DNA from: a virus | Taxonomy: Duplodnaviria; Caudoviricetes | Virus record (IMG/VR): IMGVR_UViG_3300031994_000089 | Location: 3,154 to 67,153 of that record | Length of the DNA: 64,000 bases | Direction: 5' to 3' (one strand) | Shown here: positions 1 to 64,000 of the stretch, piece by piece | Numbering within the stretch: the stretch's first letter is position 1 | Layout: each line of letters opens with the position of its first letter | The notes under the pieces: model-generated | The model's input: only the letters and a program-made list of their open reading frames with translations | What the model was told of the DNA's origin: nothing | Database searches by the model: none | Program-made: the position numbers and the translations under genes

Positions 1-1
1 T

Positions 2-193
2 TCATACCCTGAAAGAAGATTTTCTTTAGGTGGAAGATCATATTCGTGGTGTGAAAATGATAGAGCACTGGATGATTTGGTAACTAGAGAAATTGAACCT
101 CTTAGTTGGAAAAGTGACAATGATAGTTATAAAAAGATTAGCTTGAATATGAATATTATTCATAGTTATATTTGTTCTATTATAAAGAAATAG
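2..193 (+). CDS. 3' end of a hypothetical protein running in from before the window
   Basis: Open frame from nt 2 (SYPERRFSLGGRSYSWCEND...) to TAG at 191-193. Confidence 0.6.
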   Translation, partial: SYPERRFSLGGRSYSWCENDRALDDLVTREIEPLSWKSDNDSYKKISLNMNIIHSYICSIIKK

Positions 194-226
194 AAAATTT
201 ATAAATACTGAAAATATGAGGATTAA

Positions 227-571
227 ATGATGATATTTGATAATAAAAGTTTAATATATGATAGCGACTATAATTCTATTATAGAATGGAGTGTTAGGCT
301 CCCTTCATTAATAGAAATATCTAATAGACATAGTAGAATATCTGTAACATCACTAAAATATGATTCAGGAGAATATCATATTAAGTTTATTGGTGCAAGA
401 TTCAAGAAAAATCGACTTAAAGGTGTTGGTGGTAGTCATTGCAAAATAAGACCAAATATTTCTATATTTAGTAAAAATTATTCAGAGAATCATTTAAATA
501 GAAAAAATTATTATTTAGACGGAATAGATTATTCTCGACCACCATTATTTTTGCGAAAAGATAAAAACTAA
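227..571 (+). CDS. hypothetical protein
   Basis: 114-aa ORF, GAGG upstream, no motif recognised. Confidence 0.5.
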   Translation: MMIFDNKSLIYDSDYNSIIEWSVRLPSLIEISNRHSRISVTSLKYDSGEYHIKFIGARFKKNRLKGVGGSHCKIRPNISIFSKNYSENHLNRKNYYLDGIDYSRPPLFLRKDKN

Positions 572-610
572 CCTATATTCGTATCAAAAATCATATTTTA
601 CATATATATC

Positions 611-624
611 AACTATTCTATAAT
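611..624 (+). promoter_or_regulatory. putative late/middle (nvRNAP) promoter AACT-N6-TAAT
   Basis: AACT-ATTCTA-TAAT upstream of recA; matches the recurring NAC[AT]-N6-TA motif. Confidence 0.4.
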
Positions 625-668
625 TCGGTAAAATAACTACTATTAAAATAGGAGGTATATATTAAAAT

Positions 669-1922
669 ATGGGATTACAAGATAAATTTAGAGAAAAAGT
701 TAGTAAATTGAAAACCGCTGGGGTCGGTTCAGTTGCAGAATTTGATGTATTATATTCTACTGGTTTTCTTTCTATTGATTATTTAAACGGAACAGTAGTT
801 CATGTAGAGTCGGAAGAAAGAACTTTTACATATAATTCTGTTGGTATTGTTGATGGATCAACTAATACAGTTATTGGTAGATCTGGTTCAGGAAAATCTA
901 CTTTAATAACTCAAATGGGTGGTAATATTATTAAACCGTTTATCAAAAAAGGATTGAGCACGGGAATATATATTGATGATATTGAAGGATCTCTTCCTCA
1001 GGTAAGAAAAGAATTTTTATTAGGATTAACTTCAGAAGAAATATCTGAATATGTAGAAGTTAGAAATTCTGGGATTACTACAGAAAATGTATTTCAAAGA
1101 ATACAGACTATTCATGATATAAAAGTTAATAATAGAAAAGAGTTCGAATATGATACTGGATTATTTGACACATATGGAAATAGAATATATAAATTGGTTC
1201 CAACTGTATATATGATAGATTCTTTGCCGATGTTACTTCCTGAGGATGTAACTGAAAAAGATGAATTATCTGGATCAATGACTGCATCTAGCATTGCAAA
1301 ATCTAATACACAATTATTCAAGAGAATATCTCAACTTTGTAAAGAGGCTAATATTATTCTATTTACTGTAAATCATATTCTTGATGAGATACAAATGGGA
1401 TTTATCCCGAAAGCTGCACAGATATCTGGTTTAAAACAAGGAGAAAGATTGCCTGGTGGTAAAGCTGCTATATATCTTGCAAATAATATGTTTAGAGCAG
1501 ACGATAGTCTTACTCTTAAAGCAGATAAAGATTTTGGTATAGATGGTTCTGTAGTTACAATTACTTTGGTTAAGTCTAGAACAAATGCAACCAAGAAAAC
1601 TGTACCGATGATATTTAATAAATCAGAAGGATGTTTTGATAATATTCTATCACTATTTATGCTTCTTAAAAATGAAGGCAAATTAAGCGGAGCAGGTGCA
1701 TATTTATTTTTAGATGAATGCCCAGATATTAAATTCTCACAGAGGAATTTTAAACAACAATTAGAAGATCATAAAGAATTAAGAGAAGCTTTTTCTAAGA
1801 AATGTTACGAAACATTGTGTACATTCTTATCAGATACAAAAAATAAACATTTTGAAGAGAATTCATTAGAAGATGATATATTAGATTCTATTACTAGTAT
1901 GGGAATGCCTAAAGAAAACTAG
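669..1922 (+). CDS. recA: RecA/UvsX-like recombinase (phiKZ-like jumbo phage type)
   Basis: Walker A GRSGSGKS, Walker B YMIDS, RecA-specific PGGKAAIY and VKSR segments; GGAGG RBS. Confidence 0.9.
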   Translation: MGLQDKFREKVSKLKTAGVGSVAEFDVLYSTGFLSIDYLNGTVVHVESEERTFTYNSVGIVDGSTNTVIGRSGSGKSTLITQMGGNIIKPFIKKGLSTGIYIDDIEGSLPQVRKEFLLGLTSEEISEYVEVRNSGITTENVFQRIQTIHDIKVNNRKEFEYDTGLFDTYGNRIYKLVPTVYMIDSLPMLLPEDVTEKDELSGSMTASSIAKSNTQLFKRISQLCKEANIILFTVNHILDEIQMGFIPKAAQISGLKQGERLPGGKAAIYLANNMFRADDSLTLKADKDFGIDGSVVTITLVKSRTNATKKTVPMIFNKSEGCFDNILSLFMLLKNEGKLSGAGAYLFLDECPDIKFSQRNFKQQLEDHKELREAFSKKCYETLCTFLSDTKNKHFEENSLEDDILDSITSMGMPKEN

Positions 1923-1924
1923 AA

Positions 1925-1936
1925 TAATATACTATA
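1925..1936 (+). promoter_or_regulatory. putative early (virion RNAP) promoter TAATATACTATA
   Basis: Same 12-mer at 5615 and 8010, variants upstream of many genes; resembles phiKZ early TATATTAC. Confidence 0.6.
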
Positions 1937-1959
1937 TAAATGGAAAGGAGAAGTATATT

Positions 1960-2175
1960 GTGTCAAAATCTGATAATTTTGAAATTGTAGGAACCATAAT
2001 AGATAAAGTCCCAGGTGGCAAATTTAAAGTTAAATTAGAAAATGATCATGAAACAATGTGTACTGTTAGCGGTAGAATTAGATTATCAAATATTAGATTG
2101 GTAGTTGGGGATAGTGTAAAAGTAAATATATCACCTTATGATATTAATAATGGAATAATAACTTGGAGAATATAA
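1960..2175 (+). CDS. infA: translation initiation factor IF-1
   Basis: GTG start with AAGGAG RBS; S1/OB pattern FKVKLENDH..SGRIR..IRLVVGDSVKVNISPYD..G.ITWR matches bacterial IF-1. Confidence 0.93.
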   Translation: MSKSDNFEIVGTIIDKVPGGKFKVKLENDHETMCTVSGRIRLSNIRLVVGDSVKVNISPYDINNGIITWRI

Positions 2176-2510
2176 TGATGGTATATATAACTCATGAAGA
2201 TAATATATTTTATAAATTTATAGATTCTAATATTATAAATTTGATAAAAGTTGGATCAAATAAAATAAAAGAACTCCACTATGTTGTTATTCCGTATTTG
2301 AAAAGGCATCCAACTTTATATAACAAATTCAAAGAATATATCAAATATAATTATAATGTAGATTGTTTGGATGATTTTCCAAAAGATTATTCAAAAGAAA
2401 AGTTTTTAAAAGCTAAAGAATCTAATAATTTACTATATCAAGTAATAAAAGTAGATACTAAAAACGAAACTATGGAAAAAATCACTACATATACAGTGTA
2501 CTATATGTAG
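2163..2510 (+). CDS. hypothetical protein
   Basis: 115-aa ORF overlapping infA stop. Confidence 0.6.
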   Translation: MENIMMVYITHEDNIFYKFIDSNIINLIKVGSNKIKELHYVVIPYLKRHPTLYNKFKEYIKYNYNVDCLDDFPKDYSKEKFLKAKESNNLLYQVIKVDTKNETMEKITTYTVYYM

Positions 2511-2528
2511 AGAAGGAGTGGTATTATA

Positions 2529-4748
2529 ATGGGTTCATTAAACTTTATTGAGCAGATGGAAGAAGTATCAGCTGGTATAAGTTCTCCTGAACAAATGTTA
2601 GGTAGAGGATTAAGGCAACCATTTAATGGATGTAATGCTGGTGCCAGAAAGATAATGTTTTCTACTCATAGCGATCATATATTACCTTTGATTACTTCAG
2701 AGAAAGCAATAATAGAAACTGGTTATGAGATTAGATTCGGCGATTATGCATCTTCTATTCTTAGAGCAGATGCAGATTATCAAGTTGTAGCAAAGATTAG
2801 CAAATTTAGTTTTGCTCCAGATCATCATTATTATCTTATATTAAAGAATATACATGAGAAAAAATTAGATGTGGTGGAGAGAATATCATATGAGCACATT
2901 ACAGAATCTTATGGTTATCTTTATAATAATGAAGTAATGGATAATCTTCAAGTTGGTGCTTATGTACCAAATGGAACTATACTTCAGAAGTCATTAGCAT
3001 TTGATGAATATAATAATAGAAAAGATGGTAGAAATTTTAATGTAGCATATATGGCTCTTGATGATAATATGGAAGATTCTATTATTATGTCACAGAATGC
3101 AGCTGATAAATTAGTGTCACCATTGATTAATGTTGTAAAAATTCCAATAAATGATAATGATATTCCTCTGAATATATATGGTGATGAAAATGTATATAAA
3201 GTAATACCAGATATTGGTGAAGATGTAAAAGATGCAAATCTTATAGGACTTAGAAAAGAGAAAAAAGAAGAAGCTTTATTCTCGCAATCTGTAGATAGAC
3301 TTAGAAAATTTACAATGTCAGATGAAAGAAGACAGGTTAGGGGAAAAGTTGTAGATGTAAATATATTCTGCAATAATCCAGATATATTAGATACTCATTA
3401 TTATGCCCAATTGAAATTATATTATAATGAATTAATGAGACAATCTACAGAGATTCATAAAGTATTATTACCTTATATATCCGAGGGATATGAACTATCT
3501 TATGAATTGCAGAAAATAAATACACTTGCTCAAAGAGTATGTGATCATGATCAATATATTGATAAGAGACCATTCTCTAATATAATTCTTGAAGTGGTAG
3601 TACTTGAAGATCTTCCAATGTTGGTAGGAGATAAAGCTGCTAATAGATATGGTGGTAAAGGTATTGTATCTAGTATATGGCCTAACGAATATATGCCTAG
3701 ATTCAAAAATGGTAGTGGAGATTATGAGCAAGTAGATGTAATCTTTAATTCATCTACAATGATTAATAGAGAAAATACTGGACAGTGTTTTGAGTTATCA
3801 TTAACGCATATTGGTGCAGCTATTATTGATGAGATAAAGAAGGGAGAATATTCTTTAGAAGAAGCCTATAACCTTATAAAGAAATATATATCATTCTGTT
3901 CTCCTGAGCAAGCAGAAGCACTAGAACAATATAGAAAGAATTCTTCACCAGAGGATTTAATGTTCTTTATTGAATCTATTATAAATGATGGAGCTATACA
4001 TTTATCTATGAGACCTATCACTGATACTATGACTATAGATAAATTAAACGAGATATATAAAGCATTTCCATTCGTTAAACAGAATGAATTAGAGGTTGCC
4101 ATACAAGCATCCAATGGAGAGACTAGATATGTTAAATCTAGAAAGAGGGTTGTGGTTGGTAAACAATATATTTATAGACTTAAGCAATTCGCTGAAGAGA
4201 AATTCTCGGCAACTTCATTAAGTGCAACTAATATAAGAAATGAGAATACTAAGTCTAAAGCTAGAAAAGATTTCAAAGAATTATATCCTAATACTCCTAT
4301 TAGATTTGGTAATATGGAGACTAATAATATGAATCATATTGGTGCGGATGCTGTTATAACTAATATGATGATACATAGTTTGTCTCCTCAGGGAAGAAGA
4401 CTTGTAGAAAAAATGTATACTGAAGATCCGTTTAAAATTGATATTAAACTTGATTCTAATAGTAAGAATAGATCTGCGGAGATCGCAGCTACTTATCTTA
4501 AAACTATTGGTAGAAGAATTGCATTCATTAAAACCAAGAAAGTTAAGAAAAAGATTACTGTATCAGGTGTATATTTTGATAAAGATCCTATTACTTATCC
4601 TATTAGTTTTGTTCCAGAATCTGAAAGAGAAGGATTTGATTATGAGCAAGATTTTAAAGATAGAGAAAAGAAATTTAAATCTGCTAAATATAAAAAGGCA
4701 ATATCGCCATTCTTATTTGATGGTATAGATACTAGAAGAAAAGAATAA
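2529..4748 (+). CDS. rpoB: multisubunit RNA polymerase beta subunit, C-terminal half (probably non-virion RNAP)
   Basis: GDKAANRYGGKGIVS (beta GDKxxGRHGNKG), QPFNGCNAGARKIMF, VDVIFN, GKQYIYRLKQ, PIRFGNME motifs. Confidence 0.92.
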   Translation: MGSLNFIEQMEEVSAGISSPEQMLGRGLRQPFNGCNAGARKIMFSTHSDHILPLITSEKAIIETGYEIRFGDYASSILRADADYQVVAKISKFSFAPDHHYYLILKNIHEKKLDVVERISYEHITESYGYLYNNEVMDNLQVGAYVPNGTILQKSLAFDEYNNRKDGRNFNVAYMALDDNMEDSIIMSQNAADKLVSPLINVVKIPINDNDIPLNIYGDENVYKVIPDIGEDVKDANLIGLRKEKKEEALFSQSVDRLRKFTMSDERRQVRGKVVDVNIFCNNPDILDTHYYAQLKLYYNELMRQSTEIHKVLLPYISEGYELSYELQKINTLAQRVCDHDQYIDKRPFSNIILEVVVLEDLPMLVGDKAANRYGGKGIVSSIWPNEYMPRFKNGSGDYEQVDVIFNSSTMINRENTGQCFELSLTHIGAAIIDEIKKGEYSLEEAYNLIKKYISFCSPEQAEALEQYRKNSSPEDLMFFIESIINDGAIHLSMRPITDTMTIDKLNEIYKAFPFVKQNELEVAIQASNGETRYVKSRKRVVVGKQYIYRLKQFAEEKFSATSLSATNIRNENTKSKARKDFKELYPNTPIRFGNMETNNMNHIGADAVITNMMIHSLSPQGRRLVEKMYTEDPFKIDIKLDSNSKNRSAEIAATYLKTIGRRIAFIKTKKVKKKITVSGVYFDKDPITYPISFVPESEREGFDYEQDFKDREKKFKSAKYKKAISPFLFDGIDTRRKE

Positions 4749-4749
4749 G

Positions 4750-4777
4750 AATTGGGAGGATTTTATTCCTCCCAATT
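4750..4777 (+). terminator. intrinsic terminator hairpin
   Basis: AATTGGGAGGA / TCCTCCCAATT inverted repeat after rpoB-C stop. Confidence 0.7.
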
Positions 4778-4820
4778 ATATTCGTATTAATTTGTAATAA
4801 TATATTATGATTATAAGGAG

Positions 4821-5165
4821 GTGATAAATATAATAAAAATGAGATTTATAAAGAAAAACAAATTATCTATAAAAGATATATCTAAGCATTATATGGATAG
4901 AAGTCTAATATTTGATAGTAATGCTCCTTGGGTATTCTTTGATACTCCTTATGTGCCGGAAGATATAGATGAAACTAAACCCTTTAAAGTTATTCATAAT
5001 AGGAGCCATTCTAGATATAATAATTATTTAAGCCAAGATGGGATGTATTTAGATTTTGAATCATTCTTCAAAAGAGGTTTACATGATAGATCGGTTAAAT
5101 CTCATTATAAATATACAATTATATCTCGTTCTTATAATAAAAAAGGAATATTGACGTTAAAATAA
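4821..5165 (+). CDS. hypothetical protein
   Basis: GTG start after AAGGAGG; early-type TAATATATTATG at 4798-4809. Confidence 0.55.
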   Translation: MINIIKMRFIKKNKLSIKDISKHYMDRSLIFDSNAPWVFFDTPYVPEDIDETKPFKVIHNRSHSRYNNYLSQDGMYLDFESFFKRGLHDRSVKSHYKYTIISRSYNKKGILTLK

Positions 5166-5182
5166 TTAGTTATAGGAATATA

Positions 5183-5524
5183 ATGATGATGATTAAAAAG
5201 AAGAAAATTAATATAAATGATAAAACAATAAAAACGTGTAGTTTATTACATAATTCGAGAGAAATCCTCAGTGTTTTAAATTGTCCCTTTGCCGACCCAA
5301 CATTATATTTTTCTCAAATAAGATTTTTTATAGGACTTTCCCAAAATTATAAAAACTTATTATCTAGTGGTTTACATATATACGAGGAAACAAAACTTAA
5401 AAGTGGCGAAGGTATAAAATTTTCTCATAAATATGATATAACTGATCGTGATATAAGTTTCATAAGTGAAAGTAATCATATAGAAAAAAGTATATATGCT
5501 ATTGATAGATTATCGCTAAAATAA
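5183..5524 (+). CDS. hypothetical protein
   Basis: 113-aa ORF with AGGA RBS. Confidence 0.5.
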   Translation: MMMIKKKKININDKTIKTCSLLHNSREILSVLNCPFADPTLYFSQIRFFIGLSQNYKNLLSSGLHIYEETKLKSGEGIKFSHKYDITDRDISFISESNHIEKSIYAIDRLSLK

Positions 5525-5644
5525 ATTTATTATAAGGGGAAATGATATGATTGGGGCAAAATTTTTCCAGATATTATTCCAGATTATAATTTATTACCTT
5601 AAGATTATTTATAATAATATACTATAAATAAGAAAGGAGGCGAA

Positions 5645-8008
5645 ATGGAAAAAGAATTTGTAATAAATTTATTTAATGAATTATGTTTAGGAAACGGAAG
5701 TGTAATCAACGATTCTAATATTAATAGATTAAACAAGATTGCAATGGATATTTATAATAAATCTGAATTATCTTCAGATGAAATAGAAACATTAAAATAT
5801 CTGATCATGTCTTGTAATATCTTATATAATAGAACCGATATGATTATACTTCCGATTGAAGATGGCTTCTATGATTTGCTTTTTGAGAAATATAAGACTT
5901 ATGATGCTAATTTTCAAGTTGGATCTGCAGTTGTAGAGTTTAAACAAAGTTTTGTTAATGATCAATCTGATATAAAAATAGCATCGCAGCCAATAAGTTT
6001 TGTACAACAACCAAAAAGGAATGAAATTAGAGAAGAGATTTATAATGAATTAACTCTAAATGGAAAACCGAGACTTAATAGAAATGATTTTCATGTTTCT
6101 CCTATATCATTTGATCAAGAAGCTGTCAGCAAAAGGAAACATAATACAATTCATAATCATCCAGACTTGGTTGGAACTCTAGATAAATGTAAGTTCGTAT
6201 TAAATCAAGACGCAATAAATGCGGGATGTTTTGATGATTCTAATGTAAAGATATTGGAAAGAGATTTCTTTCAAGATCATATTGAAAAGGGAATCATTAA
6301 AAGTAATCAAGAAATCGAAATCGTATGTGAATTAAAATATGATGGAATTTCTGTAGAAGCGGATTGTGGACTTGAATTAATATCTGCAAGAACTAGAGGA
6401 GATACTGGTATTGGTGCAGCAGCCGATATAACACCAATATTACAAGGATATCCGTTTAGACAAGCTGGAGCTATGATAGGTGAAGAGCCTCTTGGAGTTA
6501 AATTTGAAGCTATAATTACAAAATCTAATCTTGAAACCTTTAATCAATTAAGGGAAAAGAATTATCGTAATTGTAGAACTGCAATAGTTGGTTTATTTGG
6601 TGCTAGCGATGGTTATATGTTTAGAGATCTAATAACATTGGTACCATTAGCTGTAGATAGAGATCAGACACCATGGATTAATAATAGATTGGAAGAAATA
6701 CATTTTATAAATAGTCTATTTAGATCGCATGGGGAACCGTTAAGATATTGTTATTTTAAAGGAACAGTTCAAGAAGTATTATATTATATAAAACAATTCC
6801 TAGATGAAGCTAAAACTTGTAGAGATTATTTGAATTTTATGTATGATGGAATAGTGGTATCATACTTGGATGAGAATATTAGACATAAATTGGGAAGAAA
6901 GAATTATATAAATAAATATTCTATGGCTGTTAAGTTTGATCCTTTAGAGAAACAAACTATTGTAAGGGGTATAACTTATGAAGTTGGACAACATGGTCAA
7001 GTAACTCCAATGATACATTATGATCCAGTAGAATTTATAGGAACTATTCATACTAAATCTACAGGATCTAGTTTAAAAAGATTTAATGAATTGAATTTAA
7101 AGTATGGAGACTATATAAATGTCACATATATAAACGATGTAATGCCTTATGTAAGCAGTTTAGATTGTGAGCATAATAGAAACAACCCAAATGAAAGATT
7201 TGAATTTACGAAAGTATGCCCAATATGTGGTACAGAATTAGTTACTTCTAGCTCTGGAGATACAGCTATTTGTCCAAATAGAGAATGTCCAGCAAGAAAC
7301 CAGAAACGTATGGTTAATATGTTTAGTAAATTGAATATCAAAGGGTTCGCAGAAGCATCATTTAATTCAATAAAAGATATACAGAATTTCTACCAATTAT
7401 ATGACTATAATTTAGATTATTATGTAAATAAATTAGGTGGAGCAGATGGAAGAACTTTTTATAGTAATCTTCAAGATCTAAAGAATAATAAGATAAAAGA
7501 TTATATATTTATGGGCTCATTAGGATTTACAGGAATAGCTCATAAGAAATGGAAAAATATCTTTGAAAATATAACTTTAAAAGAATTATATTATTTATGG
7601 GAAACATCTGACAGTGCAGAAAGTTTCAATATATCAATTTCACATGTAATATCTGAAGGTGTAACTAAAGAAGTTATCGTAGAAGAGTTTCCATTATATG
7701 CTAAAGATATCAAATTCATATTAGATAACAACATGATTATAGATACTAAAGGAAATCTTAATAATAAAAAACAAATAAGATTTTCTGGAGTTAGAAATTT
7801 ACAATTAATGGAACTATTAAATACCAAGGGATATGATGCTGATGAGGGATCGGTAACCAAGAAAACAGATATATTATTAGTTCCATACGAAGGATTTAGT
7901 AGTGGCAAGGTGATAAAAGCCTTAAAACAAGATAATACAGTAATAGTTCCAATAAATGAGTTTATGGAAAATACTGAAAAATATTTAGGTGAGGTAATTA
8001 TAGTTTAA
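5645..8008 (+). CDS. ligA: NAD-dependent DNA ligase
   Basis: ELKYDG adenylation motif, TRGD, YDGIV, AVKF, VGQHGQVTP, Zn finger CPICG..CPNREC, BRCT-like VTKKTDILL. Confidence 0.95.
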   Translation: MEKEFVINLFNELCLGNGSVINDSNINRLNKIAMDIYNKSELSSDEIETLKYLIMSCNILYNRTDMIILPIEDGFYDLLFEKYKTYDANFQVGSAVVEFKQSFVNDQSDIKIASQPISFVQQPKRNEIREEIYNELTLNGKPRLNRNDFHVSPISFDQEAVSKRKHNTIHNHPDLVGTLDKCKFVLNQDAINAGCFDDSNVKILERDFFQDHIEKGIIKSNQEIEIVCELKYDGISVEADCGLELISARTRGDTGIGAAADITPILQGYPFRQAGAMIGEEPLGVKFEAIITKSNLETFNQLREKNYRNCRTAIVGLFGASDGYMFRDLITLVPLAVDRDQTPWINNRLEEIHFINSLFRSHGEPLRYCYFKGTVQEVLYYIKQFLDEAKTCRDYLNFMYDGIVVSYLDENIRHKLGRKNYINKYSMAVKFDPLEKQTIVRGITYEVGQHGQVTPMIHYDPVEFIGTIHTKSTGSSLKRFNELNLKYGDYINVTYINDVMPYVSSLDCEHNRNNPNERFEFTKVCPICGTELVTSSSGDTAICPNRECPARNQKRMVNMFSKLNIKGFAEASFNSIKDIQNFYQLYDYNLDYYVNKLGGADGRTFYSNLQDLKNNKIKDYIFMGSLGFTGIAHKKWKNIFENITLKELYYLWETSDSAESFNISISHVISEGVTKEVIVEEFPLYAKDIKFILDNNMIIDTKGNLNNKKQIRFSGVRNLQLMELLNTKGYDADEGSVTKKTDILLVPYEGFSSGKVIKALKQDNTVIVPINEFMENTEKYLGEVIIV

Positions 8009-8064
8009 ATAATATACTATAATTGTGTATAAACAAAATAAATTTATTTTAGGAGGATATTAAA

Positions 8065-8658
8065 ATGGAATTCAATAGTACTAATTTAGCTCACAACATT
8101 TCAAGTGGTCTGTATAATGAGAAAGGATATGATGTAGCTGAAACTCATATCGAGAAGTTATATTATACTCTGTTTTATGGAGTAGCTGGAGTTCTCAAGG
8201 ATAATATGTCTAAAGAGGCACCAACATCATTCCTGATCACAGAAGTTACAGGTAAGCCAATTGCAGCAGCAACTGTTGAATATTTTGATGGTGAAGGAGA
8301 TAATCCTGGAAACTGGAGCCTTGTTTGGACATTTAATCCTAATGAAATCCCTAGCAATGCTATAAAAATTGATCTTCAGAATGATCTTACACATTCATAT
8401 TTTAGAGAGATTGCAGGTAATAAATATGGAATGAGGTTTAGGGATAAGTCAGCAATCGTTGTTCTAATGACATATATTACCGAGCAGCTTTATAAGTGGC
8501 TTGATGAGAATGCAAAAGAAGGTGAAGTAGTAGAGATAGAGCTCGATAATATCTTTACAGCAAAAGTAGAAGTAGTAGATGGCGTAAAAGTATTTGCGAT
8601 AGATCCTGCCGGAGAGGTTAAAACAATAATCAAAGATGACTCATCAATTGAGAAGTAA
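8065..8658 (+). CDS. conserved hypothetical protein, C-terminus weakly HU/IHF-like
   Basis: VEIELDNIFTAKVEV..VFAIDPAGEVKTIIK loosely resembles an armless HU core; early promoter 8010-8021. Confidence 0.4.
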   Translation: MEFNSTNLAHNISSGLYNEKGYDVAETHIEKLYYTLFYGVAGVLKDNMSKEAPTSFLITEVTGKPIAAATVEYFDGEGDNPGNWSLVWTFNPNEIPSNAIKIDLQNDLTHSYFREIAGNKYGMRFRDKSAIVVLMTYITEQLYKWLDENAKEGEVVEIELDNIFTAKVEVVDGVKVFAIDPAGEVKTIIKDDSSIEK

Positions 8659-8746
8659 TTGATTAGATGATATTTAACTGCGGAGGGATATATCGATATG
8701 ATATTAAACCCCTCTGCAGTTATTTTTTATTAATAAGGAGAATTCT

Positions 8747-9463
8747 ATGGATATTAGATTAAATAATTCTGTATCCTCTGCAATGATTAAAGGAGAAACC
8801 TATAATGTGTTAACACATGAAGAATATAGAAATTCCCAATCATTGTGGGATATTGGAAATATTGCTGTGGTTGAGGAAAAAGGAGAAGATAAGTATGTTC
8901 TGCCATATAGAGGACAGTATATCGAAGGAAAGAGTACTCAACCAGGAATATATTCAGATGGTTCTCTAGATTTTGAGATATATCCTAAAGCTCATGACGA
9001 GGAGAATTATAAAAATATTCCTATTATTACTATTTCGTCAAATGACGATATTCAAAGCATTATAGAAAAAGAAAATGTTTTGAGTAAATTAGCTGAACCT
9101 TGGATAATAAATCCCGACAATGTTACTCAAATCAATATTAAAGATACAGATGAACCTGGGATGCAATGTTTGAAAACAGCTATTAATTCTAAGAGATGTG
9201 ATATTGATAAATATAGCCAAAGATTTGGTCAGAATTTTCCAAATGATAAGAGGCAATTAAAGAACTCTTCTGTTACATTGAAAATTATTGATAGATATTG
9301 TGAGAATCTTGATATGGAAGCTATATTAACAATACGAAATAAAGAACCAGGGGTACCAAACCCAATGCAACATCCTGTAAGTATTTCGTTAACTACTGGA
9401 GAATTTATTAATATGAATTTTGACGACGATGATGATGAATCATCTGATGAAGATGATTTTTAA
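8747..9463 (+). CDS. hypothetical protein with possible C-terminal HTH and acidic tail
   Basis: KTAINSKRCDIDKYSQRFG..NDKRQL..VTLKIIDRYCENL looks Cro-like; poly-D/E tail. Confidence 0.5.
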   Translation: MDIRLNNSVSSAMIKGETYNVLTHEEYRNSQSLWDIGNIAVVEEKGEDKYVLPYRGQYIEGKSTQPGIYSDGSLDFEIYPKAHDEENYKNIPIITISSNDDIQSIIEKENVLSKLAEPWIINPDNVTQINIKDTDEPGMQCLKTAINSKRCDIDKYSQRFGQNFPNDKRQLKNSSVTLKIIDRYCENLDMEAILTIRNKEPGVPNPMQHPVSISLTTGEFINMNFDDDDDESSDEDDF

Positions 9464-9481
9464 AATTCATTCAGGATGTTA

Positions 9482-9493
9482 TAATATATTATA
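9482..9493 (+). promoter_or_regulatory. putative early promoter TAATATATTATA
   Basis: Motif directly upstream of the RBS of the nvRNAP beta-N gene. Confidence 0.6.
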
Positions 9494-9515
9494 ATTGGGA
9501 GGTATAATAACAATT

Positions 9516-11297
9516 ATGAACCAAGCACAATTTATGAGACAGTTTAATGAAAGTCATAGAGAGCAATTTAATCCTGAATTATTTAAAAGAGATAATGAAG
9601 AAATGATTGAAGTTATTCATAAAATATTGCTCTCATGTGAAGCCGATAAGTATTATACCCTAAAATTAATTAAGTTTGAAGTCATAACTAATTATAAAGA
9701 AATTTATAATACTCTCAGAGAACATGAGGAAAGTAGACGTAGAAAGAATTCTAAGGGAGAAAATACTTACGATTTTATAAATATAAAAGATACAGATATT
9801 ATTTTAATTAGAGCAGTGTGGTTCATTAAACATACTGGGGTAGAGAGGATAGAAACTAATGAAGGAACCAAAGAGGTACTGGACCCTCAGAAGAACCTAG
9901 AAGTGTTAATAGCGCTACCAAGATATGTTAAAAAATATTATTTTAGATTATCTGGAAATTATTATAATACAACATATCAAATTGTAGATGGTTCTACATA
10001 TAATAATGCTAATGCTAGACAATCTAAAGTAGACACTAATACACTAAAGACAAATTTCTCACCAATAAGAATCTTCAGATCATTTAGAGATTTAGTAGAT
10101 ATAAATACAAAAGAAACATTGAAATTAACAGAATATAATAGTATTATATTTAAGAATACTGTAAATGCGTATCATTATTTATTAGCATTTCTTGGATTAT
10201 ATGGATTATCTGAATTTCTTGGTATTAATTGTGTTTATGTAACCACTCACCAATTTGACAATCCTGATTATTATTGTTTCAAAAAGCATAATATTTATAT
10301 TTCAGTACCAAAAATATGTTTCCAAGATCCAATGGTACAATCATATGTAGTAGCATTATATACAGCTATTAATAAAGATACAAATATTAATCAACTATTT
10401 GACATAAGATTTTGGTTAATAAATCTTGGTGCTGCATTTAAAAATGCATCTGTAGAAAAAGGATTATTCCAATTAGATTCTATAGATTCTATATATGATA
10501 TTCTTACCAAAGAACAACTTCATCTTCCTGAAGAAGATAAAAAAGATATATATTGTATATTTAGATGGATGCTTAGAGAATTTTCTAATATAAGAATGAA
10601 AGAAAATGTAGATGTAAGAACTAAGCGTGTAAGAATAGCTGACTATATTGGGCAATTATATGCAACTAATCTTAATAGAGGTATTCATAGAATATCTGAT
10701 CTTGGTAAAAAGGTTACATTAAAGAAAATAGAACAAGCTATTTATACACAGCCATTTTATATATTACATAATGTTTCTAGTCCAACCATGACTAATCTTA
10801 TATCATATAAAGATCTTGTTAATGATAATGACGCAACGGCAGCTCTTAAATATACTTATAAAGGTATATCTGGATTGGGTGAGGATGGTTCATCTATACA
10901 ACCAATGTATCGTTATATTGATCCTAGTCATGTTGGTATATTAGATCTTGATAGTTCTTCAGTATCTGATCCAGGAATGTCTGGTATGATATGTCCAATG
11001 ACAAATATTTATGGAACATCTTTTTCTGAATATGAGGAACCTAATACTTGGAAGGAACAATACGGATATCTTCAAACTGAATGGAAGAAGGATGCTATAC
11101 AACCGATATCATTTGATAGAGAGCCAGAAAAGAAAGATTATTATGCAATTAGACAAAAAATTGTAGAGGAAGATCTTGAACTAACAAAAATAATAGCACC
11201 TATATATAATGATGATCCTTCTATATTATATACAGCATATGCAGAAACTTTAGAGAAGGATGATAAAAAGAATAAGGGGACATCTCTATTTAACTAA
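9516..11297 (+). CDS. rpoB: multisubunit RNA polymerase beta subunit, N-terminal half (probably non-virion RNAP)
   Basis: YFRLSGNYY..YQIVD (beta FIINGxERV..Q) and RYIDPSHVGILD..DPGMSG (beta RDVHPTHYGR..GPNIG); ATG 9516 preferred over TTG 9495 from GGAGGT spacing. Confidence 0.85.
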   Translation: MNQAQFMRQFNESHREQFNPELFKRDNEEMIEVIHKILLSCEADKYYTLKLIKFEVITNYKEIYNTLREHEESRRRKNSKGENTYDFINIKDTDIILIRAVWFIKHTGVERIETNEGTKEVLDPQKNLEVLIALPRYVKKYYFRLSGNYYNTTYQIVDGSTYNNANARQSKVDTNTLKTNFSPIRIFRSFRDLVDINTKETLKLTEYNSIIFKNTVNAYHYLLAFLGLYGLSEFLGINCVYVTTHQFDNPDYYCFKKHNIYISVPKICFQDPMVQSYVVALYTAINKDTNINQLFDIRFWLINLGAAFKNASVEKGLFQLDSIDSIYDILTKEQLHLPEEDKKDIYCIFRWMLREFSNIRMKENVDVRTKRVRIADYIGQLYATNLNRGIHRISDLGKKVTLKKIEQAIYTQPFYILHNVSSPTMTNLISYKDLVNDNDATAALKYTYKGISGLGEDGSSIQPMYRYIDPSHVGILDLDSSSVSDPGMSGMICPMTNIYGTSFSEYEEPNTWKEQYGYLQTEWKKDAIQPISFDREPEKKDYYAIRQKIVEEDLELTKIIAPIYNDDPSILYTAYAETLEKDDKKNKGTSLFN

Positions 11298-11305
11298 TTT
11301 AAAAT

Positions 11306-11338
11306 AATAGAGAAGATAGTATAGCTATCTTCTCTATT
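11306..11338 (+). terminator. intrinsic terminator hairpin
   Basis: AATAGAGAAGATAG / CTATCTTCTCTATT followed by T-tract. Confidence 0.75.
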
Positions 11339-11364
11339 TTTAATCTGTAAGGAGGATTTATAAA

Positions 11365-11619
11365 ATGGCTGTTACAAATAAATATGTTTACTTTCTATAT
11401 TCAGAAGAACAGATCAAAGAAAGAAATAAAATATTAGAAAAACAAGGAAAAGTATTTATTCCCGGTACAGTTTATATAGGAATGAGTAGAATACCATTTA
11501 GCCAGATGTCGGAAAAAGATAGTTTGCCTAGATTTATAGATACAAAAATAGTAGCTAAAGGATATAAAAATCAAATGAAATATGTTTTGCCTACAAATAA
11601 AAAGAAAGAGGTGGAATAA
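11365..11619 (+). CDS. hypothetical protein
   Basis: 84-aa ORF, AAGGAGG RBS. Confidence 0.7.
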   Translation: MAVTNKYVYFLYSEEQIKERNKILEKQGKVFIPGTVYIGMSRIPFSQMSEKDSLPRFIDTKIVAKGYKNQMKYVLPTNKKKEVE

Positions 11620-11621
11620 AA

Positions 11622-12440
11622 ATGTTATGCTTTTCTCATAATATACCAGATGCTAATGTATTTAGTAATTTCGATTTTATAGACACTGATTTAGCTTTTA
11701 AGAAAGCTAGAGAAGAAATAGATTTTTTGATTCCAGAATTTATAAAATATATATCTGGAGATAGAACTAAATCTAGAGTATATGGAAATATTAAAAGATA
11801 TTATCCAGAAGAATTAGTATTTATGAATAATAATATTTTGGAAAATAGTGTAAATGATCTGAGAAATATAGATACTATTATAGAAGATTCTTGTACTATA
11901 TATAAAAATCTTAGGGTTGTAATCTTAAAGGAAGATATATCTTTAACAAACATTACAGGATATGATATTTTATCATTTACTAAAAATAATGTGTTTATAA
12001 ATACTATATTTATTCAAGATATGAAAATGGATACAAAATTAGCTTTTAATATATGCATAAAATTATTTGATAAGATAATTCTCAATAATCTTTATATTAA
12101 TAATATTCCGATATATTCATCTAAATATGTTTCAATATTGTACAATGGAGATAATGGTTTTAAAGTATCTAAATTTATAATCGATTATTTTTATGAATTA
12201 TTGTTACCATTTGTGACAAAAATATCTGTAGAGAAGAAGGAAGTTGAAGAGCTAGCTTATCAGATCAATAAATCTAATTTTCAAATTATGTCTGAAGAAG
12301 AGTTGGTTACTCTTTATAAATTTATCAATGATAAGTATAAAGACAATGTTGATGATTATGAATATTTGGGGCTAATTTTAGATTATCAAATAAAACTTGA
12401 TACCAAATCAAAAAATGAATTGGAAGAAGTAGACATGTAA
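11622..12440 (+). CDS. hypothetical protein
   Basis: 272-aa ORF coupled to upstream gene. Confidence 0.7.
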   Translation: MLCFSHNIPDANVFSNFDFIDTDLAFKKAREEIDFLIPEFIKYISGDRTKSRVYGNIKRYYPEELVFMNNNILENSVNDLRNIDTIIEDSCTIYKNLRVVILKEDISLTNITGYDILSFTKNNVFINTIFIQDMKMDTKLAFNICIKLFDKIILNNLYINNIPIYSSKYVSILYNGDNGFKVSKFIIDYFYELLLPFVTKISVEKKEVEELAYQINKSNFQIMSEEELVTLYKFINDKYKDNVDDYEYLGLILDYQIKLDTKSKNELEEVDM

Positions 12441-12448
12441 TAAATTAT

Positions 12449-12820
12449 TTGGAGGTAGTAAATATGATTGATGCACAGGTTAGATTGGGTCCAGATACAA
12501 CAATAGGTGATGATTCTTTATTAGATATAAATATAAAAGAATATCATTATCCAATATATTTTGAAAGAAAAAATATATGTACATCTTGTGGTGCAGAAGG
12601 TGAGCTTAAGTTTATTAATATATTTGGAAAAGAAGCTTCTCATGAAGTTCATCCTTTCGAATATTTAAAATGTGCCAGATGCGGTGCAACTTATTCTATC
12701 AAATGGGATAGGTCTGAAGAAGATAATAAATTGTATCCTTCTGCTGTGGATAAAAGTATTGCGAAAGATTTTCTTAATAATTTTAAAAATAAGAACGACA
12801 AAGTTAAAGATTTTGATTAA
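12449..12820 (+). CDS. zinc-ribbon protein
   Basis: CTSCG and CARCG pairs; start may be ATG 12464. Confidence 0.65.
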   Translation: MEVVNMIDAQVRLGPDTTIGDDSLLDINIKEYHYPIYFERKNICTSCGAEGELKFINIFGKEASHEVHPFEYLKCARCGATYSIKWDRSEEDNKLYPSAVDKSIAKDFLNNFKNKNDKVKDFD

Positions 12821-12889
12821 TTCTTAGATAATATAAAATTATATACTGAATTACTTCAATATAATTATTATATATTAAGGAGAATTATA

Positions 12890-15583
12890 ATGAGATATTT
12901 ATATGCTCGTTTTGAAGGTTATATTGGATTTTATACCGGATTGGGATTAACTAAACTGGAGATAGATTTTTCAAAATGTAAGCACAATATTGTTCTCATA
13001 TCTGGAATGAATGGATGTGGTAAATCTACTTTGATGAATTCATTATCCATCTTTCCAGATGATTCTTCTTCTTTTGTTGAATTTCTTGATGCTAGAAAAG
13101 TATTAAGATTGTTATCTGGAGATGATATATATGATATTAATATATCTTCACCATCTGACGGTAAAGGTGGTAGAAAAGGAACCAAGGCATTCATACAAAA
13201 GAATGGAGTTGAATTAAATGAGAATGGTAATGTGACCTCATATAAAGAGATTATTTTTTCTGAATTTGAGTTAGATTCCAATTATATATCTTTATCCAAA
13301 TTATCTAGTATTGATAGGGGATTGGGGGATAAAAAACCCGCGGAACGTAAAAAATTTGCAAGTTCTATAATAGAAAATATGGAAGTTTATAATAATATTT
13401 ATAAAACTTTAAATAAAAAATCTCTAGTAATAAAATCTACCATTAATAATTTACATACAAAGATACAAAATATTGGATCTGAAGAGAACTTAGAAATTAC
13501 ATTAAATAAATTAAAAGATCAACATAATAAATTACAAAATAGGATTAGTAATATTAATAATAAAATTATTTCTATACAAGCTAAAAATTCTATAGATGAA
13601 TCCGAAGCTAGAGAGCTAGAAATGATAAATGAGCAATTCAATAGTATTAATAATCAATTGCAAAATATAAATAATAGTATATCTATATATGCTCATAAAT
13701 CTAAAATTAAACCAGAAAAAATAGAGGAAAAATATTCTAAAGATAAAGAATTATTTCAATTTTATTCTACTAAATTAGAATCAATATCTAATGAATGGAA
13801 ATCTAGCTCTGAAAGATTAGAAAATTTATCAAAAAAGATTGTAGAATTAGAAGCTGTTATAAATGGTTATGAGAATAATAATAAAAGTAATATAGATTTA
13901 TTATTTGCAGAATCTAATAAAAAGATAAAGGAATTATTAAAAGAATTAAAATCACTGGATGTGTCGCCAGATATATCATTAATAGAACCTATAAAAAGAT
14001 TATTATTATTCTACGAAACTTTTATTAATAAAATAGATAGATTTTATGATGGATTAAATACGGATGATATAAATATAATTCTTAGTTGGAATAATAATGT
14101 AGAAAAGGCTAAAGAAGAGCAGCATAGATTAAGAAATGAATTGGATTATTATAAAGATAAAGAGTCTGCATTAAAATCAGATAAAAATATTATGTCTATA
14201 TTGGATAATAGACCTAAAAAATGCACCATAGATTCTTGTCCATATATACATACTGCAATAGAATTAAAGAAAAATTATAAAAAGATATCTATAGATAAAG
14301 AAATAAGTATTGTATTAGAAAAAGAGTCCGAATTAACGGAGAGTATTACTAGATATAATGAAATAATCGATCATTTGATTTTCTTGCACTCTAAAACGAT
14401 GATTTTGGATGATATTAGATCTTTATTTTTAGAATATAATGATCTTAATTCTATATTTGATATAGATATATTTAAAAATCTAGATAAGCAATTACTAGAT
14501 ATGAGTCAATTCAATAATCAAAGAGAACCAAGAATATATATAGATAGATTAGCAGCATTACAAATATATTCTGCAGAATTACAAATAAATAATGAATATA
14601 AAATAAAGTATGAGGCATATAGGGATCAAGTTCAATTAATGAATAATAATAAAGCTCTTTTAAATGATATGAAAAATGAAAGGGATGAATTAATTGTTAC
14701 TATAGGTGATCAGAAAAAAGAACTTGATAAATATTCTGTGTTAAAAGATACTATATATGAGAATATTGGTATTGAATCAGAGTATTATAATGTATATATT
14801 GATTACAAATCTAGAAAAGAAGAATTAGACAAGCTTCAATATAAAATAGATCAATATAATAAAAAATCTTTTAAAGCTGTAGAATCTGTAAAAGAAATTT
14901 CTGACCTTAATCAGGAGATAGAAAATTTAAAAATAGAGGATGATCCAATAATAAGCAATATTAGCAAATTAGAAGGACAGTTAATATTATTAAACTCATA
15001 TTATGAAGAGTATAATACTTATATAGATCAATATAATATAATTGAAACAATAAAGAAATATTGTTCTCCGACAGGTGGAGGTATACAAACAATATTTATT
15101 CAATTATATATGAGAAAGACATTAGAAATATCGAATCAGATATTATCTATGCTTTTTAATGGTCAATATAAGATATTAGATTTTATAATTAATGAAAAAG
15201 AATTTAAAATACCATTTGTTGGTCCTTCTGGATTACCTGCGGATGATATATCTAATGGTTCTATGAGTCAAGTAGAAATGATGGGTATGGTAATCAATTT
15301 AGCATTATTATATCAGGCATCTACTAAATTCAATATTGCATATCTTGATGAAATAGGATCAGGCTTAGATAATCATAATCAAGGTGAATTTATAAAAGTT
15401 ATATATTATATCTCTAAATATCTTAATATGGAGCAAGTATTTATGATATGTCATTCATTAGCAGTTGATGAGTCTGGAGTTGATATAATAAAACTTAAAG
15501 ATTATGAGGAATTTGAAAATAATTCTTCTGGAAATATAATTTATAATTATAAGGAGGATAGCAATGAGAGTTCAATTTACTGA
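12890..15583 (+). CDS. sbcC: SbcC/Rad50-like SMC ATPase
   Basis: Walker A GMNGCGKST, long coiled coil with central CTIDSCP hook-like motif, signature SNGSMSQ, Walker B AYLDE, H-loop ICHS. Confidence 0.9.
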   Translation: MRYLYARFEGYIGFYTGLGLTKLEIDFSKCKHNIVLISGMNGCGKSTLMNSLSIFPDDSSSFVEFLDARKVLRLLSGDDIYDINISSPSDGKGGRKGTKAFIQKNGVELNENGNVTSYKEIIFSEFELDSNYISLSKLSSIDRGLGDKKPAERKKFASSIIENMEVYNNIYKTLNKKSLVIKSTINNLHTKIQNIGSEENLEITLNKLKDQHNKLQNRISNINNKIISIQAKNSIDESEARELEMINEQFNSINNQLQNINNSISIYAHKSKIKPEKIEEKYSKDKELFQFYSTKLESISNEWKSSSERLENLSKKIVELEAVINGYENNNKSNIDLLFAESNKKIKELLKELKSLDVSPDISLIEPIKRLLLFYETFINKIDRFYDGLNTDDINIILSWNNNVEKAKEEQHRLRNELDYYKDKESALKSDKNIMSILDNRPKKCTIDSCPYIHTAIELKKNYKKISIDKEISIVLEKESELTESITRYNEIIDHLIFLHSKTMILDDIRSLFLEYNDLNSIFDIDIFKNLDKQLLDMSQFNNQREPRIYIDRLAALQIYSAELQINNEYKIKYEAYRDQVQLMNNNKALLNDMKNERDELIVTIGDQKKELDKYSVLKDTIYENIGIESEYYNVYIDYKSRKEELDKLQYKIDQYNKKSFKAVESVKEISDLNQEIENLKIEDDPIISNISKLEGQLILLNSYYEEYNTYIDQYNIIETIKKYCSPTGGGIQTIFIQLYMRKTLEISNQILSMLFNGQYKILDFIINEKEFKIPFVGPSGLPADDISNGSMSQVEMMGMVINLALLYQASTKFNIAYLDEIGSGLDNHNQGEFIKVIYYISKYLNMEQVFMICHSLAVDESGVDIIKLKDYEEFENNSSGNIIYNYKEDSNESSIY

Positions 15584-15890
15584 TGAAGAAAATACTTTGA
15601 TTGCCAGCAGTAGAATAACAGGAATTCAACCAGAAATACGCATTGTTCCTGAAAATTTTACAAATAATACTATGACTCTTGGATTAAAAATAATAGATCC
15701 ATTTATATTTAATATGTTTCTTAAAAGGTATTTAGAAGATCCTTCTATTAAAAATCAAATAGGTGCCGAAATTACATTTATCGATTTGGCTTCCCCAATT
15801 AATAGGGATAATTTATATTATTTGAGAGAATTTTTAGATGATATAATTGATGGTAAAATGAATGTAACTAATGAGGATTCTAACTCCTAA
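15564..15890 (+). CDS. hypothetical protein
   Basis: 108-aa ORF, AAGGAGG RBS inside sbcC end. Confidence 0.7.
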   Translation: MRVQFTDEENTLIASSRITGIQPEIRIVPENFTNNTMTLGLKIIDPFIFNMFLKRYLEDPSIKNQIGAEITFIDLASPINRDNLYYLREFLDDIIDGKMNVTNEDSNS

Positions 15891-15918
15891 TTAATACAAA
15901 ATCAAGGAGGTGCGCATT

Positions 15919-16233
15919 ATGGCTTCAGTAAATGAAATTGAAAAGGAGATTGAAAAAGTAGAATATCTCTATAATTTATCTAGAAATGAAAATGAAAGGT
16001 TGGCATTTAAAAAGAAAATTGATGATCTATATAAATCTTTGAACAATGCAAAGGATAAGAATATTGTAGAGAAAACTAATAAAGTAGAACATGAACAACA
16101 TCAAGAACCAAAGAAAGATAATAATGATATCAATAGAGGTAAAGTTATTGAGCCTAGTTCTAATATTCCTGATAATAACAAATCGGAAGAAAAAGAAAAA
16201 AGAGAAGATAATAAGAAATCTAATAGGAATTAG
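15919..16233 (+). CDS. hypothetical protein, charged low-complexity
   Basis: ATG 15919 after AAGGAGG. Confidence 0.6.
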   Translation: MASVNEIEKEIEKVEYLYNLSRNENERLAFKKKIDDLYKSLNNAKDKNIVEKTNKVEHEQHQEPKKDNNDINRGKVIEPSSNIPDNNKSEEKEKREDNKKSNRN

Positions 16234-16370
16234 TTTTATAGGGTGTAGAGTAAAATCTACACCCTATTTAATTTTGTAAAAGTGTTTATTTTTGGTTATA
16301 TAATATATATGTAATATAGAACCAATAATCATAGTAATAAAAAATAAATTAATTGAGGAGGTAAAATACT

Positions 16371-16838
16371 ATGAGTAATCCTATAATGATATCTGAGTTA
16401 ACAATTGAAAATTTAGAGGGATTCATTTACCCTGTTCTTCATATAAAGAACGAAAATAATGAAAACGAAAGATTCCTGATGCCTTTTAGACTCTATAGAT
16501 TTCAGATCTGTGAAACTATAGACGGAGAATGTGATATGGGATCATCTGAGGTGAAAAGGTTCTCTGATATATTAAAATATTCATTAGATCCAAAGAGCAA
16601 ATTAATGAAATATTTGTGCATGTGTTTAAATGATTATATGTCAACAAGTTATGGTTATCCAGGTAGAATAGTAAGATATACGTATCAGAATAATATATTC
16701 AGAAACGAATATCGTGAAGAAAAAGATCTTAGAAACAAAGTAGAGATAAAAGAAACTTATAAAATTGAAGATTTGGCATTCGTTGATGAGTTTATTGATG
16801 AAACAATAGCAGCTGTTAAAAGAGAATATAAAATTTAA
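16371..16838 (+). CDS. hypothetical protein
   Basis: 155-aa ORF, GAGGAGG RBS. Confidence 0.7.
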   Translation: MSNPIMISELTIENLEGFIYPVLHIKNENNENERFLMPFRLYRFQICETIDGECDMGSSEVKRFSDILKYSLDPKSKLMKYLCMCLNDYMSTSYGYPGRIVRYTYQNNIFRNEYREEKDLRNKVEIKETYKIEDLAFVDEFIDETIAAVKREYKI

Positions 16839-16857
16839 TTTATTGGAGGTAGGTTTT

Positions 16858-17073
16858 ATGAAGAAGATAAAAGAATTTAAGATAAATATTCAGAAAAGAG
16901 ACAAAGCTGAAAAGGGTCCCCTTAAGATTCATTGTAAGAAAAAGGATGCCGAAGGCAATACAGTAGAAAAGGAATATGTTGTAAAAGATGTAGCAAAGTC
17001 AATAGTAAAGGCACCAGTTGATGGTGTAAGATTTGCTGCAAAATATACACTATTTAGTATACTAAATCATTAG
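16858..17073 (+). CDS. hypothetical protein
   Basis: ATG 16858 after GGAGG. Confidence 0.6.
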   Translation: MKKIKEFKINIQKRDKAEKGPLKIHCKKKDAEGNTVEKEYVVKDVAKSIVKAPVDGVRFAAKYTLFSILNH

Positions 17074-17099
17074 TAAACATATTGTAACTCCTTTCCCAA

Positions 17100-17175
17100 A
17101 AAGAATTAAATAAGTAGATCAAACCCATATAAATAATTAATCGGGGGGTTTTTGAATCTGCTTATTTAATTCTTT
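17100..17175 (+). other. long intergenic RNA hairpin (20-bp outer stem plus inner stem)
   Basis: AAAGAATTAAATAAGTAGAT / ATCTGCTTATTTAATTCTTT with one U.G wobble on +; inner CAAACCC / GGGTTTTTG. Confidence 0.6.
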
Positions 17176-17610
17176 AATGTTAACAAAATAATTTTATTTT
17201 TTGTATTTATTTTAAATTAGCTTTTATTTTTTGATCAAAAAATTAACTTAAGATATAATTATATACTATATATAAGATATGTATGAAATAAATTTAAAGG
17301 AGGATAAAAATAATAAGAAATAAATAAGATAATTAAGCCAAAAAATAGTTACAAAGTTACATGTTACATTTTGAATTATAGCTAATTTGTTACAATTATT
17401 GTTGCATAAATTTATAAAACAATCATACATATTATTTATATTGGTTTTATAATTACAAACGAAACCAGATAACGATAATAAAATCTAGAAATGATCGAGG
17501 GAATTATTTCAACAGAGATTTTATTCAATACTATTTTATATTTGTTACAAAATTTGTTACGAAATTGAATACAAAAAAGAAATAGTAAGAGTAAAACAAA
17601 GGAGAAAGAA

Positions 17611-18309
17611 ATGAACAAACATCGAAGTCCCCATCTGGGGGCGTATACTAGTTACTTTATCGGATTAATTTTACTGGGTCTCATGATTCCAGGTTTACAC
17701 TTTTTATTTATACATAATAATTCCGAAGTAGAAACTAAAGAAACTGAAACATTGACTGCTGCTATTGAACAAAATACAGAAGAAAAAATAATAGAAAATT
17801 ATGATGTTCCAGACAATGTATTTATAACTTTTTATTATCCAACAGATGTACAAAATAAAATAGCAGAAAACAAACGAAAAGAGTATATTACTAGTGAAGT
17901 ATATATTCCATCGATTGACAGAATCAAAAAAGAAGAAGTGCAGTTGAGAGAAGAAGAAACTAAGGAATTTGTTGTAGCATCAACTATAGAAACTGGTTCT
18001 CCTGTTGCAACAATCAGTGTAGGGGATGATACAACCACTGATTACACTTACTATGCTACATATTCATTAACAGCATATTGCGCAACTGGTAATCCTTGTG
18101 CTGATGGAGTTTATCCTCAAATTGGGTATACTGTTGCATCAAATGATAAAAATTTGTGGCATAAGTGGATTTATATCGAAGGGATGGGATCATATTATGT
18201 TCATGATACTGGTGGAATGTCTACCAATGTTATTGATATTTTTATGGGTTCATATGATGAGTGTATTCAGTTTGGTAGAAGATCTGCCAATATTTATGTT
18301 TATAATTAA
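17611..18309 (+). CDS. membrane-anchored 3D-domain (MltA-like DPBB) cell-wall enzyme
   Basis: N-terminal TM helix; C-terminal LTAYC..ADG...VASND...YYVHDTGG...IDIFM. Confidence 0.85.
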   Translation: MNKHRSPHLGAYTSYFIGLILLGLMIPGLHFLFIHNNSEVETKETETLTAAIEQNTEEKIIENYDVPDNVFITFYYPTDVQNKIAENKRKEYITSEVYIPSIDRIKKEEVQLREEETKEFVVASTIETGSPVATISVGDDTTTDYTYYATYSLTAYCATGNPCADGVYPQIGYTVASNDKNLWHKWIYIEGMGSYYVHDTGGMSTNVIDIFMGSYDECIQFGRRSANIYVYN

Positions 18310-18326
18310 AAGGAGTAAATAAAATC

Positions 18327-18938
18327 ATGAAAAATAATATAAAGAGATATATTTTATCAATATTACTATTATCTATATTGACAATATCAATGAATGTGAT
18401 TAATGTAAATGCCGAAGAGTCTTCGGAGGAGCCAACACCTTATCAAGTTATCGAATATGTATTAGCGACTGGAGACAAGGATTATCTTCAAGAATATGGT
18501 TATTTATTACCGGGATCATTAGTATCTGAATTATTAAATGCAAATCCAAGTAATTGGGAACAAATGCTTAAAGATGAGGATGCTAGATTAGCAGGCAAAC
18601 AACCAACTGCTTATAATGATAGCACATCAACTGTAAAATTAACAAAATCCGCAGGTACAGTTCAGGGTCCTTCTGGTAAGGAAACATATTATAATCTTAA
18701 TATGTCTGGTGTTGTTAAAATAATGAGGAATCTCGGATATACAGAGGATGAATATCCATATTGGGTACGTGACGATGGATGTAAAATGCTTGGTGATTAT
18801 ATTATAGTCGCTGCAAACTTATCTCTTAGACCACGTGGTACTATAGTCGAAACTTCATTAGGACAAGGTATTGTTTGTGATACTGGTGGTTTTGCTCTTT
18901 ACAACACAACTCAATTAGATATAGCAACAAATTGGTAG
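18327..18938 (+). CDS. secreted 3D-like/DPBB domain protein
   Basis: Signal peptide (..VNA/EES); IVAANL..RPRGTIVETSLGQGIVCDTGG..LDIATNW. Confidence 0.75.
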   Translation: MKNNIKRYILSILLLSILTISMNVINVNAEESSEEPTPYQVIEYVLATGDKDYLQEYGYLLPGSLVSELLNANPSNWEQMLKDEDARLAGKQPTAYNDSTSTVKLTKSAGTVQGPSGKETYYNLNMSGVVKIMRNLGYTEDEYPYWVRDDGCKMLGDYIIVAANLSLRPRGTIVETSLGQGIVCDTGGFALYNTTQLDIATNW

Positions 18939-18960
18939 ATGTATCAAAAATAAATTTGAG

Positions 18961-18988
18961 CCTAGAACCTGTTAAATCAGGTTCTAGG
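18961..18988 (+). terminator. intrinsic terminator hairpin
   Basis: CCTAGAACCTG / CAGGTTCTAGG. Confidence 0.7.
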
Positions 18989-19050
18989 TTTCAGTTTATT
19001 TTCAATATTTATTTTTATTATATTTTTAACTTCATAATACTATAATAGAT

Positions 19051-21291
19051 ATGGAGGTGTATAATTTGGATATTAATGATAGTTTAACAATTCAATCTTA
19101 TAAAGATAAAATGAAAAGATTAATGTATCTATATAATCCTTATATAGATATGAATGATTTAGATAATATATTAGATTATTCTATAAATAAAAGATTGTAT
19201 AATGCTAATGCTGGAATATCTAATTCATATAAAAGATATGTAGATCCAGAAACTAAGAAATTTAAAGATTTGTTTCATGAATTTACTTTATTACAAATAG
19301 CAGATTATATAAAACAAAGAGAACCTATAGTAACTGCTTATGGTACAATGTTTAAGTATCACGGATCGGTTCCTAATCCATTAGCAACTACAATACAATC
19401 ATTTCTAGATCTTCGAGGAATACATAAAAAAGAAATGTTTAAATATCCTAAAGGATCAGAACAATTTGAGAAGTACAATCTGATGCAACTGCTTGATAAA
19501 ATAGATAGTAATGGTATTTATGGTACTTTGGGACAATTTACTTCTTTAATATATAATGTAAACGTTGCAACTAGTATAACTTCTCAAGGTAGAGCATTAA
19601 TTAGTTCAACAACAATGTTATTTGAATCATTTTTAGCTAATAATGTTAAATTTGGTAGTATTAATGAAGTATTACAATTTATAGATAATATTATATCTGA
19701 AAGACCTTTGAGAACTTTTAGAGATATAGATATATTGGATAAAGAAGTATCTTTAGAAGATTGTTTTGCTAAAGTGATCCTTGAATGTGGTTGGAATTGG
19801 ATCCCTGATTGGGATGAGATGGAAATAATATGGAATATATTGTCTCATCTTGATAGAGAAGATCTCAATAGAATATATTATAAGAATAATCTTTATGAGT
19901 TTATGAGCAATAGTAAACCTTTAAATATGGTAAAAAATATGTTACGTAAACTCAAATCTCCATTACTTAATTCTTTGGATATTCCAGAAGAGATTCAAGA
20001 AGATATTAAATTCTTTGGTGATATATTAATGGAATATGTATATTATAGATATATGTATATTGATAGAATCGATAGGTGTGATAATATGATTAAATCTGTC
20101 GTTATGATATCAGATACAGATTCATGTATTATTTCATTGGATGCTTGGTATAGATTTATTGCTGAACAGATAAATGGTGAAGAATTATCAATTGCTAATT
20201 GGTGCAAAAATCCAATATTTGAAGATAAAAATTGGAGAGAAAGTTTAGATTTTGTACCTAAGAAATATGATTATGATTTTATAAATGAAGAAATTATAGA
20301 CGGTGGATATAGAATCGATAATTCTGAAATTTCTCCAAATAAAAATGTAAGATATTCTATAATAAATATAATAGCATATGTATTGGATAGAGTATCTAAT
20401 GATTATATGATCGAATTTTGTAAAAAGAATCATTCTGTAAAAGATTCTATTAATAAAATAGGTGAACATTCATTGGACAGACCTTGTAAAATTATTTTAA
20501 AGAACGAATTTACCTTTGATAGATTGTTAACTACTGCAGCAAAGAAGAATTATGCATCTTTAGTAACAGTTCAAGAAGGTAATCTTATTCCAGAGAATAA
20601 ACAATTAGATACTAAAGGTATTGAAGTATTTACAAAGTCTACTAAAACAGAATCTACAAGAGAAGCTTTGAAGAAAATATTAATGGAAGATATATTAAAA
20701 GCTCCAGAAATTAACCAACTTCAAGTTATTAAAGATATTGTAATCTTTGAGAAACAAATTGTAAATTCAGTTAGATCTGGTTCAAAGGAATACTTTAAAC
20801 CTGCGAAAATTAAATCTACTAGTAGTTATGATGATCCAATGAGGAATCAAGGTATTAAAGGCGCTGTGGCTTGGAATGCTTTGAGACAAGGTACAATATT
20901 AGAAGGTATTGATTTATCTGAAAGAAATGCTATAGATATAGCAAAGGTTAAAATTAATAGATTAACAGCTGAGAATATTAAAGATTCTTATCCAGATATT
21001 TATAGAAATATTATTAATCTATTTGACGAAGATGATAATGCTCCTGATGCTTATACTATAGAAATAGATAAGAAGACTGGAAAAGAAAAGAAAAAAGATA
21101 ATAGAACTTTTAAGGGTTCCATTGATGCCATCAGTATTCCAAAAGATATACCAATACCAGAATGGCTAAAAGAGTTTATTGATTATGATACTATTGTGGA
21201 AGACAACATCAAAGGATTTCCTTATGAAAGTATCGGTATACAAAGATTAGATAAAAATCACGTTACATATACTAATATTATTAAACTATAA
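19051..21291 (+). CDS. family B DNA polymerase, catalytic (motif B/C) subunit of a split enzyme
   Basis: KIDSNGIYG (motif B), SDTDS (motif C), KKNYA; no exonuclease domain or motif A seen; true start may be TTG 19066 after GGAGGT. Confidence 0.85.
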   Translation: MEVYNLDINDSLTIQSYKDKMKRLMYLYNPYIDMNDLDNILDYSINKRLYNANAGISNSYKRYVDPETKKFKDLFHEFTLLQIADYIKQREPIVTAYGTMFKYHGSVPNPLATTIQSFLDLRGIHKKEMFKYPKGSEQFEKYNLMQLLDKIDSNGIYGTLGQFTSLIYNVNVATSITSQGRALISSTTMLFESFLANNVKFGSINEVLQFIDNIISERPLRTFRDIDILDKEVSLEDCFAKVILECGWNWIPDWDEMEIIWNILSHLDREDLNRIYYKNNLYEFMSNSKPLNMVKNMLRKLKSPLLNSLDIPEEIQEDIKFFGDILMEYVYYRYMYIDRIDRCDNMIKSVVMISDTDSCIISLDAWYRFIAEQINGEELSIANWCKNPIFEDKNWRESLDFVPKKYDYDFINEEIIDGGYRIDNSEISPNKNVRYSIINIIAYVLDRVSNDYMIEFCKKNHSVKDSINKIGEHSLDRPCKIILKNEFTFDRLLTTAAKKNYASLVTVQEGNLIPENKQLDTKGIEVFTKSTKTESTREALKKILMEDILKAPEINQLQVIKDIVIFEKQIVNSVRSGSKEYFKPAKIKSTSSYDDPMRNQGIKGAVAWNALRQGTILEGIDLSERNAIDIAKVKINRLTAENIKDSYPDIYRNIINLFDEDDNAPDAYTIEIDKKTGKEKKKDNRTFKGSIDAISIPKDIPIPEWLKEFIDYDTIVEDNIKGFPYESIGIQRLDKNHVTYTNIIKL

Positions 21292-21330
21292 GCACATTAT
21301 AATAATCTAATAATAAGGAGGTAATTATTT

Positions 21331-21477
21331 ATGGAGACTATTGGAGTAATTACAGAGCAAGGTGATCTTGGTCTTGGATTCGATGAAATTTCTAAAAAGG
21401 AACAAACAATTATAGAAAATAATATTAGCAGTAATAAGGAGGAAACTAATATGGCTCCAGACAAGACATCGAAGTAA
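21331..21477 (+). CDS. small hypothetical protein (48 aa, not in ORF track)
   Basis: AAGGAGG RBS, METIGVITEQGDLGLGFDE..; CACA-N6-TAAT upstream. Confidence 0.65.
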   Translation: METIGVITEQGDLGLGFDEISKKEQTIIENNISSNKEETNMAPDKTSK

Positions 21478-21512
21478 ATTTTATAATTAATTTTATACCT
21501 TATTTAATTATT

Positions 21513-21543
21513 AAACCTGGAGATTATCTCAGTCTCCAGGTTT
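21513..21543 (+). terminator. intrinsic terminator hairpin
   Basis: AAACCTGGAGA / TCTCCAGGTTT then T-tract. Confidence 0.7.
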
Positions 21544-21602
21544 AATTTTTACTATATAACACACAATGATATAATTATTCCTAATATAATAGGAGATAGA
21601 TT

Positions 21603-22046
21603 ATGATAATAAAAGAAGAAAATAGAGATTTAAGTACTGTAAATTCTGATGAATATTATTTAGTACAATATATGTCTGCTGATTTTGCGATGGCTACTGG
21701 AGTATTGGTTCATATTAATGAATATCATAATACGAAAAAAGCCTTAAAAGATATATATGGAGATACTATAATTACAAAATTTCCAGACATGAATTGTATA
21801 TTATATGATAATAAGATTTTTAATCTTATTATCAAAGCTAATCAAAAACAAAGAATTACATCCGAAATGGTAGAGAAATCATTACGTTCTATGAAACGAA
21901 TATTATTAGATATAGATATAGATATAAAAACAAATAAGATTGCTATACCAAAGAATGGTATAACTGAATTAGATTGGAATATAATAAAACCTATAATCGA
22001 AAAGGTTTTTCAAGATACAAATGTTGAGATTTTAATTTGCTCATAA
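21603..22046 (+). CDS. macrodomain protein (Poa1/TARG1/DarG-like), degenerate ligand loops
   Basis: YLVQYMSADFAMATG, IFNLIIK, KIAIPK..LDW..IKPIIEKVF..EILIC follow the Poa1-like macro pattern. Confidence 0.7.
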   Translation: MIIKEENRDLSTVNSDEYYLVQYMSADFAMATGVLVHINEYHNTKKALKDIYGDTIITKFPDMNCILYDNKIFNLIIKANQKQRITSEMVEKSLRSMKRILLDIDIDIKTNKIAIPKNGITELDWNIIKPIIEKVFQDTNVEILICS

Positions 22047-22075
22047 ATATAATCACAGGGAAAGGAGGACTCTGT

Positions 22076-22369
22076 ATGTTTTATTCTAATACTGGAGATG
22101 CAAATTATCGAAACGATTATACTACACCTATAAATCAATTCCCATTCTCATATGTACAGCAGCCTTCTCAGCCTGCTGTTAATACATACATACAACAGCC
22201 TTCTGAACCTACTATTAATAATATTAATGATTTATATCTATATATAAAATCTGAATTTGATAAAATAGACTATAGATTAAGTAAACTAGAATCTAATCAG
22301 CAACAAGAAATTGATGAAATTAATAAGGCTAAAGAAGACATAAAAATTACTATACATACTTGGTCCTAA
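22076..22369 (+). CDS. hypothetical protein, P/Q-rich with coiled coil
   Basis: ATG 22076 after AAAGGAGG. Confidence 0.65.
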   Translation: MFYSNTGDANYRNDYTTPINQFPFSYVQQPSQPAVNTYIQQPSEPTINNINDLYLYIKSEFDKIDYRLSKLESNQQQEIDEINKAKEDIKITIHTWS

Positions 22370-22383
22370 GGAGGGTATACAAA

Positions 22384-22533
22384 ATGGAAAATAATAATAA
22401 TAATGAAATTGAGAAAACTGTTAAAAATGATAAGAATAAAAGTAGTGGTTTAACTTATTCTCTTTCTGATCAATTAGATAAGTTATTTCCACAATATAAA
22501 CCTTCAAAAAAGAAAAAGGAGGAAAATGATTAA
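22384..22533 (+). CDS. small hypothetical protein (49 aa, not in ORF track)
   Basis: GGAGGG RBS; stop overlaps tubulin ATG (TAATG). Confidence 0.6.
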   Translation: MENNNNNEIEKTVKNDKNKSSGLTYSLSDQLDKLFPQYKPSKKKKEEND

Positions 22534-23639
22534 TGAAAACTCTTTTGGTAGGTGTTGGTGCTGCTGGCAATAAGGCTATATACGAAGCTGTAAGTTCAAA
22601 ATTATTTAAAGAAGAAGATACAATTATTATAAATTCTACATCTAAGGATTTTCCTAAAGAATATACTGGAAAAACTATAGTGTTATCTCCTAACGATACA
22701 GGTTGTGGAAAAGAAAGATCTGTAGCAAAAGAGTATGTAAAAACTGCAATTAAAGCTGGAAAGTTTAATATAGATTCTGTTGCTAATTATGATACTATAA
22801 TAATTGCTACATCTGTAGAAGGTGGAACTGGATCTGGTTCTACTCCTATTATCGCTAAATATTTCCAACAAGTATCCAAGAAGAATGTACATGTTATAGC
22901 ATTTACTGGATTTGAAGAAGATGTTAGAGGATTAGCAAATACTGTAGAATTTTTCCAAGAACTTGATTCTGCTATAGTTGTTCAAACTATATCCAATGCT
23001 AGTTTTTTGGATCAAGCCAATAATAATAAATTTAAGGCTGAAGAATTAGCAGATAAGGAAATGTGCACTAGAATTAGAGTGTTTACTGGTATGGATTTTA
23101 TAGATTCTAAGCAGAATATTGATGATACAGATATTAATAAAGTATCTAATACATCTGGATATATGACTGTAGAATATAAACAACTTAGAAAACCTCTTGA
23201 AAGTCAAGATGATTTTAATAAGGTTATCAAGAATATGATTTATAATTCTCATTCTATTAAATCTAATAATCCTGGTGCTATCAGAACAGGTGTAATACTT
23301 AATATATCTCCAGAATCAGAAGATGCTATTGATTATACATTTAATGATATTATAGAAACTTATGGAAAACCATATGAGAATTTCTTACAGGAGCAATGGG
23401 ATGGTAAAAAAGAGTATATTGCTTTTATTGTTTCTGGAATGCATATGCCGCTTGATGAACTTAAATCTGTTTATGAAAGATATAAGGAAGCGTCGGATAA
23501 AGTTAATAAAGAAGCAGATAAGTTCAATAAAGAACTCAATGCGTTATCTCTTAATTCAGAAGATGAAATGTTTAATATGATAAAGAATGAAGAGAAGGGT
23601 ATGGGAGTTGCTGATTTCTTATCTCAGTTCGATGATTAA
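22533..23639 (+). CDS. phage tubulin/FtsZ-family GTPase (PhuZ/TubZ-like)
   Basis: GVGAAGNKA, INST, GCGK, signature GGTGSG, T7-like NIDDTD; amphipathic acidic C-tail VADFLSQFDD. Confidence 0.92.
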   Translation: MKTLLVGVGAAGNKAIYEAVSSKLFKEEDTIIINSTSKDFPKEYTGKTIVLSPNDTGCGKERSVAKEYVKTAIKAGKFNIDSVANYDTIIIATSVEGGTGSGSTPIIAKYFQQVSKKNVHVIAFTGFEEDVRGLANTVEFFQELDSAIVVQTISNASFLDQANNNKFKAEELADKEMCTRIRVFTGMDFIDSKQNIDDTDINKVSNTSGYMTVEYKQLRKPLESQDDFNKVIKNMIYNSHSIKSNNPGAIRTGVILNISPESEDAIDYTFNDIIETYGKPYENFLQEQWDGKKEYIAFIVSGMHMPLDELKSVYERYKEASDKVNKEADKFNKELNALSLNSEDEMFNMIKNEEKGMGVADFLSQFDD

Positions 23640-23648
23640 GGAAAAAAT

Positions 23649-23927
23649 ATGAGATGGATTACAGGAAGAATAAAAAGAATTATTATAAAAAATAATATTA
23701 GATTAAATATAAATAAGGAAATTCCAGGCGATTTATTTCACCTGGAATTTAATTCTATAGATATTTGTAAAGATCACGAGGATCAGAAATATTTATACAT
23801 TATTACAGATACATTAAATAACTATAAAGATGATGATACTGTATTATTTTTTGATACATTCTTTATTAAATATAATGGAGAATTAATCGATACTTCTATA
23901 TCTATAATAGATTATATTATGAGGTAA
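23649..23927 (+). CDS. hypothetical protein
   Basis: 92-aa ORF, AAGGA RBS. Confidence 0.55.
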   Translation: MRWITGRIKRIIIKNNIRLNINKEIPGDLFHLEFNSIDICKDHEDQKYLYIITDTLNNYKDDDTVLFFDTFFIKYNGELIDTSISIIDYIMR

Positions 23928-23934
23928 ATATATT

Positions 23935-24828
23935 ATGGATGATTATAATTTCGATAATACTACATATGTTAAATATACTAATATTGTTTATGATATAGAT
24001 TCTGTTATAAATAAAATTAAATCTAGTGATGATCCCAATGAGATTAAACAGATAATATTATATCAACATGATACAATATTTACCAGAGATAATTTAATAA
24101 ATAATAATATAGAAAAAATACAAGAATTATTTATGGATATTAATTTTATAAATATATTGGATGATATTAGCGGGTTATTATTACCTAAATTATCAGAATC
24201 TGAATTTATATTTTTAAATAAAATAATTTATGACTTTTTTATATATTCATCTAGATTTTATGTTGATAATAAAATTAAAAGTATTAAAACTAAAATGAAT
24301 AGTATAGCAATGAATATAAATAAAGATATTATTGTTGGATTGTCTTCTATAATGGGGATTAATTCTGCTTTAAAGCTATCTATAATCTCTAGATCTAGTT
24401 TTAAATTTGACAACATAGTTCACAGAGTAAATATGTTTATATATGATTCTTCATTTGATAATTGGGATATTGCTAAAATATATAGAATAATATATGGTGA
24501 TTATAAAATTGGATGTGAATTAGTATATGCTATTGGAGTAAGAAAATTTTCATCTTTATTTACATATACAATGCTAGAATATCCAAAATATGATGCTAGT
24601 AAAGATTTTTTGCTTCAATTTAATAAGGTATCTAAAATTATATTGGATATGTTGGATGATTTAACACCAACTCATTTAGAATCTATATTGTTAAATTATA
24701 TAAATTTGATAAGCTTATATAATATGCCAGAAAATAAATTAAGGTTTTCTTTAAAAGAACATGCAGGAGAACGACTATTATTTTTAATAAAACGTATAGA
24801 AGATTTACATAATATTCATATTTATTAA
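23935..24828 (+). CDS. hypothetical protein
   Basis: 297-aa ORF, GAGG RBS. Confidence 0.7.
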   Translation: MDDYNFDNTTYVKYTNIVYDIDSVINKIKSSDDPNEIKQIILYQHDTIFTRDNLINNNIEKIQELFMDINFINILDDISGLLLPKLSESEFIFLNKIIYDFFIYSSRFYVDNKIKSIKTKMNSIAMNINKDIIVGLSSIMGINSALKLSIISRSSFKFDNIVHRVNMFIYDSSFDNWDIAKIYRIIYGDYKIGCELVYAIGVRKFSSLFTYTMLEYPKYDASKDFLLQFNKVSKIILDMLDDLTPTHLESILLNYINLISLYNMPENKLRFSLKEHAGERLLFLIKRIEDLHNIHIY

Positions 24829-24837
24829 AATAATAAG

Positions 24838-24869
24838 AAAAAGAGAGTAGTTAATCCTACTCTCTTTTT
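24838..24869. terminator. bidirectional terminator between convergent genes
   Basis: AAAAAGAGAGTAG / CTACTCTCTTTTT. Confidence 0.75.
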
Positions 24870-24872
24870 ATT

Positions 24873-25871
24873 TTATTTTTTAAGTTGGTAGGTCCCTTTG
24901 ACCTCCGTGGTATTTTCTTCTTTATTTTGTTTCTTTTCCATTGGAAAAGCTGCTTTGAATATTTTAATACAGTCAAGGTATCTTAATCTTAATATTTTCA
25001 TCTTGGCAGAGAATACATCAGTATTTCCAGATAGGTACCAATTAACATATTTTATATTTCCACCTTTATCTCCACCAACAGCATTACCTTTATTTACTAC
25101 TTTTACAGATTTAGTATCGTTGTTTTCTTCTTCTGTAAGTAAACAAGATTCGTATATTCCTTCAAGTATATCTAAAGAATTTTCAGATGCTGGCTCCACA
25201 GATTGAGATGTTTGGGACTGTTCACCTGATTCCTCCCCAGGCTCTGTTACCTTTAAACTATATCTTACTTTATTAATATTATTATTCATCTTATCGATAT
25301 CTGATTCTAATTTTGTACTAGATTCTTTGAATCTCCTAATACAAAAATCAACCATACTATTCATCTCATCATTGGTAATCGTATGGTCTCCTTCTTCTGT
25401 GGTTACAACTTGATCAATAATATTATTTTTTAAAGATTTTTCTTTATCAACAAAAATTGCACCAAAAGCTTTACTATAGTATTCTGTTTTATTTTGACAT
25501 GATTTTAGGACATTAATATCAAAATCAACCATGGATACTGCGTCCAATTTATTCATATCGTACTTGTGCCAATATTGGACTACAGCTGAACCATCATATG
25601 AATCTATTTTAGCTTTTGCATTATCTATTATAGGTTTTACTGCAGCTTCTATAACCTTAGTTTTAAAAGTATTCCAAGCTTTCTGTATACCTACTACGAT
25701 TTTTTCTACATATTTATTTACAGAATCTTTAAAATCTTCTTCTATTATCATTAATCCAACAGATTCATGATGTACAGAAGATCCTAGAAAGATAAGATTA
25801 TCAAATAATTCTTGTTCTGCTAAAAACATTGTATATTCTAATTCTATCTCATCGATATATTCATCATACAT
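24873..25871 (-). CDS. probable virion (head) protein
   Basis: Late-promoter operon; acidic N-terminal propeptide-like segment with HES/xE sites typical of protease-processed jumbo head proteins (inference). Confidence 0.5.
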   Translation of the reverse strand: MYDEYIDEIELEYTMFLAEQELFDNLIFLGSSVHHESVGLMIIEEDFKDSVNKYVEKIVVGIQKAWNTFKTKVIEAAVKPIIDNAKAKIDSYDGSAVVQYWHKYDMNKLDAVSMVDFDINVLKSCQNKTEYYSKAFGAIFVDKEKSLKNNIIDQVVTTEEGDHTITNDEMNSMVDFCIRRFKESSTKLESDIDKMNNNINKVRYSLKVTEPGEESGEQSQTSQSVEPASENSLDILEGIYESCLLTEEENNDTKSVKVVNKGNAVGGDKGGNIKYVNWYLSGNTDVFSAKMKILRLRYLDCIKIFKAAFPMEKKQNKEENTTEVKGTYQLKK

Positions 25872-26812
25872 TACATCTTACCCTCCTTCATAGATTTTAA
25901 TATTATTTTAGATAATATTTGTACTTGTTCTTCTTTATATAACTTAAACATATCTAATTTTATAGAGAATAATTGAACATAAATATTACATATTCCTTGA
26001 ATTCTGTTACAATATTCTCTTATTAAATTTACAAACATAGATGATATTTCAGGACTAATTTCTTTCACAGGAGAATATTTTGCTATATCTAAACTATTAA
26101 ATTTATTTATCATCATATTAGCTGTAGATTCTAATAAACTTTGATCATTAGTTATAGCTTTTTCTAAATTTTTTGATTCAAAATATTCTTTAGTATATGC
26201 TTTAGTTTCAGATGGATGAATAACATTAGATAAAGCTTGTTTATCTGGTTTAAAATACTTTGCCACTAATTCTGGATATTCTTCTTTGGATACTTTGCTT
26301 CTAGATCCTATAGATATTCCTCTTTGTTGATCCAAGAAATCATTTATATTATCCATACTATTCTTGATATTAAATATTGTGGCATGAATATCCTCCAAAC
26401 TGGTACAATTCGATATTTTTTCTAATTCTCCTACTAGTACCCCATATTGCTCATTTAAACTCATTTTATACATCGATATGTTTGTAGAGCTATCTAAATT
26501 CGTGAATGTAGAAGGGTATGTATCAATCTCTACATCCCAATTTATATTTTCAAGTTTCTTTCTATATCTTTTTAACAATACAGATTTTGCAGTAAAAGAA
26601 TTATATGCTGCTTTAAACTTATTCCAAATAGTTTTTACTATTTCTATGAACTTTTCAAATATAAATTTAAATATCTTTTTAAAATCAATTTTCTTAATAT
26701 AATCTACCAATGACGCTTCACCAATATAATATGTATTTTGTATCATAGCATAATAATTTTTATTTTCGTCAAGTATCATATTTAATGACTCAACAAATGA
26801 ATTGGTTTCCAT
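25871..26812 (-). CDS. probable virion (head) protein
   Basis: Directly downstream of TACA-N6-TAAT; similar N-terminal architecture to its neighbour (FVES..GEAS..KIWNKFK). Confidence 0.5.
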   Translation of the reverse strand: METNSFVESLNMILDENKNYYAMIQNTYYIGEASLVDYIKKIDFKKIFKFIFEKFIEIVKTIWNKFKAAYNSFTAKSVLLKRYRKKLENINWDVEIDTYPSTFTNLDSSTNISMYKMSLNEQYGVLVGELEKISNCTSLEDIHATIFNIKNSMDNINDFLDQQRGISIGSRSKVSKEEYPELVAKYFKPDKQALSNVIHPSETKAYTKEYFESKNLEKAITNDQSLLESTANMMINKFNSLDIAKYSPVKEISPEISSMFVNLIREYCNRIQGICNIYVQLFSIKLDMFKLYKEEQVQILSKIILKSMKEGKM

Positions 26813-26842
26813 TATTTATATCCTCCTCTATTTTTATAGGGT

Positions 26843-26856
26843 ATTAATTAGATGTA
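26843..26856 (-). promoter_or_regulatory. putative late promoter TACA-TCTAAT-TAAT
   Basis: ACATCTAATTAATA identical to the element at 38685-38698. Confidence 0.6.
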
Positions 26857-26975
26857 AAAAGGGTATATAGTTATCAATTGAAAATATATTTAATTATAAT
26901 AATATATTATAAATATGAATTACTGCACGTAATCATAAATAAATATATAAATGTATTGTAGAAAGGGGATTTAAA

Positions 26976-28475
26976 ATGAACTATTTACCAGAAAAAACAA
27001 ACACTATATTGAAAAATAATATTAGGAGGTTGATTGACAATGGTGATATAGACTTAAATGGCTTATGCAATGAGATGAGAATAACTACTAATGAATTTAA
27101 TGCTAGAATTGCCGACGATTCAACTAGAGAATTAACACCAAGTATGTTTTATGATTTATTCATATATGCTTTAAAAAATAATATAAAGGTAAATTTGTTA
27201 GGCGATTTACCAGATTCATATGGAGATAGATTAAAGTATTTTATATATGAAAAAGGGATGGATATATCTGAATTTGCTAGAAGAACAGATATACCTATGA
27301 GTCTTTTACTCAAGATGTCTATTGATAAACGAGTTATATGTAGTAGACATAAAGAAAAGATGTGCAGAGTTTTAACTGAGGAGGAATTTAATAAATTGTC
27401 ACCATATACAAATATTGATTTAAAGATTAAAAAAGACAAAGAAGTTATAAGAGGTATAAACTTTGCTTATAATATTTATATTATGAATAATAATAAATAT
27501 TTTTCTCCCGAGATGATGCTTAAAGAGTTAAATATAAAAGATACTGATATGAATAAATTTTTTACCGGTAAAATTAATATTACTCCTACCAGAAAACAAA
27601 AAATTGCTAGATATATTAAAGTGCCCATTGCAGATGTAGCTGAAAATAATTTATTTAAAGATTCTTTAAATCTTGGTAGCACTTTAAATAAATTTGGTTA
27701 TTGGATGGCTAATAAATTATATACTGAAAATAATTCTATTTTATTATTTGCAGAAAGATGCAATTTAGATGTAGATTATATTGCAGGTATTATAAGCGGA
27801 CAAATATTAATAAATACTAAAGATGTAAAGAATATAGCAGATCATTTATCAGTTGATCCAGAAGGATTAATAAATGTTATTCCTAAGACAGACGAAGAGC
27901 TACTTCCACTTAAACTTAAAACAATAAAAAAGGAGAATAATAATATAATGGTAGATAATTTTGATCTTAACAACGATTTCAATAAAAGAATTAGAACCAT
28001 TATCGAAAGAAAAGGATATGGTTTTAAAGAGTTCTGCAAAGTTATGGATATTAATAGTAATACTTTTACCTCTGCACTACATAGAGGTAGATTGCCTTTG
28101 AAGAATCAAGAGTTAGTAATTAAAGCATTGGGGTTAGATATGATTCCCGAAACCTCAAAGGTTCCGAAAAAGCAGAGTAGTAAGAAAACAACAGCTGAAA
28201 TGAAAGACAATAGTGATACTAAAATTGTTTCTATGGACGAATTAGAGAATATGTGTAAGGACTCAGAACCAGAAGTAACAGATAATAAGATTGATGAAAA
28301 AGATCTTATAGAGGTTCTTGAAAACTTCAGTGTCATGGATGATAATCTACAGATATCATTTGTTAGATTAATTGATATTGGTAGAAATGCAATGTCTAGT
28401 TATGAGCATATTGGAGAGGCTAATGTGCTCGGAAGAATAGCTAGAATGAATTATATTAATGATTTAGCAAAGTAG
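26976..28475 (+). CDS. protein with about five tandem XRE/Cro-C1-type HTH domains
   Basis: Repeating units such as RLKYFIYEKGMDISEFARRT and RIRTIIERKGYGFKEFCKVMDI; early promoter 26900-26911. Confidence 0.7.
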   Translation: MNYLPEKTNTILKNNIRRLIDNGDIDLNGLCNEMRITTNEFNARIADDSTRELTPSMFYDLFIYALKNNIKVNLLGDLPDSYGDRLKYFIYEKGMDISEFARRTDIPMSLLLKMSIDKRVICSRHKEKMCRVLTEEEFNKLSPYTNIDLKIKKDKEVIRGINFAYNIYIMNNNKYFSPEMMLKELNIKDTDMNKFFTGKINITPTRKQKIARYIKVPIADVAENNLFKDSLNLGSTLNKFGYWMANKLYTENNSILLFAERCNLDVDYIAGIISGQILINTKDVKNIADHLSVDPEGLINVIPKTDEELLPLKLKTIKKENNNIMVDNFDLNNDFNKRIRTIIERKGYGFKEFCKVMDINSNTFTSALHRGRLPLKNQELVIKALGLDMIPETSKVPKKQSSKKTTAEMKDNSDTKIVSMDELENMCKDSEPEVTDNKIDEKDLIEVLENFSVMDDNLQISFVRLIDIGRNAMSSYEHIGEANVLGRIARMNYINDLAK

Positions 28476-28484
28476 ACAAAATGG

Positions 28485-28512
28485 CCCGATAGAGATTAAT
28501 TTCTCTATCGGG
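28485..28512. terminator. bidirectional terminator, ATTAATTT loop
   Basis: CCCGATAGAG-ATTAATTT-CTCTATCGGG between convergent genes. Confidence 0.75.
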
Positions 28513-28520
28513 TTTATTTT

Positions 28521-29237
28521 TTAATCATTAGTTGGTCTTTTTACAATAGTATATCTACATTTATAAGTTTTATTATAATCATAAGTTCCAGATAGTGGAT
28601 ATGCTCTTGTTGTTTTATTATAATTATCTACAGGGAATAACAATGTAGATGTACTAGGATTAGTATTATTGGCTATTACCTGATCCCATTTTAAGAATTC
28701 ATATCCATCATCAATATCTGCATCAATATATAAATAATTAGGATTATCACCAGTTATATCTTTTGTTTTTGTTTTAATATCTATAATATTCATAGAAGAT
28801 AATTCAGCTAATATGTTTTCTATTTGATTCAATCTATAGTTATCATATTTGAGATTATCAGTATGCCTACATAATACTTTCTTTATTAATCCTAACATTA
28901 CTGGAAGCTTGGTGACTTCCTCTATTATATTAGAAATTATACTAGTTCCTCTATCATTATCTTCATATTTGTAATCATCAGATGGTTGAGAATCACTATA
29001 TAGTGGAACGTATAATGATGGATCTGTTATAAATGGTTGAAAATCATCTGGATTCCTGGTTACATTTTTCTTTTCTCTATAAGTATCATCACCAGTACCT
29101 ACAATAATTCTACCAGGTGATTTGCCTATTCCTGTACCTTCTGGGTATTCTAAAAATATTTCGCTATTTAACAAAGTAATATTTTCTTGTAATGCTTGAT
29201 CTATATTGCCTCTACGAGGCCTCAAATATTTACCCAT
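28521..29237 (-). CDS. tail fibre/adaptor-like protein with Mtd_N (hyaluronidase N-terminal-like) domain
   Basis: LRPRRG....NITLLNSEIFLE...GRIIVGTG matches the Mtd_N pattern; late promoter upstream. Confidence 0.65.
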   Translation of the reverse strand: MGKYLRPRRGNIDQALQENITLLNSEIFLEYPEGTGIGKSPGRIIVGTGDDTYREKKNVTRNPDDFQPFITDPSLYVPLYSDSQPSDDYKYEDNDRGTSIISNIIEEVTKLPVMLGLIKKVLCRHTDNLKYDNYRLNQIENILAELSSMNIIDIKTKTKDITGDNPNYLYIDADIDDGYEFLKWDQVIANNTNPSTSTLLFPVDNYNKTTRAYPLSGTYDYNKTYKCRYTIVKRPTND

Positions 29238-29268
29238 TCTAAATTACCTCCTCAACAATTTTAGTAAT

Positions 29269-29282
29269 ATTATATAGGTGTT
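29269..29282 (-). promoter_or_regulatory. putative late promoter AACA-CCTATA-TAAT
   Basis: AR9-type AACA-N6-TA upstream of tail gene. Confidence 0.6.
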
Positions 29283-29326
29283 TTCAAGAGAGTATACCTT
29301 TTATTTGGTATACTCTCTTGTATATT

Positions 29327-30526
29327 TTAATATTCATCTTCTTCTGTTTTATCAAGATTATCAAGTTTAGAATAATCAAACCATATACCATAAGATTTCT
29401 TATTAAGAATATTCTTCTTCGTAAGTTTTATTCTAAGATCCTGATACATCTGAACTACATTTTCCCAATGTTTTCTTTCTGCATCAGATATTCCAGGAGT
29501 ATTATAAATATAATCTGTAAGAATATTTATTCTTGTATTTATTCCTCTGAGAGCATACATAGCTTCATTTTCATCGGAAGCAGATTTTACAAGTATAGCA
29601 TACTCATAGTAATCATTTTCTATAGCTCTAAGTCCACTAGTTTTAAGTGACTTAAAGATACTAACTTCGCTAAGTGGAATATTATTAGCATCTATAAATT
29701 TAGTTAAAGAAACAGATTCATCAACCAATTCATATCCAGTTCTATTTATAGCTACAAGAGTTTTATCTATAGTATCTTGAATCAGCTTAGATCCAGTAAG
29801 GGCTTTTGCGTCTTCTAATGTAGATTTAATCAATGCATAATTAATTCTAATATCTCTATATACCATAAAAGCCCATTGAAGAATTATAACTTTAGGAAAA
29901 TTATCATAAATAGAAATATTTTCATAATCTAATTTAGATACCTTGTCGATCATCTCATCTGTATAGAATTTAAAATCATATTTTCCATATAATGAAGATG
30001 ATAACTTATTAAATGTATCTTTGATAGCATATATTATTATAGCATTAGCATTGATAGAATCCTTGATAGATATAGTGTCCATAGAGGCAGTATAAATATC
30101 TATAAGCCCCTTTACTTTATCTACTATATCAGCGGACAACATAATTTCTACATCATGTAAAAGCATCTTTGTAATATCTTCTGGAGTTAATCCTTCCATA
30201 AATAACTTAGAATCAATCTCTACGACATATTCTCTGATTCTAAATTGAGTATCTCTATCTTCAAATAAAATATTCATAAGATCATAATTTGATATTTTTG
30301 GATCAATATAGATACCAAAAGGTAGTTTATCTATATTTACTGTATAAATAACTTTTGTACATTTGGCTTGATCAAATAAAACGTTCAATGATCTACAAAT
30401 TTCATCTAATCTATCAGAATTAATTCCTATTGAATCTGTATTATCAGATAGAGCTATAATAATATTTTTGATAGCTTGCTCTTTTTCTTCGACAGAAACA
30501 ATATCTTTATTTATTACATTCATCAT
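29327..30526 (-). CDS. probable virion structural protein
   Basis: 399 aa; AACA-ATTAAG-TAAT upstream; no enzyme motif seen. Confidence 0.5.
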   Translation of the reverse strand: MMNVINKDIVSVEEKEQAIKNIIIALSDNTDSIGINSDRLDEICRSLNVLFDQAKCTKVIYTVNIDKLPFGIYIDPKISNYDLMNILFEDRDTQFRIREYVVEIDSKLFMEGLTPEDITKMLLHDVEIMLSADIVDKVKGLIDIYTASMDTISIKDSINANAIIIYAIKDTFNKLSSSLYGKYDFKFYTDEMIDKVSKLDYENISIYDNFPKVIILQWAFMVYRDIRINYALIKSTLEDAKALTGSKLIQDTIDKTLVAINRTGYELVDESVSLTKFIDANNIPLSEVSIFKSLKTSGLRAIENDYYEYAILVKSASDENEAMYALRGINTRINILTDYIYNTPGISDAERKHWENVVQMYQDLRIKLTKKNILNKKSYGIWFDYSKLDNLDKTEEDEY

Positions 30527-30685
30527 TCCATTCTCCTTTTATTTTTTATTAATATTTGTCGGTTACAAACAATTTTATTACTTAATTGTTCTTCAATAAA
30601 GAATTGTACAATTGTATATTATATAATTAATAATGATATCTATCACATCAGATTAATTCCGAAAAATAAAGGAGGATAATTAAAG

Positions 30686-31732
30686 ATGAAAGTAGAGAAT
30701 ATGCTTGGCTATAAGATATTTAAAGAAACAGAGGATGATTTAAAAATATATAGAATAATAAAGGTTAAACAATATCCAAATGGTGGATCACCCTCTACCA
30801 TGACAGTAAAAGATTTAGATACAAATGAAGAAAAGATTGTAAGAGTAGAAGATATGAAAGATTATACACCGTTAGTTCCGGATGGATATCTTACATTTAA
30901 TAAAGTTCATATTATAAATAATGGAGATGTTTTAGAAGATGTAGTAATTACAGCATCTAAAATATTAAATCTTAAAATTGGAGATACTATACCATATGCA
31001 GTATGTAGACAATCTTGTACAGATATTTTCTATAACCTTGTATGTAAAGATGAATCTGATATGATTGTAGGACTATCTATAAATCAAGATGATTGTCCAA
31101 CAAATTTTGATTTTAGAGAAATTCTTGCATGTGATGGAGTTGATAAAACTCAATATGTAAACTATTATAGAATGGATACATTGGAAGATGTAATGCCGAT
31201 GATTAAAACTCATGGATTAAATGAAGTTATGCAGAAGAACTTTATGAAACATGTAAAAGCCACCGGTGATTCTTCTATAGCATTTAAGAATGAAGATAAG
31301 GGTTGGTGTAAAGATATAGAAACTCTTATGAGAGAAAATAATTTCCAATCGGATATAGATCAGATGCTTGGTATAACAGCTGTAGATTTTAAGATATCAG
31401 ACTATATTATTAAAAAGAATATTACTAAAGAAGAAGAGTATGATTCATTCACTGATGATTTGACTAATTGGTTAAAGGGAATATTTAGAGTAAATATTAA
31501 TAATATTAATGTAGTAAAATATGATTATGATATAGATTTAGCAGAATTCAATAATGCTAGATATTTCTTATTAAGAGACAATACAAATACATTGTATTTA
31601 TGTGTATATACAATAGATGATAGTGCATTGGAAATCGATCTTATAAATAAGATTAATGAACCTAATGTTTCTGATTTTGTATTAAAATTTTACAATAAGT
31701 ACAACCAAAATAATAAAAATAATAATGACTAA
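30686..31732 (+). CDS. hypothetical protein
   Basis: 348-aa ORF, AAGGAGG RBS. Confidence 0.75.
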   Translation: MKVENMLGYKIFKETEDDLKIYRIIKVKQYPNGGSPSTMTVKDLDTNEEKIVRVEDMKDYTPLVPDGYLTFNKVHIINNGDVLEDVVITASKILNLKIGDTIPYAVCRQSCTDIFYNLVCKDESDMIVGLSINQDDCPTNFDFREILACDGVDKTQYVNYYRMDTLEDVMPMIKTHGLNEVMQKNFMKHVKATGDSSIAFKNEDKGWCKDIETLMRENNFQSDIDQMLGITAVDFKISDYIIKKNITKEEEYDSFTDDLTNWLKGIFRVNINNINVVKYDYDIDLAEFNNARYFLLRDNTNTLYLCVYTIDDSALEIDLINKINEPNVSDFVLKFYNKYNQNNKNNND

Positions 31733-31828
31733 AAGTAATATATCTTTTGGTTATATATTATAATTATGATAGAGGTTTAAAGCTCATTTACTCTATCAAA
31801 AAATATCATTATAAGGAGGATACTAAAC

Positions 31829-32560
31829 ATGAGCAAAGAAAACGTACAGAAAAGAGATAAGTTTGTAATTGACATTGAGCCGCAGGAGTTTAGTCCTATT
31901 GGTGCATTCAAATTAACAACTTCATCTGATCTGGGAAAACTGGCCTATCAGGTATTCAGTGGAGCATTTGAGGATTTCGAAGGATTGATCTTTGAGCCGG
32001 GTGTAAACGGTGGTGAGCCTACTTATTCACTTATCTTTAATCATGGTAAGTATGATGAAGATGCAGTAGTTGGTGTTGTATCAGCTATAAATCAGGATAA
32101 GGGTGAAGGTTCAGCAAATCCATTAGACAGAATTCGTAGAATGGATAATGTTTATGCTAATGGAGCAAAGTATCTTGCAACAGAAGATCTTAAGGATGTT
32201 GTAGAAAAGCTTCTTGTTCCGGGCCTTTACAACAACGGAAAGCCAAAGTGGGGTGCTATTGTAGTTGATTATGCTGAAAGATCACAGTATAATCTTTATG
32301 CACCAAATGCAGTAACACAGTATACTAAGATCAACGGTATATCTGCAAAGAGACTCGCAAGTTTCATTTATGGTTATGAAGTTGATGGTGACAAGTTCGA
32401 TTATGAAGTTAGAGTAGTTGGTCCAGCTAATACTCAGATGATGGGTGGAAAGACTATCAATTGGGTTCTTCAGATCAGTAGAGCTTCACTTTCAGAAGTT
32501 ACTGAGCTGTACAAGGCTTACGGATATAATCCTACTGCTAGTAACATCATTAAGAACTAA
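31829..32560 (+). CDS. hypothetical early protein with high-expression codon bias
   Basis: TTATATATTATA at 31751-31762; frequent AAG/AAC/TTC/ATC codons. Confidence 0.75.
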   Translation: MSKENVQKRDKFVIDIEPQEFSPIGAFKLTTSSDLGKLAYQVFSGAFEDFEGLIFEPGVNGGEPTYSLIFNHGKYDEDAVVGVVSAINQDKGEGSANPLDRIRRMDNVYANGAKYLATEDLKDVVEKLLVPGLYNNGKPKWGAIVVDYAERSQYNLYAPNAVTQYTKINGISAKRLASFIYGYEVDGDKFDYEVRVVGPANTQMMGGKTINWVLQISRASLSEVTELYKAYGYNPTASNIIKN

Positions 32561-32581
32561 TTTAGCTTTTATAAGCTAAGG

Positions 32582-32611
32582 ATTGGACCAGGTGAAATAT
32601 CCTGGTCCAAT
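32582..32611 (+). terminator. intrinsic terminator hairpin
   Basis: ATTGGACCAGG / CCTGGTCCAAT then T-tract. Confidence 0.75.
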
Positions 32612-32676
32612 TTATTTTTATTTTTTGATTGTTATTAAAACATTGTGTGTAATAATATAAAAGGAGGTAATATATA

Positions 32677-33090
32677 ATGGCTTTTGATGATTCAATGAGA
32701 TGTCATATATTTAAAGATTATGGGATTACTTTTGACGAAAAAGGTAGCACTTGGGGAACAGTGAGAAAAGTACAATGGTTGAAAGATGGAAAGGAACCAG
32801 ATGAAACTAAAGCAAAAATAGAGATAAGAAAACTTACACAAACATCTGAAGGTGAGAGAATAATGAAAGGTTATACATTTTCTACACCAGAAGGTCCTGG
32901 CGAATTGATAATAGGACTTATAGATAATGGTTTCGGTGATACAAAAGATATATTAAGATCTGTGAGAAAAAGAAAAGATTTCTTAGAAGCTGCTAAAACT
33001 ATAAATGAAGATAATGATGAGAATGATAGTGGCGAAACTTTTGATATGAGAGATTTATTATTGGGGTATACAGAAGAAGAGGTTGAATAA
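32677..33090 (+). CDS. PC4/YdbC-like ssDNA-binding protein
   Basis: TVRKVQW..KIEIRKL..ERIMKGYTF resembles YdbC (ELNLISW..KYDIRxW..KMGKGITL); acidic tail. Confidence 0.55.
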   Translation: MAFDDSMRCHIFKDYGITFDEKGSTWGTVRKVQWLKDGKEPDETKAKIEIRKLTQTSEGERIMKGYTFSTPEGPGELIIGLIDNGFGDTKDILRSVRKRKDFLEAAKTINEDNDENDSGETFDMRDLLLGYTEEEVE

Positions 33091-33513
33091 ATGGAAGAAA
33101 TAAGAAAAATAGCAACTATATTTGCTGATGATGATGAATTCTTAGATTTCATCATTGCCCCATTGATTAACAGCGAAGAATATACTTACAGTATGGATAA
33201 AAACAAAGATCATAAATATATTGTAAATATTTATAAAAAATGCAATAATTCATTTTGTTTAGATAAGAAAGAAGAAATAGATCTGACGGGTAAAAATAAT
33301 TTCTTTTGTATGTGCAATAAATGTTTTACTAAATTTGATTCATTAGAAGATCTAGAAAATAGATGTACAGAGACTGTTGAGTACAATAAAGAATTTGCAC
33401 CATTTACAGCAAATTGTGATAGGTTAGAAGAAAAATATTTAGATAGAGTTTTTATTTGCTATAAATGTAAAAATAAAATATCAATAAGACTTATAAATGT
33501 AAAAATAGAATAG
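33091..33513 (+). CDS. Cys-rich hypothetical protein
   Basis: CMCNKC and CYKC clusters plus further Cys. Confidence 0.65.
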   Translation: MEEIRKIATIFADDDEFLDFIIAPLINSEEYTYSMDKNKDHKYIVNIYKKCNNSFCLDKKEEIDLTGKNNFFCMCNKCFTKFDSLEDLENRCTETVEYNKEFAPFTANCDRLEEKYLDRVFICYKCKNKISIRLINVKIE

Positions 33514-33552
33514 CAATAAGAATTATAAATTCTTTTTGAACAGGAGTAAAAT

Positions 33553-34638
33553 ATGGTAGATGATAGTTATACTGTAGATTTAGCTACAATTATTTATGGA
33601 TCTTATGTAAAAATGGATCGTTTGCAACAAATAGTATTTGATACATTTGCAAATACATCTATTGCTGAAGCTACACATCTTAATATATTTATAGATCTTT
33701 ATTCTACATTACATCCAATATTTTCTGAGCATTATAGAGTTAATATAGAAAACTATACTGATGTAACTGCTGGAGTAATTAATATGTGTGGGCATTATAG
33801 AAAATTCTTTAGAGGACTTGGAGTTCACACGACATTCTATCTTGTATATTCAGATAATATTTGTGATTTTAATAGGAAATTTGTTGCCGGATATAATGAT
33901 ACATTTTTTAGAAAATCAAAAATTAAAATGTTTAGAGAAATAGTAGATACTAATTTAGATTTATTAGCAACTATGTGTCCATATCTTCCAGATATTCATT
34001 TTATAAAATCTATAAATAATTGGGAATCTGGAGTAATCATTGCTAATATTATAGAAACACTTAACGATGGTTCGCCAAATCTTATTATTAGTAGAGATTT
34101 ATATCCAATTCAATTATGTGCTTTATATCCTTGGACCAGTTATTTGTATCCTTTAAAGCATAGAGGTGGAATAGATGCTTCTATAATGGTTCCATTGAAT
34201 GAAAAATATAATTTTAGAAGTGAATTTTGGAAATTGTATCTTAAAGATAAATTGGGAGAACACAAAATAGATTTATCCACCATATCTCCATTAAATATGC
34301 CACTATTATCTGCTATTAATGGTTTGCGTTGCAGAGATATAAATATATTACATAATATATCTAGTGCTAAAAAAGTAATTTTCTCTATAACTAATGGAGA
34401 AGATATAAAAATCGATGCATTTCAATTAATGAGTAACGAATATGTATCAAAAATCATCAATATACAGCAGGTAGAATCAAGATTAAAAGCATTAGATGTA
34501 AGTTTTATATTACCATATTATAAACAAGATCCGGAATCTGCAGGATATAATTTTATTAATATAGAAGATAATGGTGCTATTAATAAGATTAATGCTAAAT
34601 ACTTTGAAAATAATCCATTAGAATTAAATAAATTATAA
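33553..34638 (+). CDS. 5'-3' exonuclease/RNase H-like (PIN/FEN fold) protein
   Basis: IFIDL, YLVYSD, WES, IISRD acidic motifs in FEN/T4 RNase H order. Confidence 0.5.
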   Translation: MVDDSYTVDLATIIYGSYVKMDRLQQIVFDTFANTSIAEATHLNIFIDLYSTLHPIFSEHYRVNIENYTDVTAGVINMCGHYRKFFRGLGVHTTFYLVYSDNICDFNRKFVAGYNDTFFRKSKIKMFREIVDTNLDLLATMCPYLPDIHFIKSINNWESGVIIANIIETLNDGSPNLIISRDLYPIQLCALYPWTSYLYPLKHRGGIDASIMVPLNEKYNFRSEFWKLYLKDKLGEHKIDLSTISPLNMPLLSAINGLRCRDINILHNISSAKKVIFSITNGEDIKIDAFQLMSNEYVSKIINIQQVESRLKALDVSFILPYYKQDPESAGYNFINIEDNGAINKINAKYFENNPLELNKL

Positions 34639-34650
34639 GGAGATCGTGAT

Positions 34651-34881
34651 ATGAGTGCTACAATTATATATACTTGTCCATTATGTGGTCATGATTTAAA
34701 CACTTATCAAATAACCACAAACCCACCAATTGATGTTTTAGAATGCCCAAATTGTAAATGGAAAAGTGAAGAAAAACAATCTGTTTTTAGAACACCATAT
34801 AATGATAATCTTAAATTGGTAGCATCACCAACAGATGATTCTGTAAATTTAACAATAGGGGCAGAAAAACTTACCAATTAA
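34651..34881 (+). CDS. zinc-ribbon protein
   Basis: CPLCG and CPNC. Confidence 0.65.
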   Translation: MSATIIYTCPLCGHDLNTYQITTNPPIDVLECPNCKWKSEEKQSVFRTPYNDNLKLVASPTDDSVNLTIGAEKLTN

Positions 34882-34903
34882 TGATATAAAATGTACATTA
34901 AAT

Positions 34904-34933
34904 AACCCAGAGGATTAATACATCCTCTGGGTT
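34904..34933. terminator. bidirectional terminator
   Basis: AACCCAGAGGAT / ATCCTCTGGGTT between convergent genes. Confidence 0.7.
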
Positions 34934-34944
34934 TTGTTTATTTT

Positions 34945-35478
34945 TTAGAAATACATTGATGGATTGCTTTTGTTCTCTTCATAATGCTTTTTGATTTTAT
35001 CAATTTCTTCGGTTACTATACCATTTTCAAGATCATACTTTTCAACCAACTGTTCATATTTTTTATACTCGTCTTTTATGTGTCGGTATTCGTCTCTAAC
35101 ATGTAACTGTCCATTGGTTAGAGAATTAGAAAATTCTATTATAGACCATCTTATTCGAGAAATTTCTGCCATCTCATTGCTATATATTAATTCATCAATG
35201 GCTTCTTTTTCTTTCTCTTGATCTTCACGCATAGACTCTATCTGTGCAGTGAGGTCTTCTTTGAGTTCTTTTATATTTTGCTTAAATTCCTTACGCATTT
35301 CTTCAATTTCATTATGAATTGGTTTAAATATAAATTTAACCAAAGAAGATAATGGATTAAATTTTATTTTGGAGACTTCAATAAATATAGATAGAAAGAT
35401 AATAATTTCTATAACATGTTGGCTCATCCAAACTAAAATCTTTTGAAGCGCATCGATTAATAATGTGCTATTCTGCAT
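34945..35478 (-). CDS. membrane protein, putative holin-like/lysis-associated
   Basis: N-terminal hydrophobic helix, IKFNPLS motif, coiled coil, R..I..F and YE..NG C-terminus typical of Firmicute phage lysis-region proteins; CACA-N6-TAAT upstream. Confidence 0.45.
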   Translation of the reverse strand: MQNSTLLIDALQKILVWMSQHVIEIIIFLSIFIEVSKIKFNPLSSLVKFIFKPIHNEIEEMRKEFKQNIKELKEDLTAQIESMREDQEKEKEAIDELIYSNEMAEISRIRWSIIEFSNSLTNGQLHVRDEYRHIKDEYKKYEQLVEKYDLENGIVTEEIDKIKKHYEENKSNPSMYF

Positions 35479-35593
35479 GGTCTCTCTCCTTTCTTTAAAA
35501 ATTTAATCACGAATATGATCATTTTATATTATTGTAATGTGAAATTTTATAATCGATAGATAATTTCACTACATAATAAGGAGGTGTATAATT

Positions 35594-35902
35594 ATGATAT
35601 CTATATTTGATATTGAAGGACATATGTGCATATGCACAGATAAATCTATTACTATAGTAGATTCCAATAATATTCCTGACAATGATATATGTAGATTTCT
35701 CAATATATTAAAAAATAAAATAGATGAAAATCCTAAATTGAAAAATAAATATAAAAGATCAGTAAAAAGTTGGAAAGAGGAATGGGTTAGCTATAATAAA
35801 ATACATAAGAATAAATTATTTAAATTATCTGCAAAAGATATTAAATTTAGCGAAAATAAATCTATACTAATATTAATGATATATAAATTTTTAGGAAAAT
35901 AA
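35594..35902 (+). CDS. hypothetical protein
   Basis: 102 aa, AAGGAGG RBS. Confidence 0.65.
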   Translation: MISIFDIEGHMCICTDKSITIVDSNNIPDNDICRFLNILKNKIDENPKLKNKYKRSVKSWKEEWVSYNKIHKNKLFKLSAKDIKFSENKSILILMIYKFLGK

Positions 35903-35964
35903 AATGTTATATAATAGGAGGTATACTTAATAGTATACCTCCTTATTATTTTATAAAAATAAAT

Positions 35965-36405
35965 TTACTTTTTATCATCTTTATCATCTGAAGAAGCAGC
36001 AGCTTTAACTTTACTAGCTGTCTTGATGTAATTCTTCTGTGCAACCTTAGCGATCTTGGCAGCCTTGGTTCCATACTTATCCATAATCTTCTGAATACAT
36101 TCTTTTCTAAGTTTCTGATACTTAACAAGCTTTACCCAATTAGGATCATTTGCAGCCTTTGCAAGTTGATAAGCGATAAGCTTTGTTCTACGAAGTTCAT
36201 CTGACTTCTTATCAAGTCTCATCATTACGGGCTTAGAAAGCACTGCCTTTTCTACAAGAATTTTAGCTTCTTCTGATTCACAAAATGACTTAATATCATC
36301 AGATGGCATTCTAATAATATCATCAACAAAATATGCTTCTAGAATTTCTTTACTATTTCCTATTTTCTCGATATTGTCAATAGGCTTAGCTCCATATAGA
36401 CTCAT
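35965..36405 (-). CDS. probable virion protein (acidic N-terminus, basic C-terminus)
   Basis: Late promoter AACA-TTATAT-TAAT at 36489-36502; biased codon usage. Confidence 0.55.
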   Translation of the reverse strand: MSLYGAKPIDNIEKIGNSKEILEAYFVDDIIRMPSDDIKSFCESEEAKILVEKAVLSKPVMMRLDKKSDELRRTKLIAYQLAKAANDPNWVKLVKYQKLRKECIQKIMDKYGTKAAKIAKVAQKNYIKTASKVKAAASSDDKDDKK

Positions 36406-36532
36406 TTTTGAAATCCTCCTTTAATTAAAATATGATTATGATGGTTTTATTTTGATGACTTTTTAACTGATAATAATATATTATCCGTATTAATATAATG
36501 TTCTATTATTCAATTTATATAGATATATATTG

Positions 36533-36935
36533 TTAACTAAATTGAATATTCTGTATTAGTTTTGTATCACTTAATACTTTGGTAAAAGCATATATACTTT
36601 GTATAGCGTCGCCTTCAGAAGCCTTAGAAGGTTTTCCACCAAAAGTAATAAAGTTTTGTTTTGATTTCATAAATTCTTCTAGTTCTTGATTTGCTTCTTC
36701 GGTATATACACCTTTAACGGTAATCTGATCACCATCGTAATCTCCACCCATACCTTTAAGATATAAATTAGAAAAATTCATCGTATCTATAAATTTATTT
36801 GATGTATCTATACCAATATCTTCTTCTCTGATCTTTGGATAATATTCATAATAAACATTATCTATTGTCATAGGTTCAGACTCTTTAGTACAACTTACAG
36901 TAACTTTTGTAACAATTTGATTTGTGAAAGAATCG
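36533..36935 (-). CDS. rpoC: virion RNAP beta' subunit, exon 2 (catalytic DYDGD)
   Basis: GGDYDGDQ; frame open upstream of the ORF-track start; splicing restores RFPIDSFTNQ. Confidence 0.88.
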
Positions 36936-37278
36936 CGTGCTGACTATATCATATCCCTTATTACTATTACCATAATAGAGGGATCTCCCTTTTTCGGATA
37001 TATATCCTACTCTACTCGTTTATTCATATATAAATTTCTTTATATATTATACTTTCGATAGTCGATGAACGTTTATTAATAATTATTAATAATTCGCTGC
37101 TGATTGTCTATTATTATAATACTTAGGCTTACTATCACCATATATCATCTCTCTACTTGTTTCTGACTTTCGTCTCCATATAGGCAAGAGAGCATTAAGA
37201 GTTTCCAGCAATTAAAGGAGTTATTCGATGACCATTTCTGGCCAAAGCCACCGATCTTGTTACATTGTAACAACGTTA
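36936..37278 (-). ncRNA. group I intron (343 nt, no ORF) in virion RNAP beta'
   Basis: P TAATTGCTGGAAA, Q AATCAGCAG, R GTTCATCGACTA, S TGATATAGTC; 5' exon ends in U, intron ends in G; IGS AGAUCG-GUGG pairs with both exons. Confidence 0.9.
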
Positions 37279-38660
37279 ATGGGAAATCTTGTAATTAGTA
37301 CATGCTTGCCTTTTATAGCTTCCATACAAGCAATAAAGAAAACATCGCACCAGGTTAAACGTCTTTGATAAATAGCTTCTGGGTTTTCTGTATTTGGAAT
37401 ATTTCCATATCTTCCTTTAAACATCATATAATATTTTTCTTTGGAATTTTTTACAGGAATTTCTATAGGTATAAATCTATCATTAAATCCGTGCAGAAAT
37501 CTTTCCATTTCTTTTATTATTCTATCATCAGAAAAATATATTTCTGGAGAATCTAATTCTAAATATTCTACTTGTCCTTTTTTATTTATAACAGGATATG
37601 TTTGTATACCATTAAATTCATTATCGAAAAATCTTCTAGTTTGATAAATTACAAAATCTCTAAATGCAGCAATACATGCAGACATTGGTATAGCAGAAGT
37701 TTCAAAATTAACTTTCATCCCTTCTGGTTTTTCTGTTTTTAATTCTGGTGCCGTGATTACTAATCTAGAAGCATAATTAGATGTCTTTGACATGTTAGCT
37801 CTTCTTAATATACCAAATTTACCTTGTATACCACGATTATTTATTTCTGATGAAGTAGATGAGGAGGCTCCGCAGAACCAATTATAAATATTCAATATAA
37901 TTTCTTGTACTCTACCATTCATTGCGTCAGTAGCATCAAACATGTAATCTTGTGTAGCTGTCAATGCATTAGATGCAACTATAAGATCATTATATAATTT
38001 ATTTATACCAGACAATCCAACTGTTCTAGATTGTGTTGTTGTATTCTTATCTCTATATAGTGGTGGTATTACTAAATATTTTCTTATAAAGATTTTATCT
38101 CTATTCTTTTCAAGATATTGTACATTGATATCTCTTTTTATAGAGGTATTCGTAGCAAATTTTAATTTAGATATATTCTTTCTGAGAAATTCTATACCTG
38201 TTTTACCAGCAGGATCAGAAATTAACTCTCCCTTTTCATTTATAGAAAAATTTTCTGTACCATGTACAATAGATCTAATATTTCTATCTATAGTACACCA
38301 AGATTTATAACATGATGGGTCCATAAACCATCCATGTAAATCTATGTAAGCAAATATACCGCCTCTTTCTTCTCGGGTTATTCCAAATATTGTATTTGAT
38401 AATAATCCATCATCTGATGGTATATTATTTTTTGCAAAAGCTCTAGGGTTTGTTATAGGTTGACAATTATTAACTTTAACAAATCTCTCCACATCCAATA
38501 TATCTAATCTAAGATGACGAGTTACTTTATCATATTGCTCTTCATTAAGAGACAATAATAATTCATTAGCTTCATTTAAAAAATCAGTAATATCTGAAGT
38601 ATTTCTAGATATTATAGATAATTCTTTTAATATTGAATCTGTACTAAAAATATCACTCAT
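37279..38660 (-). CDS. rpoC: virion RNAP beta' subunit, exon 1
   Basis: DDGLLSNTIFG..AYIDL, GKFGILRRANMSKTSNYASRLVI (beta' GKxGxxR..R.VI), TRFP; late promoter 38685-38698. Confidence 0.88.
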
Positions 38661-38684
38661 TATAATATTCTCCTTTCAAAGACT

Positions 38685-38698
38685 ATTAATTAGATGTC
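38685..38698 (-). promoter_or_regulatory. putative late promoter GACA-TCTAAT-TAAT
   Basis: Upstream of virion RNAP gene; near-identical to 26843-26856. Confidence 0.6.
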
Positions 38699-38750
38699 AG
38701 TATAAATCGATTTTGATTAGATATTATATGCAAGGAAAGGTAAATTTGAA

Positions 38751-39644
38751 ATGAAAAAACTAGCAAAAATAAATTATGTAATTAATTATAGATTTAATAA
38801 ATATAATATAAATAGATTTGACTTAAAAATATATGATCAGAGCATTATTTCTGCTTACACAGATAAAAAAATTACATCTATAAATGTATCTAATATTAAC
38901 GATGAATATTATATAAAAACATATAATGGTAAGATTGAATTGAGAAATTCATTGATCAATATGAATTTATTTAATACAGCCACAATAGCAGATCTAATTG
39001 ATTTTAAAGTACCTATAATATATAATAAAAATACCATATGTGACAATATCAAATCATATAAAGATCATTTTCTATTTAAAGTGCCAAATAAAGATATAGA
39101 ATTATCTTTTGACAATAATTCTACGATTGTTTTTCATCCATTTAGTAAAACAATATATGAGTATAAACCAAATTCATATTCTAAAACTTTCGAATCTAAG
39201 CATATTATAATTAATAAAGGAATTATATCAGAATACTTTGATGAAAATTGTGAGAAGAGAAAGGATATAATTTTAACTAACGATAAAAATATTGAGATGG
39301 TGGAAAGTTTTTACAAATCACTTATACCCTATGATCTAGATATAGAATATTATTATATTACGAATATTTATACTTTATATAAAAAGAATAATCAATATAA
39401 ACAAATTTTTAAAAACAATAAACCATATATTATAAATCTAAAAGATTTTGTTTCTGAAAATATAAATTATGCAGAAAATATTGAGGATTATGATGTTATA
39501 ATTGATCCACTATTTCCCGAAGAATCTTTAAAAGGAAATAAAATTCATTTTAATAAAATAAAAATAGAAAAAATAAATCTAGATAATAAATTAAAAAAAT
39601 ATAATAGAATAAATATAGAAATGATTTTATATAATGAAAAATAA
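38751..39644 (+). CDS. hypothetical protein
   Basis: 297-aa ORF. Confidence 0.65.
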   Translation: MKKLAKINYVINYRFNKYNINRFDLKIYDQSIISAYTDKKITSINVSNINDEYYIKTYNGKIELRNSLINMNLFNTATIADLIDFKVPIIYNKNTICDNIKSYKDHFLFKVPNKDIELSFDNNSTIVFHPFSKTIYEYKPNSYSKTFESKHIIINKGIISEYFDENCEKRKDIILTNDKNIEMVESFYKSLIPYDLDIEYYYITNIYTLYKKNNQYKQIFKNNKPYIINLKDFVSENINYAENIEDYDVIIDPLFPEESLKGNKIHFNKIKIEKINLDNKLKKYNRINIEMILYNEK

Positions 39645-39697
39645 ATGAATTTTAAATTATATATTATAAATATAATAATAAAAAGAGAGGTGCTTAT

Positions 39698-39892
39698 ATG
39701 GACATATATAAATATGCAGAGTCAATTAACTGGAGTGCAGATTATATGGATATTAATTCTGGTTATATTTATAAAATTAGAGAAAGTGGTAGAGCTCGTA
39801 AGCTTTTTAATCTCGAATTGCCAATTAAAGTTTATGACTCTTATGGTAATTTTATAGGATATGCAGAAGAAAACAAAAACCAGGGGAATTAA
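39698..39892 (+). CDS. small hypothetical protein
   Basis: GAGG RBS, early promoter TTATATATTATA 39657-39668. Confidence 0.65.
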   Translation: MDIYKYAESINWSADYMDINSGYIYKIRESGRARKLFNLELPIKVYDSYGNFIGYAEENKNQGN

Positions 39893-39905
39893 ATATCCCC
39901 TGGTT
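39878..39905. terminator. bidirectional terminator
   Basis: AACCAGGGGA / TCCCCTGGTT. Confidence 0.7.
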
Positions 39906-39917
39906 TATTTTTTTTAT

Positions 39918-41381
39918 TTATTTAAATAATTTTCCTTGAGAATTTCTAAGTTCTGAAAGCTCTTTTCCAATCTTTGCACGAAGATCTTTATTTACTCTAA
40001 CATTATCTTTCTTCATAGCATCAGTAAGAACCCTCATTTCTTGTTCTATATCTGTAGATAAACTTCTCTTATCTTTATCACTAAAATATTTTCTACCTTC
40101 AGATATTATAGATTCAAGGCATCCAACTTCATATTTCTCTGTAACTTTGGTTTTATCCATTGCTCTCATAGCCATTCTAGCAGCACCAGCTAGTTTTCCA
40201 CTAATCTTTTGTTCTTGTTTAGCTGCAATATAATATTTAGTAAGATTCTTAACCTTAGTTTTAATAATATCTTTGGATGAGAAATCATCTTTTTCTATCT
40301 TTGCATAATCTGGAAGTGATGATCTTAATTTTAAAGCTTCACTCATAACCTGAGCATCTTTAGATAAATAATTTGTCGGATCATCTTCTGTGTTTTCTGA
40401 CCAATAAGATTTATCTAATGAACCACTAGCAGTATTCATGATATCTGTTGTGAGTTTGACCATAGATCTACCACAACTCTTTTCAATTTGCTTCTGGTTA
40501 ACTATATAAGCACCACAATAAGCAGCATTTATCATATTACAGAATGATGTAAACAAATCTATTGCATATTCGGTTCCTCTACCAAAGTGGAACATCCATC
40601 TTGTAATAAATATTTCTGTGGTTAATCCCTTAAGTTTAAATGTTTCTGCAATCATAGATATAAATGTATCTATATTTGTAAAATCTTCAGGATCATAATA
40701 CAATTCATATTGCTTAATCTCCTGAGGACCAATCTTAGCAATCTTTGCTGCTATATTTTTTACATAATTATCTAAATCTTTTCCCATAAGATTATTTAAG
40801 AAGAATAATCCTGCAAGATATTGAATCTTTGATCTACTTTCTGAATATCCTATAATTCTAAGATAATCAAGAATAAATGAGAAACATCCAACGTAACATT
40901 CTGTAGCAGATACTGTAATATTGGAATTATTAAGCATCTTTATAGGGTCATTTCTATAAAGAAGATATGTAACTGCTTCTGTAAGATATGTAATAAATTG
41001 AAAAATATTGTTACATTTATAATATCCATTGGTGAGTTCAAGAAGTTTTGTAACATCTACAAATACTTTTCTCTTTTTACCAACTTCTTTAAGATCTATA
41101 GCTTCAAATACTTTAAAAGCTCTTGGTAGTTCTACATTATTTATCATAAGAACTACATCATCTCTCATCAAAATAGAATATAGTAAAGTAAATTGTTGCT
41201 GTCTTTTTACTTCCTGTTTAATTCCTTGGAAAGCTTCTGAATTCTTATCAATTCTTTCAGCCGATGTAACATATTCTATTAGTTTTCTATTGATTTCTTT
41301 AGCGATTGGTTTACCGTTAGCATTCTTATCGTAATTATAAACGAAACTATCACTAAAGGTTTTTTGTTCAATATTTGACAT
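39918..41381 (-). CDS. probable late/virion protein
   Basis: 487 aa; AACA-TCATAA-TAAT at 41416-41429. Confidence 0.55.
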   Translation of the reverse strand: MSNIEQKTFSDSFVYNYDKNANGKPIAKEINRKLIEYVTSAERIDKNSEAFQGIKQEVKRQQQFTLLYSILMRDDVVLMINNVELPRAFKVFEAIDLKEVGKKRKVFVDVTKLLELTNGYYKCNNIFQFITYLTEAVTYLLYRNDPIKMLNNSNITVSATECYVGCFSFILDYLRIIGYSESRSKIQYLAGLFFLNNLMGKDLDNYVKNIAAKIAKIGPQEIKQYELYYDPEDFTNIDTFISMIAETFKLKGLTTEIFITRWMFHFGRGTEYAIDLFTSFCNMINAAYCGAYIVNQKQIEKSCGRSMVKLTTDIMNTASGSLDKSYWSENTEDDPTNYLSKDAQVMSEALKLRSSLPDYAKIEKDDFSSKDIIKTKVKNLTKYYIAAKQEQKISGKLAGAARMAMRAMDKTKVTEKYEVGCLESIISEGRKYFSDKDKRSLSTDIEQEMRVLTDAMKKDNVRVNKDLRAKIGKELSELRNSQGKLFK

Positions 41382-41529
41382 GTCAAAAACCTCCTATAAA
41401 AATATTTACGTAAATATTATTATGATGTTCGCCTACTGTAAAAGTCAATTAAATCGATTGTATAATATATATGTAATAATAAAGATATAGTCATAGTAAA
41501 ATAAATAAAATAAAGAAAGGGGAATAACT

Positions 41530-41856
41530 ATGAACGATATTAATATTAATAATGAAATTGAAAGAATCAATAGAGAAGTTAAAGAAGCACAAAGAAGATT
41601 TGATGAAGAGGTAGCAGAGGCGGAAAAAATTAGAAGAGAAATTGAAAGAATCAATAGAGAAGTTAAAGAAGCACAAAGAAGATTTGATGAAGAGGTAGCA
41701 GAGGCGGAAAAAATTAGAAGAGAAATGGCAGAGAGTGATAGACAATTTAATATAAAAAGAAAGCAGCTGCAAGAAGAAGAAAAAAGAATTGAAGAAAAAA
41801 TGAGAAATGATGGATTTGATGAGTTGTGTTTAGAGCTTGGTGTAGATCTTTCATAA
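41530..41856 (+). CDS. small coiled-coil protein with exact internal duplication
   Basis: EIERINREVKEAQRRFDEEVAEAEKIRR x2. Confidence 0.7.
   Translation: MNDININNEIERINREVKEAQRRFDEEVAEAEKIRREIERINREVKEAQRRFDEEVAEAEKIRREMAESDRQFNIKRKQLQEEEKRIEEKMRNDGFDELCLELGVDLS
41554..41726 (+). repeat. perfect 84-bp tandem repeat (2 copies)
   Basis: 41554-41637 repeated at 41638-41721. Confidence 0.95.
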
Positions 41857-41973
41857 TACAAATAAGAGGGGCAGATTATATCTACCCCTCTATTTAAAAT
41901 CTTTTAAGATTATTTTTTGTCATTTTAATACATCAAGAACTTTGATATAATAGAATTAAAGGAGGTATGAGTA

Positions 41974-43287
41974 ATGGCTGGAGGATCTCCGAATACAAAT
42001 AAATTAGCTTTTAATGCAGCGATTACATTAACATTTTTTGTTAATAAATTAACAGTTAATGTTGCACCTGAAAGAATAAAATATATTGTGATAGATACTA
42101 ATTATGAATCAGAAATAATGCCCAAATTATATATGAATATTTCTGTAGATACAGCATTATATGATTATATAACTAATTATAAAGATACTGCAAAATTTAA
42201 ATTGAGAATAGAGAGAAAAAATTTATTCTCCAAAACTTCTATATCTGATACTATAGTAAACGAAACTTTTTCTTATATAGCATCCACTACAAATGCAGAT
42301 TATATGAGAGATATTTCTGAAGGTGGCATTAGAGATGATAGCTATAGAAATATAGTAATCGGATTAATATCGGATAGAATTACAGATTCGCTTAGAAAGA
42401 GTTTCAATTCTATATATAATAATATTGATCAGGAAACTTTGGTGTCATTAGCTACAGAAGGGTTAGATATAGTTACAGAACCTTTATCATACAACAAATC
42501 ATACAGTTCAATCCTTATTCCTCCAATTGCATCTAGAAATGAATTTTTAAAGTATATATTTGATTATGATAATTTTTATGATACAAAATATTTATTTTTT
42601 ATGGATTTTAAAAGATCTTATCTTGTGTCTAGAAACGGACGGGGAGTATATAATTCCGATGATCCAATAAATGACGTGTTTATTGATATAACTACATTAA
42701 GAAGCAATGATTCATTCTATGAAGGGATGAATATGATAAATAATTCATATTATCTTTATATAAATCCAACAAATAGTAATGTGATTGTACCGGATGGTAT
42801 GGGAAAGATTGGTAATAGATTAATTGTAGTAGATGATGATAAAGAATTAGAGATGCTAGATGTTACATTAAATAATAATTATGAATCTACTATAAAAGAT
42901 ATATTTGTAAGAGCAGATAATGGTTCTACGATAAAAAATGATATGGAACAAGAAAATGTTTTGGTTGAGGTTGTAAAGAATCAAATAGATGGGTACTCGT
43001 TTACACCTAACAAAACTTATGTAGTAAATAACTTTGGTAATTATAGTAAATATAATGGTAAATATGTAATATCTGCTAAAAAAGAATATTTTAGAGTAAC
43101 AGCTGGAGGAGATTTTAGAACTAGTTGCTACCTGGTATTAAGAAAAATTGGAACAATAAGTACAAAAAATAGCACTGTGTCTTTGGATAGATCTAATAGA
43201 GCTGTCAAGAGTAGTTCACAATTAACTACATCTGCAGATAAAATAAATACTACAAATATTGTTCCAGCATCTAGGGTTAAAAAGTAA
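41974..43287 (+). CDS. probable virion tail/baseplate protein
   Basis: AACT-TTGATA-TAAT upstream; beta-rich with GKYVI..K.EYF end reminiscent of hub proteins. Confidence 0.45.
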   Translation: MAGGSPNTNKLAFNAAITLTFFVNKLTVNVAPERIKYIVIDTNYESEIMPKLYMNISVDTALYDYITNYKDTAKFKLRIERKNLFSKTSISDTIVNETFSYIASTTNADYMRDISEGGIRDDSYRNIVIGLISDRITDSLRKSFNSIYNNIDQETLVSLATEGLDIVTEPLSYNKSYSSILIPPIASRNEFLKYIFDYDNFYDTKYLFFMDFKRSYLVSRNGRGVYNSDDPINDVFIDITTLRSNDSFYEGMNMINNSYYLYINPTNSNVIVPDGMGKIGNRLIVVDDDKELEMLDVTLNNNYESTIKDIFVRADNGSTIKNDMEQENVLVEVVKNQIDGYSFTPNKTYVVNNFGNYSKYNGKYVISAKKEYFRVTAGGDFRTSCYLVLRKIGTISTKNSTVSLDRSNRAVKSSSQLTTSADKINTTNIVPASRVKK

Positions 43288-43429
43288 ATAAAAAATATTA
43301 CTAGTACATATTAATAAATATATTGTTGGCCCCATATCTCTTGTTACATTTGTTTTGTTTTAATACTACCTCGCTGCACCCCCAGAGACTAACCATCTCT
43401 GGGGGTTTCAGCTTATTTAATATATGGAG

Positions 43430-43443
43430 AACATCAATATAAA
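43430..43443 (+). promoter_or_regulatory. putative late promoter AACA-TCAATA-TAAA
   Basis: Upstream of prohead protease. Confidence 0.6.
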
Positions 43444-43473
43444 TACCCTATTTAATAAGGAGGAATAAATAAA

Positions 43474-44331
43474 ATGAATAATAATATAGCTGCATATATT
43501 ATATGCGAATCTGATATAAATCCTAGTCTTGAAAAAGTGGAGAGAGGATTAGATGGAAAAGCTATCGGCGAAGGTATTCTTCAAACTGCAGACGAGAGAA
43601 ATAGAAATGGTAGATATTATGCTGAGGAAGAGTTGTTTCCTCAATTAGTTGCGCCAAGAATAAAAGAACTTTTAGCAGCTGGATATCTTAGAGCTGAAAT
43701 GGGTCACCCATTATCTAAAGATCTTGCTAGACAGTCAGTTATAGATGATAAGATTACATGTGCTAGATTTCTTACATTATGGACAGAAGGTAAGAATATC
43801 TGGGCTAGATTTAAAGGAACTAATAATGAATATGGTAGAGCTTTTGATCTAGATCTTAAAGAAGGATGCAAGCCAGCATGGTCATTAAGAGCTTTGGGTT
43901 CTGTTATGCAAACTTCTAGAGGCGCAGAAGTAAAAAATCTTAGAGTAATTACTTGGGATAATGTTATTTACCCATCACATCCAGGAGCATATACGCAAAG
44001 AATAGTTGCAGAATCATTAGCAATTGCAAATGAAGCTGTAACAACTGGTACAACTCCTACTGGAAAGATAATTACAGAAAATGATCTCAATGGTGTTGCA
44101 ATGATCACACCAATTAGAAATGAACAGATTCTTAACTTCCTGCAAGAACAATCCGGAAATCTTAAATTTATAAGAGAATGTTTTGATTTTGTTTATAAAG
44201 ATATTGTTGTCAATGAAAAGGGCACCAAAGTATTCCTTACAACCAATGAAGGAAGCACTCTTGTAGTTCCTATGGAATCATATGTACATAATGAACTTAT
44301 GAATTATGCTGCCAAGAGAATCAATAATTAA
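43474..44331 (+). CDS. prohead protease (T4 gp21/phiKZ gp175-like)
   Basis: ILQTADERNRNGRYY, AEMGHP, WSLRALG, ITWDNVIYPSHPGAY. Confidence 0.88.
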   Translation: MNNNIAAYIICESDINPSLEKVERGLDGKAIGEGILQTADERNRNGRYYAEEELFPQLVAPRIKELLAAGYLRAEMGHPLSKDLARQSVIDDKITCARFLTLWTEGKNIWARFKGTNNEYGRAFDLDLKEGCKPAWSLRALGSVMQTSRGAEVKNLRVITWDNVIYPSHPGAYTQRIVAESLAIANEAVTTGTTPTGKIITENDLNGVAMITPIRNEQILNFLQEQSGNLKFIRECFDFVYKDIVVNEKGTKVFLTTNEGSTLVVPMESYVHNELMNYAAKRINN

Positions 44332-44340
44332 TAACAGGAG

Positions 44341-45141
44341 GTGATGATTATGGCAGTGGCTAATGATATGACTCTGTTATTGGATAAAATAGAGCGTAGA
44401 CTCGGATTAGCTCCCATTGTTCCTAATCTTCCTGATTATCTTAAAAAAGAAAAATGGGCAGATGTAATTTTGCAGGATACAATGGTTACATTTTCTCGTT
44501 ATTATCCTCATGATATGAGAATGGTTATATCTGATGAAACTTGTAATAAGAAAACCGATGAATCTGGTACTGTATGGTACTATATCAAAGATGAAGTATT
44601 ACTTGGTACCAAACTATTAGGTATTATGGATATTGATTGGCAAGATCACACCACATCAAATTCATCATTAGGAGCTACATCTATTGGTGGTGGTTATTAT
44701 TATCCTAATTTTGCTTGCCCAATCGAAACTTTTAATTCTATTCTGACATTACAATCTTTAGCAGATACAGCTTCTTTATATAACAGAGCAATATATATTC
44801 AATTTGATTATCCTAATAGATTCTGTCTTAGAGGATTAGGAAATACAAATTATGATTTGGATAAATTTGTAATTAAACTATTGGTTGAACATAAAAGTTT
44901 AATTACTATATCTCCTACAAAAATGGAAACATTCGAGGCTCTAGCTCAAGCGGATGTTGCTAGATTTCTATATATGAATTTAAGATATTATGATGGTCTT
45001 GAAACTACATATATTAATATTGATCTTAAGTTATCTGAATTAAATGATGAAGCTAACAAGCGAGATCAAATAATAGAATATATTAAGGAAAGCTATATTA
45101 GTAGTTCCAACGATAATATTCCTTATATCATTACCACTTAA
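44341..45141 (+). CDS. probable virion structural protein
   Basis: Co-transcribed with protease; LLDKIERRLG N-terminus. Confidence 0.5.
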   Translation: MMIMAVANDMTLLLDKIERRLGLAPIVPNLPDYLKKEKWADVILQDTMVTFSRYYPHDMRMVISDETCNKKTDESGTVWYYIKDEVLLGTKLLGIMDIDWQDHTTSNSSLGATSIGGGYYYPNFACPIETFNSILTLQSLADTASLYNRAIYIQFDYPNRFCLRGLGNTNYDLDKFVIKLLVEHKSLITISPTKMETFEALAQADVARFLYMNLRYYDGLETTYINIDLKLSELNDEANKRDQIIEYIKESYISSSNDNIPYIITT

Positions 45142-45207
45142 ATGGTAGTTAAATAATTATAATTAAAATTAATTTTATGGGTAGTCTATAAGACTACCCA
45201 TATATTT

Positions 45208-45681
45208 TTATTCTATTTTATTAAATTCATTTAATACTTCTAATACTAAAAACTTAACTTCATTTCTGACAAATCTTATTAATGAATCATCATCTGATAT
45301 ATTTATAATACATTTTATATAGAATAAATGCACATCTGACATTTCCAATATAAAATTAGAGGTTACATAATTTATTAATTCATTAACCTCGGAATCTTTA
45401 ATATAATTTCCAGATTTAGAAGTTATATTTATCAATATCCATTTATTTATATATTCTTTTAATGTTTCATCTATAACCTCTTTAGCTCTTCTAGTATCTA
45501 TATCCATATATATTCTATTCTGTTCATTTTTTACTTTATTAGATTCTATTTCTATTATATTATTTATATTTTTAGAAATATTTAAAGATATAATTATCAA
45601 AGGAAAAAATACAATTATTATAGAAATTAATATTACTAATGCTAAATATATATTCATTTTAATATCCTTCCATCCATTCAT
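45208..45681 (-). CDS. membrane-anchored hypothetical protein
   Basis: Long N-terminal hydrophobic helix. Confidence 0.6.
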   Translation of the reverse strand: MNGWKDIKMNIYLALVILISIIIVFFPLIIISLNISKNINNIIEIESNKVKNEQNRIYMDIDTRRAKEVIDETLKEYINKWILINITSKSGNYIKDSEVNELINYVTSNFILEMSDVHLFYIKCIINISDDDSLIRFVRNEVKFLVLEVLNEFNKIE

Positions 45682-45848
45682 CTATTTTATTTTTTATAAT
45701 ACTAATTACAATTAATATTATAAAGAATATTGTTGGGCCAAATACCGATACCCAATTCCATGCAATTAAATTTAATAATTTTAATATTATAAATACAATT
45801 TGTACTGTACCTATAATATAAATTAAACAACCCATATTAAATCCTCCT

Positions 45849-46619
45849 TTAAAATCCTTGAAATTCTATACCCTGACTAGGCATTATGTTTTCATAATCT
45901 AATTCTCTATCTCCCGGCAAAGGACCAATATTTTCTATTGGAGTTCCATACTCATTAAATTCTGCAAATGATAATATTTGTTCTTGTTGTGGTAAATTAA
46001 TAGACATTGGAAAATGATCTTGGTATTTCTTTATATATTTGATCACTTTGTTTGCTATTTCATACGTAATACCATATTTATATTCTGCTAACAATTCCCA
46101 CCATTTACCAAATGTCATTTCTGGTGGTATATATCCTTCTGGATCTGCTGTATATACTTGATGTGCAGTTTTAGATAGAAAGGTAACTCCTACTCTATTA
46201 TTATAATGCTCTTGAATTAATAACTGTATAAGGTCAAAAGTTGATATTCTGCCAACTGTATTTATTGTATGATAAGTTATTAATAAACATATATCAAATA
46301 ATCCTAAAATATTATGATGTAATTCTATAGTAGCATCCTCTTCTGTTATATTACCAAATTCTTGACATCTATTTATTCCCATGCTCATAAGATAAGATTT
46401 ATATGCTTTATATTCTTTTGATCCTCTAAATCTAGATTCTGCATTTTTTAAAAAATTTCTAAATGTATCTATATCTTGCAATGTTTCTCTTGTTTGATAA
46501 AAGAATATATCTATTTCTGAATATGGTGAATGTACTGATGGGTTTTCTTTTCCATAAGATATTATATCTGGGTATTGATTATATTCTTGTCGAACCATCA
46601 GTTCTTGCACAATGACCAC
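45849..46619 (-). CDS. hypothetical protein with possible HNH-like core
   Basis: RCQEFGN..TIELHH...LSKTAHQ; AACT-CTATTA-TA upstream. Confidence 0.4.
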   Translation of the reverse strand: MVIVQELMVRQEYNQYPDIISYGKENPSVHSPYSEIDIFFYQTRETLQDIDTFRNFLKNAESRFRGSKEYKAYKSYLMSMGINRCQEFGNITEEDATIELHHNILGLFDICLLITYHTINTVGRISTFDLIQLLIQEHYNNRVGVTFLSKTAHQVYTADPEGYIPPEMTFGKWWELLAEYKYGITYEIANKVIKYIKKYQDHFPMSINLPQQEQILSFAEFNEYGTPIENIGPLPGDRELDYENIMPSQGIEFQGF

Positions 46620-46750
46620 CTCTCTTTATAATAAGAATTTATAATAGAGTTCTATATATAATTTATTATCGTTATATACCAATATATTAGTATTTATTTA
46701 TTATATTCTATACAATTAGGTAATTGTATAGAATAATAAGGAGGTAATTT

Positions 46751-47017
46751 ATGTCTAAGATATTATATGAAGATCCAAAACTTCAAAAAATGAATTCAGA
46801 ATTAAAAAAAGCTAGGTATATTAGTGGGCATACACAAGAGTCATTATCCGAATCTTCTGGTGTTAATATAAAAAGTATTGCTAGCTATGAACAAGATCCA
46901 GAAAAACTAGCTGTAGCTAGTTACAAAACTGTAAAATCTTTAGCGGATTCTCTTGGAGTAGATACAGATGATATTATAAATATGGAAACTATATATGGAG
47001 ATAAAAAGGAGAAATAA
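46751..47017 (+). CDS. XRE-family HTH regulator
   Basis: LKKARYISGHTQESLSESSGVNIKSIASYEQ...LADSLGV. Confidence 0.88.
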   Translation: MSKILYEDPKLQKMNSELKKARYISGHTQESLSESSGVNIKSIASYEQDPEKLAVASYKTVKSLADSLGVDTDDIINMETIYGDKKEK

Positions 47018-47018
47018 T

Positions 47019-47204
47019 ATGGATTCTTTAGATCGAGAATTTGTGAAACCTATTGATAAGTTTTCTGATACAAGTGAAGATAAACCGATTGATTATAAAA
47101 CTAGAAGATGTTGTGATTGTAAACATGAACATGATGGCGGTTATTGTGATTTTGCAAAATCTGGTGGTATTTGTAAAAACCATTCAGCTTGGGAACCAAA
47201 ATAA
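47019..47204 (+). CDS. small Cys-rich protein
   Basis: ATG 47019 after AAGGAG; CCDC..C..C. Confidence 0.6.
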   Translation: MDSLDREFVKPIDKFSDTSEDKPIDYKTRRCCDCKHEHDGGYCDFAKSGGICKNHSAWEPK

Positions 47205-47227
47205 ATTAAAATATTAAGGAGGATATT

Positions 47228-47548
47228 ATGAGTTTAGTAAAAGTATATTCAGTTACATTTATGCAATACACAAATTGCTCAAAAGATACCATTAGTAATA
47301 ATAATAAAGAAGATACAAAATATATTACAGTTAATGAACATGGATTTGAACATGCACCATTTTTGATTAAAGAATATAATATTGATAAATATAAAGATTT
47401 TGGTGGTGGTATAAAAGAATTAATATTTGTTGGATATATGGAAGATAATACTTTAGATAATACTATTGTTATGGATGAATCAAATCTCGCATCAAATGGT
47501 CAGCATTTATTATATAACGATAGTAATAAGGGTACAATATGTGTCTAA
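47228..47548 (+). CDS. hypothetical protein
   Basis: AAGGAGG RBS. Confidence 0.65.
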   Translation: MSLVKVYSVTFMQYTNCSKDTISNNNKEDTKYITVNEHGFEHAPFLIKEYNIDKYKDFGGGIKELIFVGYMEDNTLDNTIVMDESNLASNGQHLLYNDSNKGTICV

Positions 47549-47571
47549 ATGTAAATGTATATAATTAGAAT

Positions 47572-48006
47572 TTGAAAAGGAGATTAAGTAAAATGGAAGT
47601 TAAAATTAATGTTGATGAATCTAGAATTCCTGAAATTTTAGAAAAAGAATTAAACGCGTTAAATGCCAAAGAAATACACGAGATTGTTATAGAATGTATT
47701 AAACAATACCTATCTCAAGATAATTATAAAAATACTGAACGCTTATTTGTATATAAGAAGAAAAATTATTATGGTTATGATGCAGATGCGCCAACAGATT
47801 TATTATATAAAATTCTTAAAGAAAATATGGATTATTCGTCTTTACAAAATACTGTAGATAAATGTATTGATGAGCTTAAAAATAATTATGAAGGTTTATT
47901 GATTAAAGTAATTACCGAGATGATAGCATCTTCTTTAGCCAATACATATAATATGAAAGGAATATTATTAGAAACTATTAATCAAAATTTAATAAAAAAT
48001 AATTAA
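47572..48006 (+). CDS. hypothetical protein
   Basis: Start probably ATG 47593 after AAGGAG. Confidence 0.65.
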   Translation: MKRRLSKMEVKINVDESRIPEILEKELNALNAKEIHEIVIECIKQYLSQDNYKNTERLFVYKKKNYYGYDADAPTDLLYKILKENMDYSSLQNTVDKCIDELKNNYEGLLIKVITEMIASSLANTYNMKGILLETINQNLIKNN

Positions 48007-48018
48007 AGGAGAAATAAA

Positions 48019-49017
48019 ATGAATTTGGAATTAAAGGAAGGATATAATGGAATAACTGATGGTGAAGAATTAAGGGCTTATATGGATAATATGAAATATA
48101 AAGATAAATTTGAAGCAATATTAAAGACAAATTTATCAGAAATAGATATTAATGAAATAAAATATATAATGTTTGGTGAAACTATGCCTTCTGATGTGAC
48201 GGCCAATGCCAATACAGTATGGTGGGTTGGTATTGGTGATTATATAAATATATATTTATATAATCACGATATATATGTAGAGGCTCTAACTAAGGATAGT
48301 TTCGAACATTATAAAGAAATTGCTGAAATGTGTGAGGCTAACCCTAATTATTTTAATGATTTTAAAAAAATAAACAATAATGCTGGTACTATTGAAGCGC
48401 CAAATAATGATAATACTGCTACTATTGAAACGCCACCAGATAATGGTAATAATATTACATTTAGAACTGTTCCAGTTTTTGAAGAATATGATCAAGGTGT
48501 AGATTTCACATTGGATTTTTTCAAAAGAAATCCGGATACATATAACCCAAATATTGAAATGTGTTATTTGCAAAGAGAAACTCCTTTGGTAAAAGTTAGA
48601 TACCATAAAGAATTATGTCCAGAATTAATAGAATTAAAGAAAGATCCACTGGGTGATTTTATAGATTTAAGATCAGCTGAAAATGTAGAACTATCTGTTG
48701 GAGAATATAAATTGATTAGCCTCGGTATATCTGTACAGCTACCGAAAGGATATCATGCAGAAATAGTTCCTAGATCTTCTACATATAAGAATTTTGGTAT
48801 TATTATGAGTAATAGTATTGGAATCATTGATGAATCATATTGTGGGGATGATGATATTTGGCATTTTCCGGCTATAGCATTAAAAAGTACCAAAATCAAT
48901 ATTAATGATAGAATTTGTCAATTTAGAATAGTAAAAAATAGAGATATTAATATTGAATTGGTTGATAGATTAGATAATGAAAATCGTGGTGGAATTGGAA
49001 GTACTGGAAAGAATTAA
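48019..49017 (+). CDS. dut: trimeric dUTPase with about 185-aa N-terminal extension
   Basis: IDLRSA, PRSS, NSIGIIDESYCG, RICQFRI, NRGGIGSTG (five dUTPase motifs) in the C-terminal part. Confidence 0.9.
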   Translation: MNLELKEGYNGITDGEELRAYMDNMKYKDKFEAILKTNLSEIDINEIKYIMFGETMPSDVTANANTVWWVGIGDYINIYLYNHDIYVEALTKDSFEHYKEIAEMCEANPNYFNDFKKINNNAGTIEAPNNDNTATIETPPDNGNNITFRTVPVFEEYDQGVDFTLDFFKRNPDTYNPNIEMCYLQRETPLVKVRYHKELCPELIELKKDPLGDFIDLRSAENVELSVGEYKLISLGISVQLPKGYHAEIVPRSSTYKNFGIIMSNSIGIIDESYCGDDDIWHFPAIALKSTKININDRICQFRIVKNRDINIELVDRLDNENRGGIGSTGKN

Positions 49018-49062
49018 ATAATTATATATTACAATGGTATAATATATAAAGGAGGTACTATT

Positions 49063-49185
49063 ATGGGACCAATGGATTCTGATAATTATGATCATTGTTG
49101 GGAAACCGGTGAATATGATGATCAAGATTGTAATTTTTGCCCTTATAATGAAAAATGTTGTGGGTCATCAAATGACGAGGATTAA
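49063..49185 (+). CDS. small Cys/Asp-rich protein (40 aa, not in ORF track)
   Basis: AAGGAGG RBS, early promoter TTATATATTACA 49022-49033. Confidence 0.65.
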   Translation: MGPMDSDNYDHCWETGEYDDQDCNFCPYNEKCCGSSNDED

Positions 49186-49192
49186 AAATAAT

Positions 49193-49218
49193 CCCAGGTA
49201 GATTAATTTCTACCTGGG
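49193..49218 (+). terminator. terminator hairpin, ATTAATTT loop
   Basis: CCCAGGTAG-ATTAATTT-CTACCTGGG. Confidence 0.75.
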
Positions 49219-49294
49219 TATTTATTTTTTGCAAAAGTGTTTATTTTTGATTATATATTATATATGTAGATAACAATAAAAATATTAGATGAGT

Positions 49295-49325
49295 TCCCGC
49301 ATCTATAAATAAAGTGGGAGAAAGC
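49295..49325 (+). repeat. 31-nt 5' leader element, copy 1
   Basis: TCCCGCATCTATAAATAAAGTGGGAGAAAGC identical to 52896-52926. Confidence 0.9.
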
Positions 49326-49334
49326 GAGTATCGT

Positions 49335-49838
49335 ATGAAAACTACATATACTTCAAAAGAAATTAATTGGATCTGGAGCAACCATGTAACCAAAGAGTAT
49401 TGTGCATCAATGGAGGACAAAATTAATTTTACTAATTCTACTAATACCAATAAAGAAGCTGTATTATTCATGCTTCCTAAAGCTGTACATTATTTTGTGC
49501 ATTATTATTATCTTCATAAAGAATCTCCTGAAACTGAAAGTGCTATCTTTGATACATTTCATCTCGATAAGATAATTCCTTTAGATACTTCTAAGTGGAA
49601 TGATCCTGAGATTATTGAGGATGTATATAATGCGGTGTTATCTTCTACTTTAGGAAATAAAATATACTTTGTAATATGTCAGATGTTAAACTCTGATTAT
49701 TGGAAAGCTTATATGTATATCCAGAAGAATGTAGAAGATGATATAACAAAGAAAATTTTAATGAAAGCTATCAATGGTAAGAAACCATATGATATTATTA
49801 TATCTATGAAAGCTTACAATGAGACTTTTAATTCATAA
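49335..49838 (+). CDS. hypothetical protein
   Basis: ATG 49335 preferred; track start GTG 49314 lies inside the leader hairpin. Confidence 0.65.
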   Translation: MKTTYTSKEINWIWSNHVTKEYCASMEDKINFTNSTNTNKEAVLFMLPKAVHYFVHYYYLHKESPETESAIFDTFHLDKIIPLDTSKWNDPEIIEDVYNAVLSSTLGNKIYFVICQMLNSDYWKAYMYIQKNVEDDITKKILMKAINGKKPYDIIISMKAYNETFNS

Positions 49839-49845
49839 AAGAATA

Positions 49846-49871
49846 CCCCAGTAGAGCAATATCTACTGGGG
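49846..49871. terminator. bidirectional terminator
   Basis: CCCCAGTAGA / TCTACTGGGG. Confidence 0.7.
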
Positions 49872-49879
49872 TTTATTTT

Positions 49880-50620
49880 TTATATCATTGGTGTTAATTC
49901 TACATTATCGCAGAAATCACTAAACCATCCTCTATGATTAATTGTAAGATTACATATTTCTATTCTACTATCTTTACAGTTACTGAATGCTTTTAAATAA
50001 GGACCAAATCCTGTCCTTTCTGGTTTCTTATAAATATCACATTGTTCTGTATGACCAATTAGAATAACTTTACAATTATCATGTATTCTGGTTAATGTCT
50101 TTTTAAGATCATCAAAATAGAAGTTTTGAGCTTCATCTATAATAACAACCTTATGATCAAAGTTTACTCCTCTTAAATATGTATCTGCCATAAATTCTAT
50201 ATAAGCTGTACCATTTTTAAGAGATTGAATATTATTTTCTGATATAATACTAGTTCCTGGATTTATCCCAAGAGTTAATAAAGCATCTACTAATGGTTGC
50301 ATATAAGGTTCAGTTTTAGATGTTTGATCGCCTGGTAAAAATCCTTGTCTTTGCTCTTGAGTAGGAGATATAATATATGTAATCTTATTATAAAATCCAT
50401 ATTGATATAAAAGATTAGCTGCTCCCAAAGCTATAGTAGTCTTTCCCGTTCCAGCTTTAGAATTACATATAATTGCAATTTTTTCTGAGTTCCAGATAGC
50501 ATCTCTGAAATGTTTTTGATCATCATCTAAATCTAATCCATAGAATATATCATCGTCTAAAAATTCTGGCGCGTTCTCCTTTCTATCGAAGTTTAAATTT
50601 GAGTTATTTTTATTTTTCAT
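49880..50620 (-). CDS. phoH: PhoH-family ATPase
   Basis: KAGTGKT, YLRGVNF, IIDEAQN, LTRI..KVILIGH..QCD. Confidence 0.9.
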   Translation of the reverse strand: MKNKNNSNLNFDRKENAPEFLDDDIFYGLDLDDDQKHFRDAIWNSEKIAIICNSKAGTGKTTIALGAANLLYQYGFYNKITYIISPTQEQRQGFLPGDQTSKTEPYMQPLVDALLTLGINPGTSIISENNIQSLKNGTAYIEFMADTYLRGVNFDHKVVIIDEAQNFYFDDLKKTLTRIHDNCKVILIGHTEQCDIYKKPERTGFGPYLKAFSNCKDSRIEICNLTINHRGWFSDFCDNVELTPMI

Positions 50621-50796
50621 ATATAACCTCCATAGAAATATAGTTATATCTATTTTACCATAATGTGAAATTAGTAGAGATATACTATATAAGTATATCT
50701 CTACTATTGTAATTTTGAATTAGATATTATAAATATAATAAACATATATAGAAGCCAGATCCTCTTTTAATAATTAAAAAAAAAGAGGTGATCGAT

Positions 50797-50988
50797 ATGT
50801 TTATTGAATTCTTTGGTGGGAAATCTCCCATAAAATTTGCTAATAGTACAACCCAAATATTACTTACACCTGAGCAAATTTTAGCTGTTGAAAATCGAGA
50901 CCTTTTAACAGCAAAAAGAATAGGATTAAATACTGACATTTATATGTCTTTAATTGATCCTGATTATCCTGTAATAATTTCAGGTTGA
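50797..50988 (+). CDS. small hypothetical protein, paralogue of 52376-52543
   Basis: LTPEQILAV..RDL..YMSLIDPDYP. Confidence 0.7.
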   Translation: MFIEFFGGKSPIKFANSTTQILLTPEQILAVENRDLLTAKRIGLNTDIYMSLIDPDYPVIISG

Positions 50989-51132
50989 TAATATTATAGA
51001 ATCACCTCTTTTACTAATATGTATTAGTGGTGATTCTTTACATTGTTTATTTTTTTTGTAAAAATATAGGTATTCTCTACATTTAAATAATAAATCTTTA
51101 AAAATTATAAAAATTAAGGAGGATGCTTTAAT

Positions 51133-51876
51133 ATGAATAATGATTTATTATTAGCTCTTATTGGGCTTGGTGTAATCGCTATAATCGCAGTTGTATTTGT
51201 ATTATATTCTGTAAAAAGATCTGGAGATAAAAAAGAAGCTGAAAGATTTCTTGATGGGTTATCTAATGAACTTGTTAATATGGTATTAGAAATTATAAAA
51301 TCATTTAAATTTGATGATTTTAAAGATTTATCTGAAGTTGATCTAGAAAAAGTAGAAATAGCTCTAATAAAAAAAATATATGATATATGTTGGAATTATG
51401 TAAAGAAGGTGGTAGAGAAAAAGAATACAGAGAATATGGATTTCTTTACTAAAGCCGTATTATCTTTATTAGAGAATAGAAGTTTCGTTGAAAACTTTAT
51501 TAAGAAACTTGTTGAAGGTGATTCAGATATACAAGATAATATACATGATAAAGCTAGAGTTATATCAATATCTGCTAGTGAAAAGATATTAGAAGAATTA
51601 GAAGAAAGAGAAGAAGAACTCACAGAAGAATTCTCCGATCAAGATAAATATGTAGAAGTATCAAATGAAGAAGATCTTCCTGTTGGTGAAGATGAAGAAT
51701 TAGGGGTGCCAACTGAAGAGGAATTGGCTGAACTTAATCCTCAGAAAGATGAAGAGGAAGAACTAGATCCAGATAATGATCCATCGGTTGAAGTTGTAGA
51801 TGATGATATATATTATGATAAATCTGGTAGACCTAGATCAAAGAAAACTGGTAAATGGGTAAAAATCAATGAATAA
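51133..51876 (+). CDS. membrane-anchored protein with acidic C-terminal region
   Basis: N-terminal TM; E/D-rich region; terminal GRPRSKKTGKW. Confidence 0.7.
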   Translation: MNNDLLLALIGLGVIAIIAVVFVLYSVKRSGDKKEAERFLDGLSNELVNMVLEIIKSFKFDDFKDLSEVDLEKVEIALIKKIYDICWNYVKKVVEKKNTENMDFFTKAVLSLLENRSFVENFIKKLVEGDSDIQDNIHDKARVISISASEKILEELEEREEELTEEFSDQDKYVEVSNEEDLPVGEDEELGVPTEEELAELNPQKDEEEELDPDNDPSVEVVDDDIYYDKSGRPRSKKTGKWVKINE

Positions 51877-52109
51877 TGGGGGACAAATATATGACAGATA
51901 ATGGATTATCTGCTCCTCTCCCTTCTTATAAATTTAGGAAACGCCAAGAAAGAAGAAGAGCAATAAAAATAGGAACTTCTATAAAAAGAACCACAAACAC
52001 TAGAAAAGTTCCATATACTACAAATTATGAATTACAAAGAGATATAAAGGAAAAAGAAATCATTGATGAAATCAATAGACAAAATTTAAATTCTGATTAT
52101 GGTGTGTAA
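51876..52109 (+). CDS. small basic hypothetical protein
   Basis: Coupled TAATG junction. Confidence 0.6.
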   Translation: MGDKYMTDNGLSAPLPSYKFRKRQERRRAIKIGTSIKRTTNTRKVPYTTNYELQRDIKEKEIIDEINRQNLNSDYGV

Positions 52110-52119
52110 AATACAATAG

Positions 52120-52225
52120 ATCTCCTAGGGGTATTGATAACCCCTAGGAGAATCTTTTTTGAGAAGAAGTATATTGTAATAAATTCAGCGACCTCTGGGG
52201 ATAACGAAGCCACCGGACCTATTTA
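52120..52225 (-). ncRNA. candidate small structured RNA
   Basis: GC-rich stem GGUGGCUUC/GAGGUCGCU pairs fully only on the minus strand (4 G.U); AACA-N6-TA just upstream. Confidence 0.35.
52122..52150 (+). terminator. intrinsic terminator hairpin
   Basis: CTCCTAGGGG / CCCCTAGGAG then T-tract. Confidence 0.75.
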
Positions 52226-52375
52226 CATAATTGTTAAAATTTAAAATTTAGAGGTATACCTACACGGTATACCTCTATCCTCCGATTATTTTCTAATTTA
52301 ATTAGATATTATATATTTGATATAGAAACGTAGCATGTATTATATATCAAATAATATAAGAAGGAGGATGAAAGT

Positions 52376-52543
52376 ATGGATGAATATAAATTTCCGATAG
52401 CTTATTTAAACAATAAGTTTCCTGGGTTTATAGGATTAACAATAAAACAAATAATAGCAGTTAAACAAAGAGATTTGTTTGCTTCTAACCTTTCTGCTGA
52501 TGACTATATGTCATTAATTGACCCAGACTATCCGAATGATTAA
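52376..52543 (+). CDS. small hypothetical protein (55 aa, not in ORF track)
   Basis: AAGGAGG RBS; LTIKQIIAVKQRDL..YMSLIDPDYP. Confidence 0.75.
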   Translation: MDEYKFPIAYLNNKFPGFIGLTIKQIIAVKQRDLFASNLSADDYMSLIDPDYPND

Positions 52544-52622
52544 TCCACACCTGTGTACATATAATTATTTTTATATAATAAATACACCTCTATTATATCT
52601 ATGTGATAGAGGTGTTTCTTTT

Positions 52623-52802
52623 TTATACCTTTTCTATTAGTTTTTTATTGTCTCCAGATACTTTATATATCTTTATTTTTTCTTCTGTATATTTCTGTTT
52701 CTTATATATCTTTGCAGCTTGTTTAGCTTCTTTTAAAGATTTAAAATTACTCTCTACGTGACTATCACTTTCTATCTCATAATATTCTCTTATATTTTTC
52801 AT
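52623..52802 (-). CDS. small hypothetical protein (59 aa, not in ORF track)
   Basis: AAGGAGG RBS on minus strand; MKNIREYYEIESDSHVESNFKSLKEAK.. Confidence 0.65.
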   Translation of the reverse strand: MKNIREYYEIESDSHVESNFKSLKEAKQAAKIYKKQKYTEEKIKIYKVSGDNKKLIEKV

Positions 52803-52895
52803 AATAAACCCCTCCTTTATATAATATGTAAATCTTCATATTTATGATTATATATTATAAATATAGAAATAACCATAAAATATAATTAGATGAAA

Positions 52896-52926
52896 TCCCG
52901 CATCTATAAATAAAGTGGGAGAAAGC
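52896..52926 (+). repeat. 31-nt 5' leader element, copy 2
   Basis: Identical to 49295-49325, again downstream of TTATATATTATA (52848-52859). Confidence 0.9.
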
Positions 52927-52936
52927 CGAGGTAAAT

Positions 52937-53785
52937 ATGAATAGAAAAATGATGAGAGAGCAAACACAAAATAGAGAAATTGAAAAATGCAAAGAGAATA
53001 CACCTGAATATCTTAAATATTTAACACTCGATATTTGCGGTACCAAAATGGTACAGATGAATAGATTATTCAAATATGATATTACGCCAGAAACTAATCC
53101 TGAAATATTCGAAATAATTAAAACCAAGAGCCAACAAGAAGTATATATTTCTGTATCTGATGTTATTGAGAAGGAAAAGAAAAAAAGAGATATAATGGAA
53201 ATCTTGGAGGAGATCAAAGAAAATTCACCTGAATATTTTAATAAATTTGTTGATTATTTAAATAATATTACAGATTCATTCAAATTGAGCGAAATAAATA
53301 GATTACTTTCTCACGATATTACGCCAGAAACTAATCCTGAAGTATTTGAATTTATTAAAACTATCGATTATATTTGTGATCTGGATCTGCGGAATTATAT
53401 AAATGCTGTTATAGATAAAGATCTTAGTAAGAAACAGATGGAAAAAGATCTTTGTAAATTTTACAAAAAAGATCTACCATCTGTTGATGATTATGAAAGA
53501 ATAAATATTTATTCTTGTAATTATATCAATGGAATTAGAGAGTTTCCAGATTATATTCACGTTGAAGTTGAAATATTAAGGGGATCTTTGCAAGATAAAA
53601 TTAATTTTGCAACAAAACATAAAAAGCTCATAAGGGATAAAGTATTTGTACAGAAGATATATAATATATTTGGCGAAAATGCCAAATTCTTGAAACTTTA
53701 CGAATATAAATTCTATTCAAAGCCTACAGTTGCTGATTCTGGATTAGTGATTGGTTTATTAAGATTTGAATGGAAAGAGGTATAA
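52937..53785 (+). CDS. hypothetical protein with internal duplicated unit
   Basis: EN[TS]PEY..NRL..DITPETNPE[IV]FE[IF]IKT occurs twice. Confidence 0.7.
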   Translation: MNRKMMREQTQNREIEKCKENTPEYLKYLTLDICGTKMVQMNRLFKYDITPETNPEIFEIIKTKSQQEVYISVSDVIEKEKKKRDIMEILEEIKENSPEYFNKFVDYLNNITDSFKLSEINRLLSHDITPETNPEVFEFIKTIDYICDLDLRNYINAVIDKDLSKKQMEKDLCKFYKKDLPSVDDYERINIYSCNYINGIREFPDYIHVEVEILRGSLQDKINFATKHKKLIRDKVFVQKIYNIFGENAKFLKLYEYKFYSKPTVADSGLVIGLLRFEWKEV

Positions 53786-53944
53786 GTTTATATTACTAGT
53801 CTAGAGGAGTTGCAAGCACCTAAATCTTCTTTAACAAAACTTGCAAATGTAAATGAAGCAGTAGAGTAAAATATCTTTATAATTATATACTTGATAAATA
53901 TATTTATTATATAAATCTGTTTTAATTGAGGAAGGAGGTTATAT

Positions 53945-54838
53945 ATGAGTAAGAAAAAAGTTGTATATGATCATAAAGGTAATAAGTTTAATACAGAAAA
54001 AGAAATGTGTGAATATTGGGGTATAAATTCTGGTGCATTTTACAGTAGAAAACATTATGGTTGGACATTAGAAGAATGTCTAGAAGGTAAAGGTAATGTA
54101 TACGATCATAAAGGTAATAAGTTTAATACTGAAAAAGATATGTGTAAATACTGGAATATAGATTATAATGTATATAAAGATAGAAAACGCCGTGGCTGGA
54201 CATTAGAGGAATGTCTAGAAGGTAAATATGTATATGATCATAAAGGTAATAAGTTTAATGCTGAAAAAGAGATGTGTGAGTATTGGGGTGTAAAGTATAG
54301 TATATATGCTAGTAGAAAATACAAAGATTGGTCATTAAAAGAATGTCTAGAAGGTAAAGATATATATGTATATGATCATAAAGGTAATAAGTTTAATACA
54401 GAAAAAGAGATGTGTGAATATTGGGGTATAGATTATAATACATATAAAGATAGAAAATACAAAGACTGGACATTAGAGGAATGTCTAGAAGGTATATATA
54501 TATATGATCATTTAGGTAATAAGTTTAATAATGAAAAAGATATGTGTGATTATTGGGGCGTAAATTATAATACATATAATAATAGAAAACGCTTTGATTG
54601 GACATTAGAAGAGTGTTTAAATATAATACCACACATATTTTTAGGCAATAATAAAATTATTCATACATATCTTATAGATAACTTATATCTAGAAAAACTA
54701 TTATCTATAGATAATAGTTTATATTGTGAATGTACATTGAATAATAATCCAATAATATTACATTCAGAAATAGTAAAAGATATATGTAGAAAATATAATA
54801 CTAATAGAATATTATCTAGTAAGAATAAAGTTGCTTGA
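53945..54838 (+). CDS. tandem HTH-like repeat protein A (5 repeats plus conserved C-domain)
   Basis: DHKGNKFxxEKEMCxYWGIxYxxYxxRKxxGWTLEECLEG x5. Confidence 0.85.
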   Translation: MSKKKVVYDHKGNKFNTEKEMCEYWGINSGAFYSRKHYGWTLEECLEGKGNVYDHKGNKFNTEKDMCKYWNIDYNVYKDRKRRGWTLEECLEGKYVYDHKGNKFNAEKEMCEYWGVKYSIYASRKYKDWSLKECLEGKDIYVYDHKGNKFNTEKEMCEYWGIDYNTYKDRKYKDWTLEECLEGIYIYDHLGNKFNNEKDMCDYWGVNYNTYNNRKRFDWTLEECLNIIPHIFLGNNKIIHTYLIDNLYLEKLLSIDNSLYCECTLNNNPIILHSEIVKDICRKYNTNRILSSKNKVA

Positions 54839-54853
54839 GAAAGGAGCAAATCT

Positions 54854-56641
54854 ATGAGTGAAAAATTTAAAGAGCAATACAAAACATTAATGGATGCTAG
54901 AGAAAAGCTCCAGAAGAAACATAAGGTTGTTGTCCTTAGATGTACAGGATTTGGTAAAACTTATCTTGCAACAGAACTTATTAAGGACTATAAAAAGGTC
55001 TTATATGTATATCCTGCAGAGATTATTAAATCTACTGTAGAAAATAGATATATGGATCTTGTTGATAAGGAAGATGAATATGGTGCAGATGAAGAGACCA
55101 TTAATACATCTAAAGCTATATCTAAAATTCCTAACTGTACAATGATGACTTATATGAAGCTTGCTATTTTAAAAGATGATGAAATTGAAGATCTTTTGAA
55201 GCAGAAGTATGATCTTATTATATTTGATGAAGCTCATAGAATGGGTGGAAGAAAAGCTAAATATAATATAGAAAGAATTTTAGGCAGATTGAAGAAAACT
55301 AATTACATTGGGCTCACTGCAACTCCTATAAGATCCGATGGTATGGATATAGCTTCTATCTTTTTTAATAATGTTATGGTTTATCCATATTCTATTATTG
55401 ATGCTATGAGAGATGGAATAATCAAGTCTCCAAACTACGTATATTGTGCATATGATACTTGTAATTCTCCAAAGAAATTAACAGAAACTGCACTTACTGT
55501 TGGTGAAGAGATTGGAGATGATCCAGTGAGATCTACTATATTCAAATCGAGAGTTCTTGAAGCTGGAAAAATTGATGAGATTGATATGAGTGAAATTATA
55601 AAAGAATATTGTGACAAATATACTAGTACTAGTTATATGAAGTTTATAGTATTCTTTTCATCTATCAACCAAATGGATTCAAAATTAGATGATGTCATTA
55701 GTTGGTTTGAAGTGGCATATCCAGATCACAAAATTAATACAATGCGAGTATCTAGTAAAAATTCAAAAGAGTCCAAAGATGTAGGTAAAAGATTAAACTC
55801 ACTAAAAAGAAGAAAAAATAATATTGATATTATAGCTTGTATAGATATGCTTAATATGGGTTATCATGTTAATAATATTTCTGGCATTCTAATGTATAGA
55901 GGAACATCTTCGAATATTATCTACGTTCAGCAGTTTGGTAGAGCATTATCATCAGGTTCTTCAAAAACACCATTAGTATTTGATATTGTTGATAATATCC
56001 ATAGAAAGGCAGTATTTGATATTCGTCCTAGTTACTGTAAAAGAAAGAATAATAAATATCTTACAGATTATGAATTAGATGAAGATAATAATCTCGTAGT
56101 TTATGATCCAGAGAATAATGCTTATATTCATACTAATTATTATATGGATGATGACAATAATATTGTTGATGAAAATGGCGACCTTACTGATTTAGAATAC
56201 AATGAAGAAACTGGTAAGATTTATGAAATTGGTGATCCTAGAAAAGAATCTAAGAATCCTAGCATGATAACCGAGGAATGTTTAAATCCTGTAGGTGGAT
56301 TTGCAACTGAAAGGGAAAAGATTGCTAAACTTGAAGGCGAATTATTATCTTTTAAATGTCATTGGGTTCTGGAAACACACTTTAGAGCATGGTGTCTAAA
56401 TAATCACATTATTTATCCTATTTCTAATAGTGATTTAAAGAAGTTTTATGGAAAAGAAAAGAAAGATTTTTATAATTGGTTTATTGATCTTCTTAAAAGA
56501 AAGAAAATCAATTATCCTTTCTATGATATAGAAAAACTTCTTTATATTGGAACAGAAGATTATAATACACCATTAGCAGTTTGTGCTGCTATGAAAAATA
56601 TATCTGTAACTAAAGTATTGGATATATTAGGGATTGCTTAA
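54854..56641 (+). CDS. SF2 helicase (Res/type III restriction-like ATPase core)
   Basis: CTGFGKT, IFDEAH, GLTATP, DMLNMG, QQFGRA; no nuclease motif seen. Confidence 0.88.
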   Translation: MSEKFKEQYKTLMDAREKLQKKHKVVVLRCTGFGKTYLATELIKDYKKVLYVYPAEIIKSTVENRYMDLVDKEDEYGADEETINTSKAISKIPNCTMMTYMKLAILKDDEIEDLLKQKYDLIIFDEAHRMGGRKAKYNIERILGRLKKTNYIGLTATPIRSDGMDIASIFFNNVMVYPYSIIDAMRDGIIKSPNYVYCAYDTCNSPKKLTETALTVGEEIGDDPVRSTIFKSRVLEAGKIDEIDMSEIIKEYCDKYTSTSYMKFIVFFSSINQMDSKLDDVISWFEVAYPDHKINTMRVSSKNSKESKDVGKRLNSLKRRKNNIDIIACIDMLNMGYHVNNISGILMYRGTSSNIIYVQQFGRALSSGSSKTPLVFDIVDNIHRKAVFDIRPSYCKRKNNKYLTDYELDEDNNLVVYDPENNAYIHTNYYMDDDNNIVDENGDLTDLEYNEETGKIYEIGDPRKESKNPSMITEECLNPVGGFATEREKIAKLEGELLSFKCHWVLETHFRAWCLNNHIIYPISNSDLKKFYGKEKKDFYNWFIDLLKRKKINYPFYDIEKLLYIGTEDYNTPLAVCAAMKNISVTKVLDILGIA

Positions 56642-56650
56642 TTTAATTTA

Positions 56651-56680
56651 TTATCCAGGAGATTAATTTCTCCTGGATAA
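56651..56680 (+). terminator. hairpin, ATTAATTT loop
   Basis: TTATCCAGGAG-ATTAATTT-CTCCTGGATAA. Confidence 0.65.
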
Positions 56681-56698
56681 TTTTAAAGGAGGTTATAT

Positions 56699-57733
56699 AT
56701 GGTTATTGATCATAAAGGTAATAAGTTTAATACTAAAAAAGATATGTTTGATTATTGGGGTATAAATTATGATGTATATTATCATAGAAAAAAATTAGGT
56801 TGGACATTAGAGGATTGTTTAGAAGGTAAATACATATATGATCATAAAGGTAATAAGTTTAAATCGGAAAAAGAAATGTGCAGATATTGGAATATAAATT
56901 ATAGTGTATATAAAGGAAGAAAACATACCGGTTGGACATTAGAGGATTGTTTAGAAGGTAAATACATATATGATCATAAAGGTAATAAGTTTAAATCAGA
57001 AGCAGAAATGTGTAAATATTGGAATATAAATTATAGTATATATGATGGAAGAAAATACAGTGGTTGGTCATTAGAAGAATGTCTAGAAGGTAAAGATATT
57101 ATATATATATATGATCATAAAGGTAATAAGTTTAAATCAGAAGCAGAAATGTGTGAATATTGGGGTATAAAATGTAATACATATAAATGGAGAAAATACA
57201 ATGGTTGGTTATTAAAAGAATGTCTAGAGGGCAAAGATATCACATATGTATATGATCATAAAGGTAATAAGTTTAATACATTACAAGATATGTGTAAATA
57301 TTGGGGTATAAATTATAATGTATACGGGGGAAGAAAGCGAAAAGGTTGGTCATTAGAAGAATGTCTAGAGGGTAAAGATATAGAATACATATATGATCAT
57401 AAAGGTAATAAGTTCAATACATTACAAGATATGTGTAAATATTGGGGTATAAAATATAACATATATAAAGCTAGAAAACGCTATGGTTGGGCATTAGAAG
57501 AGTGTTTAAATATAATACCACATATATCTCTAGATAATAAATATATAATTGACGTACATCTTACAGATAATTTATATCTAGAAAAACTATTATCTATAGA
57601 TAATAGTTTATATTGTGAATGTTTATTAGATGATAATCCAATAATATTACATTCAGAAATAGTAAAAGATATATGTAGAGAATATAATATAGAGAGAATT
57701 ATCAAATTACATAAAAATGACACAGAGGATTAA
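56699..57733 (+). CDS. tandem HTH-like repeat protein B (6 repeats plus conserved C-domain)
   Basis: Same repeat and C-terminal LNIIP..DNLYLEK..YCEC..NPIILHSEIVKDICR. Confidence 0.85.
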   Translation: MVIDHKGNKFNTKKDMFDYWGINYDVYYHRKKLGWTLEDCLEGKYIYDHKGNKFKSEKEMCRYWNINYSVYKGRKHTGWTLEDCLEGKYIYDHKGNKFKSEAEMCKYWNINYSIYDGRKYSGWSLEECLEGKDIIYIYDHKGNKFKSEAEMCEYWGIKCNTYKWRKYNGWLLKECLEGKDITYVYDHKGNKFNTLQDMCKYWGINYNVYGGRKRKGWSLEECLEGKDIEYIYDHKGNKFNTLQDMCKYWGIKYNIYKARKRYGWALEECLNIIPHISLDNKYIIDVHLTDNLYLEKLLSIDNSLYCECLLDDNPIILHSEIVKDICREYNIERIIKLHKNDTED

Positions 57734-57743
57734 TTCCTCTGTG
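57721..57743 (+). terminator. hairpin, ATTAATT loop
   Basis: CACAGAGG-ATTAATT-CCTCTGTG. Confidence 0.6.
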
Positions 57744-57768
57744 TTTATATTTTTAAAGGAGGTTATAT

Positions 57769-58935
57769 ATGGTTATTGATCATAAAGGTAATAAGTTTAA
57801 TACAGAAAAAGAAATGTGTGAGTATTGGGGCGTAAAGTACACTACATTTATTAGTAGAAAACATATCGGTTTGACATTAGAAGAATGTCTAGAAGGTAAA
57901 GGTAATGTATATGATCATAAAGGTAATAAGTTTAAATCAGAAAAAGAAATGTGTAAATATTGGAATATAAAATATAGTATATATCAAAACAGAAAACGCT
58001 ATGGTTGGTCGTTACAGGATTGTTTAGAAGGTAAAGATATAGAATATGTATATGATCATAAAGGTAATAAGTTTAAATCTATAAAAGATATGTGCAAATA
58101 TTGGGGTATAAAATGTAGTGTATATAATGGAAGAAAATGCCGTGGTTGGTCAATACAAGATTGTCTAGAAGGTAAAGATATAGAATATGTATATGATCAT
58201 AAAGGTAATAAGTTTAAATCTATAAAAGATATGTGCAAATATTGGGACATAAATTCTACTAGTGTATTTTACTGTAGAAAACGCTATGGTTGGACATTAG
58301 AAGAATGTCTAGAAGGTAAAGGTAATGTATACGATCATAAAGGTAATAAGTTTAATACTGAAAAAGAGATGTGTGAATACTGGAATATAGATTCTTGTAC
58401 TTATCATGGTAGAAAGAAATTAGGTTGGTCATTAGAAGAATGTCTAGAAGGTATATATGTATATGATCATAAAGGTAATAAATTTAATACAGAAAAAGAG
58501 ATGTGTGAGTATTGGGGCGTAAAGTATTATATTTATAAAAATAAAAAATATAAAGGTGAATCATTACAAGAATGTCTAGAAGGTAAAATAGAATATGTAT
58601 ATGATCATTTAGGTAATAAGTTTGAATCTATGGTAGATATGTGTAAATATTGGAATATAGCATATGATACATATCGTTATAGAAAACAATCAAATTGGGA
58701 ATTAGAAGAGAGTTTAAATATAATACCACGTATAGCTTTAAATAATAAAATTATTATTCATACATATCTTACAGATAATTTATATCTAGAAAAAATAAAA
58801 GATATAAATGGTATTTTATATTGTGAATGTTTAATAGATGATAATCCAATAATATTACATCCAGAAATAGTAAAAGATATATGTAGAGAATATAATACTA
58901 ATAGAATATTATCTAGTAAGAAGAGAGCAGGGTAA
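57769..58935 (+). CDS. tandem HTH-like repeat protein C (7 repeats plus conserved C-domain)
   Basis: Same repeat; 5' end and RBS shared with protein B. Confidence 0.85.
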   Translation: MVIDHKGNKFNTEKEMCEYWGVKYTTFISRKHIGLTLEECLEGKGNVYDHKGNKFKSEKEMCKYWNIKYSIYQNRKRYGWSLQDCLEGKDIEYVYDHKGNKFKSIKDMCKYWGIKCSVYNGRKCRGWSIQDCLEGKDIEYVYDHKGNKFKSIKDMCKYWDINSTSVFYCRKRYGWTLEECLEGKGNVYDHKGNKFNTEKEMCEYWNIDSCTYHGRKKLGWSLEECLEGIYVYDHKGNKFNTEKEMCEYWGVKYYIYKNKKYKGESLQECLEGKIEYVYDHLGNKFESMVDMCKYWNIAYDTYRYRKQSNWELEESLNIIPRIALNNKIIIHTYLTDNLYLEKIKDINGILYCECLIDDNPIILHPEIVKDICREYNTNRILSSKKRAG

Positions 58936-58954
58936 ATTAATACCCTGCTCTCTT
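58921..58954. terminator. bidirectional terminator
   Basis: AAGAGAGCAGGGTA / TACCCTGCTCTCTT. Confidence 0.75.
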
Positions 58955-58956
58955 GT

Positions 58957-60363
58957 TTATTTTTTCTTTGCTTGTCTATCATCTGATATATCTTTATCTT
59001 CTTTATCAAAATACTTATCTCTATATTCTGATTTATTAAGATTGGATTCTGATATTCTATTATTATTTAAATTCTCTAGAGATATATCTAATTCGTTCAT
59101 ATAATCTCTATCATAATATACTGCAATATCTAATATATCTTCATCTTGTGGAGTATTAAAGTAAGCAACTTTATTTATCCAATCCATTCTAATTGGAACT
59201 CTTTTGGCTAAGTCCGCTTCTGTAAATACTTTAACATTAATAAAGTGACTTGGCGATACTCCATTTACTAGATCATGATTAATAGTCTTAGTTAATACAT
59301 TTTCTCCAGTAAATAACGAGGATAAATCCATTGTAGTCTCACCTTTATCTGTAGCATATTGAGTAATAGCTCCGATAGGCCATCCATTCTCATCGACTTT
59401 AGGTATATCTACCATATTAATACTATATATAGCTACAGTACCAGAAGATGCTTCTTTAGGTGTAATTTTTATAGTAAGATCTGATCCGGAATAATATGCA
59501 TAGAATTGTGGCACAGGTATAGTTAATACAGCATTCATTTCGATATGATAATACATATCAAGCTTACCATTTCTTTCACCATCATCTAATTGTAATTTGT
59601 CTTTTACAGCAATATGAGTATATAAACCATTCATTCTAATAAAGAATTCTGCTTTCTTATTTATTGCTCGTATCTTAAATAAAAATGGAACATCTGAATG
59701 ATTATTGAGATAATGAAGAAAATCCACAATATCTACAACTTCACCCTTCTTTATTTCAAACCCCGCTTTATCAGCAATATTAAGAATTATTTCTTTTGGT
59801 ACGTGGAAATCTGCACTAATATCTTCATATTGTGTAGCTCCTACTCTAAAATATAATTCCATCCTTTGAGATAAATCTAATTGTTCAGCTCTGGTATTTA
59901 CTCTAACTTTAAAACCAAAATCCATCCTCAAAGCTCTCATATTAAGACCTAAGAATAAATCTCTATCATAATCTCTAAAGAATGAATTATTTAAATTAGA
60001 TCTTCTAGTATACATTGTAACGGGAGCTTGATAATTATCTAATCCTTCTCTATCATAATCGTGTTCTATTCTAGGCTCTATTCTTGCTCTTGGTTGCTGT
60101 CCTTTTATGATTTGTCTTTTAAATTTATTTTTATAGTCATCTAATACATGTTTTCCATCTACATATATTCCACCAACAAAAAAATTCTTTTCAAATTTAC
60201 TTTCAAACCATTTATACATATAATCTATTGCTAGAGAATATGAATGTACATATGATGGTATAGCTAAATTTGTATATAATTTATCTGCTCTTTCGGAATT
60301 ATTATTAGATGCCCAAATTTCTTCTATATCATTTGGATTTATTGGGACTCTATCGTAACTCAC
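58957..60363 (-). CDS. conserved hypothetical, probable virion structural protein
   Basis: 468 aa, no enzyme motif; assignment by resemblance to jumbo phage structural genes is inference. Confidence 0.45.
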   Translation of the reverse strand: MSYDRVPINPNDIEEIWASNNNSERADKLYTNLAIPSYVHSYSLAIDYMYKWFESKFEKNFFVGGIYVDGKHVLDDYKNKFKRQIIKGQQPRARIEPRIEHDYDREGLDNYQAPVTMYTRRSNLNNSFFRDYDRDLFLGLNMRALRMDFGFKVRVNTRAEQLDLSQRMELYFRVGATQYEDISADFHVPKEIILNIADKAGFEIKKGEVVDIVDFLHYLNNHSDVPFLFKIRAINKKAEFFIRMNGLYTHIAVKDKLQLDDGERNGKLDMYYHIEMNAVLTIPVPQFYAYYSGSDLTIKITPKEASSGTVAIYSINMVDIPKVDENGWPIGAITQYATDKGETTMDLSSLFTGENVLTKTINHDLVNGVSPSHFINVKVFTEADLAKRVPIRMDWINKVAYFNTPQDEDILDIAVYYDRDYMNELDISLENLNNNRISESNLNKSEYRDKYFDKEDKDISDDRQAKKK

Positions 60364-61049
60364 TTTTTCACTCTCCTTTTTTTATTAAAATCAGATTCTA
60401 CAGATTCTCTAATAATATAATATTCTTCATCTGATAAAATAGAAGAATAGTCGTATAAATCTTTTAATATTTCTTTACTGAAGAATTTATCTTTTAATAT
60501 AAATTTCATATTCTTTTTGTCTAATACTCTTATATTATCAATGTTTTTTAAATTTCTAAGAACAAGATAAATAAATTTCTGATCATCTATATGCATAGCA
60601 CACCCATTATCAAATTTATTTATAAAATATTTAAGTTCATCAGTATAAGAAAATTTAATATTTTGATTCTTTGAATATGTTTGTCCAGCGGCTAGAGAAT
60701 CACACAACATTTCAACGGCATATTTATAAGGCATTCTAATTGGGGTGGTTCCTTGATCAAAATTATCCATCCAATATTCATAATGATGAGGATTTCTACC
60801 TTTATGGTGTTGCCATGCTAGTGAATAACCATTTTTTGCTTTACAATTGTCTATTGGAGATCTATCTCCACTATAATATTTAACACTTTCTGAAAATTCT
60901 ATATATGAAAATTTAGATAAGTCGTGAATAAAGGTTTGCCATCTTGACAAGCCTGCAATTCTACCATAATATGAAACCCACTGCTTATGATTACATATAG
61001 TTTTGAAATGTTTAAATGAAATTTTGAGAGTATCTTTGATGTTTTTCAT
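60360..61049 (-). CDS. HD-superfamily phosphohydrolase (DUF5662-like)
   Basis: HK..V, HDLSKF, AWQHHKGRNPHHYEYW, EMLCD; ATG 61049 preferred after AAAGG. Confidence 0.8.
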   Translation of the reverse strand: MKNIKDTLKISFKHFKTICNHKQWVSYYGRIAGLSRWQTFIHDLSKFSYIEFSESVKYYSGDRSPIDNCKAKNGYSLAWQHHKGRNPHHYEYWMDNFDQGTTPIRMPYKYAVEMLCDSLAAGQTYSKNQNIKFSYTDELKYFINKFDNGCAMHIDDQKFIYLVLRNLKNIDNIRVLDKKNMKFILKDKFFSKEILKDLYDYSSILSDEEYYIIRESVESDFNKKRRVKK

Positions 61050-61225
61050 ACATTTCGCCAACCTTTCTTTTAATAATATACTATATTTATATAGAAGTGA
61101 AGTTTGTATAGATAAATGTAAGTTTAAAAATATAATTATTAAATATACTAATAAAAAAGTAGAAAAATAACAAATAATCAACAAATTAATATAAGATTAT
61201 ATACTATATATAGGAGAATAAAGAT

Positions 61226-61441
61226 ATGTCATATGTAGATGATAATAAATTATTAGATTCATATAACGAAATTAATTCGTTAATTAAAACACAAACAGTA
61301 GATAAGGTAGTAATAGATTATACTAAATTAGATGGTGAAACTGAAAATCAGCTTAGACAAGCGATTTCAAAAGTTTTACATAAAAGATGTAACGAATTAT
61401 CTGCAGCATTGAATTCAACCAGAGAATTTGTTATCCATTAA
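61226..61441 (+). CDS. small hypothetical protein
   Basis: AGGAG RBS, early promoter TTATATACTATA 61197-61208. Confidence 0.65.
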   Translation: MSYVDDNKLLDSYNEINSLIKTQTVDKVVIDYTKLDGETENQLRQAISKVLHKRCNELSAALNSTREFVIH

Positions 61442-61460
61442 TATTATATAAAGAAAGGGG

Positions 61461-62462
61461 ATGCATAATAAATTGTTTGATGACATTATAGCAGAACAGA
61501 AAGAAGAACAAGAATATCGTGAGAAACACAATATTCCAATCAATCTTACTTATCCAAATTCTAATGAATATGATTATATGACTAAAATAGAAGTCATAGA
61601 TTTAGACTTAGAATGTAAGTTAGATATTGAATCTGGTCGTGGTTTTGAAATTACAAAACCTAAAGGATCAAATAAGAAAGAGATGAAAAATCCGGATGGT
61701 ATTTATTCATCTAAGTTTGGTCAGAAATTAGGAGATCAAAATCCATATGCAGATAGATATTCTTGCGAATGTGGTTATTTGAAGTCTCATATTAATCACG
61801 GAATAGAATGTCCAGTATGTAGAACAATATGTAGATTTGTAGATGATGATTTTAAGATGTTTGGATGGATAATCTTAAAAGATAAATATCATCTTATACA
61901 TCCAAAGTTTTATGATACTTTGGATTATATATTTGGAGCTTCTAAATATAATGAAGATCGAAAGAAAATCAAGGGTTCCAAATTAAAAAATATGCTACAT
62001 TATTCACCAGATGTAGATGAGCATGGTAATAATGATAGACCATGTTCTTTTAAACCAGATAAAGAACCATTTTATGGAATTGGTATGATGGAATTCTATG
62101 AAAGGTTTGATGAAATATTAGATTATTATATTAAATTATATCCAAAAAAGATTGAATATTATAATGAGATTCAACATTATAGAGATATTATATTTATCCA
62201 TTCTATTCCTGTATTTACAACACATCTTAGACCATCTGATATAAAGGATGGTTATATGTATTTTGAACCAACCAATGGTTATTATACAATAATAAATAAG
62301 AACGTTGCTTTAATCAATAAAGATCAAAGAAGAATGGATAATGATCCAAAAACTAAAAACTTGAAATTATATGATACTCAGATGAAGTTTAAGGAATTAA
62401 CCGATGAGATCTTGAATATCCTTTCTGGAAAGAAGGGAGTACTGCGTATGCTGGTGGGTGCT
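61461..62462 (+). CDS. rpoC: non-virion RNAP beta' subunit, exon 1
   Basis: Zn-binding CECG..CPVC, FGWIIL..HP, SGKKGVLRMLVG. Confidence 0.9.
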
Positions 62463-62760
62463 GTATATGTAACGGCTGCTTGAATTTATTCAAGTACTAT
62501 TCTTTCTAAAACTGGGAAGCCCTAAAGTTCGACAGGGTAATCAGTTACGAAGATCTGTTATAAACAGATTGTGTTCAACGACTAGTTGGTGACAACGTAG
62601 AGCCGAAATCACTGGTGAGGCGTTCTTAGACCCAATGTAAGTCCTCTTAAATCGAAACGAAAGACATCGAAAGATGTAAGATATAGTCTAGTATCCCATT
62701 ATAATGATGGGGAAGTTCATAAGAGAACTGTATGGTGTAGTGTACCATATGAATGCAACG
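62463..62760 (+). ncRNA. group I intron 1 (298 nt, no ORF)
   Basis: R GTTCAACGACTA 62573-62584, S AAGATATAGTC 62678-62688, terminal G 62760; P1 GCU|GU pairs with ACGGC; alternative 5' site 62459/62460 less favoured. Confidence 0.85.
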
Positions 62761-63030
62761 AGATATAATTATGCATGTAGAGCAGTTATAGCACAAGATC
62801 CAACTTTAAGAATTGATCAGGTTAAATTACCTTATACAGAATTAGTAATATGTCTTCAACAACAAATAGAAAACATATTAATGAGATCATATAATATATC
62901 TCCATCAGAAGCATATGACTGGTGGAAGAATGCCATTGCAACTTATGATGAAAGGATAGGAGAAATAATCAATATGATTATAAAGTCCCATCCTAATGGT
63001 GGTATACCCGTGATAATTAATAGAAATCCT
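62761..63030 (+). CDS. rpoC: non-virion RNAP beta' subunit, exon 2
   Basis: RYNYACRAVI (beta' RVDYSGRSVI) through VIINRNP. Confidence 0.9.
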
Positions 63031-63409
63031 TATATTAAAATAGTAGGGCTCCTTTTTAGGTGACTAAGAGGGAGAATTTGGTTTAATTGCTGGGAAAGGC
63101 TAAAGCTCTCTTGCCTATATGGAATCGAAAGATAGAAACAAGTAGAGAGATGATCTATGGTGAAATAAAAGCCTATATAAATAGTATATAGGTCCTAAGG
63201 ATTGGTATAATGTCTAATCAGCAGCGAAGCTCTTATTATATAAGAGAACGTTCAACGACTGTCCCTGAAATGGGAGTAGGATTCAAGTGAATTCCGAAAG
63301 AATCAAGGTCTAATTATTATTAGATTGAAGTATAGTCTCGTCTTCTAGGTAACACCTAGAGAAGTTCATCAGAGAACTGCATAGATTAACGACCTATGTG
63401 AAGATAACG
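63031..63409 (+). ncRNA. group I intron 2 (379 nt, no ORF)
   Basis: TAATTGCTGGGAAA, AATCAGCAG, GTTCAACGACT, GAAGTATAGTC, terminal G 63409. Confidence 0.9.
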
Positions 63410-63425
63410 ACAATAAATTACGGCT
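63410..63425 (+). CDS. rpoC: 16-nt micro-exon (exon 3) of nvRNAP beta'
   Basis: ACAATAAATTACGGCT encodes TINYG plus first base of Ser, restoring NRNPTINYGSILQ. Confidence 0.88.
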
Positions 63426-63773
63426 TAAGAAATTGGGTCAGCTAAATAGAAATGTTTAGTTAAAAATACTACGTTAATTGCTGGGACATGCTTAATTGCA
63501 CAATCAGCATCCAAGTCTCGTAAGAGAAAGGTTCACAGACTATCGAAAGTGTATTATAAGGGAAATACTTATAAGAGTAAATGAGTAGAGTAGAGCCAAG
63601 TGGTTAGTATTATAGTGATATTAGCTATAAGTAAAACTATTAAATCGAAACGCGTAGCACCTTCTATATGGTAATAGTATAGGTGGTGAAGATATAGTCG
63701 AGTATCCATATGTAATGTATGGGAAGTTCAAAGAGAGAACTGTTATAGAGTAACGATCTATAATGAATAAACG
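63426..63773 (+). ncRNA. group I intron 3 (348 nt, no ORF)
   Basis: TAATTGCTGGGAC, AATCAGCAT, GTTCACAGACTA, AAGATATAGTC; IGS AUUG-GGUC pairs with both exons; terminal G 63773. Confidence 0.9.
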
Positions 63774-64000
63774 CAATATTGCAGGTATATTGTATAGGAT
63801 TTACAAAAACACTTACTATGAGTATTTCATTACAAGTATTAAAACCATTGTGTGCAGATTTTGATGGCGATGTCCTTAATATTTTCCATATACTTAATAC
63901 AGAATTTCTGCATAGATGTGAAATTGTATTTAATCCTCGTAATGCAATGTATATTAGTAAGATAGATGGTAAATTTAATAAAGATGTAATGGTTCAAAGA
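63774..64000 (+). CDS. rpoC: non-virion RNAP beta' subunit, exon 4 (partial, catalytic ADFDGD; missing from ORF track)
   Basis: ILQVYCIG..LKPLCADFDGDVLNI..FNPRNAM, open to window end. Confidence 0.92.

Follow-up and report, generated by a model that had tools for sequence, protein, structure and literature searches.

Three ORF-less group I introns, two of them flanking a 16-nt micro-exon, interrupt the active-site region of a non-virion RNA polymerase beta' gene in a ruminant-gut jumbo-phage contig

The stretch of DNA analysed here (the window, 64,000 nucleotides) comprises bases 3154-67153 of a 67,153-base IMG/VR record, and the end of the window is the end of the record. The last part of its plus strand carries a gene in four exons. 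Exon 1 (61461-62462) opens with an ATG at 61461 and runs for 334 codons to ...GVLRMLVGA; its last base is a T, and stops follow beyond it. Exon 2 (62761-63030; 90 codons), which extends from RYNYACRAVI to VIINRNP, likewise ends in T. It is followed by a micro-exon of only 16 nt (63410-63425; ACAATAAATTACGGCT) that encodes Thr-Ile-Asn-Tyr-Gly and the first base of a Ser codon, and then by exon 4 (63774-64000; ...SILQVYCIGF...CADFDGDVLNIF...), which holds the catalytic DFDGD and whose 3' part is cut by the contig end. When 61461-62462, 62761-63030, 63410-63425 and 63774-64000 are joined, the result is a frame of 505 codons that contains no stop and holds the NRNP and ADFDGD motifs. The intact gene of a related contig, L007, extends about 43 codons past the point where exon 4 of the window is cut, and because the gene is truncated there, further introns are possible downstream of the window.

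The exons identify the gene as that of the N-terminal subunit of a non-virion RNA polymerase (nvRNAP) beta'. Exon 1 gives tblastn matches to phiR1-37 g274 and LPJP1 rpoC_2 and is 87-91% identical to L007 and L008; exon 2 matches Pfam RNA_pol_Rpb1_2 weakly, under the curated cut-off (E 2.9e-4). The best matches of the intact protein of L007 are, in descending order, phiR1-37 g274 (E 5e-43), LPJP1 rpoC_2, the 'non-viral RNA polymerase beta-prime subunit' of Staphylococcus jumbo phages (MarsHill) and AR9 gp269/270, which is annotated 'non-virion RNAP subunit; beta' N-terminus'. Both the best similarity, which is to this paralogue, and the motifs place the gene in the nvRNAP beta' family, and the similarity to AR9 gp269/270 confirms the assignment that had been made from the letters of the window before any database was searched. 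In the AR9-like phage group nvRNAP beta' is an essential, single-copy function (PMC7598289). The stretch is contained wholly or partly in 24 listed sequencing runs, many of which are labelled sheep, goat or bovine gut metagenomes; X1 and X2 come from sheep gut.

Between the exons lie intron 1 (62463-62760, 298 nt), intron 2 (63031-63409, 379 nt, with a long P5 extension) and intron 3 (63426-63773, 348 nt), all on the same strand, all ORF-less and all ending in AACG. The group I covariance model RF00028 (Intron_gpI) aligns with each of them across model positions 1-253, at 62453-62710 for intron 1 (46.6 bits, E 2.9e-10), 63018-63359 for intron 2 (39.6 bits, E 3.5e-8) and 63417-63723 for intron 3 (52.9 bits, E 3.6e-12), the E-values being those of a 1.7-kb search; with a gathering score of 50, intron 3 lies above the threshold and introns 1 and 2 below it. 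The core elements in these alignments, AAUUGC.GGGAA, GUUCA.CGACUA and AAGAUAUAGUC, are all of phage type. Subgroup IA introns carry P7.1 and P7.2 between P7 and P3', and at this position the alignments contain insertions of 36-106 nt in all three introns, which may harbour such helices, as those of an IA2-like intron would. Distant blastn searches revealed partial similarity to introns of Staphylococcus, Brochothrix, Listeria, Vibrio and Bacillus (AR9) phages. No endonuclease ORF is present in the inserts, in which stop-to-stop frames on both strands reach at most 59 codons; in this respect the three are not mobile introns of the homing-endonuclease kind. Two other readings of the inserts were considered and ruled out, inteins because the inserts carry stops in all frames, and a split gene because a 16-nt exon is not expressible on its own.

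The splice junctions can be read directly and are fixed by comparison with uninterrupted genes. The last exon bases before the introns (62462, 63030 and 63425) are all T, and AACG closes the introns at 62760, 63409 and 63773; in every case the U at the exon end pairs with a guide G and the last intron base is G. The spliced frame aligns without gaps across every junction to the intron-less phiR1-37 g274 and LPJP1 rpoC_2, LVGA/RYNYACRAVI being aligned with LIGNRFNFSSRMVI and IINRNP/TINYG/SILQ with IINRNPSINIGSVM in the homologues. In two IMG/VR relatives, L007 (90% protein identity) and L009 (70%), the gene is a single open frame whose DNA reads GCA/AGATAT and AATCCT/ACCATTAACTACGGAT/CTATAC at the three sites, and this uninterrupted DNA sets the junctions to the base. 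A further relative, L035, carries GGCTCAATATTGCAGGTA without interruption, the same as the join of micro-exon and exon 4 in the window. The codons for this stretch show synonymous substitutions in the intron-less L007, L009 and L035, yet all three encode TINYG(S). At sites 1 and 2 the frame would also survive a one-base shift of the junction; such shifts were rejected, as they violate the U/G rule (U as the last base of the exon, G as that of the intron). A twintron reading was also ruled out, given that the 16 nt are coding and that every intron-less allele contains the TINYG they specify.

These comparisons bear out most of the original prediction, which had proposed three ORF-less group I introns joined at 62462/62761, 63030/63410 and 63425/63774 around a 16-nt micro-exon. 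The full-length covariance-model matches and the short frames agree with the first part, the gap-free alignments and the L007 and L009 DNA reproduce the junctions and the exon length exactly, and TINYG(S) does stand between NRNP and ILQ in intron-less homologues. The predicted frameshift on skipping of the micro-exon also holds, with a stop after 7 codons in the computed reading. Retention of any of the introns leads to a stop within 6 to 15 codons.

Each intron can form a P1 helix of its own. For intron 1, exon GGGUGCU and intron GU pair with ACGGC.UGCU (62472-62481) over 9 bp that include U62462.G62474; for intron 2, CCU/UAU pairs with GUAGGG (63043-63048) over 6 bp that include U63030.G63046; and for intron 3, GGCU/UAA pairs across a GAAA loop with UUGGGUC (63433-63439) over 7 bp that include U63425.G63436. 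The exon strand of this third helix, GGCU opposite the guide GGGUC, is the final 4 nt of the micro-exon. Intron 2 of the metagenome contig L015 starts with UGC, compared with UAU in the window, and the P1 pairing with GUA is kept, an A-U pair becoming G.U and a U.G pair becoming C-G. The only clear P10 is that of intron 3, in which CAAU (63774-63777) at the start of exon 4 can pair with AUUG (63432-63435), a helix of which L015 retains 2 bp. A comparison of the first 3'-exon bases of introns 1 and 2 with those lying 5' of the guide G gave nothing but 4-bp A/U matches out of register, which were not counted, and no complementarity for a P10 was found between intron 2 and the start of the micro-exon, either in the window or in L015. 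The micro-exon had been expected to serve both introns, as P10 partner of intron 2 and as P1 partner of intron 3; the second role stands, whereas complementarity lends the first no support. Since the two demands that are placed on it, P1 of intron 3 and the 3' splice site of intron 2, do not overlap, introns 2 and 3 should be able to splice in either order.

A related block closes all three introns, as had been noticed from the sequence, and was aligned across six introns. It occupies 62712-62760 in intron 1 (GAAGTTCA-N-GAGAACTG, hairpin, AACG), 63361-63409 in intron 2 and 63723-63773 in intron 3; in RNA letters it reads GAAGUUCA-N-GAGAACUG, hairpin, ..AACG, with hairpin stems AUGGU/ACCAU, AUAG/CUAU and UAUAGA/UCUAUA. 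This P9 block also occurs in introns a and b of L008, in the beta' intron of Vibrio phage vB_pir03, whose 3' end is 88% identical to that of intron 2 over 82 nt, and in an AR9 intron. The three introns of the window are 52-56% identical in pairs, introns 2 and 3 being 52% identical. Intron 1 has same-site orthologues in L008 (86% identical) and L036, and intron 2 in L015 (85%) and L036; intron 2 is also 73% identical to intron c of L008, which occupies a different site (DFD/GD). Intron 3 is 93% identical to its L015 orthologue, and its 3' half is 75% identical to an endonuclease-carrying intron of L023 at the same site.

The arrangement around the micro-exon is found a second time in L015 (OCTX011742149.1), one of 25 relatives retrieved by a protein-based scan of metagenome contigs. 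L015 reads AACCCT/intron (410 nt)/ACAATAAATTATGGCT/intron (347 nt)/CAATATTACAG, the same module of intron, 16-nt exon and intron without intron 1, and its exons share about 86% of their nucleotides with those of the window. Pattern scans of viral and metagenome contig collections for the micro-exon with its intron flanks returned no match; they missed L015 because the pattern fixed the start of intron 3 as TAAGAAATTGG, which in L015 is TAGTAAAATGG.

We also compared the stretch with the Logan contigs of four public runs, among which alleles with and without the introns occur. DNA alleles of runs X3 and X4 join 62455 to 62761 with 7 replacing letters, so that exactly the 298 nt of intron 1 are absent, and one such contig from X3 otherwise differs at no position in 337 nt and at only 2 in 354 nt. 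Alleles without intron 3 are present in X3 and X5, and a contig from X4 spans 63410-64000 (micro-exon and intron 3) uninterrupted, with a different intron before it. In X22, the sole metatranscriptome among the 24 runs holding parts of the stretch, no spliced contig was found; its contigs lie inside introns, apart from one in exon 1. One 160-nt contig of X22 ends exactly at 63773. It was given no weight, since assembly graphs also break at intron boundaries in strain mixtures.

Within 27 related contigs, introns are inserted at no fewer than 11 sites in about 130 codons. Their mapping combined tblastn, the U/G rule and Rfam, the last of which gave matches at most sites, and positions are expressed as residue and phase of the L007 protein; about 30 introns were collected in all. 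The three sites of the window are 334/0, shared with L008, L025 (site approximate), L026 and L036; 424/0, shared with L015, L027 and L036; and 429/1, shared with L012, L015, L023, L028 and L033. The others are 335/1, 351/2, 427/1 (less certain) and 458/0 in L021, 341/1 in L026, 425/2 in L008, 460/0 in L008 and L035, and 461/0 in L027. Short exons recur in this series, with 22 nt (AGATACAACTTTTCTAGCAGGT) between two group I introns of L026 and 49 nt between introns of L021. At site 334 each of the four distinct alleles that bear an intron has T as the base before it, and the 11 distinct intron-less alleles listed all have A or G there, a count over related alleles and not over independent events; the pattern fits a requirement for the U.G pair. 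An Rfam scan of 11 pooled loci left the introns of L015, L023, L033 and L035 unreported, an effect of filter or threshold, as the L015 introns align directly with introns 2 and 3 at 85% and 93%. Some relatives carry endonucleases within their introns: the 1425-nt intron of L023 at 429/1 encodes a NUMOD4 protein, the 1352-nt intron of L021 at 427/1 an HNH_3/NUMOD4 protein, and the AR9 intron in the orthologous gene an HNH/NUMOD4-type endonuclease. Such introns suggest homing, by which the ORF-less copies may have been mobilised in trans, or else by recombination.

The closest parallel to the micro-exon lies in AR9 itself. The gene for the N-terminal part of the virion-RNAP beta subunit of AR9/PBS1 (NC_031039 BI022_gp188) is annotated as a CDS join of 6 pieces, and its five introns score 50-102 bits as group I introns in Rfam. 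According to our derivation, its introns 2 and 3 are separated by an exon of 11 nt, AAAGTTGGGGT (L011:4284-4294, which corresponds to NC_031039 152162-152172). Intron 2 ends in ...GAAGATAATG at L011:4283, and P1 of intron 3 is GGGGU/GAAUUAAACUGCCCC. The spliced product, ...MSTPDSD/KVGV/RQLTFDPAF..., matches the intron-less genes of Staphylococcus jumbo phages and of LPJP1 in a single unbroken alignment that spans all of its 41 residues; its motif TPDSD/KVGV/RQL resembles the bacterial ETPEGPNIGLI. The two cases share the phage group, a split multisubunit RNAP gene and a micro-exon in a conserved active-site motif, and the AR9 intron upstream of the 11-nt exon ends in the same block (GCAGTTCA..GAGAAC..hairpin..AATG). 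They differ in that the AR9 exon belongs to the beta subunit of the virion enzyme and to another motif, and in that its downstream intron carries an HNH/AP2 homing endonuclease, whereas introns 2 and 3 of the window are both ORF-less. The AR9 orthologue of the present gene, gp269/270, differs as well, having a single HNH-bearing intron downstream of DFDGD.

More distant cases are also known. For orf142 of the Staphylococcus phage Twort, three group I introns, a 23-nt exon between two IA2 introns, and exon skipping are described (Landthaler and Shub 1999, as summarised in PMC10136302 and PMC3073962). Like the present gene, orf142 has three ORF-less introns in one phage gene (IA-type in Twort, putatively so here), two of which flank a very short exon. 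However, it encodes a tail tube protein and not a polymerase, skipping is documented there, and its introns 2 and 3 are highly similar and have been proposed to form a joint ribozyme; the window pair, with 52% identity and different guides, is not a Twort-type pair of highly similar introns around a short exon. Tandem group I introns separated by a 34-nt exon are described for Coxiella burnetii 23S rRNA (PMC10136302); there, too, a functional site of high conservation is split by two unrelated introns with a short exon between them, although the gene is a bacterial rRNA gene, the exon is longer and the introns belong to subgroups IB2 and IA3. PhiPA3 gp210, another jumbo-phage RNAP subunit gene, has a group I intron whose homing endonuclease acts in phage-phage competition (PMC11620839); it is a single, endonuclease-encoding intron, while the three in the window encode nothing. 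Exon skipping has also been reported in a Bastillevirinae polymerase gene (PMC11878797). With exons of 11 nt in AR9/PBS1, 23 nt in Twort, and 22 and 49 nt in the relatives, the view that a micro-exon between self-splicing introns is unusual for a phage was overstated.

Taken together, we consider it very probable that three different ORF-less phage introns, putatively of IA type, colonised the gene independently and that the micro-exon is a by-product of this process, not a regulatory device. The gene would belong to an AR9/phiR1-37-like jumbo phage of the ruminant gut, with the introns inserted behind LVGA, behind NRNP and within the Ser codon that follows TINYG. Introns 2 and 3 would have landed at neighbouring sites in the conserved NRNPTINYGS motif, leaving 16 nt of exon between them. 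Each intron would excise itself by the standard two-step, guanosine-initiated reaction, as is needed for a catalytic subunit, using its own P1 and an internal guide (GGC.UGCU, GUAGGG and UUGGGUC). The micro-exon would supply only the 4-nt exon strand of P1 of intron 3 and the context of the 3' splice site of intron 2. It most likely arose incidentally, as introns densely colonised a hot spot at the active site, and is tolerated by both ribozymes. The intact group I cores, the U.G and terminal-G rules, the exact junctions, the presence/absence polymorphism and the second lineage with the module are observed. We infer that the introns are catalytically active and that introns 2 and 3 act independently of each other, and they may have spread by homing or recombination, aided in trans by the intron-encoded HNH/NUMOD4 endonucleases of relatives.

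The tandem introns could instead act as a regulatory gate, in which the order or low efficiency of splicing, or a programmed omission of the micro-exon, sets the level of nvRNAP beta' and so times late transcription. Three introns have to be removed and their splicing yields multiply, and a transcript without the micro-exon soon meets a stop. The near-identical AACG block at all three 3' ends would allow cross-use of splice sites, as would the guide of intron 3, whose UGGGUC might pair with the terminal CCU of exon 2 as well. Skipping of a short exon is moreover known from Twort (23 nt) and from engineered tandem introns of Tetrahymena (24 nt; PMC10136302 for both), and the module is conserved in L015. 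However, the close relatives L007 and L009 do without these introns, and L008, L012, L035 and L036 have other combinations, from which it follows that the arrangement is dispensable; and introns 2 and 3 are far less alike than the highly similar Twort pair. We regard such a gate as unlikely. A narrower proposal takes intron 2, the 16-nt exon and intron 3 as one functional unit, whose two ribozymes, through the common 3' block and guides that are in part interchangeable, would compete or cooperate, tune skipping towards a truncated, inactive beta' and thereby set the level or timing of the late polymerase. The occurrence of the module in two lineages, with introns kept as well as or better than the exons (85% and 93% versus 86%), accords with it; we hold it to be quite improbable.

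A reading in which this gene copy is a pseudogene, and its inserts are either decayed introns that no longer splice or the product of a chimeric assembly, appears highly improbable. Two of the three inserts do score under the Rfam gathering threshold, spliced RNA was not seen in the one metatranscriptome, X22, and the record is a metagenome fragment estimated by CheckV to be 28% complete. Against this, all three inserts align over the full 253 positions and retain an intact P3-P8 core, GACUA and AAGAUAUAGUC, P1 and the terminal G. The module also recurs in an independent assembly (L015) and in a run of another study (X4), the micro-exon and the exon codons differ from those of relatives by synonymous changes, and nvRNAP beta' is essential and single-copy in this phage group (PMC7598289).

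Independent colonisation by three introns, with the micro-exon as its by-product, leaves the current understanding of intron biology unchanged. A short exon between group I introns in a phage gene is an already known kind of arrangement (AR9, Twort). In annotation, the 16-nt exon will escape gene callers, which will present the beta' gene as broken; the beta' gene of vB_pir03 is annotated in pieces. The locus is a clean example, with good support, of an essential phage enzyme whose active-site codons are densely packed with group I introns. It also belongs to a natural series, in which some 130 codons contain at least 11 sites, the short exons measure 16, 22 and 49 nt in addition to the 11 nt of AR9, and alleles with and without each intron occur; this series can be used to study the choice of homing sites, the minimum exon length between ribozymes and the cross-talk of tandem ribozymes.

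Short exons enclosed by group I introns are also found in other loci. In the virion-RNAP beta gene of Bacillus phages AR9 and PBS1, two group I introns flank an 11-nt exon, AAAGTTGGGGT (L011, positions 4284-4294, corresponding to about 152162-152172 of AR9 NC_031039). This exon is confirmed because the spliced AR9 peptide matches the intron-less genes of Staphylococcus and Listeria jumbo phages as one piece. Two further cases lie in the same gene as the window beta', at sites other than those of the window's micro-exon pair (sites are numbered as residue/phase in the intron-less relative L007). These are a 22-nt exon in the relative L026 (approximately 1694-1715) that encodes RYNFSSR plus 1 nt between group I introns at 334/0 and 341/1, and a 49-nt exon in the relative L021 (approximately 2368-2416) between group I introns at 335/1 and 351/2.

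Site 334/0, occupied by intron 1 in the window, is associated with a difference in the preceding base. The third base of codon 334 (window 62460-62462) is T in every listed intron-bearing allele (the window, L008/L013, L026 and L036) and A or G in all listed intron-less alleles. Two public DNA runs, X3 and X4, hold intron-less alleles whose 7 nt adjoining this site show only synonymous differences from the window. In three relatives, ORFs of 258-268 aa (L023, 4081-4878; L021, 3191-3994; L033, 1154-1927) lie within long introns inserted at 429/1 or 427/1. Two of the three, those of L023 and L021, carry NUMOD4 and/or HNH_3 motifs and are thereby identified as homing endonucleases, while a Pfam search with the L033 ORF returned no match.

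A sheep-gut metatranscriptome run (X22) yielded a 160-nt contig identical to window 63614-63773 (0 mismatches). It lies entirely inside intron 3 and its 3' limit coincides exactly with the last base of that intron. The contig could be excised intron RNA or just reflect a break in the assembly graph. Upstream of the beta' gene, a 75-aa ORF (61214-61438) immediately precedes it and had no match in a Pfam search; on the same side, the divergent neighbour of the beta' operon encodes a DUF5662 protein (60363-61196, minus strand; E 5.7e-30).

The window harbours a fourth group I intron (36936-37278, minus strand; RF00028, 33.9 bits, E 1.6e-8), flanked by minus-strand ORFs at 37260-38675 and 36533-36943. 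It interrupts a second beta'-like gene, presumably that of the virion RNAP, between …LITRFPI and DSFTNQIVTK…GGDYDGDQ, 2 nt off the position homologous to intron 2. Its P1 is CCAU/GUGG, with the boundary after CCAU, and its 3' end falls 8 nt past the P7 3' strand; the terminal block shared by introns 1-3, a hairpin followed by AACG, is absent from 36936-37278. Judged by sequence identity, this intron looks like a mosaic: 37216-37135 is 87% identical to 63082-63163 of intron 2, and 37074-37007 is 79% identical to 63527-63593 of intron 3.

In the cultured jumbo phage Vibrio phage vB_pir03 (L001; MT811961, 80416-83265), a group I intron (54.7 bits) lies directly before FDGD in the beta' gene and shares 88% identity with intron 2 at the 3' end. 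The existing annotation breaks this beta' gene up into separate CDSs, between which small 'hypothetical proteins' are placed; the gene is probably mis-annotated, splicing having been left out of account.
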